Position numbers and translations under genes: made by a program. The notes below the pieces were generated by a model. The model saw nothing but the letters and a program-made list of their open reading frames with translations. It searched no databases and was not told the origin of the DNA. A stretch of DNA of 64,000 nt, taken from NCBI GenBank assembly GCA_951406725.2, contig OX597830.1:2480001-2544000 (forward strand), written 5' to 3'. Each line of letters begins with the position of its first letter. Within the stretch, counting starts at the first letter, position 1. Of the stretch, positions 1 to 64,000 are shown piece after piece. The DNA is from Octopus vulgaris (taxonomy: Eukaryota).

Positions 1-849
1 ATCATATGTCTGTTGAATGAGAACTAAGCCAAGACTAAACAGCTATAGTAACTGGTCAATAACAGGAATTGTCCCTTTGACCAGTTGCCTGTGAGATTTC
101 AATGAAATCATCAGTAACAGCAGTGATGACAATAACAACAACAGCAACAATAACAAATGAGATGATGAGAGAGACTCTTCTACATTAACACTTGTAGTAA
201 TGATAAAATTATTCAGAATCACCATTCACACAAAAATCAATAGATAAGTTAGTGTTAACCTAATAAACAGTAGAATATGAGGAAACTAGTGATGGTCTGT
301 GTTGGCAATTAGCGAGGACAACAAGTTCGTTAAGAAGAATAAATTATTTTACCAAAAGAAAGAGGTGGTGACTTGTGTCGACTTATTTAATGTATGGGTT
401 ATTGAAAAGTTAAGTTGAGATAAGGATGTGGTGAAGATAGTTTGTATTAGTCAAATAAGTGTATAAGCTTTGATATTTCTTACTAAAGCAATGAGCAGAG
501 TGAAAAAGTTATGCATTGCTAATGAGGACAGAATCAGACTGGAAATTGTTTGAAGTTGCTTCCCATAATTGCCAGAAAATTAAAAATAATCTAAGTGATT
601 AATGAATATTTTGCTCAAGGGTGATCTATTGAAGGTTGTGCATAAAATATATTCAATTAATTGAAATTCACCATTTAGTAGAAGAAAGAAAACAAACACT
701 TACTGGTGATTATTTGCAAATTTCAAAGAAAAGGTGAAATTATTGCTAGGATTAATTTCTGAAAGTTAATTAATATGGTTAGGTGAAGGAAAGTCTATTG
801 TTTCTTCCTCATTTGTAGTTAGAATTTTAATGTTCTGTACATTCTATAA

Positions 850-1167
850 ACTGGCACTCAGTCAGTTACGATGGTGAGGGCTCCAGATGATCCGATCAAT
901 GGAAATTAATGTGCAATTGGCTGAGCACTCCATAGACACGCGTCCCCTTAATGTAGTTGTTAGGGAGATTTAGCACAACACAGAATGGGAAAAGTCTGGC
1001 CTTTTAAATTAAAGGGACAACTCATTTTTTGCCAGTTGAGCTGGCTGGAGCAATGCAAAATAAAGGGTCTTGCTCAAGAACACAATGTGCTATGTGCTAC
1101 CAGGAATTGAACCCACGACCTTACAATCATGAGCCAAAACTCCAACCCATTAAGCCACTTGCCTTCA
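850..1167 (-). mobile_element. tRNA-derived SINE, family B
   Basis: Reverse strand starts with a tRNA-like head (A box TGGCTTAATGG, B box GGTTCAATTCC) followed by the body shared with copies at 13375, 20845, 23230 and 32640. Confidence 0.8.
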
Positions 1168-1181
1168 CTACACATTAAATA

Positions 1182-2446
1182 TCAGGCTGAGTAAAAAGTA
1201 AGCTATGTTTTGAAACATGAAATTCATTACAATATATTTTAACAATGTGGAAATTTTATTCATCAAAGTATGAACAAATCAACACATTTTTGGCAACAAG
1301 TTACAAGTTTGTTTCTTCCAGTAACATAAAAATCTGGAGTTCCTGAGCTGATGAACTCTTTGAACATACTTCCAGCATCGGTTTGATTTTTGAACCCCTT
1401 CTCTCGCAGGAAACAATCAAGGTGCTTGGAAAAGCAGTAGTCGGTAGGAGAAGGGTCTGGAGAATAAGCTGGGTGGGGAAGAACTTCATAGACAAGTTTC
1501 CTCAACTTCTGGAGCGTCATTTGTGAAATGTGTGGTCGAGTATTGTCATGAAGAATGATTGGCCCTATTCTGTTGACCAGTCTGGGACGGAGGAGTAGCA
1601 GTTTTTCCTTCATTTCAGCAATTTCATGGCAATATGTTTCTGCAGTAATGGTTTTTCTGGGTTTTAGGAAGTTATAGTAGATGAGTCCAGCAGTACACCA
1701 ACAAACAGTCACCAAAACCTTCTTTTTGAAGAGCTTGATTTAGGGAAGGTTTTTGGTGCTTCATTTTAGTCCAATCCCAGTGATGAACGTTTTATATTAT
1801 TATATAGAATCCACTTTCCATCGTAAGTTACAAAACAGCCAAGAAATGGATTGGTCTGGTTATGGAGAAGAAGTGATGAGCAAATTTCATATCTACGCAT
1901 TTTCTGATTTTCATTCAAATTGTGTGGTAGCCATCTGTGAAGCTTTTTTCATTTTCCAATCGCAAGTAAATGGTTGCAGGCAGTCTTCTGGCTAATTTTT
2001 CACCAGCTCTCAAGTGGTTTCACATGGATTTTTCTCAATGATTTTCTTTAATTGATCATCATCGATGACAGATGGGCATACTCACGATCTTCAAGGTTCA
2101 GATCTCCACTGCAAAATCGTTTAAGCCATTTTCGAGCTGACCAATCACTGGTCATTTCCTCACCAGATGTCTCATTGATATCGCAAGCAGTTTCTGCTAA
2201 TTTGCATCCTTTTTTGAAGTTGAATAGCAAAATTGCTCGAATATTGCGCTCTGGCAGTCCCATTTCAGATGATTGTAACAACAGTGAAAAAAATATCAAT
2301 GTTAATTTACTGATGCATTTGAGCAAGTCTACGTCTGTATTATCAAACAATTGCAAAAAGATGTTTTAAAACATTTAAAACCCTGGAAAAATTCTGTTAC
2401 AAATTCTTCATGGTTCAAGACATTGCTTACTTTTTACTCAACCGGA
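1182..2446 (-). mobile_element. Mariner (DD34D) DNA transposon, full length, degenerate
   Basis: About 40-bp imperfect TIRs (tcaggctgagtaaaaagtaagc... / ...gcttactttttactcaaccgga) with TA on both sides; length about 1.27 kb. Confidence 0.92.
1263..2265 (-). pseudogene. Mariner transposase pseudogene (frameshifts and stops)
   Basis: N-terminal HTH (IRAILLFNFKKG...WLKRFCSGDLNLEDR) in ORF 2048-2356; catalytic region ILHDNTRPH and HPAYSPDPSPTDY (YSPDLAPSD motif) in ORF 1263-1715. Confidence 0.9.
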
Positions 2447-3209
2447 TATATTAACTCTAACTTTCGTAAGATAACAGGGTAATGCCATTTATAGGATAGG
2501 TAGGGAGGAAGATGAGAAGAAATAAATTAAAATATAAGAGAATAAGATACAATAAAGAGGGGAAGTGATAGAAAAGGAAGTAAAACCATGTAAAAAACCA
2601 AAAGATTGCTGAGTAGAAGGAGGCTTTTTCTGTAAAAGGGGAATCTCTAAATTTTGCTATTAAAGAACATAGATACAAAAGCTTTAAAGGCTTGTGGATG
2701 TAAATGTTTTAAAAGTTCCTACTTTTATTCCACCTTTCTGTTCATTATTTACTAAAGTAAAATTATTCCAACACCTTCTAGTTATCTAAGTTTTAGTTTG
2801 TCATGTCTTTATATAGAATGTAAATAGCAAAATAAGTTCATATAAGCTAGACCTGAAAATTGGCAATATAATTGTTTTAATATGGTATTGTATTTAGAGA
2901 CATTCTATTTCAGCAATATCGAGGAATATGTTGTCATGAAACGTGCGTAGTCTATATAATGTAAAGTATATGATTTAGAATAAGAATTGAAGGTATAATT
3001 TTGATACTTTTAATATTTAGTCCTATATGTACCTATTGTGGATAATGTCATTCAATGATGATTGAGTTGCTTGAGGGTGATTCTGTCTCTTAAACCTGTC
3101 TATTCATATGTATATATAATACAGTGAGTAATTCATTTTAGTACCACTAAATTGAACTACTGTCACCTGTGGACTCAGAAATAAGTTCCCTAATATTAAT
3201 ATATATGTA

Positions 3210-3254
<45 letters not shown>

Positions 3255-3260
<6 letters not shown>

Positions 3261-3623
3261 GTAAAAAGTGAAAAAACTAGAGAAGGCTTCTTTTAAAAGG
3301 TTAAAAAATATATATTTGAGTCAATATGTCTGAAGAATGTTATAAATTTTTTTCATACAATGACATAGTTTTTGAAGAAATAACTGGTTTCGCGTTCAGC
3401 TTTTCAAATTTCTTACATCGTTATGTTTACATTGAGAAGAGTTCCAGATAAGGGGAGGTAATAAGTGATTTCTTCTGTAAGGGAGATAATCGCTTAAAAT
3501 TTCTTGCATATTGACTCAAATATATATTTTTTAACCTTTTAAAACAAGCCTTCTGTAATTTTTTCACTTTTTACTATTTTCTATATATTCAACCACGTGC
3601 ATTCACACACCAACATTCTCACC
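3255..3623. mobile_element. Non-coding PLE-like fold-back element between (TA)n tracts
   Basis: About 74-bp inverted arms 3255-3328 / 3507-3580 with an internal hammerhead fold; right terminus (tatatattcaaccacgtg...ttctcacc) resembles the PLE 3' end at 20645-20676. Confidence 0.7.
3375..3414 (-). ncRNA. Minimal type I hammerhead ribozyme fold (U3/A8 variant)
   Basis: AAGAAAU-UUGAAAA-GC(UGAAC)GC-GAAA-CCAG-UU/AUUUCUU; perfect 7-bp helix I. Confidence 0.7.
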
Positions 3624-3626
3624 TAT

Positions 3627-3659
<33 letters not shown>

Positions 3660-3870
3660 AATGTGACTGCGTGTGTACTGTTGGCGATTTTTTTCCTCTG
3701 TCTTCCCGTCTCTGGATCTTTCCTTCTCCTATGTTTCCGACAATGAGCTCCGCTCGAAACGTTAAATCCTCCTTCTTCCCTTCCTTCCTGAGCGTCCAAT
3801 AATACTATATTTGTCCCACGTCCTCGCATTGATGTGTTTTCTCTTTGTGTTTTCATGTTTGGATTAACTT
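3660..3870 (+). mobile_element. PLE-type terminal-repeat fragment with degenerate hammerhead (3734-3766)
   Basis: Flanked by (TA)n; contains GAGC-UCC-GCUC-GAAACGUU-AAA with a decayed 5' core; a homologous reverse copy lies at 63024-63157. Confidence 0.6.
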
Positions 3871-3928
3871 TATATATACATATATAGATACCTATACATA
3901 TATAGATTCATATACATACATATATATA

Positions 3929-3977
<49 letters not shown>

Positions 3978-4125
3978 GGTGAATGAATTATCCTAGTATT
4001 GATAATTCGGTTAACCGATACCTGGGTAGCAAATTCACGTCAGAAAACACGGTTGAAGCTACATGCCATATATATATAAATATAGCTAGCTAGATAGATA
4101 GATATACATATATATACATATATAG

Positions 4126-4160
<35 letters not shown>

Positions 4161-4166
4161 GATAGT

Positions 4167-4228
<62 letters not shown>

Positions 4229-4245
4229 CATGCATATATATATGT

Positions 4246-4607
<362 letters not shown>

Positions 4608-5081
4608 CATATATGTATGTATGTATGCATGTGTGTAGGTTTCAAAGAAACTTATGCATGGGAGTATGGAAAGTATATTTTTATTGTAAATCAATGTGGC
4701 TATCTCCATAGATAGACTGAATACGGGAAATGTAAGTCGTTCAGTTTTAATCCTATAAATAAGTTTGATGATGCAGATAAATATAGCAACATCAACATCA
4801 ACATCAACAACAACAACAACAACAACAACAACAGCAACAACAACAAATGATTCGGTGAAGCCATTTGCAAGTCATTCACCACAATTAAACTAATTTTTTG
4901 GAAAACAGAAAAATGTCTTCAAACTCCTGCGAAACTGTAGAATTGCTTTCGGTTTGGGCAGAAAGCCAGGAATATCCTGCAGAGGAGTTTGGTTGATTGT
5001 ATCGACCCCAGGATGAGTGGGATCACTTTTTAGAATCCTGAAGCGATAAATGGCAAAGTTCTCTAAATTCATAGAACAAAA

Positions 5082-5292
5082 GAGGTTGGTGGTGGTGGTG
5101 GTAGTGGTGGTGGTCGGTGGTGGTGGTGGGTGGTGGTGGTGGTGGCGGTGGTTGGCTGGTTGGTTGGTTGGTTGTTTGGTTGGTGGTGATGATGGTGATG
5201 GTTAGTGTTAGTGGTGGAGATGGTTGGTGGATGGTGGTGGTGGATGGTGTTAGTGGTGGTGGTGGCTGTTGTTGTTGTTGCTGTGGTGGTTG
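5082..5292. repeat. Compound (GGT)n/(GGTT)n microsatellite
   Basis: Direct reading of the sequence. Confidence 0.9.
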
Positions 5293-5440
5293 CTGAAGAA
5301 TCATAAAGCATTTTTTCTCTTTTCTTTAATGATTAGTTTGTCTAAACAAGAGGTTAATGCCTGCCTGTCATTTCAGATGTGTCCCAGAATGGGGACAATT
5401 TCCAAGTGTGTGTGTGTGTGTGTGTGTATTTATATATATA

Positions 5441-5848
5441 TTCTTTCATTCTTTTACCTGTTTCACTCATTTGAGTGTGGCCATGCTGTAGCATCACCTT
5501 AAAGGGTTTTAGTCAAACAAATCGACTCCAGGACCTATTCTTTGTAAGCCTTGTACTTTTTTTATTGGTCACTTTGGGTGAACTGCCAAGTTACAGGGAC
5601 ATAAACACACCAGCATCAGTAGTCAAATGATGGTGGGGGGAACAAACAAAGACACACACACATAAATACATACACACACACACATATGATGGGCTTTCAG
5701 TTTCCATCAACCAAATCCATTCACAAGGCTTTGGTCAGCCCAAGACTATAGTAGAAGACACTTGGCCAAGGTGCCCCGCAGTGGGACTGAAGCCAAAGCC
5801 ATATGGTTGGGAAGCAAGCTTCTTACCACACAGCTACACATGTGCCTA
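5441..5848 (-). mobile_element. tRNA-derived SINE, family A (internal CA tract)
   Basis: Shared blocks gtagaagacacttgcccaaggtgcc...gtgggactgaa and ttattctttgtaagcc...aagttacaggg; many copies in the window. Confidence 0.85.
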
Positions 5849-5867
5849 TATATGTGTATATATAGAT

Positions 5868-6191
5868 GTAGCTTAGTTTTTCCTTGGGGCTGGCCGGATC
5901 GGAGCGATCTCAAGATTAATCAGCCGAAATTGTGAGGATGATCCGGTTCTTGACTGAAGATTGAAGGCTTCGAATGTCCTGTCCGTGTTTTTTGTATTGT
6001 CTTCTAAATGTTTTGCATTCTTGTCCCAGTTTGTGTTTTTTACATATACGTATAGCGGCACCCGTACCCTTTTTGGTCTTGTATGTAAGTACATATTTCT
6101 TTAAATTTGGTACGACTCTATAACACTGTCTCTCTCTCCCCTCTCTCCTACATTTCTCTGCCTTTTACACTTTGCACTCCACTTTGATCTG

Positions 6192-6249
<58 letters not shown>

Positions 6250-6939
6250 TCCTCCTTTTCTCTTTTCTTGCCTCTGATTCTTTGGTCTCCTCTTCCCCCA
6301 CTCTCTCACATTTCTCTGTCTTTCTCACTTTGCACCTCACTGATTCTGTCGCCAAGCTAATCCTTGGCACGCTCTCTTTCTTCTCCTCTCTTTAATTCCT
6401 TCTTTCTCTCTCTTCTCCCCCCTTTGGTGCCTTTGCCCCTCTTTTTCTCTCTCTCTTTGATTCCTTTGCCCCCTTTTTTTTCTCTCTCTTCTCCTCTCAC
6501 GTGACCGCTGGTCAACCAGCTTTTCGGCTTCTGACCACCGCCATGAAGACATCTTTGTCTTCGTCTGCCAAAAAAGGCATTTTTTTCCAAATATGCCAGT
6601 TAAGCTAAGTTGTACTGTCTATAGTCGTAAGACAACCGCTGTTTTTGTCCTGTTATTACTATTATTGTTTTTTGTATTTATATTCATGTGGCATCGTCCG
6701 TTTTTCTGTCCCTGTTTCGTATACATTCGATCCTTTTTCTAAGAAATTTAATGCTCGTAGCTTAGTTTTTCCTTGGGGCTGGCCGGATCGGAGTGATCTC
6801 AAGATTAATCAGCCAAAATTGTGAGGATGATCCGGTTCTTGACTGAAGATTGAAGGCTTCGAATGTCCCGTCCGTGTTTTTTGTATCGTCTTCTAAATGT
6901 TTTGCGTTCTTGTCCCAGTTTGTGTTTTTTTACATATAC
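5868..6939 (+). mobile_element. Non-coding element with ~182-bp direct terminal repeats (retrozyme/PLE pLTR-like)
   Basis: 5868-6049 and 6757-6939 are nearly identical; the interior is CT-rich with no credible ORF; TA-rich flanks. Confidence 0.7.
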
Positions 6940-7224
6940 ATATGTATATATATATCATCATCATCATCATCATCTTTACTTCTATGCAGATTTTCTTCCT
7001 TGCTTTCGCTGGGTTGTACAAATGCTGCCCATTTGTTACTATCATCGTTGCCCACTAGACCTGATTGCTCACATCCTCAATTTCTCTCTCAGCTCATCTG
7101 CACACACCAACAACATTACAGCACATCAAGAAGGTCAGACTTGTTTCATTTCTTTCCAACTTCTGCATCTCTTCTGCATTTGCTGCTCACATTTCATTAA
7201 TATTAAGCTTCTTCATATCCTGTT

Positions 7225-7612
7225 TTTTCTTTTATTTGTTTCAGTCATTTGGCTGTAGCCATGCTGGAGCACCCCCTTTAGTCAAACAGATTGACCCCAG
7301 AACTTATTCTGTGTAAGTCTTGTACTTATTCTATTGCTCTCTTCTGCCAAACTGTTAAGTTACAGGGATGCAAACACACCAGCATCGGCTATCAAGTGAT
7401 GGTAAGGTGACAGACACACAAGCATATACACACACCTATATATATATATATATACACACATGGGCTTCTTTCAGTTTCCGTCTACCAAATCCACTCAAGG
7501 CTTTGGTCAGCATGAGGCTATAGTAGAAGATACTTACCCAAGGTGCCATGCAGTGGGACTGAACCCAGAACCATGTAGTTGGTAAGCAAGCAACTTACCA
7601 CACAGCCACTCA
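7225..7612 (-). mobile_element. SINE family A
   Basis: Same blocks as 5441-5848. Confidence 0.85.
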
Positions 7613-7619
7613 TATAATC

Positions 7620-8105
7620 AGATTACAATCCACCCTTCATCTCCTTGTCACCAGCAGAAGCATTAACTCGCTGAACTTCTTAATACCCGTTCTGAACCTG
7701 TCAACTATGTTTCCTATTAACACTCATCCATTGCCAATTAGAACCAGATTACAGAAGCTAGCAACTATTTCTGTTTAGCTTCCAGAGTATTGCAAGCAAT
7801 TTATTTTACTCATGCACTGACTGCTAACTGCTATTTCTTTCCATCTAGCGCAGGCAACATCTTTATTCCCTATCAGCCTACTTTCAATTTCACTCTGCCT
7901 CTTGTGTAGCCAAAGACCACATTTATTATACTTGCCAACTCCATTTCTGCACACTGAACACAGTCCTTTCCCCGATGCTGTCAAAGTTCTATCTTCTTTC
8001 TTTCTCAAAATTTAGTTCTTGCTAAATTTACTCTGAGAAATCTCCATTTTAAGTTTTGCTTCCTCATCCCAAACCTTTTCTCTAAATCCTTCTCAGTATC
8101 TCCTA
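7620..8105 (-). pseudogene. Degenerate RTE LINE RT fragment
   Basis: CSVCRNGVG...CGLWLHKR zinc-finger remnant matching the 46169-46390 region. Confidence 0.65.
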
Positions 8106-8119
8106 GTTTTAGTTCATCT

Positions 8120-8560
8120 GTCATTGTCAGTGATGACCAGGGACATCAGATGGGAGCAGAAGACAGGGAATGGTTTGCCCAGCTGTAGCCAATCAGTCCA
8201 GTACTTGCTCAGAAGGCTCTGCCACAGGTCAGGCTCTGGCAGTGTGTTGGGCCCGAGGGTCAGGAGTTGTCTCTGGACATGCTTAGTTCACATCTCCTTT
8301 GTGGTCTCTGCAATATTGTTCCATTTGCAGGAGGCGGTGGCACCACTGTTGGTGCATCTTTGCCAGGTAGAGAGGTCTTGTGCTTGCCTTTCCCAGTTGT
8401 CAAGGTTGATCTCAAAGCTCTTCAGTGAGGTTTGGAGTGTGGTTCCTGAAGCATTTTCCCTATTCACTTTGCGTGTGCTTGCCTTCTGCCACTTCACTGT
8501 AAAACAGTCTCCCTGGAGGAGAGAGACATACTGAGGCATACAGCAGTTGCCCAGCTCACC
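8120..8560 (-). pseudogene. RTE (BovB-like) LINE 3' fragment
   Basis: SLKSFEINLDNWERQAQDLSTW followed by a CGRAF..GL..S C2H2-like tail, typical of RTE C-termini. Confidence 0.65.
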
Positions 8561-9749
8561 TCTTTTAAACTCATCTCTTACAACCTAAAAAAGTATAATT
8601 AATTGGAAAGCCTTAGTAGATGCCTATTTGCACCATAAATTCCTCATTGAACTCATGGCCAGCATTCTGTACACGGATTGCACCACTCTTACCAAATGTA
8701 CAGCAACTACCAGCTTTCTCAGATACACACTTTGGCAACCTTAGAGTTGGCATCAGTATGTGTGTGTGTGTGTGTGTCTGCCTATGTATAAAAAGGTGTG
8801 TCAGCATTTCTGTTTGGAATAGTTTTGTTCTTTTGTTCTGTCCACCTCTCAGTCACTCTACCCTTGTCTCTTTACACACACACACACACCCCCACACACA
8901 CATGGACACACCTGTGTATAAATATCAATAAAAGGTGTGCATCTGTCTGTGTCTATATGTTTGTATGTGTGTGTATGTCTGTGTGTCTATGTTCTTGATT
9001 GCATGTTTATTTGTACATGATAATGATGTACCGTTTCCAATATGCTTCTTCTCATAGACAGTTAATACCCAAAATAATGCCAGTATAATGGTCAGTTGTG
9101 CTTGGAAGAAAAAGCAAAATTACTTTAGCTCAGAAAATACTGTTTGGATGTGTTAAAGAGAAATGGTTTCTAATTTGGTTTTTTTGATGTCTTGAGCAGA
9201 CACAAGGTTCCAAATCGCTTCAGGCAAATGAATTTTATATTTTGTGACCATTATTTCCTTGGCATCATTTCTTATCATTTTCATTCTCTGTTACAGGGTA
9301 ACAAATTTTAGAAGCAATTTCACAGAGAATATTAGAAGTAGCTTTATCCTGGAACTAATTGATGGAGAAGGGAGTGTTGAGACGACCGTGAAGGTTGGGG
9401 GTGGAGGCAATGTGTAGCTATAGCTTTGGTCCTTAAGAAATGAATGTTTGAAGTCTGTGCACCACATTCACAGTATTCTACGAATGATGGTGGATTTACG
9501 CCAGAGACATAAATATGTCATGTGGTTCCAACATGACTCTCAGAAACAAACAATAGAATTTTATTCAGAGATTTTAAAAATTCCTTTTCATGTTGTAATA
9601 TTCTAACAAAAGTTTTAAGAAATAAATTTAAAATAAACTTTCGAATGATTTAAAAAAATTTTATGATTAAAAAGTGATAATAGAGTTCGTAAAAAATGTT
9701 CGCTGACCCAATGTTAATAGAATCATGCTAGTAAAATGGCATGTGTAAG

Positions 9750-9950
9750 GTAGGGATCTGGCAGAGGCAGACAAAAGGCTTAGCGGTATTTTGTCTGTTT
9801 TTAGATGCTGAGCTCAAATTCCACTGAGGTCAACTTTGTTTTTTATCCTTTCAGGAACGATAACCTAAGTACCAGCAAAATACTAGGGTTGATGAAATTG
9901 ACCAGCCCCTCCCCACAAATTTCAGGCCATGTGTCTGTGGCAGAAAGAAT
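9750..9950 (+). mobile_element. SINE family C (Meta-domain-like)
   Basis: ctcaaattcc...caactttg...atcctttc...gataa...agtaccag block; related copies at 10270-10470, 12915-13140(-), 42420-42600 and 54985-55185(-). Confidence 0.65.
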
Positions 9951-10269
9951 GAAATGCCATGCATGTACAGTGACAGACATGACAGTGACAGAAAATAACA
10001 TGCATATATATAAATGTGTATGTGTGTGTGTGTGTGTGCTCTGTGTGTGTGTGTGTATGCTGTGTGTGTGTGTGTGTGTGCATGTGTGTGTAGTGCATGG
10101 TGCATGTATATGTATTTATTTATACATACATATGTGCATGTGTGTGTAGATGCACACACACACACTTATATACATACAGAAATGTGTATCACATAGATCA
10201 ATCTATAAATTTTAATCATTTACTAATATCATTAGATAAAACAGTAAGGTAACAACAAGCTTGCAGACT

Positions 10270-10470
10270 CGTTAGCATTCCAGACATTCCAGCATTCCAG
10301 ACTTGGTGACATTTCATGTCTTTACCTTCTGAGTCCAAATCCTGCCAAGATTGACTTTGCCTTCCATTCTTTCAGAGATGATAGAATACATACCAGTCGA
10401 ATACTGGGGTCAATGTAATCAACTGACCCATCCCCTGAAATTGCTGGTCTTGGGTCAAAATTTAAGCCAT
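10270..10470 (+). mobile_element. SINE family C (Meta-domain-like)
   Basis: gactttgccttccattctttc...accagtcgaatactggggtc block. Confidence 0.65.
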
Positions 10471-10894
10471 TATTAGATAAAACTGATTCCAAAGTGACCG
10501 GTGGTAACCTGCATTAGCAAGACTTTTATTATTTGGAGAAACAGAAACAGTTTAGAGAAATAGTTGTGGGTAATGGAATAGTATTCAATGATTCAGACAG
10601 AGTCTATCTTTATTTCAGACAGAGTCTGTGTTGGGGGGTAAAGTTAAAAGGAGAGAAAATGAAAGAAAGGCAACAGAGTTTTACATTCTCTATGTTTGAG
10701 AAACTGGCGGCAACTGATGAGAAATACAAGACAACATGGATTTTTGCATATGTAAACAATATCTTTATCTCTCTTCAATGTTTCATATATTAGCTAGATT
10801 AATACTAATCTAAATAAATAAGCCTCAACTCACCAATAACAGCTTGGATAATTACATGTGATGACAAAAAATGTGTTGGACCAAAATTATTATT

Positions 10895-11120
10895 TCTTTA
10901 CTCTTTTACGCTTTTACTCTTTTACTTGTTTCAGTCATTTGACTGTGGCTATGCTGGAGCACCGCTTTTAATCGAGCAGATCGACCCCAAAACTTATTCT
11001 TTGTAAGCCTAGTACTTATTCTATCAGTCTCTTCTGCCGAACCGCTAAGTTATGGGGATGTAAACACACCAGCATCCAGTGTCAGGTGATGTTGGGGGGG
11101 GGGGGACAAACAGACACACT
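10895..11120 (-). mobile_element. SINE family A, 3' half
   Basis: tttcagtcatttgactgtgg...aaccgctaagttatgggg block. Confidence 0.8.
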
Positions 11121-12335
11121 CAGATTACATTTAAAATTTAATGAAATAAACCACCTGAAGACGACTGGAGAATTCATTGACTGAAATACAAGGTATAAAC
11201 CCATAACAGGAAACCAAAGTTATTATTTTAATAATAATAATAATAATTCGTAAGAGAACCATAAATATTTCATTGCATTGTTGATTGATGTTTTAGTTGC
11301 TGAACCAGGAGGGAAGGGTTAGGGTCTAAGGACTGGTCAGCTTGACACTGGTCAGCTTGATGTTATTAATAATATTCTGTTTATGCTGTTGTAGGTCAAC
11401 ATTTACAGGAAAGACATTCTCTATCCAATTTTTGCCTTCCTTAGAAGAAGGATAGGATATAGTATATGGAGAAAAGGGTTGGATGTCTAATATTTGATGA
11501 GAAGGGGGAGAGATTAGGGCTCAAATGGTTTACATCTAGCCCCTCATACTGACTGGTTTCTATGGCTTGGATCACTTTTCAGTCGCTCCAATGTCTTTTG
11601 TTGAAATATCACTCTTACTACCACTTCACAGAATATTGTTAGAAAACAAACATTTGACTGGAAAAAACAAAATTAAATAAAATATAAATACTTTGTCCAC
11701 CAATTACAGCAAATATCAAAATTTCTCTAAGTCCACAAAATTTTATTAGCATGGAATAAAATAAAAAACGAAATTAGAAAAATATTCAATCAAAATACAA
11801 AAATCAACAAATTATTGCCTTTAGCATAAATTTTGATTTTTTTCTGAATCATTTAAAACATCCTGAAAATGAATATTTTCAAAAACTTTTTAAAAAATAC
11901 AAAAAAATTCAAGTGAATGAAAAATAAATTCATTTAAATTTTTCTTTTTTCTTTTTATTTCTCACAGCAATTAATTTTAGCTTAAATCATTACATTTAAT
12001 TACAAGTGGGATCTTGTAATTGGCTATCATTCGCTGTTTGTTGAACTTATTTTCATTATTTTCTCAAAAACCTCTTTTAAACCAAATATCATATTCCTTG
12101 AAACTACTTTTTAGGAATTGCTGTGGAGAAAACATTCTTTTCTAATAATTACAGAGGAGTCTTCAGATCTGAATTGTGGTTACTTTCTAAAGAAGGGAAA
12201 ATTTCATTAATTTCTTGACTCTTTTTAGCTCCAAGACCATTCAAGTCATACTCATGTAATATCTTCAAGGCATATCACTAACGGATAAAATTAAATCAAA
12301 TAATAATAATAATAATAATAATAATAATCATAATA

Positions 12336-12894
12336 AATGCCCTGGTGCAGTACCAAGCAGTGGCTCTCATGGCTTGCTATCTTAACTAATTGGAAGTGTT
12401 ATCATGTACATTGTTTTGTCTTGGTATAAAAGTCAGTCTACTGAAAATATTCTGCTCAATACCACAGATTTGCTTGTCAGTTGCTTGACTTTAACCAGTT
12501 GAACATGTCTCTTATTGGCTGACGATATGTGTGTCTCTGATTGTGAGTAGAAGTAGTGGGGGAACATCATGGCCATGTATTGATAGGAATTATTTGGGAT
12601 TTGGAGAATTTACCTCTGGAAACATGGTAGTTTCATTCAACATCCTTAAACAACCCTTATTCAGGGACCGTTTAAGCAGGATGGGGTACTCAACCTGAAG
12701 AAATTTCGAACTGGACCCCACCTGCAAGGTCATGTGCTGTTTGTCTTGATAGGAGATCACCATGCTGCACACACATGGCTGTGATGCATGTGCTTGGTGT
12801 ACCCATATCAGATGGGTAGTCATGATGGGTATACTGGGCTTCATATATTTGAACCCCAGTATCACTTGGATGGTATGCACTGCTCTCTCAGTCA
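12336..12894. mobile_element. ~560-bp non-coding interspersed element inside a (TAA)n tract
   Basis: Higher-GC complex segment with (TAA)n immediately on both sides; no credible ORF. Confidence 0.55.
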
Positions 12895-13374
12895 GTAATA
12901 ATAATAATAATAATAATAATAATTTTTTCTGAATTAGTTACAAGGCCAGTCAAGATTAGAGGTTAGCCAATACCACTGACCCCAGTTCCTCACTGGTAGT
13001 TAATTTTATCGACCCCCAACTGAATAAATGGCAATATTGACCTTGTAGTGATTTGAACACGGGATGTAAAGAGCCAGAAAACGAAATAGAAAAGACTTGA
13101 AGTAATTTTTTTCTGATGTTCTAACATTTCTGTCAGCAGGTACTTCATCAGTACTTAAATTTGAAGGCTTTATTAAATTAAGAATAAAATTATGAATATG
13201 AGAAGATCAAAATTGAAGTTACAACAACCAAAACCCTTCCATCTAACATTTACATGCCTAAGAATTGACCTGGTAAAAATAGCAGCCACATCTAAGGAGT
13301 GGGGGGAAAATCATCTCTAAAAGCAGAGAATGGTCCTGGATGGAATGTTTCTCATCATATACTCATGTACCTAT

Positions 13375-13680
13375 GCACATGGCTTAGTGGTTAGGGCATT
13401 TGGCCCACAATTGCAAGGTTGAGAGTTCAATTTCCTGTGGTGTGTTGTCTCCTTGAGCAAGACACTTTATTTCCTATTGCCTCAGTCCACTCAGCTGGCA
13501 AAAATGAGTTGTACCTGTAATTTAAGGGAGCAGCCTTGTCACATTTTGCATCATGTGAAATCTCCCTGAGAGCTATGTTAAGGGTATGCATATCTCTGGA
13601 GTACTCAGCCACTTCTACGCCAATCTCATGATCAGGCTGTTCTATTGATTGAATCAACTGGATTACTGATGGAGAGCCAG
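13375..13680 (+). mobile_element. SINE family B
   Basis: tggcttagtggttag...gagttcaatttcc head; cagtccactcagctgg body. Confidence 0.8.
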
Positions 13681-14699
13681 GCCTGCTTAAGAACAATTAA
13701 CAACAACAATAATCTAATAAGAGAGAAATTGATATTATCTGGGAAGATGTTGATGCTAAGAGTCTCACTATAAAGAAACTTTCTCTCAGAATTTCTCTTT
13801 AAAACCTCAGCAAATCATAAGAAGTAACCATTTATGAAATAGTTTTATAATTAAAAAAATTTTTTAGACCTGAGTTAGAGAAATTTCTATTGAAATTTCT
13901 GAATTGTTTCAAAATGATGAGTGGTATAAAAAAAAACACTACTTCATCTTCAACAGAATCAATACTAAGGAAAAAAATAAAACAAATATTTCCCATTATC
14001 TTTTACAAATCCTTTAAAATTCCCTATTTTCACAGCTGTCCAAAGTAATTTAAATTTCATACAAGAAAACCAGTTCCTCTTAAAACTGCTTTCCTTTGCT
14101 GAAGCTCAATAGATTATCAAAGAGTTTGGTTTTGGAGCAGATTAAATGAAATTGCAAAATATTTCAATTTTTGTGCATTAATGCTACACCTCAATTCTGC
14201 CAAATATGTCTGATTCCTTGTCTCTTAGAATTCCTGGCATACATCACTGATTTTCTTGGTTTCTCTCAAACAGAACCAATAACAATTCCTTCTTCCAACG
14301 AAATCATCCGGTCTCTTCTATTTAATTTTTAATTATCCCTCAATTCTTAACTGTAATTACTAAATGAATAAAATATTTGAAAATTTATTGCTAAATAATA
14401 TGCTAAGTGTTTAGACTACTAACTCCATATTTAAACAAACTGTTTATTAGATTTAATGCCAAGAAAGTAAAAGAGTTCCCTTGTGGGAACCAGGCTTGCA
14501 AGAAACAGCATCTGAATCTCCTGTTCAAATCATACTTTCACAGTAGAAACTGCACTTAGATTCCTGTTAGACCAGCTTACCATTACTAACATAAGAACAA
14601 ACATAAAATGATCATGATAGGGATGATACACACACACACACACACACGTACGTATGTACATACATACAACCAGATTACTACCTTCCACTTCGTTTACAG

Positions 14700-15350
14700 T
14701 CCAGAAAGAGGAAATATCAACAAAATACCTGATGCACAAAATGGATACAGATGCAGGAAAAGCTGTAAAATGTGACCACTGATGCAGACTTTGTGGAGTT
14801 CACACTGAAGATATCACCCACATCATAAGCAGTTGTCTGAAAATGTCATCACAGTATTGTCTACTGATGAGACATGATGTTGTAGCTAGGACATTCTATA
14901 ATGAAATCTGTCTGAAGGATAATCCCGAGGACAAAGAAATTAAAACCCACAATATTGAAGAAGCCATAGCCACCTCATAATAAAAAGGAATACTGGTGGA
15001 ATGTCCCAGTGAAGATCTCAATAAAATGAAAGCACAGCAGACCTGATATGATGTTTTGGAATAGAGAAGAGAAACTGTGCAGAGTTGTGGAAATTAACTG
15101 CCCAGCAGATGTTAACATGGAGCTGAAGATCAGTGAAAAAGAGAACACCTTGGCTGAGCTATTGAGAAGTCTGCAGTTACTCTATCCAGATTATAGGTTC
15201 AGGTTTATACCTGTAATTAATGAGACTCAGTGATATGTAACACATTGCCTAAATACCAATCCTGAGAAATTAGGCTTCTCAAAACCAGAAAGGAGTAAGC
15301 TGATTCAGATACTACAGATTCAAGCCATCAATGGCATGCAGAAGTTTATC
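14700..15350 (+). pseudogene. R4/Dong-type non-LTR retrotransposon C-terminus (CCHC knuckle plus restriction-like endonuclease)
   Basis: Hand translation gives CRLCGVHTEDITHIISSC, RHDVVAR and RPDMMFWNREEKLCRVVEINCP...EKENT (PD-D/ExK RLE motifs), broken by stops. Confidence 0.8.
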
Positions 15351-15794
15351 ATTTCAGTGTATATGAGCATATCTAGATATGCAGAGCTATATACTTGAAA
15401 ATACATACATAAAACAAAAACATGCAAAACTGCATACATACATACATGCATACAAAAATTACCTGTTAATGTACGTTACTTTGTATGCACTTATGCATCC
15501 TAGTCATTGCAATTTCATCAAGGGTCCATCACTCATGACATTTTCAAAGAGAACTGATTCCAACAATAGTGTCATGGTTTATATTTGACAGAATGCTGGT
15601 CTTATAATCACTTCTGCTAGTAATACAGTTGAAGTGTAGCTTTAAACATTTGTTCAGATTCCAATTCATTGTAACAGTATTTGGTTTACATGTTGCTGTC
15701 TGGTGATCATTATTTATTCAGAGGTAGTGTACTTATTCTGCATTTATACCCTCCGTTTATATTATTGTTATTATTATAATTAGTAGTAGTTGTA

Positions 15795-16025
15795 GTCATC
15801 ATCATCGTTTAACGTCCGCTTTCCATGCTAGCATGGGTTGGATGATTTGACTGAGGGCTGGTGAACCAGATGGCTGCACCAGGCTCCAATCTTGATCTGA
15901 CAGAGTTTCTACAACTGGATGCCCTTCCTAACACCAACCACTCCGAGAGTGTAGTGGGTGCTTTTACGTGCCACTAACATGAGGGCCAGTCAGGCAGTAC
16001 TGGCAACAGCCACACTCAAATGGAA
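15795..16025 (-). mobile_element. RTE 3' tail fragment
   Basis: Reverse complement of 47380-47597, ending in (GAT)n. Similar tails at 25500-25670, 30360-30570, 34810-35010, 39835-40030, 51307-51640, 53385-53640, 54730-54920 and 55205-55490. Confidence 0.85.
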
Positions 16026-18075
16026 ATACCATGTACATACAAGTCATTAAACTTTACAAAGAGTACTGGGTGATTTTCTTGTTCTACTAGTGGTGGGAAT
16101 AGCTGGAAAGAAACTAAAGATGGTGAAGGGATGCCAGAGCATCTCAAAAGTACAAGAAGTACAAGAGAGAATACAGGCAGTGAACTAAGGTGGGGAGGAG
16201 AGGTGGTAATTTTGTATGAATGTCAGAGGAGGGTAACCAATGGTCAGATATGGGGTGGTACCTACCTTAGTATCAGCCAAAACACACCTAGATTGCCATT
16301 TCAAAACATTTTAGAGCCTGTTCATGTCTTGTGTTCATAAGAGAAAATTTAGAAGTGAAAATTTGGTACATGTCCTCCACACAATTTAAGAATTTAGCCT
16401 TCTTATTTAACCCATTTGAGAGATAATCTGGTATCTGTCAGGATCACTTATCCCTCTCATACTCTGTATATACACATATATATACATATATACGATCGTT
16501 GTGAGCAATAAATTTTCTCATGTATTCCCTTTTCTATCATTTGTTACATAAATATTTATGAATATGTATGGCCAGAGGAGAAAGGCTGTACTCATGTTTT
16601 AATGCATGGTCTTAGTAGAAGATGACTGGAAAATCTTGGGGTGCATGTCTATGTAACTACTAAGTAGGGTTTGGTCATCTATGATCTTTTATTTCTCAGA
16701 TCTTCCAAGACTGGTGGGAGGCAAAAAAAAAAAGATGGGAAACAGGGTACCCACCCCATAGACTGATTGCAATAGAATGAACTCCTTTAAATTTATCCAA
16801 CGGCTAAGGGTGGCATGTCTAGAATTAAGTCTATCACAAAAGAACTCAGAATGCCAAGACCCCATACAGACACGAAGACAAGACTCTTTCCATGCAATTT
16901 GGACAATCTACTGCTCTTGGCTGGTGTTTTATTTTCTCAAACATAAAAGGTTGAGAATCCAAACTGATTTTGGTGATTTTTGATCTCCCACAAAGTCTAC
17001 AAATGATGGTGCTTATAATTCTGTATTTCTACTTCTAACAATTTAAGAATTTAGCCTTCTTATTAAATGTTTATCAAGCAAAACTTGTAATGTTGGCCTT
17101 CTCAAAGAACTAACAGAAATGGTTGACAGAAATTCTTGGAATGAAGTTCACTGATTTCATAATACAAATGTGCAAGAATTTTTGAAAATTTACCGTTTTA
17201 GAGACATTATTGCAGAGAAATAGTGATATGAGAAGAATCTTGTTTCCTAGTTGAAGATATTTTCTGATTGTCTTCAGTGCAAGGCGTTTTAAGTAACAAT
17301 GAAAGAAGCATATAATTATATACATCAATAAAAGGTTACACACACACACTGATAAATATACATTTGTGTGTGTGTGTTTATAGTAATATATACGTTCATA
17401 TACAGACATAACACCCCACTGCACACATCTATACATACATTGTGCATGTATGTGTATGAGTGTAAACATACAGATATATCTAGATGTGTTTAAAAAGGAG
17501 TTTATTGACCAAATAATCAATTAATCTGTCTTTAATTCTGTTATTCTCTTCAACCTTCTCTACAGCATACACACACATACAAATGCACACACATGCACAC
17601 TCATACACACAGACACACACATAGAGACACCTTTTTAAAATATATGATTGCACACATGTACGTTAATATATCAAAATACCAAGCCAAACAGACGCAGACA
17701 TATCGTTGGTGGATGACTCCAACTCATTAATTTGTCTAACAATGATTGATAAACCTATTATATGAAATTCTTAGCTTTATTTATAAGGGAATCAATTAGA
17801 TTCCAGGGTATCGGTGCCATCAAATGGCCTCTAATTGACTAAGTGGCTTTGTCAAGAGAAAATATGGTCTGTTTAAATCTATTGTTGCCTCTTCTCTGTT
17901 CACAACAAAAGGAAACCATCTTCAGTCGATTCCAACTTGAGAAAATCAAAATCATATTAAAGAATTACGAATTTCAAACTTTACCAAGTTATTATTGGAC
18001 ATTAAAAAATAGACATATATCTATTTATTTGTATGCATGCATGTATATATATGCGTGTGTATATATACACCCATT

Positions 18076-18108
<33 letters not shown>

Positions 18109-18113
18109 GTATA

Positions 18114-18153
<40 letters not shown>

Positions 18154-18294
18154 CACATATATACATGCACTGTATTTATTCATGCATATTGCAAGAAATT
18201 TAGTGCAAAATATTAGGGTGAAAATTGGCAGGAAGCACTATGTTGGAGGTCAAATCAAATTTGTGTAAGTATAGTTTAGACATATATGTATGCA

Positions 18295-18325
<31 letters not shown>

Positions 18326-18454
18326 GTGTGTGTGTATCTGACTCATGAAAATAATAAAGTATGTAATAGAATCAGCAGATGTGTTTCTTACAGACAAGAT
18401 GACCCTTTCACTGGCAGATTCATTGAAAGATCAACCAATAAATCGAATTAGTTT

Positions 18455-18855
18455 CCCTTTTACCTGTTCAGTAATGAGACAACGGCCATGCTGGGGCATC
18501 ACCTTGAAGAATTTTTGTTGAAGGAATTGATCTTAGTCATTATTTTTTTTTAAGCTTGGTACTTATTCTATTGGTCTCTTTCGCCGAACTGCTATGTTAC
18601 AGGGACATAAGTACACCAACACCAGCTGTTAAGTGGTGAAGTGGAGACAAACACACACACACACACACACACACACATCTATATATATATGACAGGCTTC
18701 TTTCAGTTTTCATCTACCAAACCCACTCACAAGGTTTTGGTTGGCCCCAGGCTATAGTAGAAGACAATTGCCCAAGGTGCCACGAAGTGGGACTGAACCC
18801 AGAACCATGGAGTTGGGAGGCAAGCTTCTGACCACACAGCCATTTCTGCGCCTAT
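18455..18855 (-). mobile_element. SINE family A
   Basis: Family blocks with internal (CA)n. Confidence 0.85.
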
Positions 18856-18969
18856 ATAGCCACTCCCGCACCTAAGTATACATATACGTATATATATAAG
18901 GAGAATTCAAAAAAAAAACAAAAGACGAAGACAGGTGGTGTTGAGAACAAATGCTCGGGAATTGAAAAG

Positions 18970-19007
18970 CCTTTAATGTTTCGAGACTGCGCTCTTCCAC
19001 AGAAAGG
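18970..19007 (-). ncRNA. Degenerate minimal hammerhead fold in PLE-type fragment (18897-19030)
   Basis: CCUUU-CUGUGGAA-GAG(CGCAGU)CUC-GAAACAUU/AAAGG. Confidence 0.55.
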
Positions 19008-19025
19008 AACACAGAAAGAAACAAG

Positions 19026-19074
<49 letters not shown>

Positions 19075-19075
<1 letters not shown>

Positions 19076-19820
19076 TAAAAGAAACCCTAATCACCAGGAA
19101 CTATCCACCTTCACTTATTGACAAGTGCATTCAACGTGCCCTTCAACTTAACATCAAGGAACTGAGACATCCCAAATCAAAGAAAAACTTACAACCAAAA
19201 GCCTTACCATACATCTCCACACACAACCCTCTCAATAACGAAGCCTTCGACACCATCCTCCACAACATACCCCTCCTAAAAAAAGACCACAGAATGAACA
19301 CAATCCTCCAAACACACACGATCATAAAAAGCAAAAGACAGCCTAGATCCATGAAAAGTCTCCTTACACAAGCCCGAATTCACTCTTCAACACAGAAGCC
19401 GACAGTAAAAAATGTGGAAGACCCAATTGCGGGATATGCGACTATCTAATTGAGGGATCAGAGTTCTCCTTCAAACAGGGACAACGGTTTACAGTGAAAA
19501 GCAACTTCACATGTGCTTCGGAGAACCTAATATACTCACTAACCTGCTCCGGGTGTCAAGAGCAGTACATAGGCCAAACAAAAAATAGTTTGCGTAAACG
19601 AATGGCCCTGCACAGATCCCAGATAAAAATTCCCCAAAACAGAAAAATAGCTTTTAGCCAACACATAGATACTTGCGCCAACAAAAAAACACCAAACTTC
19701 AGAATTTTCCCCCTCTACCAATTTAGGGACGATACAACCTCGAGACAACGAATAAGTAAAGAAAATCTCCTTATTACAAAATACAAGCCACTTCTTAACG
19801 GGTCTACAACAAACAATTAA
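19075..19820 (+). pseudogene. PLE RT-thumb/linker and GIY-YIG endonuclease (one frameshift near 19410)
   Basis: RNYPPSLID, LPYISTHNP, KRQPRSMKSLL, CGRPNCGIC, then NLIYSLTCSGCQEQYIGQT...LRKRMALHRS...KENLLITKYKPLLN; the Cys-rich linker suggests a Neptune/Naiad type. Confidence 0.9.
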
Positions 19821-19944
19821 TATACCTCAACTTTAGAATAAAAGGAAAAAATATATATACACACACAAATATTACACTCCATAGAATCCATTACTAATCA
19901 GCCCCATCATAGCTATACTTACACCCAATCATATTCTCCCTTCT

Positions 19945-19952
19945 CTGTTTTT

Positions 19953-19985
<33 letters not shown>

Positions 19986-20200
19986 ATCATCATCATTATC
20001 ATCATCATCGTCGTCATCATCATCACCACCATCATCACCACCATCTTCTCCTTCTCCTCCTTCTTCTTCTTCTTCTTCTTCTTCTTCATCATCATCATTA
20101 TCATCATCATCGTCGTCATAATCATCACCACCACCACCATCATCGTCATCTTCTCCTTCTCCTTCTTCTTCTTCTTCTTCTTCTTCTTCTTCTACTTCTC
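19945..20200. repeat. Compound (CTT)n/(CAT)n repeat with higher-order duplication
   Basis: Direct reading of the sequence. Confidence 0.9.
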
Positions 20201-20549
20201 CACCCCCACCCCTTAACTTTGTCACTAATGTTTTTTAGTATAACACCTACGCTAATTCTATAAACAAGCCTGTCAATATAAATATTCTCCTGAATTGAAC
20301 TGAGACTGCCAGCCGCCACTGACCATTCAAAATACGACCATCAGGGCACTCCCAGATTCTCCCACCCCCTTTCCTCACCAGCCTTCTTCCTCTACTACCC
20401 TACCAAGAACTCACAACGACCTCCAACACACAAGTGCAAACAAGGGAGTCAGAGAAAGGCAGAATGCCACTTAAATCTGAACACTACTATAGAAATATTC
20501 TTTTAAAAAAACTTTTCTTCTAATTTTTCTAAATTTAATTATTTAATCG

Positions 20550-20593
20550 TTACAGTTGAAAAGGTCTCAAAATGACCGAAACCGGTACTGAAA
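20550..20593 (+). ncRNA. Minimal type I hammerhead ribozyme in the PLE 3' repeat
   Basis: UUACAG-UUGAAAA-GGUC(UCAAAAU)GACC-GAAA-CCGG-UA/CUGAAA; palindromic helix III ACCGGU; U3/A8 covariation. Confidence 0.8.
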
Positions 20594-20677
20594 TGTTCAC
20601 TATAAAATTATTTTAGCATTTTCTATTTTTGACTTGTTTTTTCATATATATCAACTCGTGTGTTCCTTTTCACCCTT

Positions 20678-20734
<57 letters not shown>

Positions 20735-20844
20735 TATAGAACTATAAAAGTTAATGTAAGGTACTGAAACAAAAAAAAAAAAATTTGTCAAGGGAATATA
20801 GTTTTTCTTTTCTTTTAAAGAAGTGATTATAGACAGGGGCTGTC

Positions 20845-21135
20845 TGTCAGTTATGATAATGAAGCTTACAATTGATCTGGGTTGAGAAATTAACATGCAA
20901 CTGGCTGAAAGTTCCACAGATGGACATGCGTACCCTTAACATAGGTCTCAGGGAGATTCAGCATGACAAGTCCAGCCCCTCTTGAATTACAGGTACAAGC
21001 CCTTTTTGCCAGCTGACTGAGTGGACTAGAGCAATGGGGAATAAAGTGTCCTGCTCAAGGACAAAATTTGCCACTGGAAATTTACAACCTTACAATCCCA
21101 AACCAAATACCCTAAGCACAAAGCCATACGCCTTC
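20845..21135 (-). mobile_element. SINE family B
   Basis: Homologous to 850-1167. Confidence 0.75.
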
Positions 21136-21159
21136 ATTGATTATACACAAATATATATT

Positions 21160-21550
21160 CATAGGTGCAGAAATGGCTGTGTGGTAAGTAGCATGCTTAC
21201 CAACCACATGGTTCTGGGTTTAGTCCCACTGTGGGGCACCTTGGGCAAGTGTCTTCTATCACCTCTGGCACACCAAAGCCTTGTGAGTGGATTTGGTAGC
21301 CAGAAACTGAAAGAAGCCCATCGCATATATACCTGTGTGTGTGTATGTTTGTGTCTTTTCCCACCACCATCACTTGACGACCAATGTTGGTGTGTTCACG
21401 TCGCCGTAACTTAGCAGTTCGGCTGAAGAGACTGATACAATAAGTATTAGGCTTACAAAGAATAAGTCCTGGAGTCGATTTGCTCGACTAAAGGCAGTGT
21501 TCCAGTATGGCCATAGTCAAATGACTGAAACAAATAAATGAATAAAAGAA
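21160..21550 (+). mobile_element. SINE family A
   Basis: tggctgtgtggtaag...gggtttagtcccac head; ends gactgaaacaaataaa. Confidence 0.85.
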
Positions 21551-22167
21551 TATATATATATAGATATATATAAATTCAATTAGAGGTTAAATTAGCCTCG
21601 TTAAGGGATGGTATCGTCTAATGAATTACTAGTTCAATACCTAATATTTGTTGTGACTAATAACATTTATAAAACAATAGGTTTATACATTAATCATGGT
21701 TTATAAATCATTCAAAAGAAAGTAAGAAAATGGAGACGTAGCATTTAATAAAAATTCATTATTTTTTTGAAGATGCAGGTGCCCTTAACCCTTAAGTAAT
21801 TTTATTTTTATTTATATTGATATAAGCATCTTCTCTTTTAGAAGCAAAACATCTTAGTTTTTCCGTTAGATTGATTTAATTAGATTATACAGGAATACTA
21901 TTTTTTAAAAATATTTAACCAATCAAATTGTTTTTTGACTTTACATGATCTGTACCAATATTTTGTAAGAGTGAGTGTACATTTTTTTAGTGTGTATGTA
22001 TTATTCATGTATGCATACTTGTTCACTTATCTGCATATGCATACACACACATGCACCCATTTATATATGGATATGTATATAAAGGTATACATGCTTTATA
22101 TGGACAAAAATGTGTACTATGTATAAGTGCTTGGTTGTGTGTACATATGTATATATGAATATATATC

Positions 22168-22511
22168 TGAGGGTGAGTCAAAAAGTAATGCCACACTCAC
22201 CAGATTCAGTGCCTTTGGACTATCATCTCTTTGGCACCACGAAAGAGGGTTTGAGAGGCAAACATTATTCCAGTGATGAAGTGAAAACTGTAGTGAAGAA
22301 GTGGCTCAAACAACAGTCAACAGAATTTTACATGGCAAGCATACATGCTCTCAAAGGTGGAACATTGCTATTGAGAGAAACGGTGACTATGTTGAGAAGT
22401 AAGGATGTAATCCACAGAGGACCAGCTTCATTTTGATGTATGATACATGTTCTTGTGTTGGTAATTATACCTGTCCTAAACAAAATGGCATTACTTTTTG
22501 ACTCATCCTTG
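22168..22511 (+). mobile_element. Internally deleted mariner
   Basis: TIRs gagggtgagtcaaaaagtaatgcca / tggcattactttttgactcatcctt; retains HSPDSVPLDYHLFG...VKKWLKQQSTEFY. Confidence 0.85.
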
Positions 22512-23229
22512 TATATACATATGTGTGTGTATATGTATGTATATATATATGCATATATATGTTTGGTTTTTTATATGTATTTATTTACGTGAATTGGTGC
22601 ACATTCATGCATCTCCATGTATGTGTGCATACGTACATTCTTATTTGTATCTATTGTTTTTGTATGATACAGGCGTGTGCATGTGTGAGTTTATTCATAT
22701 ATTTATATCTAGATGCATATGTATATGTATATATATGTATCTGCACTGAATTAAAAGATAAATGCTCTTTGACTGGTGTTAATATATGCTGATGTATTAT
22801 TTTCATAGATGTTTCCTTCAGCTTTATTAACCTAAGTATATATTTTATCTCCTCATTCATATGATACTCGTCTTCACTGTAATTTACTACTCAGCCTCTA
22901 TTTATTTACCAATTATTACCTTGATTATACTCACATATTATCCATCACCCACTAAAACAACCTATAACCCCCTAATCCAGGCATATAGCAATATTAGCCA
23001 TTAAATAATACTCAGTCTGCTGTGAAAATTCTAGAATACAACACATAAAAGCCTAATGGTACATCTTTCTTCACATGCTCATTTATTAATTTCTTTAATT
23101 TCTTCATCCGTTTTTTTTCAATGTCAGCATGGTTTAGATGAATTCATATTGTTAAGGGATTGTTTTTCCCATGGTTTTTTTTTTGTAACTTCCTTGTTTC
23201 TAATGAAAGCAGGAGATTTAAGGGTGAGG

Positions 23230-23530
23230 CTATTTCACTCACAATTGGAAGGTCATCACTTGAATTTCATGTATTGCATTGTATCCTTCAGCAAGACCCT
23301 TATTTCACGTTGCCCCAATCCACTCAGCTGTCAAAATTGAGTTGTACATGTAATTCATAGGGGGCCAGCTTTGTCACATTCTGTGTCATGCTAAATCTCC
23401 CTGAGAACTACATTAAGAGTATGTGTGTATGTGGAGCGCTCAGCCACTTTCATATTAATTTCACCAGCAGGCTGTTCCACTGATCAGATCATCTGGAACA
23501 CTCATTGTTGTAACTGACAGAATTCCATCT
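23230..23530 (+). mobile_element. SINE family B, degenerate
   Basis: caatccactcagctg...gccagctttgtcacattc block. Confidence 0.7.
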
Positions 23531-24215
23531 TCCTTCTTCTTCTTCTTCTTATTGTTGTTTCTATCTTTCTCTCTTCCATACCCTGATGATAATAAGCTTA
23601 ATTTAGATTTTCGTTCCATTTGAGATTACAGCTACTAATTCACTTAACGGTCTCTCCCCTGACAGTTGGTATTTGCTAAATAACTGGGCTTCTCACTAAA
23701 GAGTCTGATAATAGACAATCACCATACCATATGAATCAGTGCAGCCAATACCTGAAAGAATTACAGTTCTACAAAGAGAAGAAAATTCTTGAAAATTGTT
23801 TCCACAAATCAAGTTACAACTAATATATTTTTGGCATTTACCATCTTTACAAGAACAAGCTATCATTTATCTTTCAATTAATACCATTCTGTTGTTTGGA
23901 ATAAAATGTTGCAAGACATATTCCAAGACAGTTTGGATTATCTTTTGACAGAGTCTTGGAGCCTAAAATAGATTCTGTTAACTTTGGCTCAGCATAAAAA
24001 CTTCTTTGGAAGAGGTGTGTCTGGCAAAGAATGGAATATCTGAGTGCCACTTAATTTGTTGAGCCTCACTCATCAACTGAAAGGAAATACTAAGTTGTCC
24101 TCATCATTATTTGAAATTATAATGGAAAGGGAGACAACAAAACTGATGCCCTTGTCCAGGGAAATTATGTTTATTACTCTACCAGTGCATGAGTTATTGG
24201 TAGATCATGAAACAT

Positions 24216-24429
24216 ATTCTTTTATTCTTTAACTTGTTTCAGTCATTTTGACTGCAACCATGCTGGAGCACCGCCTTTAGTCAAACAAATCGACCCCAGG
24301 TCTTATTCTTCGTTAGCCTAGTACTTATTCTATCAGTCTCTTTTGCTGAACCACTAAGTTACGGGGACGTAAACACACCAGCATCAGTTATCAAGCGATG
24401 TTGGGGGACAAGCACATGCACACATGCAG

Positions 24430-24465
<36 letters not shown>

Positions 24466-25294
24466 GTATGTATATATGTTAAGTTAAGTTAATTTTTTGG
24501 CTCAAAAAGCAAAAAGCAAGGCTATGTAGGGGGATATGGAGTTATGTACAGGGAGGATGTTCATGCAAAGAGTTCAGGCCATTACTGGTCAAGAGAGACT
24601 TTGAACCGAGCGGTCATCGGCATCTTCACTATCTCATCCGGCAGCTTATTCCACGGATCTGCAGCCCAGACGGAGAAAGCCCCTCTCCTTCGATTGAGAT
24701 GAAATCGTCGCAGATAGAGCTTTTCGGAGTGAGCACGCAGCCGATGTTCTGGAGCAGGAGTGAAGAACAGTTCTTTCGAGAGGTTACACTTTCCGCTTAT
24801 GATGTTGTGAGCGAGAATGAGGTCACCACGGCGGCGGCGTTTTTCGAGGGAATAAAGGTCGAGCGTCTTCAGCCTTTCTTCATAAGACAAATGCTTGAGA
24901 CCAAGAACCATGCGGGTAGCCAGCTTCTGGACTCTTTCCATATATGTATGTATATATAAATCTTTAGTTAAATATATTCAAAGAGAATATTATATACTGA
25001 ATTTATATTGAGTGCTCTATTGTATCAAAGTATTAATACTATTAAAGTATTTATATATTTAATATGAGCTATTATATATGTATATATATTTTTTTTTTAA
25101 TAATATATTATTATCATAAATATTAGGAAATCAGTATCAGAAAACTCCTCATAAAGATATACACGTGTGAAAAAAAATTGTTGTATTAAAAATATATAAA
25201 TAAATATAAATATGTATAAAAATATATGTAAAATAAATATATAACGTATATGACAGTTTAAAAGTTTTGAATTAAGTATTTAAAGCATCTTACA

Positions 25295-25338
<44 letters not shown>

Positions 25339-25478
25339 GACGGGCTTCTTTCAGTTTGCGTCTACCAAATCCACTCACAAGGCTTTGGTCGGCCCGAAGC
25401 TATAGTTGAAGACACTTGCCCAAGGTGCCACACAGTGGAACTGAACTCAAAACCATGTGGTTCATAAGCAAGCTACTT
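24216..25478 (-). mobile_element. SINE family A split by nested insertions (halves 24216-24440 and 25338-25478)
   Basis: 3' and 5' halves are collinear, separated at the internal microsatellite by a CR1 and an AT-rich insert. Confidence 0.7.
24478..24941 (-). pseudogene. CR1-clade LINE 3' end
   Basis: ERVQKLATRMVLGLKHLSYEERLKTLDLYSLEKRRRRGDLI...WNKLP; (TTAAC)n 3' tail. Confidence 0.9.
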
Positions 25479-26155
25479 AGATCTATCTATCTATCTATCT
25501 ATCATCATCCTCACCATTTAACGTCCGTTTTCCATGCTGGCATGAGTTAGACCATTTGACAGAAGCTGGCACGTCAGAGGGCTGCACCAAGCACCAGTGC
25601 CCTTCTTTATACCAACCAGTTTACTGAGTGTACAGGTTGTTTTTATGTGGCACCAGCACAGGTGCATTTTAAGAGCTACCAGCATATATAAATGTGTATA
25701 CATACATATATATAAATGCACACACACACACACACATATGTATATATCTATATACATTCATGCACACACACACATACACACACACACACACACACACATT
25801 CTCTTACTTTATTATCATCTTATAATCATCTCATAATAATGGCCTATATGACTCGTATTACTACCTCAATCAATCTAAATGTATATATTTGTCACTACCT
25901 CTCATAAATAGCCTTTTTCTATTTGCAATATGCATTTTCGTTGACCTTTTATATTTTACCCTTACATTTCCACGTGTATTTTATATTTTCTTTTCGTAAC
26001 ATATTTCTACTATATATATATATATATATATATATTGTTATATTTCGGAATGGTCATTTTGCCAGTTTAGCCAATAAAATCACACGCACTATATATATTT
26101 GGTGTTACTTTGCTTCAGTGTTATTTATTTTTTACATCAATCTTAATCTTATTTC

Positions 26156-26200
26156 GGCCAGAGATCTTTCGTCACACTCTTGTGACTGCATCAGTGGTCC
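26156..26200 (-). ncRNA. Hammerhead-like fold, left arm
   Basis: GGACCA-CUGAUGCA-GUCAC(AAGAGU)GUGAC-GAAA-GAUC-UC/UGGCC; palindromic AGAUCU helix III; one extra core nucleotide. Confidence 0.65.
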
Positions 26201-26292
26201 TTTGCTTTCTTCTTTCTTATTTGTGTCTCTCCTTACTAACCGTCAGCTGACGGTTAGTAAGGAGAGACACAAATAAGAAAGAAGAAAACAAA

Positions 26293-26337
26293 GGACCACT
26301 GATGCGGTCACAGGAGTGTGACGAAAGAACTCTGGCC
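26293..26337 (+). ncRNA. Hammerhead-like fold, right arm
   Basis: GGACCA-CUGAUGCG-GUCAC(AGGAGU)GUGAC-GAAA-GAAC-UC/UGGCC. Confidence 0.6.
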
Positions 26338-26498
26338 TAAATAAGATTAAGATTGATGTAAAAAATAAATAACACTGAAGCAAAGTAACACCAAATATAT
26401 ATAGTGCGTGTGATTTTATTGGCTAAACTGGCAAAATGACCATTCCGAAATATAACAATATCTGTTTCAACACACGACTTCACATAAAATAATCTTGT

Positions 26499-26543
<45 letters not shown>

Positions 26544-26557
26544 TCATGCACACACAC

Positions 26558-26593
<36 letters not shown>

Positions 26594-26634
26594 TCATGCA
26601 CACACACGCACACATATATAAGTGTATGTATGTG

Positions 26635-26672
<38 letters not shown>

Positions 26673-27215
26673 AATATGTGTAAGAGGCTATTGCATAATT
26701 TCCATCAACCAAGAATGCATCAACTATTGCTGTTAGAAAGGACTTACCTAATACACTGCACAGACACATCATAAAAATAAAAACTATTTAGCAACACAGT
26801 AAACATCCTAATCAAATGGCTCCAATTTCCCTCTTTGCAATAACATACCTGTAATATCTTTTACAGGTAATAGTCGTTTGCCCACTTTCACATGTCATTG
26901 ACAATGAAATCAGATCAGCAAGAAAGAGATTTACCAGTAGCCATCTTGGAAGCAACACAGATTTTTATTTTGCTCTGTATAATAAGTAAAACACAGTATG
27001 TCTATTCTGTTTAGTTTCTGCCCGAAAACCATTACCAAGTCAAAAATTTGACTAAATTACTTGAATCCCAAATGCTGATCTATGTTGCCATCCAGTAATT
27101 ACTTTGTTATGTTTTGTCCAAAAGAAATTATCAGTCATTGAGCAACAGGAAGGAGAGGCAGAGGGAGAAAGGAGAGAATTATATAACTACATACATATGT
27201 GTATGTATGTATATG

Positions 27216-27257
<42 letters not shown>

Positions 27258-29774
27258 TATATATATACGTATATATACACACACATACAGAGATAAGGAA
27301 AGAAGGAAAGAAAGAAAGAGAAGTGGTAGAGAAGAGAGAGAAAAAAAGAAATATGTAAAATAAATAAACAAACAAATAAATACAAGCCAAATGTATTTTC
27401 TTTCTTCTTGAAAATTATTTTCTGTTTTCTGGCAGAAGTAATTTTGAAATAGCCAAGATGAAAACAAAAACCATCTTTTTTAGACATAATGATATTATTC
27501 AAAGTTTGAAAATCAAAAAAAAAAAGAAAAAAGAAATTGAAATAATTAGAAGTTTAGAGAGGCAAATTTATTTTATCATTTTGCTCAGCTTGAGACAAAT
27601 TATTTTTACCGAAAATTAATTTTTTGTGTGTGTGGGTTTTGTTCCTTGCCTTGTTTTTCTTTTCTATATTATCATAATATATAACTCAAGTCTATTTGTT
27701 TGTTTGTTTGTTTACTTCCTTCATGCTAATATAATCCCTTCAGCAAGAATTCAAAAACTCAGTCCCCAGAATCTAATCAATACTTTTATTTCCATCATGC
27801 ATTACAAGATGTTTGCCAATCAGTAAAAGATTGAAAATACAAATTAACCATAAATCAAGCAAATGTAAAACTAAATATTTTTAAAAACAAAAAAAAGGCC
27901 AAAAACAAAAACATAATTCTTTAATCTCTCATATTTTATTACTTTCTTTTAAACCTGGTGATTACAGAATACGATACACGGAGAAAATACATGGAATAAT
28001 GATAGAGGAGTGACGACTGAAGAATCAGATTCCTATGAATAAAGAAACTTTGCTATGTATGTATGTATGTGTGTATGACCATCATCATCATTATCATCAC
28101 CACCACTACCACCACCATCATCATCAACGTCATCATCATCATCATCAACATTTTGCTTTCCATGATGACATGCAATTGACATATGTATGTGTGTGTGTGT
28201 ATGCATGCATGTGTGCATATGTGTGTAAGTGTGTGCAGGTGTATGTGTGTGTATGTTTGTGCGTGTGTGTGTTTATGTGTATACGTGCATGTGTGCATAT
28301 GTGTGTGAGTGCACGTGTGTGTGTGTGTGTGTGTGTGTCTGTTCATTTTGTTTTGTATTGTAGTGTGAATTTCGATGGAGTATTATACCAAGCAGTATTT
28401 TATAGCCAGACTTTTTTCTCTCATCAATTATTTTTTTCATTTTTTAAAAAATTCTAATATGCAAATGTTCTCCTGCTTCAGACGAGTGCTGTCTGTGAAC
28501 TGGGCAATGGCCAGTGAAAGGGTTGACACCTCCAGTCAGTTGTTCTTATTAATGTGTGACTGCACCCTACCCACTTCTCACATCAATTAATCCCTTCAAC
28601 TCCCGTCTTTTAACCTTTTGGTTTTGTGATTCCCTTGAATGCAGATAATATCAAAAGGGATCTATTGTTTATTTAAACATATGGCAATCAAAATGACAAA
28701 GTCTCTATAATATAAAGTTCTATTCTCATACAGGAAATCATTTCAAAAACTTACACATTACTGAATAATTTAAATTACCACTGACAGTTTTTTCTTACTG
28801 AACAATATGAAAAGATGAGATATCTTCTTAAATAACAGATTCTGTCATTTTTCCCCCTCATGAATGAGCTGCTATTAATTTATTTTGTCTGTCATGGTTT
28901 TATAATGCAATAAATTTATCTGACTATGATAGAATGGCCATATCTATAAACTGCAGGTGGAAAATGTGCTGTAAATATTATGAATATAATAATAGTATAG
29001 GCATGGTTTCTCTCTGCATGATTGCCCCACCATGTTTTATTATTTATTCCATACATGTCTCTCTTTTAATTGCCACGTATAGACAGATAAACCTGTGGCT
29101 TTTCTTCTGATATATGCATACACATATACATAGCTACATACACATACATACTTATCTATATATAGATTTTTTAGGAAGTTAGGAGTGACTAGGTTGGGGC
29201 TGATGTAAGGGGATAACCCCATCCTGCTAACCCCATGCTGCAGCATGGGCAATTAGTGTTTGTTTGCAAAGCCAACTTACCACTGTATATTTCTTCCTCC
29301 AGTTCTAGAGAGGTTATTCACTTCCAGCCATTTGAGTCTCATGAGTTGCCTATATTGCTAAGCGCTTTATAGGTGTGAACCCAATGGCTGCTCTATGATC
29401 AGCCATGACTTTTAACTCCCTAAAAAATGTATTACAGCTTTAATGCTTTTGAGTGTGCTTCGTTTTCAGATAAATGAACTGCAGGCTACACACACACACA
29501 CATCTATATATATATATATATATCATACACACACATACATATACAGGTTGCAATGGGTATATTGTTGACATGTTATATTTTTAATTTTGCACCTGCACAT
29601 TGTTTGTTTTTGATCCCCTTTTGAACTTCATTAGTTTACAGCTGTTTCTGTGATAAGATACAGTGGACTCATCTGTTGAGTACCTGAATAATGGCTTATG
29701 GCTTCATTGCAGCATCAGATATCGAGTGCAATTTATTTGGCAAAAAAATTACAATTCTATACTTAAGGGATTTA

Positions 29775-30050
29775 CATTATTTACATTTGACAGATATTTG
29801 TCCTCATCTTGTTTGTTGTTAACACAACATTTCGGCTGATATACTCTCCAGCCTTCATCAGGTGCCTTGGGGAAATTTCAAACCTGGGTTCTCATTCCTA
29901 AGGTATTTTTTTTGACATTATTATTATTATTATATTATTATTATCATGGTTATTATAATTATTATTATTATTCAGGTCACTGCTTGAAATCAAACTCGGA
30001 ATCTTGGGGTTAGTAGCCCATGCACTTAACCACTATGCCATATGCCCGTG
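29775..30050 (-). mobile_element. tRNA-headed SINE carrying a hammerhead, with 8-bp TSD
   Basis: Head GGGCATATGGCATAGTGGTTAAG...GAGTTTGATTTC, then (TAA)n, then body; GGGATTTA at 29767-29774 and 30051-30058. Confidence 0.75.
29821..29866 (-). ncRNA. Minimal type I hammerhead ribozyme fold
   Basis: GGCAC-CUGAUGAA-GGCUG(GAGAGUAUAU)CAGCC-GAAAUGUU/GUGUU. Confidence 0.75.
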
Positions 30051-30569
30051 GGGATTTATGGAGTGAATTTTAGGGCTAATAAATCTAACATTTTCCGATC
30101 CTTCCTTAATTTCAGTTCCCTTTGTGCATTTATAAAGAAAGGCATTATCAATGAGAAAGTTAATGCAGATGTATATAAAAGAGATGTACGTCTCTTCTTT
30201 CTCTCCTCTCCCTTCCTCTCCATTCTTTCTCCAACTAACATAGTCATGGATTTCTTCTACTGCAACCCATTTCTCTCCTTCTTTTCATACTCTAATCTCT
30301 CCTCATCTGGCACAAAGCCACGTCCCTCAATACTGTGTCCCCAGCATCAGTTGAAAGATCTTGTCTTACAAATTACTTGGTGACCTCACTGCTGTCGGTG
30401 CCATGTAAAATTCACCCAGTGCACACTCTGTAAAGTGGTCGGCATTAGGAAGGGCATCCAGCCAGAGAATCCAAGCCATAGATGATGGTAGAGCTTGATG
30501 CAACCCTCTGACTTTGGTAGCTCCTGTCAAACCATCCAAGCTCATGCCAACATGAAAGGAGATTGTTAA

Positions 30570-30629
30570 GTGATAATGATGATGATGCTGAAGCTGCTGC
30601 TGCTGATGAGGTGGAGGATGAGATGATGG

Positions 30630-30660
<31 letters not shown>

Positions 30661-30689
30661 GGTGGTGATGAGGATGATGATAATGATGG

Positions 30690-30720
<31 letters not shown>

Positions 30721-30955
30721 GGTGATGAGGATGATGATAATGATGGTGATGATGATGGTGGTGGTGGTGGTGGTGGTGAGGATGATGATGATGGTGGTGA
30801 GGATGATGATGATGGTGGTGGTGGTGATGAAGATGATAATGACGATGATGATGAGGATGAGAATGACGATGATGATGATGATGATGATGATAATGATAAT
30901 AAAGATGATAATGATGATGATGATGAGGATGATGGTGATGGTGGTGGTGATGATA
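30570..30955. repeat. Compound (GAT/GGT)n expansion at an RTE tail
   Basis: Direct reading; follows the RTE-tail fragment 30360-30570. Confidence 0.9.
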
Positions 30956-31263
30956 TATGTATACATACTTACATGCATACATCTATAGTTTTTCACATTC
31001 TTGTTTTAACACCCACTTTTCTATGTTTGCTTGTGTCAGCTAAAATTCTAAGAGGCAGATCTCTTATGGCTTGACCCTCTTCCTGTTGCCAACCTTTAAC
31101 AGTATTTGAGCATGTAATATTTCACTAATCTCTTGAACATGAACAGTTCAAAATCTGGAGATGCTGTCACTGACGATGACAAATGAACACCACCATTTGT
31201 ACGATGGAGGTATTTGCTTACAGCTTCAATGGGATGTCAAAACATGGAGACACAAATGAACAC

Positions 31264-31299
<36 letters not shown>

Positions 31300-31417
31300 A
31301 TCTCTTTGTACACTTGTATGCTTATACCAATATACAACAACTCACAAAGACACATTTAAAACTATCTGTCTATCTCTCTCTCTCTCTCTTTCTATCTATC
31401 TATCTATCTATCAATGC

Positions 31418-31473
<56 letters not shown>

Positions 31474-31651
31474 TAAGAGATAATGGTGTCATTGAGACCC
31501 AAAGGTGTCAGGTAATGCTGAATAAGTGCTATAGACAGACCATAGTTAAGTTCCAGATTCAGTAATTTTACTAATAAAGGGTTCAACGTTGGTTCTATGT
31601 CAGCAGGTGTATATAAGATTTTTTTGTGTAATGAGATAAAAAAAAAACCAA

Positions 31652-31719
31652 GGCTCTATAGATATTAGACCATTTATAGATAGATAAATATCTATAAATG
31701 CTCTAATATCTATAGAGCC
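31652..31719. repeat. 31-bp-arm hairpin with 6-nt loop
   Basis: ggctctatagatattagaccatttatagata / tatctataaatgctctaatatctatagagcc, 1 mismatch. Confidence 0.85.
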
Positions 31720-31785
31720 ATGTTCTCCTCCCTTCCCCCCACTCATAAGTGTCTGATATTTTGATATCTACTCATTAAGCAAAAA

Positions 31786-31841
<56 letters not shown>

Positions 31842-31983
31842 TAAAAAATGGAGTTAACTCAGGTTTAACAAGTATTTTTACTTTCGACACATGTTTGAAA
31901 ATTCCACTGATACTATTTTTGCTGCCCTGGTAACTATTTATTTATTTTTCCGTGTTAATTGTTAACAAGGTAAAAATACACTC

Positions 31984-32060
<77 letters not shown>

Positions 32061-32065
32061 TAAAC

Positions 32066-32257
32066 AGAATGAGTCTATAACTTACTTTTACAATTTGAAA
32101 TAATTCAGAATAAAAAAAATTAAGTATAACTCAGCAGAGTTTTTTGGGAAACAAAGGCAAAGAAATAATGTTTTATTAGAAACATCAGAACACTTCCCCA
32201 TGAGATCCATTGGTTACACACAGCTTCAAATTGTAAGCATTATTTTATGAACTCTCT
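32066..32257. mobile_element. Tc1/mariner-type MITE, degenerate
   Basis: Imperfect TIRs (...acaatttgaa / ttcaaattgt...) in a TA context. Confidence 0.45.
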
Positions 32258-32274
32258 GTGTATATATAATATAG

Positions 32275-32950
32275 AAAAGGGTAAAGACCCCCTTCAGTCT
32301 TGAATGACCATGGGATTGCACCTAGAAAGTTCCCCTCCAAGGCACAAGTCCAGGCAAGGTTGTTTATGGCAGACCAGCAGTCTCCCATGTATACGAGCCT
32401 CCCCTCTCCACACCACTGATGTTATCAAAGGGAAGGGCAAAGGGGCCGATACAGCTTGGCACCCGTGACGTCACAACTCATTTCTACAGCTGAGTGAACT
32501 AGAGCAACATGAAATAAAGTGTCTTGCTCAAGAACACAACACACAGCCTGGTCTGGGAATTGAACTCATGACCTCATCAGTTGTGAGCCTGACACTCTAA
32601 CTACTGAGCCATGCACTTTCACACACATAGCTGGGTGCTCTATTGGCTGTTGCCATGATGTGTTTTCCAATTGATTTGGTCAATGGAAGAGACTGCTCGT
32701 AGAATTAACATGCAAGTGGCTGAGTACCCCACAGATATGCATACTCTTCCTAGTTGTTGGGGTTATTCAGCATGACACTGTGGCAAGGCCAGCCGTTTTG
32801 AATTAGAGGTACAACTCATTTTGCCCATTTGAGTGGACTGGAGCAATGTGAGATAAAGTGTCTTGCCCAAGGACGCAATGTGATGCTGGGAATTGAACTC
32901 ATGACATTACAACCATGAACTTGATATTGCTAACCACTAAGCTTGACATG
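32275..32950 (-). mobile_element. Two adjacent family B SINEs (32275-32620, 32640-32950)
   Basis: The first matches 42927-43260 in reverse; the second matches 850-1167. Confidence 0.8.
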
Positions 32951-33794
32951 CTAACCACACACACACACACACACACACACATGTATATATATACACACAC
33001 ACACACACACAGCAGGCTTCTTTCTGTTTCCCTCTGCCAAATCCACTCCCAAGGGCTACAGTAGTAAAAGGTGGCACACAACAGGATCGAACCCAGAACC
33101 ACTTGGTTGTAAAGTGGTGGCAATCACTGAGTAGCCATCGATACGCCACATGTTCTCCTCCCTTCCCCCCACTCATAAGTGTCTGATATTTTGATATCTA
33201 CCATTTCCTTCATAATGAATTTGTAATAAATAATTGCCTCACCCCTCACTCTCACACAAACCCCCTGATGCAATCACCTCAGGTCATTGCAATATGAAAG
33301 ATCAGACATTAATTTATTGTCGAAGAACCTCTCTAAGGTATCGCCATCGATCAGTTTCCTTTCAAAACTATTAGAAATCTCGGAAAGAATAACTTCAGGA
33401 AAGGCTTCTATTTTCTTTCCATTATAAGTTTTGGTATTTCTTGGTACCAAAGCTGGAATACGTTTGCACAGATTCAAATATTGATTTCTTACTTGGGAGA
33501 ATTCTTTTAGTCTTTTATTACTGGTTTCATTCACTGGACATTGAGTGGCCATGCTGGGGCATTGTTTATATATTATGATAATATCCATAAGAGGAAAATT
33601 TAATTGCATGTATCAATAGCAGTGTAGTATTGATATCTTGGGTCAGTCCAAGATCGTACATGGAGGGGTGAAAGGAATAGAGATGATTCAACAGACTTTA
33701 GTTTACAGTTTGAAAATATAAACCAAAAAACAAGAAAAGGAAATGTCTGCGCATTTGAGTTTACAACTTCTTCACTTAATAAATATTACCTCCT

Positions 33795-33925
33795 TGTTCT
33801 TCCTCCTTGCTGTTCTTCCTTCTTCTTCCTCCTTGCTCTTCCTCCTTCTTCTTCCTCCTTGCTCTTCCTCCTTCTTCTTCCACCTTGCTCTTCCTCCTTC
33901 TTCTTCCTCCTTGCTCTTCCTCCTT
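33795..33925. repeat. CT-rich minisatellite (cttgctcttcctccttcttcttcctc-like units)
   Basis: Direct reading of the sequence. Confidence 0.8.
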
Positions 33926-35959
33926 CATCATCACTACCACCACAATACCACCACCAACACTACCATCACCATCACAACAACTGCCATTCCAATGTTCATA
34001 GCTTGTTTCCTAATTCTCCCTAGACCACCCTCCAAGAGTCCAGTCAATCCCAACAGGCATGAAAATCTTTAAATTAATCAAAAACTATAAATATAACAAT
34101 AAATAAAGAAAAACAATAAAATAAATAGATGTGATGAACAAAAGCCAAAGAAATACAAAATTGTGTTGTATTTTGGCCTCATTTCATGAAATATTTTCTT
34201 ACTGGGACACACAGGTAAAGGGAACCGCAACGATGTTGTTTTCTATTACACCTGAGGCAGTTTGCTAAACATGGAACCAATTCTACTCTTTGTTTCCTTC
34301 ATAATTTTCACCATTCTATTCTTAATGTAAATTCTTTCTTCAAATCCACTTTTGGTCTCTTTTTTATTATTGAATGTTTTACAAATTTACAAATAAAGAT
34401 GCACACACACACACACACACACACAAACATACATACACACAATCCCACATTTAAAGATATATATGAAAGCGAATAATTACATGTGATTGCTTTTTTAAAT
34501 ATCTCAGTAACTACCTGTAGATGTGTGTGTGTGTGTTAGTAGAATTTCTATAAAGCAAATTCCCTCACAAGTCATGGGTTGACCCAAGATTATGCCAGAA
34601 GACACTTATAGAGCCAGTTTCTCTCTCTTTCTCTCACTCACTCACTCTGTCTTTTTATATTCCCCTACAACTCTGTCTCTCCTTGCTCTCCTTTCTTCTC
34701 CTATCGGGGTGGCCAACTATTCCCTCTGTATTAAGGCACCTCTCTCTATTCCTCTATTATTGTCTAACCTCTCCCCTGGCACCAAGCCACTTCCCTTGGC
34801 TCCACTCCCTCAATCATCTTGCAAGTTACTTGGCAACCATACTGGTACTGGTGCCATATGAAAAGCACCCAGTGCACTCTGTAAAGTGGTTAGCATCAGG
34901 AAGGACATCCAGCTGAAGAGAAATCAAGTCAAAGTGGACAATGGGGCCTAGTGTGGCTCTGGTCAAACTGTCCAATCCATGCCGGCATCGAAGATGGACG
35001 TTAAATGATGATGGGGATGCTGATGTTAAGGATGAGGAGAAGGATGATACTTATACAAAGGGCAGTGCAAACTGAATGGTTGAGAAACAAACTTCTTAAC
35101 CACACAGCCATACTTACTCTTATGTATGTGTGTGAGTGTATGTATGTATGTATGTATGTATGTATGTATGTATGTATGTATGTATGTATGTATGTATGTA
35201 TGTATGTATGTATGTGTGAATGTATGTATGTATGTGTGAATGTATGTATGTATGTGTGAATGTATGTATGTATATATGTATGTAGGTATATATGTATGTT
35301 TGAATGTATGTATATATATGTATGTATATATGTGTATGTATGCATGTGTATGTATGTATACATGTGTATATTTTCGTTCATATTTTTAGGTTGTTTTATG
35401 GAAAATAGTGCAAGTTTAAAATAACATCAGTCAATATTTACTTTCATTTTATACCAATTATTAAAGTACTAACCGTAACCCAAAGATGGTCTTATTTTAC
35501 CATTCTATACGCATTCTTTGATTTCCAGCTTTACTTTCTGATGACAACTTTGTCTTCTCAACATAATTATTATTGATTTATATATAAATACACGATTTTA
35601 TTAACTTTTATTAACTGTATTGTAGTTTCATCTTTCATTATAAACTGATTGAAACGTCTGTACTTTCTCAAGTGCTACCACCACCAGTCTGGTATTAATT
35701 ATTATTTTTCTTTGATTATTCTTCGTTAACTTACAAACATAACATACTTATTACACTAGAACAATACAATTTCAGATTCTATGAGATGATTAATTCTGTT
35801 AATTCAGGGTTTCATTGCGTACACCTACACATTTATTGAAATATAACTTTTTATATCCCATTCTTAAATCAAATTTCGTGCACAACATTAATTATATCAG
35901 AGATTTAACCAAGAGGTTTCATTTAAGTTTTTAGCAAAGGCTTTTTCTTTCTTTTTTTT

Positions 35960-36170
35960 TGTTTTCCGTTTTACTTGTTTTAGTCATTAGAATGCAACCA
36001 TGCCTTGAAGAATTTTAAGTCAAATGAATTGATGGCAGTTCTTTATTTCTTTCAAGCCTGGTATTTTCTTCTACTGGTCTCTTTAGTTGGGTAAGTTACA
36101 GGGATGTAAACACACCAACACTGGTTGTCAGGTGGTGTGGGGGGGGACAAACACATGCAAAGACATACAT

Positions 36171-36207
<37 letters not shown>

Positions 36208-36600
36208 TACACACACACACACACACAGAAAGGGCTTCTTTCAGTTTCCATCTATCAAATCCATGCACAAGGCTTTGGTCACCTTGAGGTTACAGTAGAA
36301 GACACTTGCCCAAGGTGCCACACAGTGGAACTGAACCTGGAACCATGCTTCTTACAGTGCACGACCATCCTTGGCACATAAGTAATGTGTGTGTAATGTT
36401 TGGTGAAAATCGGTTGAAAACTGTAGAAATGCATACATATTACAAACACAGACACACACAATCCTTTGTTTTATTTTTATAGATATGTGTGCATGTGCTC
36501 ATGCATGTGTGTGTGAGTGTGTGTCCCCAGGATTCTCAGTAAGGAGTCCACATGACCCTTGAGAGCAAGCTTCTTACCACACAGCTATGCCTGTCTATGC
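35960..36600 (-). mobile_element. SINE family A interrupted by a 204-bp inverted local copy
   Basis: SINE head broken between ggaaccatg (36340) and agcaagcttcttacc (36564). Confidence 0.75.
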
Positions 36601-37282
36601 CTGTGCTTTTAGTATTAATAAGTACATTAAGTACATCAGCATGGCTGAGTGACCCAAGGTGCTGCATTCCTGATTTTCCTGATCTTCCTGTGATCCTTTT
36701 TCTTTAAATTTAATGCCGCTGGAAAGAATTCATTTGAACTCACAAGAGTTTTACGACAGCGATGACATGGCACAGGTCGACTCAACTAAGTTTAGATATC
36801 GCCCCTCCCCTCATCTTTTTATTCTTCCCAACTTCCATCATTTTACAGAGATTAAACAGAACAGAGAAACCCTAAGACCTTCACTGTTTGAAACACTAAG
36901 TTTGGGGAAACTTAGAAGTTAGAATCATGTTTAATCATTATCTCTCTGTGTATCTTTTTCTCCCCCCCTCTCTCTCTCCTCTCTCATTTGTTTTATATCC
37001 ATTTTTCCATGCAAGCAGGCCTTGAGCAAACTCATTTTATGAAGGTGTTGTTTTAAAACTGTCTTTTTGGTGACTAACCCCTGATGGTTATATTGTTATT
37101 CAAGAGAGTTTTCTGTCTCCTTATCTTTGAAAGTACAGAGAGAGAGAGAGAAAGAGGGAGAGAGAGAGGGTGAGTGAGAGAGCAGAAGGAGGAATTTTTG
37201 GCAGCAAAGGTCAACAAATGTCTCAACCATTTGCTTAAGCATTTGATGAAAAATGCAAATTGTATGGTAAGCCTTCACAAAG

Positions 37283-37535
37283 ACTATTGGTTCTCAACCA
37301 TTATTTTTTTTTTACCTGTGGATCCCTTTCATTCCTATTTTACTCAACTTGACCCTCTAAGTCATTTAATGGTTTTAAAAATCCTATTATATTTTTTTTT
37401 AAATAAATATTATTAGGAATTGTGTAAAAAAAATAAAAAATTGTGCATTGCAGAAGCATAATCAATTTATTAGAGATTTTAACAAAATCTCTTATGTGCT
37501 CTCAAGGCTCATGTGGACTCCTTACTGAATCATTG
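37283..37535. mobile_element. Degenerate hAT-like MITE
   Basis: Begins tggttctcaacc, resembling CAGTGGTTCTCAAC termini; the other end is decayed. Confidence 0.4.
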
Positions 37536-37581
37536 ACACACACACTCACACACACACACATGCATGAGCACATGCACACAT

Positions 37582-38038
37582 ATCTATAAAAATAAAACAA
37601 AGGATTGTGTTTCTGTGTTTGTAATATGTATGCATTTCTACAGTTTTCAACTGATTTCCACCAAACATTGCACACACATTACTTATGTGCCAAGGATGGT
37701 TATGCTCAGTAATTTTTTGCCCAGAGCTCCTGTGTAATGTGAGAAACAGGGAAAAAAGGGGTTTTACACAGCCTTTACTCTAAAGACTGCAGTTTTCAAC
37801 TGATTCTCTCCCTTTTCTATGCTTCTCTTATTTACATACATTCCCCCCCCCCCCTGTAATAGTTTCTTTCTTTTAGTCTGTCTTCTTTCCTTCCTTTCTT
37901 CCTTCCATTTTTCTTTCTTTCTTTCTGTTTAACTAAAGGCAATGCACCAGTATGGCCACAGTCAGAAGATTGAAACAAGTAAAAGAATTAAAAAACTATG
38001 CCATTTTTATTGCGAGCAACGCCAGGCATCTCTGCTTG
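37582..38038 (+). mobile_element. Non-autonomous Helitron, degenerate
   Basis: 5' TCTATAAAAATAAAA; 3' gagcaacgccaggcatctctgcttg similar to the 3' end of the 63234 copy. Confidence 0.6.
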
Positions 38039-41000
38039 TAATTTCATAAATAAATGATGCCATAAGAAAACAACTTGTAAACTCTGTAAATTGGTTGGTG
38101 CTGAAAAGAGGAGCATCTAGCAGTAAAAGCTAATCCAAAAATGACACACGCTAAGAAGATGTGATACTCTGATCCATCCAGATGAACAATACTCCTAAAT
38201 ATATACAGACTCTAATCAAGGTGCCCTGTCCAACCCATGCCAGCTTTGAGAGTGAATGTATAAGAATGTTCTATCTATGTCTTTCACTCATTTTATATCC
38301 ATTTTTCCAAGATAATTTGCAATGGACAAATAAATAACAGTGAGGCACTCCCCAGCACTAACCCAATTCTCAAAGAATGCCTTTTAAATTCTACGGATCT
38401 TGGAAAGTACAGAGAGGAAGGCCTGTTGACAGGGAATGTCAACACATGTCACTGTTTTTTAGCTCAAAGCTTAAATGTGAAGTTCAAAATGTAAACATGC
38501 ATATAGACACATACATGTGAACACACACAATTTGTACACTCACACACACACACACACATATAAAAGGCTTCCATACAATTTCCATTGACCAATTTCACTC
38601 ACAAAGAAAATGCTTAGTCCAAAGGTGTGAGTGTTGTATGTGTGAATATTCATAATTATATTGTGTCAGTTGCAAATGAATTGTGATCAAAGTGAACGGG
38701 TTAAACTCAGTGTAAGAATATTAGTATATGCAAGGGTTTGTGTGTTTGTGCATGTGTGTGTGTGTGTGTGTGTGTAATATGTATACACACATACATACAC
38801 GAGAAAAATATTTCTCTATGTCCTGCTGTGCACTTGGAAATAGATGAGGATTGGAGGATTGGCGACAGGCAGAGCATCTGGCTGTGGAAAATCTCCATCC
38901 AGAAATTGTGTCTTGTCCACGCCAGCATGGAACAGGGGGCATTAACAGATGATCAGGGGCTGTACGTGTGTATGTGAGGAGGTGTAAAATGTTGTATTTG
39001 ATAGTGGTGATGGTGATGCTGGTGTCTGTGTCCCTGGGAGTGTTGGTGGGGTGGCAGTGGTGGGGGATGTCTTGGCGGTGGTCATAGCAGCAGTGGTAAA
39101 AGATGAATTTAAAAAGTACTTGAAAATCGCAAGCGTAATTAGTAATGAAGCTGAAATAATAATTAGTGTTAAGCTAAAATAATCCATTTTCGTAAATATT
39201 TCAAGCCTTTTAAGACAAACACATAAATTAGAAAGCACAAAGATTTTGTTATATCGTGTGCAATTTAGTGAAAAGTCATTTGTTTTTTTTTTTTATTGCT
39301 GAGAGAATTACCTGAGTAACAGACATCATCTTTAACATTACAACAGCTTGCTAAACATATTCGGAAACTTTTAGTTTTCCAGGTTGATTAGATCTGGTAG
39401 ACAGATATTTCCCATCAAGCATCAGGAATTCTCAAACATATATGTGGTTGAATGGGTAACAGGTTCATTTCACAACCATGGAATTTTAACACAGTCTACT
39501 TTTGTGGTATCTTGGGCAAGTCTCTTCTACCATAGATTTGGATTGACTAATGAGTGATGGATACAATCTGATTGATGGAGATTGTAATGAATTACTATTT
39601 TCCTTCAGTTATAGGAACCAATTTAGGCCTTTAGCCTTGCAAGCTACAAGGTAACCTTCCTTAGAGCTGGAGCCATGAATAAAGCACCTACTACACTCTA
39701 TAAAGGGGATAGAATTAGGATGGGCAGCCACTTGTGGAAACTATGCATAAGTAGAAAGTGGGGGATAACATGGTCCTTCAACATGATGAAGCCTGACAAA
39801 CTGATCAACACATGTCAATGTGGAAACCAGACATAATCATCATCATCTTCATTTAATGTCCATTTTTCTGTGCTGGCACAGGTTGGAGAGTTGAACAAGA
39901 ACTGATGAGCGAGAGGGCTGCAACCATCTCCAGTGTCTGCTTTGATTGGTTGCTGCAGCTGGATGCTCTTCTAAAGGCCAACCACTTCACACAGTGCACT
40001 TGTGCCTTTTATGGGGCACCAGCACCAATGAGGTTATTGAATAATTTGCCAGGTGAGACCTCTGCCTTGAAGTGAGATGGGTACAGGATTGTGGGTTAGG
40101 AGATGAGGCTAGGGGGACAGAATTAGATGTGTGGACGAAGAGGTGAATGCAAGGCTTTGCCCACCACAAATGAGCAGAAGACAAAGAGACTTGTGTGCAT
40201 CTTACATGGTTAGGTCATTCTTTGAGGGAAGAATAAAGTAGCTTGGATGAAACTAAATATGGTTTGGTGTCAGAGAGGCTTCCAACTGCAGGGCATGTCA
40301 TTGTAGGAGTGTGTCGACATAAGAGAAGATAATGATAAGAACAATGAAGATGATCATGATGATGATCATGATGATGTTGATGATGATGATGATGATGACG
40401 GTAATGATGATGATGACAACGATATTCCCAGAGGTAGTGTTGCTACTGTTGTCGTTCTTGTTCTTTAGCAATAACTGTGTGTGTGTGTGTGTGTGAGTGT
40501 TTGTATATATGTTTGTGCTGTTGTGTATTGCTAAGTGGGAACGTTGTGCAAAGTTCAATAAAACTATAATGAGAAACAAAAGTACATCAACCCCCGCCCC
40601 CCACGCATTTGACACTGAGAATAAAAAGTGTAAAGTTTGTGAAGAATTTGGCTGGATGTCATTTTTGAATGTTTGCTAACGAAGAATTCAGCTCGTTATA
40701 TTATTGCTGTGAATAAACACACCTGATTATTTTACCAATTACTCTCAATAACATCCTTCATTTAATATTCTCTCCACTTCTATTAACTCATTAATGGCTC
40801 AGATGTTGTTTTCTAACAAATATCTAAAGTTTCGACAATTCTATTTGTCTAATTTTTTTAAGGAGTTTTAATTTGTTTTCTTTTAGTTTATATTCTTTTG
40901 CAAAATTCCTTAGAAGAATTTCATTTGCTTTCCTGCAATTACCATTGTTTAGAAACTCTGGCACCAAACCATTAACGTTTTGCAAAGTGAGCAGAATTAT

Positions 41001-42108
41001 ATTTTCAACAATTTAGACTTCATGAAAAGCTTCTCTAATATTTGGCACCACAACCACTCCTCTTCTTTCTCCTCCTCCTCCTCTTCTCCTTCTTTCTTCC
41101 AAGCCTGCCTTTTTCTTATCATCATCATCCCTCTCGTTCTTTTCCCCCTCCTTCTTCTCCCCCCCCCCCAGCTTCTCCTTCCTTCCCTCACTGCTGTTGT
41201 CACCTCTGATGGTCTCTTATTCTTCTTGACATTGTCATCTGTTCTTCCAGTCTCCATTGCCTTTTCTTTACTCCAAATTCAACAACACCTGACCAACCAA
41301 GATACATTGAAGGAGCCTCTATGAGTTCACCCAGCCTGCTAGAAGGAGCAGCCAAATTTCCATCAAATCACACTCCATTATCTTAAATAAGGAAGTTCAC
41401 ATTGGATAGAAAGACAGCATAACTGGAATTCATTTGGTCAAAATGACCACAGGGCCAAACAACAACAACAGTAACCTCAATAACATCAATAATAGCAACA
41501 CCTCTTCATAAATTGGGTTTGCTGCTTACTTTGGTAATATCCTGAGAGCAACTATCAATGGCATTTATGGAAATTTGATGCATTCTTAAATTTTGGGGTC
41601 TGAAATGCCATTCTGTTGTTTAGCTTTTGTTCAGTTATGATTAAGCTAACTTATGAACCAAGGTATTCCCACCATAGCCAACTAGTTTGATAAAAATCTA
41701 TTCAAGTCTACATTATCAAATAGGGTCCTAGTCAAATTTGATCTGAAAGGGTTTGGCTGGTATTGCTTTCCCTGATCTTTCTCCCTGTCACATCCAATGC
41801 GGCCACCTCCCCTCTATTTGTCTCTAGCTTCTCCTCCCAGTCACTAGCTTTTCACATCCAATGTTTGTGTGTTTACATCCCTGTAACTTGGTGGTTCAAC
41901 AAAAGAGACTGATAGAATAAGTACTAGGCTTACAAAAAATAAATCCTGGGGACGATTTGTTCAACTAAAGTAAAGAAAAAAAGAAAGAATATGTCAAAAC
42001 AAAATGAATTTGTTTTTCTTTTGACGTAAAATGTGAAAGCTGAATGGAATATTCCTATAACATTTGAAGACAAATGAAGAATTTTAGGATGGAATATGGT
42101 GTCTTGTG

Positions 42109-42153
<45 letters not shown>

Positions 42154-42309
42154 GAACCTACCTCATGGCAAGAGGTGCAAATGAGAGTAGCTATATCAAA
42201 CCCCATTCTTCACCAAGTGCCACATATTAGACGAGGTTCTTCGCAATAACAGTGTAGCACAAAACGGCAATGCATCAGCATGGCCGCAGCTCTGAGCTGA
42301 AACTAGAGG

Positions 42310-42422
<113 letters not shown>

Positions 42423-42617
42423 GGGCGGCAAGTTGGCAGAATTGTTAGCATGTATTTCAGCTGTTGTTACATTTTGAGTTCAAATTCCGCCAAGGCTGAC
42501 TTTGCCTTTCATCCTTTCGGGGTCGATGTAATCTACTTAATCCCTTCATCTATCCTTGTTTGTCTCCTCTATACTTAGTCCCCTGTGGGCAATAAATAAA
42601 TAAATATTATATATATA

Positions 42618-42650
<33 letters not shown>

Positions 42651-42926
42651 TTTTGTTTTGTTTTTGTTTTTCCAGTTTCAGCTCTTGAGCTGTGGCCATG
42701 CTGGGGCACCGCCATTGTGGTGAAAGAGTACAGCAGGGATCACCACCCCCTGCTGGAGCCTCGTAGAGCTTTTAGGTGTTTTCGCTCAATAAACACACAC
42801 AACGCCCGGTCTGAGAATCGAAACCGCGATCCTGCGACCGCAAGTCCGCTGCCCTAACCACTAGGCCATTGCGCCTCTCTCTCTATATATATATATATAC
42901 ATACATTATATATATGTATATATATA

Positions 42927-43260
42927 AGGCGCATGGCTCAGTGGTTAGAGCGTCGAGCTTACGATCGTGAGGTTGTGAGCTCGAATCCCGGACCGGGCTG
43001 CGTTTTGTGTTCTTGAGCAAAGCACTTTATTTCACGTTGCTCCAGTTCACTCAGCTGTAGAAATGAGTTGCGACGTCACTGGTGCCAAGCTGTATCGACC
43101 TTTGTCTTTCCCTTGGATAACACTAGTGGCGTGGAGAGGGGAGGCTGGTATGCATGGGCGACTGCTGGTCTTCCATAAACAACCTTGCCCGGACTTGTGT
43201 CTAGGAGGGTAACTTTCTAGGTGCAATCCCATGGTCATTCATGACCGAAGGGGGTCTAAA
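42927..43260 (+). mobile_element. SINE family B variant, well preserved, with poly(A)
   Basis: GGCGCATGGCTCAGTGGTTAGAGCG...GCTCGAATCCC tRNA head with CpGs retained. Confidence 0.88.
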
Positions 43261-43277
43261 AAAAAAAAAAAAAAATA

Positions 43278-43324
<47 letters not shown>

Positions 43325-43457
43325 ATGAGGGTGTCTAAAAGACACCAACATGCCGAAATAGCAGTCGAAACACTGACTATAGTACCACGTTAAATGTTCA
43401 CATCGCACCATGAGGTAAAGCGGAGGGACAAAACATACAAGCAAAAATTATTGAATA

Positions 43458-43517
43458 ATTCAAGATCCAAGGATTTCTGGTTCTGCTTTAGATAAGCTTT
43501 ACCGTCATCAATTGAAT
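43458..43517 (-). ncRNA. Type I hammerhead fold, left arm
   Basis: Mirror image of 43636-43695. Confidence 0.7.
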
Positions 43518-43635
43518 ATATCAAGGGTACATCAATACAGATATACCTCATATGTAAGTATATCTTTTGTAAGTATATATGTAAGTATATCGTTTGCTGT
43601 GCATATATATATCTGTATTGATGTACCCTTGATAT

Positions 43636-43695
43636 ATTCAATTGATGACGGTAAAGCTTATCTAAAGCAGAACCAGAAATCCTTGGATCTTGAAT
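43636..43695 (+). ncRNA. Type I hammerhead fold, right arm
   Basis: AUUCAA-UUGAUGA-CGGU...ACCA-GAAA-UCC(UU)GGA-UC/UUGAAU; helices I, II and III all present; U3 variant. Confidence 0.72.
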
Positions 43696-43828
43696 TATTC
43701 AATAATTTTTGCTTGTATGTTTTGTCCCTCCGCTTTACCTCATGGTGCGATGTGAACATTTAACGTGGTACTATAGTCAGTGTTTCAACTGCTATTTCGG
43801 CATGTTGGTGTCTTTTAGACACCCTCAT

Positions 43829-43869
<41 letters not shown>

Positions 43870-43873
<4 letters not shown>

Positions 43874-44030
43874 ATAGGCTTTTTCTGTTTCCATCTACCA
43901 AATTCACTCAAAAGGCTTTGGGCAGCCCGGGGCTATAGCAGAAAACATTTGCCTAAGTTGCCATGCAGTGGGACTGAACCCAGAAGTATGTGGTTGGTAA
44001 GCAAGCTATTTACCACAGCCACTCCTGCAT
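43870..44030 (-). mobile_element. SINE family A, 5' half
   Basis: gcagtgggactgaacc...accacagccac head. Confidence 0.8.
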
Positions 44031-44730
44031 CCATCTTAATTTTTCAGATGATTTCTTGCTCCAAAGACACACTTTTCCTTCTCCACCTTCTCACATCTGA
44101 CTTCATTACTGCATTCTATGAAAAAAAAGAAGCATTTTTGAGGTTTAATCAACCGTAACATCCTTATTTATTTATAAATTTTATTAATCACTGAGCGTAA
44201 AATACAAACCCAATCACAAAACAGAAGATTAATGATTTAGAAACATATTTTTATGGAGATCACTCCTTGTTTTAATTTAACATAAAAGTTTAATTGATCT
44301 CTTTAATCTAACGGATTAAATAGCAAGACAATGAGAGATTGTCCACATGGTTGGCTTGAGCTGCAAGAAATAGCAGCCAAATCACACCCTATTCATCATT
44401 AACATTATTGTCAATATCATCATCATCAGCAATATTATCGTCATTGATATTGGCATTGATATCAATGTTGTCGCCATCACTATCATCGTCATCATCTTCA
44501 TTAAAATCCTGATCCACCACCTCCGCCTTCTCCTTATCATTTTCCTCCACCTCCTCCTCCTCCTCACCACCACCACCGCCGCCGCCACCGCCGCCACCAC
44601 CACCACCACCACCACCACTTCAAACAGAGTGGGATTGAACCAGGCAATGAACAGGGACGACTGATTTACTCAAACACTCTTAAATGTAATTACACATTTA
44701 CATTCATATTTACCATAACACAAACACATA

Positions 44731-44922
44731 CAAAGGGATGCTGAAAGGGTCTTGGCTTTAAGGGTATCACAAAACGCCTGGTTGGAGGCCTAACATTCTG
44801 AGTTCTTTTACAGGGTTTAGAAGAGCTGAAGAACTGCTGCAAGTGTGTGAATCTGAGAGGGAATATGTTAAATAAAATCAGAATTCGATGATTACCCGAA
44901 GCCAGAAACTTTTCAGCATCCC

Positions 44923-44926
<4 letters not shown>
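44731..44926. mobile_element. Mariner-derived MITE
   Basis: TIRs gggatgctgaaa / tttcagcatccc with TA flanks. Confidence 0.7.
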
Positions 44927-44959
<33 letters not shown>

Positions 44960-44963
<4 letters not shown>

Positions 44964-45240
44964 GAGGCACAATGGCCCAATGGTCAGGGCAGCGGACTTG
45001 CAGTCAGAGGATGCGGTTTCGATTGTGTGTGTTTATTGAGCGAAAACACCTAAAAGCTCCACGAGGCTCCAGCAGGGGGGTGGTGTTGACCCCTGTTATA
45101 CTTTCTCACACTCTTTCTTCTTGTTTCTTGAGTAATGCTGCGATGGACTAGCGTCCCATCCAGCTGAGGGGAACACATGCACTACAGAAACCGGGCCCAT
45201 GATCCTGGCTAGGCTTGAAAAGGGTGACGTTTATCGTTTT
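44960..45240 (+). mobile_element. SINE family B variant
   Basis: ggcacaatggcccaatggtcagggcagcgg head matching 4246-4503. Confidence 0.75.
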
Positions 45241-45259
45241 TATATATATATATAAAAGA

Positions 45260-46975
45260 AGCCATTATGAGAGAATGTGGAGAATGAATGGGAGGAGGAG
45301 AGCCTGAAAATTGTTGACCCAGTAGAGGGACCAGCTATCCGAATAGAGAGCTCCCTAGTAGTTAAGGCAATTAAGGGTATGAAACCATGAAAAGCCCCCG
45401 GCCCATCAAGAATCACTGCTGAGATGCTTAAAACATCTGGTGGTGTGGGCTATGGCCTAGTCACCCGCATTGTAAACCAAGTATTTCATAATGGAGTCAT
45501 ACCGAATGACTGGCGTAGCAGCACCATAGTCAACTGCTACAAGGATAAAGGTGATGCTCTAGATAGAAATAACTACAGGGGTATTAAACTGTTGGATCAG
45601 GTGATGAAGGTCACAGAGAGGGTCATAGCCCATCTCATTAGGGAGAGAATTTGCTTAGATGAGATGCAGTTCAGTTTTGTGCCAGGTAGAAGCACCACTG
45701 ATGCCATATTGCTGGTTCGACAACTGCAGGAGAAATACCTAGCTAAAGATAAACCCCTCTACATAGCTTTCGTGGACTTGGAGAAAGCCTTTGACAGGGT
45801 CCCCCGATCCCTTATCTGGTGAGCGATGTGGAAACTGGAGATTGACGAATGGTTAATAAGGGCTGTACAGGCCCTATACAGAGAGGCTGTCAGCACGGTT
45901 AGGATTGACAATGAGTATAGTGAAGAATTCCGGGTAGAAGTAGGAGTCCACCAAGGTTCAGCACTCAGTCCCCTTTTATTCATCATAGTCCTCCGGGCAA
46001 TAACAGAGGAATTCAAGATGGGTTGTCCCTGGGAGCTCCTCTATGCTGATGACCTGGCCCTCATAGCAGAATCACTACCGGAACTAGAAAAGAAATTTCG
46101 GGTGTGGAAGCAAGGTTTAGGGCCTTAGAGTAAATGTAGCAAAGAACAAAGTTATAGTAAGCAGAAAGGTGAACTCATCACACACACCCTCAGGCAGTTG
46201 GCCCTGCTCGATCTGTAGGAAAGGTGAAGGTAGAAACTCCATAAGATGCACCCAGTGTAAGCTATGGATGCATAAGAGGTGCAGCAATATCAAAGGAAAA
46301 TTAACTGATAAGATAGCTTTCATGTGCGGCAGATGCACAGGGGCAATAGACACCACAGATACTCAGAAAACAGATTCCATCTCACTCTAGGGGGAGAAAC
46401 TAGAAGTAGTTGATAGTTTCCACTACCTAGGAGACCAAGTTAGTAGTGGAGGTGGATGCTCAGAGTGTCACCACTAGAATACGAATAGCCTGGGCAAAGT
46501 TTAGAAAGCTCCTACCCCTACTGGCGACAAAGGGTCTCTCGCTCAGAGTGAAAGGTAGATTGTATGATGCATGTGTGCGAACCGCTATGCTTCACAGTAG
46601 TGAAACATAGGCTGTGACTGCAGAGGACATGCGTAGACTTGAAAGAAATGAAGCTAGCATGATCCACTGGATGTGTAATGTCAGTGTGCACACACGACAG
46701 AGTGTAAGCACCCTGAGAGAAATGCTGGACATAAGAAGCATCAGATGTGGTGTGCAAGAGAGACGTTTGCGCTGGTATGGTCATGTACTGCGGATGGATG
46801 AGGAGAGATGTGTGAAGAAGTGCCACTCCCAAACAGTTGGAGGTATCAGGTGGAGAGGTAGACCCAGGAAGACATGGGATGAGGTAGTCAAGCATAACCT
46901 TCGAACATTGGGCCTCATAAAGGCAATGATGGAAGACCAAGATCTCTGGAGATATGCTGTGACTTCAAAGACCTG
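45260..46975 (+). pseudogene. RTE reverse transcriptase with inserted PHD-like finger
   Basis: NYRGIKLL, QFSFVPGRSTTDAI, AFVDLEKAFDRVP, GVHQGSALSPLLF, LLYADDL, FHYLG, RLRWYGHVLRM, RGRPRKTW; several stops and frameshifts. Confidence 0.93.
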
Positions 46976-47068
46976 GGCTGCTTCCTCCACCAGTTTTGCA
47001 CAGCCCCAGCCCTTCCAAAGTACCTTGGATTGCAGAACGACCTGCTGTGCTTACCTTGGATCATAGAG

Positions 47069-47310
47069 TGACCTGCTGTGCTTGAGGAGACCTGTAGAGT
47101 CAAGTACATCAATATCAAAATAAATATCAAATGGAAATTGTAGTTACGATACCTGTGCCGGCAGCACGTAAAAAGCACCATCTGAACGTGGCCCATGACT
47201 TGCTGTGCTTGAGGAGACCTGTAGAGTCAAGTACATCAACATCAAAATAAATATCAAATGGAAATAGTAGTTGCGATACCTGTACCGGTGGGACGTAAAA
47301 AGTACCATCC
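47069..47310 (+). repeat. Tandem duplication in the RTE 3' UTR
   Basis: tgctgtgcttgaggagacctgtagagtcaagtacatcaa... occurs twice; gcacgtaaaaagcacc sub-motif recurs. Confidence 0.8.
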
Positions 47311-47593
47311 AAATGTGGCTGAGGCCAGCGCCACCTTGACTGGCTTCTGTGCAGGTGGCACGTAAAAAAGCACCAGCCAATTGTGGCCACTGCCAGCTTC
47401 CCCTGGCACCTGTGCCGGTGGTACGTAAAAAGCTCCCACTACACTCACGGAGTGGTTGACGTTAGGAAGGGCATCCAGCTGTAGAAACACTGCTAGATCA
47501 GACTGGAGCCTAGTGCAGCCTCCTGGCTTCCCAGACCCCGGTTGAACCATCCAACCCATGCTAGCATGGAACACGGACGTTAAACGATGATGA

Positions 47594-47635
<42 letters not shown>

Positions 47636-47897
47636 TAATTTGTAAACAAGGAAATTTTAGCCATTTCTCCACAGACTAAAAAAACTATGAACAACTTTAA
47701 TTTTTTGAGCTTTATTGGGTTCTCATCAGAGATGTCCACATCATTTTCACAATCACCAGACAAACAAACAGCCAAACTGTTTATATACTCAACAAATGTA
47801 ACAAGTATTCTATGAAGGAGTCCCTAATTTGTATACCAAAAGTGTTTAACACTCTATGAATACCAGTGGCCTGGTATATATTGTACTCACAGATATA

Positions 47898-48246
47898 TAT
47901 CATAAGCGGAAAGTGTAATCTCTCGAAAGAGCTGTTCTTCACTCCTGCTCCAGAGTGTTGGCTGTGGGGTCACCCCGAAAAGCTCTATCTGTGACGATTT
48001 CATCTCAATCGAAGGAGAGGGGCTTTCTCCGTCTGGGTTGCGGATCTGTGGAATAAGCTGCCGGACGAGATGGTGAAGATGCCAAAGACCGCTCGGTTCA
48101 AAGTCTCTCTTGACCAGAAATGGTCTGAACTCTTTGCATGAACACCACCCTGTACATAACTCCATGTCCCCCTACATGGCCTTGCTTTTTGCTTTTTGCT
48201 TTTTGAACCAAAAAATTAACTTAACTTAACTTAACTAACTTAACTT
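47898..48246 (+). pseudogene. CR1 LINE 3' end (same family as 24478-24941)
   Basis: Near-identical reverse complement of that copy; (TTAAC)n tail. Confidence 0.88.
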
Positions 48247-49075
48247 ATATATACATACAGTAATCAATATTAACATCAACAGACATTTATACACAGATAT
48301 ATTTATACTAACACACATGTTAACGCACGTGCATGGATAATCACAATAACGCATATATATATACACACTAACACATATATCTACAAAAACAAATGCATTT
48401 ACACAAATACCCATTTATTTACACAAACACACACATCTTCACATACACACACATGCTTATATCAATAGACATATTACATAGTAAAGTTTTGCCTGAGAAA
48501 TCAAAGACTAGAGTCTCCTGTCTTAGAAGAACCAATTCCTAAACCAATTTCTCTTCCTTGTAATGAACTTTAAAGAATATGGAACAGCAGTTTACTTAGA
48601 AAGTATCCATCAGATCTCACTCTTGCTGCCTCTGCTCCTTCCTTCCGTCTCAGTATGTGTATGTGTGGACATATATATACATATATGTATGTACATATAT
48701 ATATACACACACACATATATATGTATTTATATATATGTATATAAATACAAGTATATACATATGTGTGTGTGTAGATATATATGTATAGGCATATATATAT
48801 ATACATATACATGTACATATATATATACACACACATATTTATTTAGATATGTATATATAAATATAAATATATATATGTATATTTATATATGTTTTCATTT
48901 TCTCTTGTTTCTACATTCTACATGCACATACATTTTTGCTCTCTTTCTCTTCCACTTTCTCAATATGTCTAGGTGTTTATATTTATATATGTGTGTGTGT
49001 ATATATATACACATATATATACATATAATTTTCTGTATTTCTTTCACTGTCACTTTAAATAAATATATATATATA

Positions 49076-49149
<74 letters not shown>

Positions 49150-49275
49150 TTTATATATATGTGTGTATATATATATATAAATTTGTAAATACATAGATAT
49201 ATATAAATATATATACATATACACACACACATATATATTTCTCCAATTTCTCTCATCTCAACACACATGCATACA

Positions 49276-49314
<39 letters not shown>

Positions 49315-50164
49315 TCCCACCTTTCTCCTCCACCCTCTTCAATATGTAATAAAATAATCTTTATAGTGTCAGTAAGTCATTTACAGTTTACACCTTCGCT
49401 ATCATCAACTTTTATCTAATTCCTTCATATTTAAGCTACAACACTAAAATCAATAAAACCTATTTCATATTCACTTCTTAATTTATATGAACTTGCAGCA
49501 AAATTTTACCAAACCATCTCAGCTTCACTCCATTCAACATTGAAGTCTCTGCTCATTGCTAAGTCTACTAAAAATTGCAGCCAAATCTCCCTCCAATAAA
49601 AAATTGCTATATGTTTTGTTTTTTTACAAAAATGCATATGTTACGCCTCCATAACTTAGTGATTTGGTAAAAGAGGCTAATTGAATAAGTAACCGGCTTT
49701 AAAAATAACTACTGGAGTTGATTGCTTGGCTAAACCCTTCAACATGGTGTTGCAGCAATGGCTGTAGTCCAACGAGTGAAACAAGCGAGAGATAAAAGAT
49801 AAATGACATTGGTTAATGTAATCCATGGATAAAAAAAAATTGGGAGGAAAGTCATGGCTGGAATATTTTTGATCACTGTCTACCATCCAGGGACCATTTA
49901 TAATAAGAGACAGTGAGAAAAGGGGGCAGAGAAAAAGAAGAAGAAGAGAACAGGTGAAGCAGAGAGAAAATATATGAGCGAAGACAAGATAGTAAAAGCG
50001 AGTGGGAATCCAAGGGCTTCTTAAGACAGAGCATCTCGTAGCCAGCCAAACCCCACTGACATGATGTGGATTTGGGCCAAAGAGAAGTTGATTGGTTACA
50101 TTTTAACTAAATTACAATCGTTGTCCCCCAGAATATTTACCCTCTGGAATTCCTTCATTACCAC

Positions 50165-50330
50165 GTTTTTCCTTAGAACAATTTATGTGGAACTGCTGCA
50201 AAAGGAACTCCACATGGAAATTGCTCAGGATCTGCTGGACTGTGCAAACCACAGACTTCATGGAAACCATCATCACTGGTGGTGATGAAACATGGGTTTA
50301 TGGTCCCTGCTTGATGTGTTCGGTCATCTT
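50165..50330 (+). pseudogene. Mariner transposase fragment
   Basis: EIAQDLLDCAN...FMETIITGGDETWVYG (first catalytic Asp motif TGDETW). Confidence 0.7.
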
Positions 50331-52456
50331 ATGTGAAAATAACAAGCCAGTGGGCATATACTACACATCTGTACCCTATTCCTACCAGTGCAAAATCATG
50401 TATGTGCAGGAAGGGTGGTGCCACCTCCCACCCAAAGGACTTTCCCCACACAGCATTAGTTTTGGTGGGAAAAAGAGTCAAATACTTTTCAAATGCTCCT
50501 CGTGTACCTCACTAGTCTTAGAGGGATTGAACACATACATCAAGGGCATAGCCCCTTTCTAAAGACCAAACCAATATGTGTAGGGGTGGCAGGTGCCCTT
50601 GACCAGAGCTGACATGGAGCTAAACAACAACGACAAAAATTCTGGGTTTCTCAAGTTCTCTAATTAACCTTTTAAAGTAATTAGTACATATAAAATGCAT
50701 TATTACAGAATTTCATTTTTGTATTTAGTTTGAGAAGTTTCTGTTGTAAATGCAGGATTGAAAAACATTTTATTGTATTTTGGTAGGGTCATCATGCCAA
50801 TACACACATTGGTTCTATTTCAAGAAAAATTGAATATTTTTTTTTATTATTCTTTGATGATAGTCCTGCTTAGGGAGTTCCTTTCAGGGTTTTTTGACTA
50901 TTTTATTAACCCACTGTTCTTCTCAAGTATTTATCATAGAGATCACTGCTTATAAGATCGATAAGTTTACCTCAGGAACAGAATATAGGGAACTAAATAC
51001 CTAGAGGATATTTAAGACAGTTCTGTTCAATGTACAAATTTATTGGCCAGCATCATCCTTATACACACACAAAGAGATATCTCTTCGTAAAATGATGTTA
51101 AAAGTTAAATGCTACAAATCCAAAGTTTTTTTCTCTCTGAAACAGAATGTCTTATGGCATTTCATGGTAACATCAAAACAAAGTGTGGACCTGTAGTAGT
51201 TGACTTATAGAACAAGCATCAGATCCTTCTGTTTATAGCATCAAATTCTAGGTAAATCTTGGTCCACAGAACAAAGGATTTACGCGTATGCATGTAAATA
51301 TATAAGCATCATCCTCTTTCCATGCTGGCATGGGTTGGACGGTTTGACTGAGGACTGGCAAACCAGATGGCTGCACCAGGCTCCAATCTTGATCTGGCAG
51401 AGTTTCTACAGCTGGATGCCCTTCCTAATGCCAACCACTGAGAGTGTATGGATGCTTTTACTTGCCATTGGCACAAGGGCCAGTCAGGCAGCACTGGCAA
51501 TAGCCACACTCAAATGGTGTTTTTTAAGTTCCACCTGCACAGGAGCCAGTCCAGTGGCACTGGCAGCGACCTCAATTGAATGTTTTTTAACATCTCACTA
51601 GCACAAAGTACCAGTAAGGTGACACTGGTAATGAGCACGCTCAACCGTATGTGTATATTTATACATATGTATTTTCACATATATATGTGTGTGTGCATGA
51701 GTATATGTAAACATATATAAATGTATATATGTATGTGTGTGTGTGTATGTGTGTGTGTGTGTGTATGTGTGTGTGTACATGTATATCAAAAGTGTGTGTT
51801 ATAACACTGTTCCACATGTACAAAAACAGCCATACCAACGATCCAACATACCACCATCATCAGCTGCCCCACAGATACCATTATGGTTTCGACACTTGGG
51901 CAATACCATTCGATCTGATGGTATCAATATATATATATTATTTATGTGTAAGACAAGACTATTGATTTGGTCTTCCATTTAGCTGCTATGTCAAGCAAAC
52001 TGAATGACCACATAGTAGCTAACTCCTTTTGCTACATATTAACACACATATTCTGTTATACTTCAAGTCCAGATGTATCGTACAGGTTTTATATTTATTC
52101 TTGTGTATTTTTTTAAGTGTAAATAATGTTTGAGTCGTGATTTGAAAAGAGTTTCATAGTAAAAAGAGAAAAACATAACTGTATGGTGCTTATAGAGAAA
52201 TGAAATACAACCATGGTGTAACCATGAAAAACTTCTTGGAAAACCTCATAAAAACTCACAGCAGTGTATTTAAAAGAGGCTGTTAGAAAGGCAAGACATG
52301 TCCTGTTTGCACCCACAAGTAAATATACATGAAGCAGTTTCCCAATAATTTCTCTTTAATATTAAATTATGTCTTTGCACTGAGCGATAATCTGGGGTAC
52401 TATAGACATTTCAAGGGTGTATATATTGATTGAAATGCTCAAATACACACGTACAC

Positions 52457-52487
<31 letters not shown>

Positions 52488-52590
52488 TGTATGTATGTAC
52501 GCATGTATGCCTGTATGTATGCATGTTGGTATCTATTTATCTAAGTGTGCATTACTGTGTATATATATGTATGTATATATACATACATAT

Positions 52591-52627
<37 letters not shown>

Positions 52628-52661
52628 CAGCATTGAAGGCAAACATTAAACAACAACAATG

Positions 52662-52713
<52 letters not shown>

Positions 52714-54484
52714 TGCACACACATACATACACACATATACAGATACATATATGTATGTGATACCTAGATAGATAGACAGAGATGAATAGATATATATATA
52801 TATATATGTGTGGGGGGGGGGCTTGTTTGTTTGTTCTTTGTTAACCAGAGTAAAACTGATTTCTTACAATGAAGTATTTCCCAGACAATAAGGATGTCGG
52901 GCGTTTCTTGTATTTCATTCAAGAGCCCACATTACACCCGTTTCAACTTTATGATTCTATTGAATGAGGTTCTTCATTTATGTTGACTTATCTAAGGAGA
53001 CCAAATTGTGTAGGACATGTCAGTTGGAGATCTCTTCAAAGTTGAGTTCAATCAAAGTACAAAAGGCAACTGAAAACAATATAAAGATTGTGTATAGAAA
53101 TATTGATTGTAGAATTTGGTAAGCATCAAAGCAGAGACATGTGATCAAGGCTAAACAATATTGAACTCATTGTCCTAACACAGAGTTTAAACTGTTACCA
53201 ATCACACAAAAGTTGTACCAAAGGGACACACATCGTTTTTTCAAGAATATATTTAGTCTGGACGATGCAGAAGGTACATCGAAACAACCTAAATGAGATT
53301 AAATATTATTTGAATAAACACTGAGATGATGGGGTGTTAGGAATAGAGGATGGTGGACAGTGTTGTTGTGGGTCTCATCATTACTATCGTTTAATGTCTG
53401 GCTTCCACGCTGGCATGGGTTGGACGGTTTGATTGGGGACTGGCAAGCCAGGAGGCTGCACCAGGCTCCATTCTTGATCTGGCAGAGTTTCTACAGCTGG
53501 ATGCCCTTCCTAATGCCAACCATTCCGAGAGTGTAGTGGGTGCATTTTATGTGCCACTGGCATGGAAGCCAGTCAGGCGGCACTGACATCAGCCAAATTT
53601 AGATGGTGCTTTTTACATGCTACCAGCAAAGGAGCCCGTCGGGGTAGGAGAGGGGGGGGGGCTTTAATGATCAATAGGGGTGAATAGTTCATCCAGTCCT
53701 AACACCTCTTTCTGCTGCAGATGAGGATAATAGAAAAGTTAGAGAAGGAGGAAGAAGAATCTAATGTTATTTATTCAAGGGAAAGCCAAATCTGGAAGCG
53801 ATAAAATATATTCTTTATATGACAATTAGCAATTAGAGAATAAATTAGAGAATAAATTAGAGAATAAATTAGAAGCATCACTTTAATGTGCAGGGGTTGA
53901 GGATGATCTCCATTGTTTGAACTAAGAGGATTCAGTTGTTTGAGCTAGTGAATCAACTGCTCCTGAATTTACTTATAAATCTTCAAACAGAATCGTCATA
54001 CCACAATATTAAGATTGTACCTTGTAATCCATCCAGCAGTTTTCTTTTCAGTTTCCATGTCTCCAGTTTCAAGTCATGAGTCAGGAGTCAACTCGAGGCT
54101 ACAGAAAATGTCAATTAACCAGGATACCCTGCATAGGGATTGAACTCAAGCCTTGATGATTGTGAAGTGAACTTCAGAAACATTTCAACATATTCTGCCT
54201 CCTTTTAGAGTATATTCAATATTCTCTGTTTGATAGCAAGGAATCCACCCATGTACAGTTTATACAGGCGTGAATGTATACACGGACGACTCCTCTCTGA
54301 ATAATGATGGACTCCAACAAGATGGACCGCAGAAACGGACATGGAAAATATTGTGGAATTTTATATTGTGGAATATTTCTCATAGGTTTTTAGGAGCAGA
54401 TTTCTTTTGCCATTTTGATGCTCTGTCAGAGGATCAGGAGTTTTGAAACCACAATATACAAAAACTTAGTTTTACTTTCTATGT

Positions 54485-54503
54485 GTATCATCATCACCAT
54501 CAA

Positions 54504-54535
<32 letters not shown>

Positions 54536-54730
54536 CCATCGTCGTCGTCGTCGTCGTCATGGTCATCATCATCATCATCATCATCGTCATCATCATCATC
54601 ACCATCTTGTCATCACTATCATCACCACCAACGTCATCATCGTCATCATCGTTATCATCACCATCATTATCACCATCATCGTCATCATCATCACCATCAT
54701 CGTCATCACCATCATCGTCATCATCCTCCT
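54485..54730. repeat. (CAT/CGT/CAC)n compound microsatellite
   Basis: Direct reading; adjoins an RTE tail on the minus strand. Confidence 0.9.
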
Positions 54731-55664
54731 CCCCATTTAACATCCATTTTCCATACTGGCATGAGTGGTACAGTTTGACAGATGTCCAGCCAGAGAGCTA
54801 CATTAAGTTCCATCGTCTGCTTTGGCAAGGTTTCTACAGCTTGAAGCCCTTCCTAATGCTGACCATTTTACAGAGTGCTTTTACATGACACCAGCATCAG
54901 CAAGGTCAGCAAGTAACTTGCAACACAATACATAAATACATATATGTACATACATACCCAGTATATATACACATAGAAATACTCTGTTCTACTCTAGGCA
55001 CAAGGCCCAAAATTTTGGGGTAGGGGGCCAATCGATTAGATCGACCCTGGTATGCAACTGGTACTTAATTTATCGACCCTGAAAGGATGAAAAGCAAAGC
55101 CAATGTCAGCAGAATTTGAACTCAGAACGTAAAGACAGACGAAATATCACTAAGCATTTCGTTCTGCGCTCTAACGTTTCTGCCATACACACATATATTT
55201 ACATACCAATGCCAGTGCCGCCTTGACTGACTCCCATGCTGGTGGCACATAAAAAGCACCATCCAATCATGGTCGATGCCACCCTCCTCTGGCCCCTGTG
55301 CTGGTGGGTATATAGAAAGTACCTACTACACTCTTGGAGTGGTTGGTGTTAGGAAGGGCATCCGACTGAAGAAACACTGCCAGATCAGACTGAAGCCTGG
55401 TGCAGTCTCCTGGCTTCCCAGACCCTTGTCAAACCGTCCAACCCATGCCAGCATGCAAAATGGACATTAAACAACGATGATGATGATGATACAAGTATCT
55501 CTGTATAGTCTATATATATACCCAGATACACGCACCCACAACTTCATAATTACGAGCATACACACAGTTGCTAGGATATATATATATATATATATATATA
55601 TATGCTCACATATGTGTATATACACACATATGTGAGTTTGTCCGTGCTTGTGTACATATAAATA

Positions 55665-55990
55665 TATTAGGGCTATCATAAAGTAATATCATATTTACAG
55701 GGAAATTGTCTGACATCATACTAGAAGTGGATCTGTGCCAAAATATTGAGGACTTTTCACAGAGGCTTAATAAACCTTGGTCCACTGTGCAACATCATCT
55801 TGAGCAGATCAGAGAAGAATATAAAGACGGGAAAGGGCAACCTCATGAGCTGCCCCAGAGAATATAGGTCACATTCAACAAATCCAAGAAAAGACAAATT
55901 CATTAGCCTGGCAATCCCTTCCTCACCCTTCCTAATCACCAGACATAACACAATCAGATTTTCACTTATTCAACTTTCTTGAACATCTTT
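55665..55990 (+). pseudogene. Degenerate mariner fragment
   Basis: Hand translation DLCQNIEDFSQRLNKPWSTVQHHLEQI...QPHEL (second HTH plus a WVPHEL-like linker). Confidence 0.55.
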
Positions 55991-56229
55991 CTCAGAAAAA
56001 AAAAAACATTCACAAAGAATGGCAACCTTGAAACAGTACTCCAAGCATTTTTCACTTCTAAAGAACCTGATTCTTTTACCCGAGGAATCAGAAAATGAGT
56101 TTGAGGTGGGGAAATGTTATTTACTGACAGTGATTATATTTTAAATGAAGCAATATATTTTATGCTGATTTGAACTCATCACATGAGATATGACATTACC
56201 TCTCAGTACAGCTAAAATATACATACATT

Positions 56230-56271
<42 letters not shown>

Positions 56272-56956
56272 TATATATATACCTATATATATTTGAGCGT
56301 GTGTGTGTGTTTCTGTGCATAGAAATATGTTGTTTGTGGACGTGTATGCATATATGTCTGTATGTCCATTATTTTTTTTTTCCCCATTAAAAGCCATGGT
56401 TACCATAGATACTTGCCTGTGTATCGGATGTATATAACAAAACATCAAGGCTAGTTAACAGTAATTTAGATGTTGTCACAAAGATGAGAATGATTCCAAG
56501 AACTGTCTTTCAAAAGCTTGCAACACAAACACAACACAAACACAATGCAAGAAGCTTTCTAGTTTACGTTGAAGTTTTTCTGCAGTTTGGTTTCTGTTTT
56601 CTCTTGTCGTTTTTTTTTTTTTTATAAAATCCACCTTTGCAACACTCTTTAATATGAACCACTTGTTATATTGATACTACATACTCTAACTTTGCATTTA
56701 TTTTCTTCTTTATGCTTCTTGTAAGGTTAAAAACCTTCTTAGCATCAAACTGCTTTTAAGCAGCGTGATAATGGCCTGCAGACTGCAGAACATTTAAAGG
56801 GTAGATGATCTTTGTTGAGAATTTACACTAAAACACTGTACAAAGGTGTGAATGGAATAAAGTGTTTGATAGACACGTGTAGAAGAGGAAAATAATGGAT
56901 AAACTGCAGAAAAGAATATTAAACAAACATACAAGCTCTTCTCAAAAGACCTCTTT

Positions 56957-56999
<43 letters not shown>

Positions 57000-57476
57000 T
57001 CCTTTATTCTGGTTTTTTAAATTTTCTCTCTCTCTCAAGTGTGTGTCTGTGTAGTGTGAGCATCTGATATCATAAACATGTTCAGATACCATGTATGTGC
57101 GTGTGTGTATGTGTGTGTGTATGCTAATATGTAACAGTGAGAATGAGAGCTCAACACCACATTGGTGAATGAAGATTCTTTATTTGTGGCTTAATTAGGC
57201 TACCATTGGAGTTGTAGCATTTAATAAGTTGTATATGCATCTGCAAACATAACAGATGTAATTTGAATAAAAATAATTTCATTTTCATTGGGTTGTGAAC
57301 AACAGATTAGGTGTTTGTAGTTGATAAAGCAAAAGAACATAAAAACACATGTCTGCTACAATCCAGGGAGATTCTTTTACAGCCCCAAATGTGTTCTGAC
57401 CCTTTTCTTGGAAGAGAATTTTCTCCACAGCGACTGGACTTCGCAGACCTGAATACACTGGACTTTACATAAATGC

Positions 57477-57524
<48 letters not shown>

Positions 57525-57527
<3 letters not shown>

Positions 57528-57770
57528 TGTAGGATGGGTGTTTGGTTAGAGATTTGCTATTTAACCTCATAGTTACAGGGTTCTGGGTTCAATTCTACTC
57601 TATGACACCTTGAGTGTGTGGGAGATGTTGTGTGTGGGAGGATGTGTGGGTGTGTGTGTGTGTTGGTGTGTGTGTGTGTAGTTTGTGTGGGGAGGATTGT
57701 CTTCTACAACAGTAGAAAAGAATTATGAGTAGACTTGATAGATGGAAACTGAAAGAAGCCCAATATATGT
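57525..57770 (+). mobile_element. SINE family A 5' half, with TG-rich interruption
   Basis: gggttcaattc...gacaccttg...ggaaactgaaagaagccc. Confidence 0.6.
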
Positions 57771-57866
57771 GCATGTATAATATATATATACACACACATA
57801 CATATATATATACACATACATATATATATCTATGTGTATAGATATATATATATATATATATATATA

Positions 57867-58245
57867 ATTACTATAGGATAAAATTTTTTTCGGGAAAAAA
57901 ATTTTATCAATGGCCAGCATATCAAAAAATGCCTTTAAAGGTAAAATTTATACATAATTTACAAGATAAGGGCAGAAGAAAAATTCTAATGCCAAATATG
58001 CCGCAACAAAAAATTGTCGATAACCATTAAATTTATGTGTCTCGAAACAAACCGATAGAAATCTCTAAAAAAATTCGTTATTACCGCATTGGTCCAATTT
58101 CGGGATTAATTCATAAGAAATTTTCCCCTCTTCAGTGGCAAATATGCAAGATATAAATGAAATACTTACTCATGGTTATCAACAATTTTTTGTTTTGGCA
58201 TATTTGGCATTAGAATTTTTCTTCTGCCCTTATCTTGTAAATTAT
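57867..58245. mobile_element. PLE-like fold-back element (74-bp arms 57954-58027 / 58172-58245) inside (TA)n
   Basis: Inverted arms read directly; internal hammerhead-like fold. Confidence 0.75.
58081..58141 (-). ncRNA. Hammerhead-like fold (atypical G at the cleavage position)
   Basis: UUGCCA-CUGAAGA-GGGG...CCC-GAAA-UUGG(A)CCAA-UG/CGGUAA. Confidence 0.55.
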
Positions 58246-58288
58246 ATATATATATATATATACATCTATATATATATATACGTTTATA

Positions 58289-58764
58289 TATTTGTTGTGC
58301 AAGATTTTTTATGTGAAGTCGCGTGTTGAAACAGATATTGTTATATTTCAGAATGGTCATTTTGCCAGTTTAGCCAATAAAATCACACGCACTATATATA
58401 TTTGGTGTTACTTTGCTTCAGTGTTATTTATTTTTTACATCAATCTTAATCTTATTTAGGCCAGAGTTCTTTCGTCACACTCCTGTGACTGCATCAGTGG
58501 TCCTTTGTTTTCTTCTCACTTACTTGTGTCTCTCCTTACTAACCGTCAGCTGACGGTTAGTAAGGAGAGACACAAATAAGTGAGAAGAAAACAAAGGACC
58601 ACTGATGCGGTCACAGGAGTGTGACGAAAGAACTCTGGCCTAAATAAGATTAAGATTGATGTAAAAAATAAATAACACTGAAGCAAAGTAACACCAAATA
58701 TATATAGTGCGTGTGATTTTATTGGCTAAACTGGCAAAATGACCATTCTGAAATATAACAATAT
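58289..58764. mobile_element. Second copy of the spacerless palindromic element (arms 58335-58549 / 58550-58764), opposite orientation
   Basis: Same centre cag|ctg and same 215-bp arms, with the extension on the left; hammerhead-like folds at 58459-58503(-) and 58596-58640(+). Confidence 0.9.
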
Positions 58765-58773
58765 ATATATATA

Positions 58774-60122
58774 GATCTGTAGTAAAGGCATAGGTAGAAA
58801 CTCTATAAGATGTACCCAGTGTAAGCTATGGACACATAAGATGTGCAGTAATATCAAAGGAAGGCTAACTGGGATGATAGTTTTTGTATGTGGCAGATGC
58901 TCAGGAGCAATAAACACTGAAAATCTGCAGAAAACAACTTCTGTCACTTTCCAGGGGGAAAAACTAGAAGTAGTTGATAGCTTCCATTACCTAGGTGACC
59001 AAGTCAGTAGTGGGGGTGGGTGTGCTGAAAGTGTAACTGCTAGAGTAAGAATAGCCTGTGCAAATTTCAGGGAGCTCTTACCTCTGCTGGTGACAAAAGG
59101 CCTCTTGCTCAGAGTAAAAGGCAGACTGTATGACGCATGTGTACGAACAGCCATGCTACATGGCAGTGAAACATGGGCCATGACTGCTGAGGACATGCGT
59201 AAGCTCACGAGGAATGAAGCCAGTATGCTCCGATGGATGTGTAATGTCAGTGTGCATACTTGACAGAGTGTAAGTACCTTGAGAGAAAAGTTGGACCTAA
59301 GAAGCATCAGCTGTGGTCATGTGGCGAGAATGGATGAGGACAGCTGTGTGAGAAAGTGTCACACCCTGTGGAAGAGGTAGACCCAGGAAGACCTGGGATG
59401 AAGTGGTGAAGCATGACCTTCAAACATTAGGCCTCACCAAGGCAATGACTAGTGACCAGGACCTTTGGAAATATGCTGTGCATGAGAAGACCCAGCAGGA
59501 CAAGTGACTCCATCCCGTGTCCCTTGCCAGGGATGTAGCCAGCCCACATATGCATGCCTTTTCTTCCTTGGACATGTGAAGACCTGTTGAGGCAAGCGAA
59601 ATCGAACCTCATCCGACGACTGGTACCCATGCCAACCTCCCTTCATTGGACACTAAACTCTGCTTGTGAAGACCTGTTGGGGCAAATCGGAATCGAAATT
59701 GAACCAATCCTAAGACTGGCACCCGGCAGTTGCCAGTGCTGCTGGACTGACTCCTGTGCAGGTGGCAAGTAAAGAAACACCGTTTCGACCCTGTGCTTCA
59801 GGAGACCTATTGAGTCAAGTACACCAACATCAAAAATCAATGGAAATTGTAGTTGTGATCCCCGTGCTGATGGCACGTAAAAAGCACCATCCGAACGTGG
59901 CCGATGCCAGCGCCGCCTTGACTGGCTTCCGTGCCAGTGGAACGTAAAAAGCACCCACTACACTCACGGAGTGGTTGGCGTTAGGAAGGACATCCAGCTG
60001 TAGAGACATTGCCAGATCAGGCTGGAGCCTGGTGCAGCCTTCTGGCTTCTCAGATCCTGGCCGAATTGTCCAACCCATACTAGCATGGAGAACGGACGTT
60101 AAATGATGATGATGATGATGAT
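58774..60122 (+). mobile_element. RTE LINE 3' portion (relative of 45253-47600)
   Basis: LEVVDSFHYLGDQVSSGGG...RVKGRLYDACVRTAMLHGSETWA; same 3' tail and (GAT)n. Confidence 0.9.
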
Positions 60123-60131
60123 GATATATAA

Positions 60132-60175
<44 letters not shown>

Positions 60176-60487
60176 ATATATATATATATGGACTGCCTTT
60201 GTGTTTGAGTCCTCTTCCACTTCTTGACAACCTGTGTTGGTTTGTTTACATGCCTGTAACCTAGCAGCTCAGCAAAAGGAGATTGATAAAGTACCAGGCT
60301 TAGAAAATAAATCCTAAGATCGATTTGTTTGACTAAAGAGGGATGACCCTGCTCTGGCATCAGTCTAAAGCTTTATTCGTTGAACCTGAAAAGGTGAAGA
60401 ATAAAATCGATGCCAACCATATTAAATTTTATTTCACTTGTTCTCATCCAGGTTGTCTCTTGGACATAGAAATATGTACTGTTGTAG

Positions 60488-60665
60488 TGTCATCATCATC
60501 ATTACCATCGTCGTCGTTGTCATCATCATCAGCAGCAGCAGTCGTCATCATCATCATAATCATCGTTGTCGTCGTTATCATCATCATCATCACCATAATC
60601 ATTGTAATCATCATCATCGTTGTCGTCATCATCATTATCATCATTATCATCATCACCGTCATCAT
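60488..60665. repeat. (CAT)n compound microsatellite
   Basis: Direct reading of the sequence. Confidence 0.9.
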
Positions 60666-60913
60666 TTCCATCTCTTGCTCCAATGACCCAGTTTTAGAAT
60701 GGCCTTCTGTGACTGTGGGCCCTTCCCAATGCCTGTCACCTTACAGAGACTACTGTGTGCATTCTTTATCCGACTAAATCTTAGGGAGATTTGTCTTGTA
60801 ACCTATGACACTAAAGAGACCCCTTTGATTGAGAATGAGAACCAAAGAGAGGGATGTGGCTTTAGATTAGATGCTGAGGAGATTAAATTATGAGAGGAAA
60901 AACAGGAACTGGT

Positions 60914-61340
60914 TTATTGGTGTGGAGAAGATTCAGGACAAACCTGCATGTTGTATGGTTGTTTGGGATGGTTGACTGTGGGGGTTATGAGGTGCCAGAG
61001 TGAACCCTCAAAAAACCATGCCCAAGAAGCGAATACAGAAGAAAGCACAGAGACAAAACCATAAGGAAGGGATGAGAAAGGTTGCAAGGATTTCTGTGGG
61101 AAAGAAACAGAGGTGGAGGTCATTAGAAATATATTGTAATAAATGTATTGAATGGTGAATGAGGGGTGGGTGTCATGAATGGTAAATATTAGTTGAAGAT
61201 AATGGAAAGGGAGAAGAATGGATTTGAAAAGGAAGTAACTCAGGGGAGAGGGAGTAATGGCTGGCATTACTGAAAGAATGACATGATATATTAGAATGAG
61301 TTCTGCTTTCACCAATTTACAGTAACAGAATAAAATAGTA
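60914..61340 (-). pseudogene. Possible highly decayed PLE linker region
   Basis: Weak resemblance to PLE linker motifs (LIFTIH..HPS..IQ; NHP...C) across frames. Confidence 0.3.
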
Positions 61341-62049
61341 TCTAGAAATGTAACCATATATATGTGTGTGTGGATGGATGTGTGTGTGGATGGATGTGTG
61401 TGTGGATGGATGTGTGTATGTACATATAGCTATATAGATACACACACACACATTCATAGATTGATATATATGTGTGTGTGTGTGTGTGTGTTTATGTATT
61501 TGTGTATGAATGCATGTATGCATGTATCTATGTGTGTGTGTGTATATATATACACACACACACATTAATCTGATGGGTGACTATACTTTACTTCTATAGA
61601 TTACAAATTTATTATTCTTCGACAAGAATATTATTGATAGTGACTTCAAAGTTTGTACTCAACTGAAGTATAGAGTAACCCATCAGATTAATGTAAAATT
61701 ATTTTTATTATAACTGAACATGAAAACAAACATAAACATAATGGTTCTGTTCCGATGAGAGTGCTTTCGTAACATTAGCTGGGAAACAGAGGCTTAACTG
61801 GCTCAAACTTTGAAGTCACACTCAATAATGTTCTTGTTTAAGAATTATGTACATATACACACACACACGTGTGTGTGTGTGTGTGTGTACATACATATGT
61901 ATAAATATGTATGTGTGTGTGTATATATATGTATATATATATATAAATATATATATATATACATACATATATGTATGCTTTTATTCTTTTATTTATTCCA
62001 GGCAAGCAGCTGCAGGTCATGCTGGAGCACCACCATGTTTTTGGCATCG

Positions 62050-62520
62050 TTACTTATGATTATCCTTCCACTGATTTCTTTAGGCTGGGTGTGGTTTCAC
62101 ATCACCCTCCCATATGTGCCTTTCTCCCATTTGGTGTATGAGGGAGTTTGGTTCCACTGGCCTTAACTGGACCTCATGCTGGGCTGTTGGTTCAACCAAT
62201 ATTGTGGAGAGGAGAATGTCTAGTTCCTTTTTGAAGACATCTACTTCCACTTTACGTAGATTTCTTGAATTTTGTGGAAAGGCATTGAAGAGCTGTGGGC
62301 CTTTCAACCCTAGGCTATTGCAGGATCTGGTCTTGAATTCAGATGGTGTCTAGTTCTGGCATTTGTATAACATTCAATACCACAATTTAGTACTAGCTCT
62401 TCTGCAGTTTTCCATATGTAGATTATTGCATATCTCTCATGTTTTCACTCCAGGGAATAAAGTCATAGATTTTTCAGCTTCTCCCTCTAGCTCATCTGTA
62501 ACATTGTTTTAACCTTTTCG
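62050..62520 (-). pseudogene. Degenerate CR1/L2-group LINE 3' fragment
   Basis: KGPQLFNAFPQNSRNLRKVEVDVFKKELDILLSTI (FN.LP...FK..LD motif). Confidence 0.7.
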
Positions 62521-62555
62521 TTGGACCACTTCATGCATGTATATGTATGTATGTG

Positions 62556-62615
<60 letters not shown>

Positions 62616-62987
62616 GCAGTATTAGCAATAATTACACCACACCTGGAAATTAATTGTTGCTGATAAGAGTGGGAGATAACCCCCTATCTTTTAACCTCAT
62701 AGCCAACAGGTGGCATAGCTGAAAGAAGACAACACTGCCTGAAGCTGATGACCTACACCAAAGGGTGATAATCACCATTTTTTATATCTTTATCGTTCAC
62801 CCCCCTCCATATTTTAAAGAGGCCATAGGTCAAGATCTCTTAGGATCTGAGGATACACCATAAATGTACCCTTTATGGTGAGAAACCCAGGGTATCCCTA
62901 TAAACCAGCCTTCACCAGTAATCAATATGTGTGTATAGATGTATACATATCTATCTACCAAGCTCCCTCTTTCTCTCTCTCTCTCTC

Positions 62988-63023
<36 letters not shown>

Positions 63024-63029
<6 letters not shown>

Positions 63030-63157
63030 TAATCCAAAAGATATGAAGAAAAACTCAAGAAAACACAACAATGCAAGGACGTGGTACATGCAAAGTATTA
63101 AAAGATGCTCAGACAAGGAAAGAAAGTGTTTTTAATGTTTCAAGCAAACTTCTTCTA
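63024..63157 (-). mobile_element. PLE-type terminal fragment, homolog of 3660-3870
   Basis: Shares ggattaact, ccacgtcct..cattg and the GAAAC.UUAAA end; truncated within the hammerhead. Confidence 0.6.
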
Positions 63158-63233
63158 TATGTATAACTTCTATATATACATATGTGTGTGTGTCATCTAT
63201 ATATATTACCATCATCCATCTTGTATATATATA

Positions 63234-63630
63234 CTAGCAGTATCTCCCGGCGTTGCTCGGGTTTGTAAGGGAAATAACTATATAAGCATTTTTAGAGAGT
63301 TATAGCCAAAAAATAGGGAAAAAATGCATTAAAAATGGAAAAAAAATTAAGGTAAATTTCTTTTTAAATCGTTGACACATCGTAGATATTTTTAGAGAGT
63401 TACTTCCCTTACATAATAGCAAAAAAAATGCATTAAAATGGAAAAATATGATGGTAAATTTTTTTAAATCGTAGACTCATCGTAGACGTGCGCTAATACC
63501 CAGAAGGGCTCGATATGAATCACGACTATAAGATACCCGGTTTTGGTTACACTGCACCGCAAAATGTGGGAGTAGTTAGGAATCTAAATCGTAGGAGACA
63601 GACACACAACTTCACTCTTATATATAAAGA
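63234..63630 (-). mobile_element. Non-autonomous Helitron
   Basis: Minus strand A|TC...CCCGAGCAACGCCGGG hairpin...CTAG|T, no TSD; internal ~100-bp duplication. Confidence 0.85.
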
Positions 63631-63742
63631 TATAAGTCACGTAGTTATATACACATACTTTGTTATATACACATTCTTAAAAGAAAATGTTACTTTGAAT
63701 ACAACATTTATAAAGAATAAAATATTTTTTGGTTTTTCTTAA

Positions 63743-64000
63743 CCCTTTCGTTACTATATTTCTGACCAAATGTGTTTCAATTAATTTCTAACGTAATCAT
63801 AAATTTAGTCTGGTTTCATTAAACAACTATAACTTTTTTATTTATCAATATATTAATCTGATTTTTGGAAGATAATTTAATGAAATATTCTCAACCAATT
63901 CTACACTATAATTTTTGTCACAAAGTGACTCTAATTGCAGGTAGATACAGGTAAATTCAACAATATATAAAATTATTAAAATTTTGTTCAAACATTGCTA
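63743..64000 (+). mobile_element. Possible piggyBac-type MITE left end
   Basis: TTAA followed by CCCTTTCG; the other end would be outside the window. Confidence 0.4.

What the first reader, a model, noticed from the sequence alone, without database searches (positions are those of the whole stretch)
26032..26510. Spacerless 430-bp palindrome present twice, with arms that match within each copy
Seen: copies at 26032-26461 and 58335-58764 fold at the same point (ccgtcag|ctgacgg), have the same 215-bp short arm and the same ~50-bp one-sided extension, in opposite orientation. Diagnostic variants are shared by both arms of a copy but differ between copies: ttcGgaat and ttctTTctta in copy 1, versus ttcAgaat and ttctCActta in copy 2. 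Inference: one arm is regenerated from the other at a programmed snap-back site at insertion (hairpin-primed second strand), or the arms are homogenised by conversion. Long spacerless palindromes are normally unstable, so recurrence is notable.
Basis: partly seen in the sequence, partly recalled or inferred. Interest (0 to 1): 0.8.

Follow-up and report, generated by a model that had tools for sequence, protein, structure and literature searches.

The report
Head-to-head Penelope-like retroelement stubs
The two 430-base palindromes are real copies of a very common repeat with a hammerhead-ribozyme-like motif in each arm and a short tail on one side, and they are most likely stubs of a Penelope-like jumping gene, whose head-to-head layout is already described, so the finding is mostly ordinary.

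Summary
Confirmed: two spacerless palindromes (215-bp arms; 5 and 2 mismatches), same centre, one-sided 44-45-bp tail, both in (TA)n. Thousands of contigs from 4 of 4 runs lie on the arm, and other copies end at the same short-arm base. This matches the published layout of Penelope-like elements (PLEs): inverted pseudo-LTR, junction palindrome, tail. No RT/GIY-YIG partner was linked, so membership rests on anatomy. Three sites (likely two events) group arms by locus, none by side, one crosswise. The copies share rare alleles, so they are siblings and not two independent folds. Copy 1's short arm has a patch of family-common alleles that its partner lacks, which argues against plain copying. 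I favour two-strand priming at the two RT start sites, with joining at the centre (inferred), over hairpin self-priming. The scan noted the same pattern on other DNA before.

The parts
26032..26246 (-). Copy 1 short arm (inverted pseudo-LTR-like repeat, 215 bp, no tail); carries a divergent patch at arm bases 42-92
26247..26461 (+). Copy 1 long arm (pseudo-LTR-like repeat, 215 bp)
26462..26506 (+). Copy 1 one-sided tail (45 bp; 1 extra base against copy 2 puts a stop in the frame)
26243..26250 (.). Centre of copy 1 (TCAG|CTGA); perfect palindrome radius 41 bp
26293..26337 (+). Minimal hammerhead-like motif, copy 1 long arm (core position 9 is C, not A)
26156..26200 (-). Minimal hammerhead-like motif, copy 1 short arm; the only one of 4 with a palindromic helix III (AGAUCU)
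26436..26492 (+). ATG-initiated frame start (arm base 190), 18 codons then stop in this copy
26011..26031 (.). (TA)n target tract, left of copy 1
26507..26536 (.). (TA)n target tract, right of copy 1
58291..58334 (-). Copy 2 one-sided tail (44 bp; may extend to 58282)
58335..58549 (-). Copy 2 long arm (215 bp)
58550..58764 (+). Copy 2 short arm (215 bp, no tail)
58459..58503 (-). Minimal hammerhead-like motif, copy 2 long arm
58596..58640 (+). Minimal hammerhead-like motif, copy 2 short arm
58289..58360 (-). ATG-initiated frame open through arm end and tail ([24 protein letters not shown]), likely the first codons of the parent ORF
58765..58774 (.). (TA)n tract right of copy 2

Best explanation
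Each copy is two 215-bp arms joined head to head, with a 44-45-bp tail on one side, in a (TA)n tract, and is likely a protein-less insertion of a Penelope-like retroelement (PLE), probably built from two cDNAs primed on the two cut strands of the target. Shown: the layout, the hammerhead-like core in each arm, the ATG frame running into the tail, the shared short-arm end across the family. Inferred steps: (1) a PLE RT/GIY-YIG protein from a full-length copy elsewhere binds RNA holding the pseudo-LTR and the first codons of its ORF; (2) it cuts both strands of (TA)n; (3) one strand primes reverse transcription at the tail end (long arm) and the other at arm base 215 (short arm); (4) both cDNAs run to arm base 1 and pair with each other through a self-complementary end (TCAG|CTGA or longer), and fill-in gives a spacerless palindrome. 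Arms then usually match within a locus because they come from one source, but can differ where two templates differ. Confidence: PLE origin about 0.88; this route, given PLE origin, about 0.55.
For: PLE origin: a core scan hit 4 of 4 arms, 6 sites in the window against 0.27 expected; the strict scan hit 5 against 0 in 30 Markov controls. The motif has the base between core positions 9 and 10.1, the G10.1-C11.1 pair and a short helix I, as described for PLE minimal hammerheads, which also occur as opposite-strand pairs 100-700 bp apart (PMC4209133). The canonical A9 holds 30-32% of depth in two DNA-type runs and 73% in one RNA-type run. Rotifer PLEs have 193-218-bp pLTRs, head-to-head inverted pLTRs with junction palindromes, and a 31-bp tail, with 12 ORF codons in the pLTR and 22 with the tail (PMC3846280); here it is 8-9 and 24 codons. 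Of 5 listed family alleles in the frame's first 26 nt, 4 are synonymous third-position changes. A GIY-YIG PLE fragment of another family lies in the window. Route: the anole PLE protein cuts and extends both strands, starts RT at two sites that bound the tail, and is a predicted dimer (PMC11167929). Other copies stop at 26461 and run into (TA)n (39, 53 and 6 contigs in 3 of 4 runs). The tail is reported at either end of PLE units (PMC8557442), which copying a single cDNA cannot give when the tail is on the inverted arm. Copy 1's short arm has family-common alleles at bases 42 (38-46%) and 92 (95%) that its partner lacks; rough post hoc P 0.004-0.009.
Against: No link to an RT/GIY-YIG ORF was found. 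The frame start matched nothing real in two database searches or among 122 PLE proteins (best E 1.7 by blastp, 0.086 by phmmer), most of which seem to lack their N-terminus. Rfam hammerhead models did not hit at E up to 10. All 4 arms have C at core position 9, and 3 of 4 lack the palindromic helix III. The tail is longer than the 30-40 bp in print. The native sequence upstream of the centre was not seen, so step 4 is untested. The patch in copy 1 is one case, and later ectopic conversion or assembly polishing could also make it; 2 of its 5 changes (67, 83) are not among the variant rows shown, and 15 rows were hidden. Only 4 arms were compared. Allele shares are contig-depth ratios from runs that may be other individuals or species.
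Confidence: 0.5

Rival explanations
1. PLE stub made by hairpin self-priming (the first reader's snap-back; the published proposal for PLE junction palindromes): one cDNA folds on its own end at base 1 and is copied back to base 215, then joined to the other target end.
For: By-locus sharing at bases 32, 33 and 200, none by side. Bases 93-215 are identical between arms in both copies. PMC3846280 reads junction palindromes as self-priming. Only 1 strand-change joint inside the arm was listed among 8782 contigs of X2, and 0 among 7257, 1052 and 190 in the other runs, so asymmetric folds inside the arm look rare.
Against: It needs the copy-back to stop exactly at the family-wide tail-less end. 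It predicts identical arms at birth, yet copy 1's arms differ at 5 clustered sites (span P about 0.011, post hoc), 2 of them family-common alleles. The paper itself notes that self-priming would need an antisense template.
Confidence: 0.25
2. The whole palindrome moves as a unit (a non-autonomous PLE derivative), and arm-to-arm conversion and flipping homogenise each locus afterwards.
For: The copies are siblings sharing rare alleles at bases 109 and 167, which explains the common centre by inheritance. Site 60 (A in one arm, G in the other, in both copies, on opposite sides) fits a flipped centre.
Against: 0 of 4 informative sites group by side. Site 60 is part of a CpG, so repeated decay is a simpler reading. 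It needs conversion at bases 32-33 and at 200 in a young copy.
Confidence: 0.13
3. A spacerless MITE (DNA transposon derivative with long terminal inverted repeats, inserted at TA).
For: TA flanks and long inverted repeats; MITEs can lose the whole interior (PMC8969392 passages); a mariner-like transposase fragment lies in the window.
Against: The one-sided tail breaks terminal symmetry in both copies. Hammerhead core and ATG frame read outward in each arm. Family members run on past the tail region (133 and 149 contigs).
Confidence: 0.05
4. Assembly or library fold-back artefact.
For: No read or contig seen here crosses the centre; the runs are held as contigs only.
Against: Flanks are not mirrored beyond (TA)n. 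The arms differ at 5 and 2 sites. Two loci share the centre and both ends. The short-arm end recurs in runs of three studies.
Confidence: 0.03

Closest known systems
Insertion units of canonical endonuclease-positive Penelope-like elements (Adineta Pen2a/Pen3a, PMC3846280; general scheme in PMC8557442)
   Same: About 200-bp pseudo-LTR, adjacent inverted copy head to head, palindrome at the junction, tail at one end, first ORF codons in repeat plus tail, AT-rich or (TA)n targets.
   Different: No ORF body or direct second pLTR here; both arms are the same length with no spacer; the tail is 44-45 bp; the coding partner was not found.
Anolis Poseidon element PAc (PMC11167929)
   Same: Hammerhead near the ORF start; two ends bounding an AC-rich tail; AT-rich targets.
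   Different: In PAc the ORF starts inside the ribozyme and RT starts 111-118 nt into the ORF; here the ATG is about 100 nt past the motif and the ends are about 26 and 70 nt into the frame. The main text read (parts 1-2 of 4) does not treat inverted pLTRs.
Minimal hammerhead ribozymes of metazoan PLEs (PMC4209133)
   Same: Type I layout, extra base between positions 9 and 10.1, G10.1-C11.1, short helix I, very short helix III, pairs on opposite strands.
   Different: Window copies have C at position 9; helix II is 6 bp rather than 7-8; cleavage untested.
Non-LTR retrozymes (10.64898/2026.07.22.740005, abstract)
   Same: Short, non-coding, hammerhead-bearing, pLTR-related repeats.
   Different: Retrozymes are tandem units; these are isolated head-to-head pairs with a tail.
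LINE-1 twin priming (recalled, not tested here)
   Same: Two target-strand primers act on element RNA.
   Different: As recalled, L1 twin priming inverts part of one copy; the route proposed here duplicates the same segment as an inverted repeat.

Membership tests
Penelope-like elements (EN+) | Single ORF with PLE-type RT and GIY-YIG endonuclease, in the element or in a linked autonomous partner | tested here: inconclusive
   No such ORF in either copy. Frame start unmatched. The GIY-YIG fragment at 19075-19820 is another family (no blastn match).
Penelope-like elements (EN+) | Pseudo-LTR of about 200 bp holding a hammerhead motif | tested here: met
   215-bp arm; core scan hit 4 of 4 arms.
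Penelope-like elements (EN+) | Inverted copy adjacent at the 5' end, head to head, with junction palindrome | tested here: met
   Motif and ATG read outward from the centre in all arms.
Penelope-like elements (EN+) | Tail of about 30-40 bp at one end only | tested here: met
   44-45 bp, slightly long; the tail-less end at 26461 recurs in 3 of 4 runs.
Penelope-like elements (EN+) | An ATG frame begins inside the repeat and continues through the tail | tested here: met
   Open 24 codons in copy 2; 4 of 5 listed family alleles are synonymous. That this frame is a PLE ORF is inferred.
Penelope-like elements (EN+) | AT-rich or microsatellite target | tested here: met
   4 of 4 ends run into (TA)n.
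Penelope-like elements (EN+) | Target-site duplication; partial-tandem full-length copies | not testable with these tools
   (TA)n hides duplications; no whole genome held.
Minimal type I hammerhead ribozyme | Core C3-U4-G5-A6-N7-G8-A9 ... G12-A13-A14 and UH site | tested here: inconclusive
   All core bases present except A9, which is C in 4 of 4 window arms; A9 holds about 30% of family depth in X2 and X3, 13% in X9 and 73% in X17.
Minimal type I hammerhead ribozyme | Extra base before helix II, G10.1-C11.1 pair, helix II and short helix I | tested here: met
   Helix II (6 bp) and a bulged 5-6-bp helix I form in the MFE fold of 4 of 4 arms.
Minimal type I hammerhead ribozyme | Palindromic helix III for dimer cleavage | tested here: inconclusive
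   Palindromic in 1 of 4 arms.
Minimal type I hammerhead ribozyme | Match to Rfam hammerhead models | tested here: not met
   No hammerhead among the 4 matches up to E 10 for one arm, nor among the 150 of 225 window matches shown.
Minimal type I hammerhead ribozyme | Self-cleavage | not testable with these tools
   Needs an in vitro assay.
MITE (TIR DNA transposon derivative) | Symmetric terminal inverted repeats forming both ends | tested here: not met
   One end carries a shared 44-45-bp extension in both copies.
Non-LTR retrozyme | Head-to-tail tandem monomers | tested here: not met
   Only head-to-head pairs in the window.

The most novel reading that the evidence does not exclude
PLE inverted pseudo-LTRs are made from two separate cDNAs, primed on the two strands of the cut target at the two RT start sites and joined at a self-complementary 5' end, so the two arms of one insertion can come from different RNA copies. 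This very abundant, ORF-less palindrome family would be a natural archive of thousands of such events and could settle how PLE inverted repeats and tails form.
Probability: 0.4. Interest if true: 0.55.

Novelty: new member of a known kind. Interest (0 to 1): 0.28.

Why it matters
As a structure it is ordinary for Penelope-like elements, and it would be easy to mislabel as a MITE or an assembly error. Its use is as a test set. How PLE inverted repeats and tails arise is left open in the papers read (PMC8557442, PMC11167929). A high-copy family with paired arms and polymorphic markers lets one tell single-cDNA snap-back from two-strand priming and from later conversion, using only a genome assembly.

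Tried and rejected
Whole-genome copy collection: no genome is held. Rfam: only hairpin-type microRNA and snoRNA models below their gathering scores, rejected as chance. Partner protein: 12 candidates, none scored; one hit, P0002 (E 3e-6), is a translated tandem repeat and was rejected; weak matches of the peptide to the RT core of PLE proteins (E 1.7 or worse by blastp) were rejected. Pattern scans of metagenome, viral and prokaryote contigs: 0, 0 and 0 loci; one further 19-base match, L001, has unrelated flanks and was rejected. Expression: no holder is on record as RNA; two runs guessed to be RNA hold the arm, which I do not use as evidence of transcription. Fold-point census: contigs cannot cross a perfect palindrome and letters beyond the reference end were not shown, so symmetric folds were not counted; 409 loose-end rows and 15 variant rows were hidden. 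Segmental duplication as the source of the second copy: rejected, flanks share only (TA)n. Possible splice signals near arm base 11 and a TATA-like run at bases 149-157 were seen by eye and not tested. Literature searches for a two-strand priming model of PLE inverted repeats (supplements of PMC11167929) showed none in their listings. Older subscription papers on Penelope did not appear in these searches and may hold such a model. Our own findings by sequence and by place: nothing. The host is an animal with a microsatellite-rich genome; an octopod is my recalled impression and was not tested.

Full report
Observation. The window holds two spacerless inverted repeats with 215-nt arms, at 26032-26461 and 58335-58764. 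They share the centre, lie in opposite orientation and are 96.6% identical over 476 nt including a one-sided extension of 44-45 nt. All four ends run into (TA)n. Beyond that the flanks are unrelated, so these are two insertions and not a segmental duplication. No further copy lies in the window. The arms also differ within each copy: 5 of 215 sites in copy 1 and 2 of 215 in copy 2. Numbering arm bases outward from the centre, the 4 informative sites are 32, 33 and 200 (by locus) and 60 (crosswise: short arm of copy 1 with long arm of copy 2). None groups by side.

What the arm contains. A scan for a hammerhead core around a hairpin found 6 sites in the window against 0.27 expected; a stricter form found 5 against 0 in 30 Markov controls. 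Four of the sites are the four arms, always read outward. The motif has a 6-bp helix II, a bulged short helix I, an extra base before helix II and a G10.1-C11.1 pair. These are the traits of minimal hammerheads in PLE pseudo-LTRs, which also occur as opposite-strand pairs 100-700 bp apart (PMC4209133, parts 1-2 of 4 read). Against: Rfam hammerhead models did not hit, core position 9 is C in all four arms, and helix III is palindromic in only one. An ATG at arm base 190 opens a frame that runs through the arm end and the tail for 24 codons in copy 2; copy 1 has one extra base and a stop.

The family. Of 24 runs listed, 21 hold the locus or part of it, all as contigs. I laid 4 of them on one arm plus tail: 8782, 7257, 1052 and 190 contigs fit. 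Summed depth is about 10^6 in the DNA-type runs, against 50-70 for single long contigs. The tool warns that this is no copy number; I infer only that the family is very abundant. The canonical A9 holds about 30% of depth in X2 and X3, 13% in X9 and 73% in X17. Loose ends show other copies stopping at 26461 and running into (TA)n (39, 53 and 6 contigs in 3 of 4 runs), which is the short-arm end seen here. Others run on through a variant tail (133, 149, 29 and 4 contigs); by eye the 30 letters shown keep the frame open. Of 5 listed alleles in the frame's first 26 nt, 4 are synonymous third-position changes and the fifth is a CpG change; this is modest support for a coding start. One strand-change joint inside the arm was listed in X2 and none in the other three runs. 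Symmetric folds cannot be seen in contigs, so the share of copies folded at this centre is unknown.

What it is. Rotifer PLEs have 193-218-bp pLTRs, an adjacent inverted pLTR, 18-38-bp palindromes at the pLTR 5' end and an optional 31-bp tail, with the first 12 ORF codons in the pLTR and 22 with the tail; head-to-head junction palindromes were read as self-priming (PMC3846280, 8 passages and the Discussion). The general scheme has an inverted 5'-truncated copy, a 30-40-bp tail at either end and a microsatellite bias, with the mechanism left open (PMC8557442, 12 of 13 passages). The window has other PLE traces: a GIY-YIG fragment (Pfam E 7e-6) 55-58% identical to RT plus GIY-YIG proteins, and two units with short inverted arms and one-sided extensions. 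The defining test, a linked RT/GIY-YIG ORF, stayed open. The frame start found nothing real in two database searches or among 122 PLE proteins, 120 of them the best of 1333 hits, most of which appear to start downstream of the true N-terminus. I put PLE origin at about 0.88 on anatomy.

How the arms arose. First, all four arms carry alleles that are rare in the family: base 109 (0.2-0.3% of depth) and base 167 (2-3%). The copies are siblings, so one shared centre is not two independent folds. Their closeness, 32 kb, suggests a local source, unless the window's individual has a different subfamily mix from the runs. Second, the five differences in copy 1's short arm fall within 51 nt (P about 0.011), and two are family-common alleles (base 42, 38-46%; base 92, 95%) that its partner lacks (P about 0.004-0.009; both tests post hoc, on the 13 common alleles in the rows shown). 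That patch looks templated from another family member. It could come from a second RNA, from later ectopic conversion or from polishing.

Mechanism. In vitro, the anole PLE protein cuts and extends both target strands, starts reverse transcription at two sites that bound the tail, prefers AT-rich DNA, does not need ribozyme cleavage and is a predicted dimer; later steps were left unvalidated (PMC11167929, parts 1-2 of 4; 3 supplementary files searched for 4 terms with no hit). Applied here, one strand primed at the tail end gives the long arm and the other primed at base 215 gives the short arm. If both cDNAs end in a self-complementary sequence, they can pair with each other and leave a spacerless palindrome. 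This explains why the short arm ends at a family-wide end, why tails occur at either end of PLE units, and why arms can differ. The arms extend past the predicted cleavage site to base 1, which fits an uncleaved template. All these steps are inferred; the native sequence across the centre was not seen. I give this route 0.5 overall, hairpin self-priming 0.25, unit transposition with conversion 0.13, MITE 0.05 and artefact 0.03. My searches listed no paper stating this route, but older subscription papers on Penelope did not appear in them.

Other papers seen: PMC13282606 (6 passages; Penelope-like families, some recently active, in an octopus annotation), PMC8969392 (12 of 13 passages), 10.64898/2026.07.22.740005 (abstract, outline, term search; its supplements were not asked for). 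The host taxon is a recalled impression and was not tested.

Verdict. A real feature, most likely a new high-copy member of a known kind. Two earlier notes of this scan describe the same pattern on other DNA (not checked here and not counted as support). Interest is low to moderate, and lies in its use as a test set for an open question about PLE integration.

Noticed in passing
window 19075-19820 (+): 5'-truncated, frameshifted end of a PLE ORF directly after (TA)n: RT-thumb region plus GIY-YIG (Pfam E 7e-6), 55-58% identical to RT/GIY-YIG proteins P0003-P0005; a different family from the palindrome.
   Followed up: partly
window 57870-58253: Second PLE-like unit directly beside copy 2 in the same TA tract: 82-bp inverted arms, 144-bp spacer with a hammerhead-like core (minus strand, 58135), and a roughly 75-bp one-sided extension.
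   Followed up: partly
window 3247-3625: 82-bp inverted arms (3247-3328 / 3507-3588), 178-bp spacer, about 37-bp one-sided extension, TA flanks; same layout, unrelated sequence.
   Followed up: partly
window 43283-43870: 263-bp inverted arms (including TA runs), nearly identical, 62-bp spacer, TA flanks, no tail; PLE stub or MITE, not resolved.
   Followed up: no
window 29790-29880 (-): Clean hammerhead core with canonical CUGAUGA and a 5-bp helix I in a repeat unrelated to the palindrome.
   Followed up: no
window 26247-26461 and 58335-58764: Both copies belong to a minor sublineage (alleles at 0.2-3% of family depth) yet lie 32 kb apart, which hints at local hopping from a nearby source.
   Followed up: partly
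window 1263-1739 (-), 45391-46128 (+), 58775-59263 (+): Mariner-like transposase fragment (PF01359), a LINE-type RT fragment (PF00078) and, next to copy 2, a fragment with a weak PHD-finger match that looks like a LINE end.
   Followed up: no
window 36352-36567 / 37497-37712: Two 216-bp copies of one repeat in inverted orientation, 929 bp apart, 90% identical.
   Followed up: no
proteins P0020, P0047, P0049, P0065, P0097, P0115: PLE-type RT/GIY-YIG proteins filed under bacterial symbionts of bivalves, likely host DNA in those assemblies.
   Followed up: no
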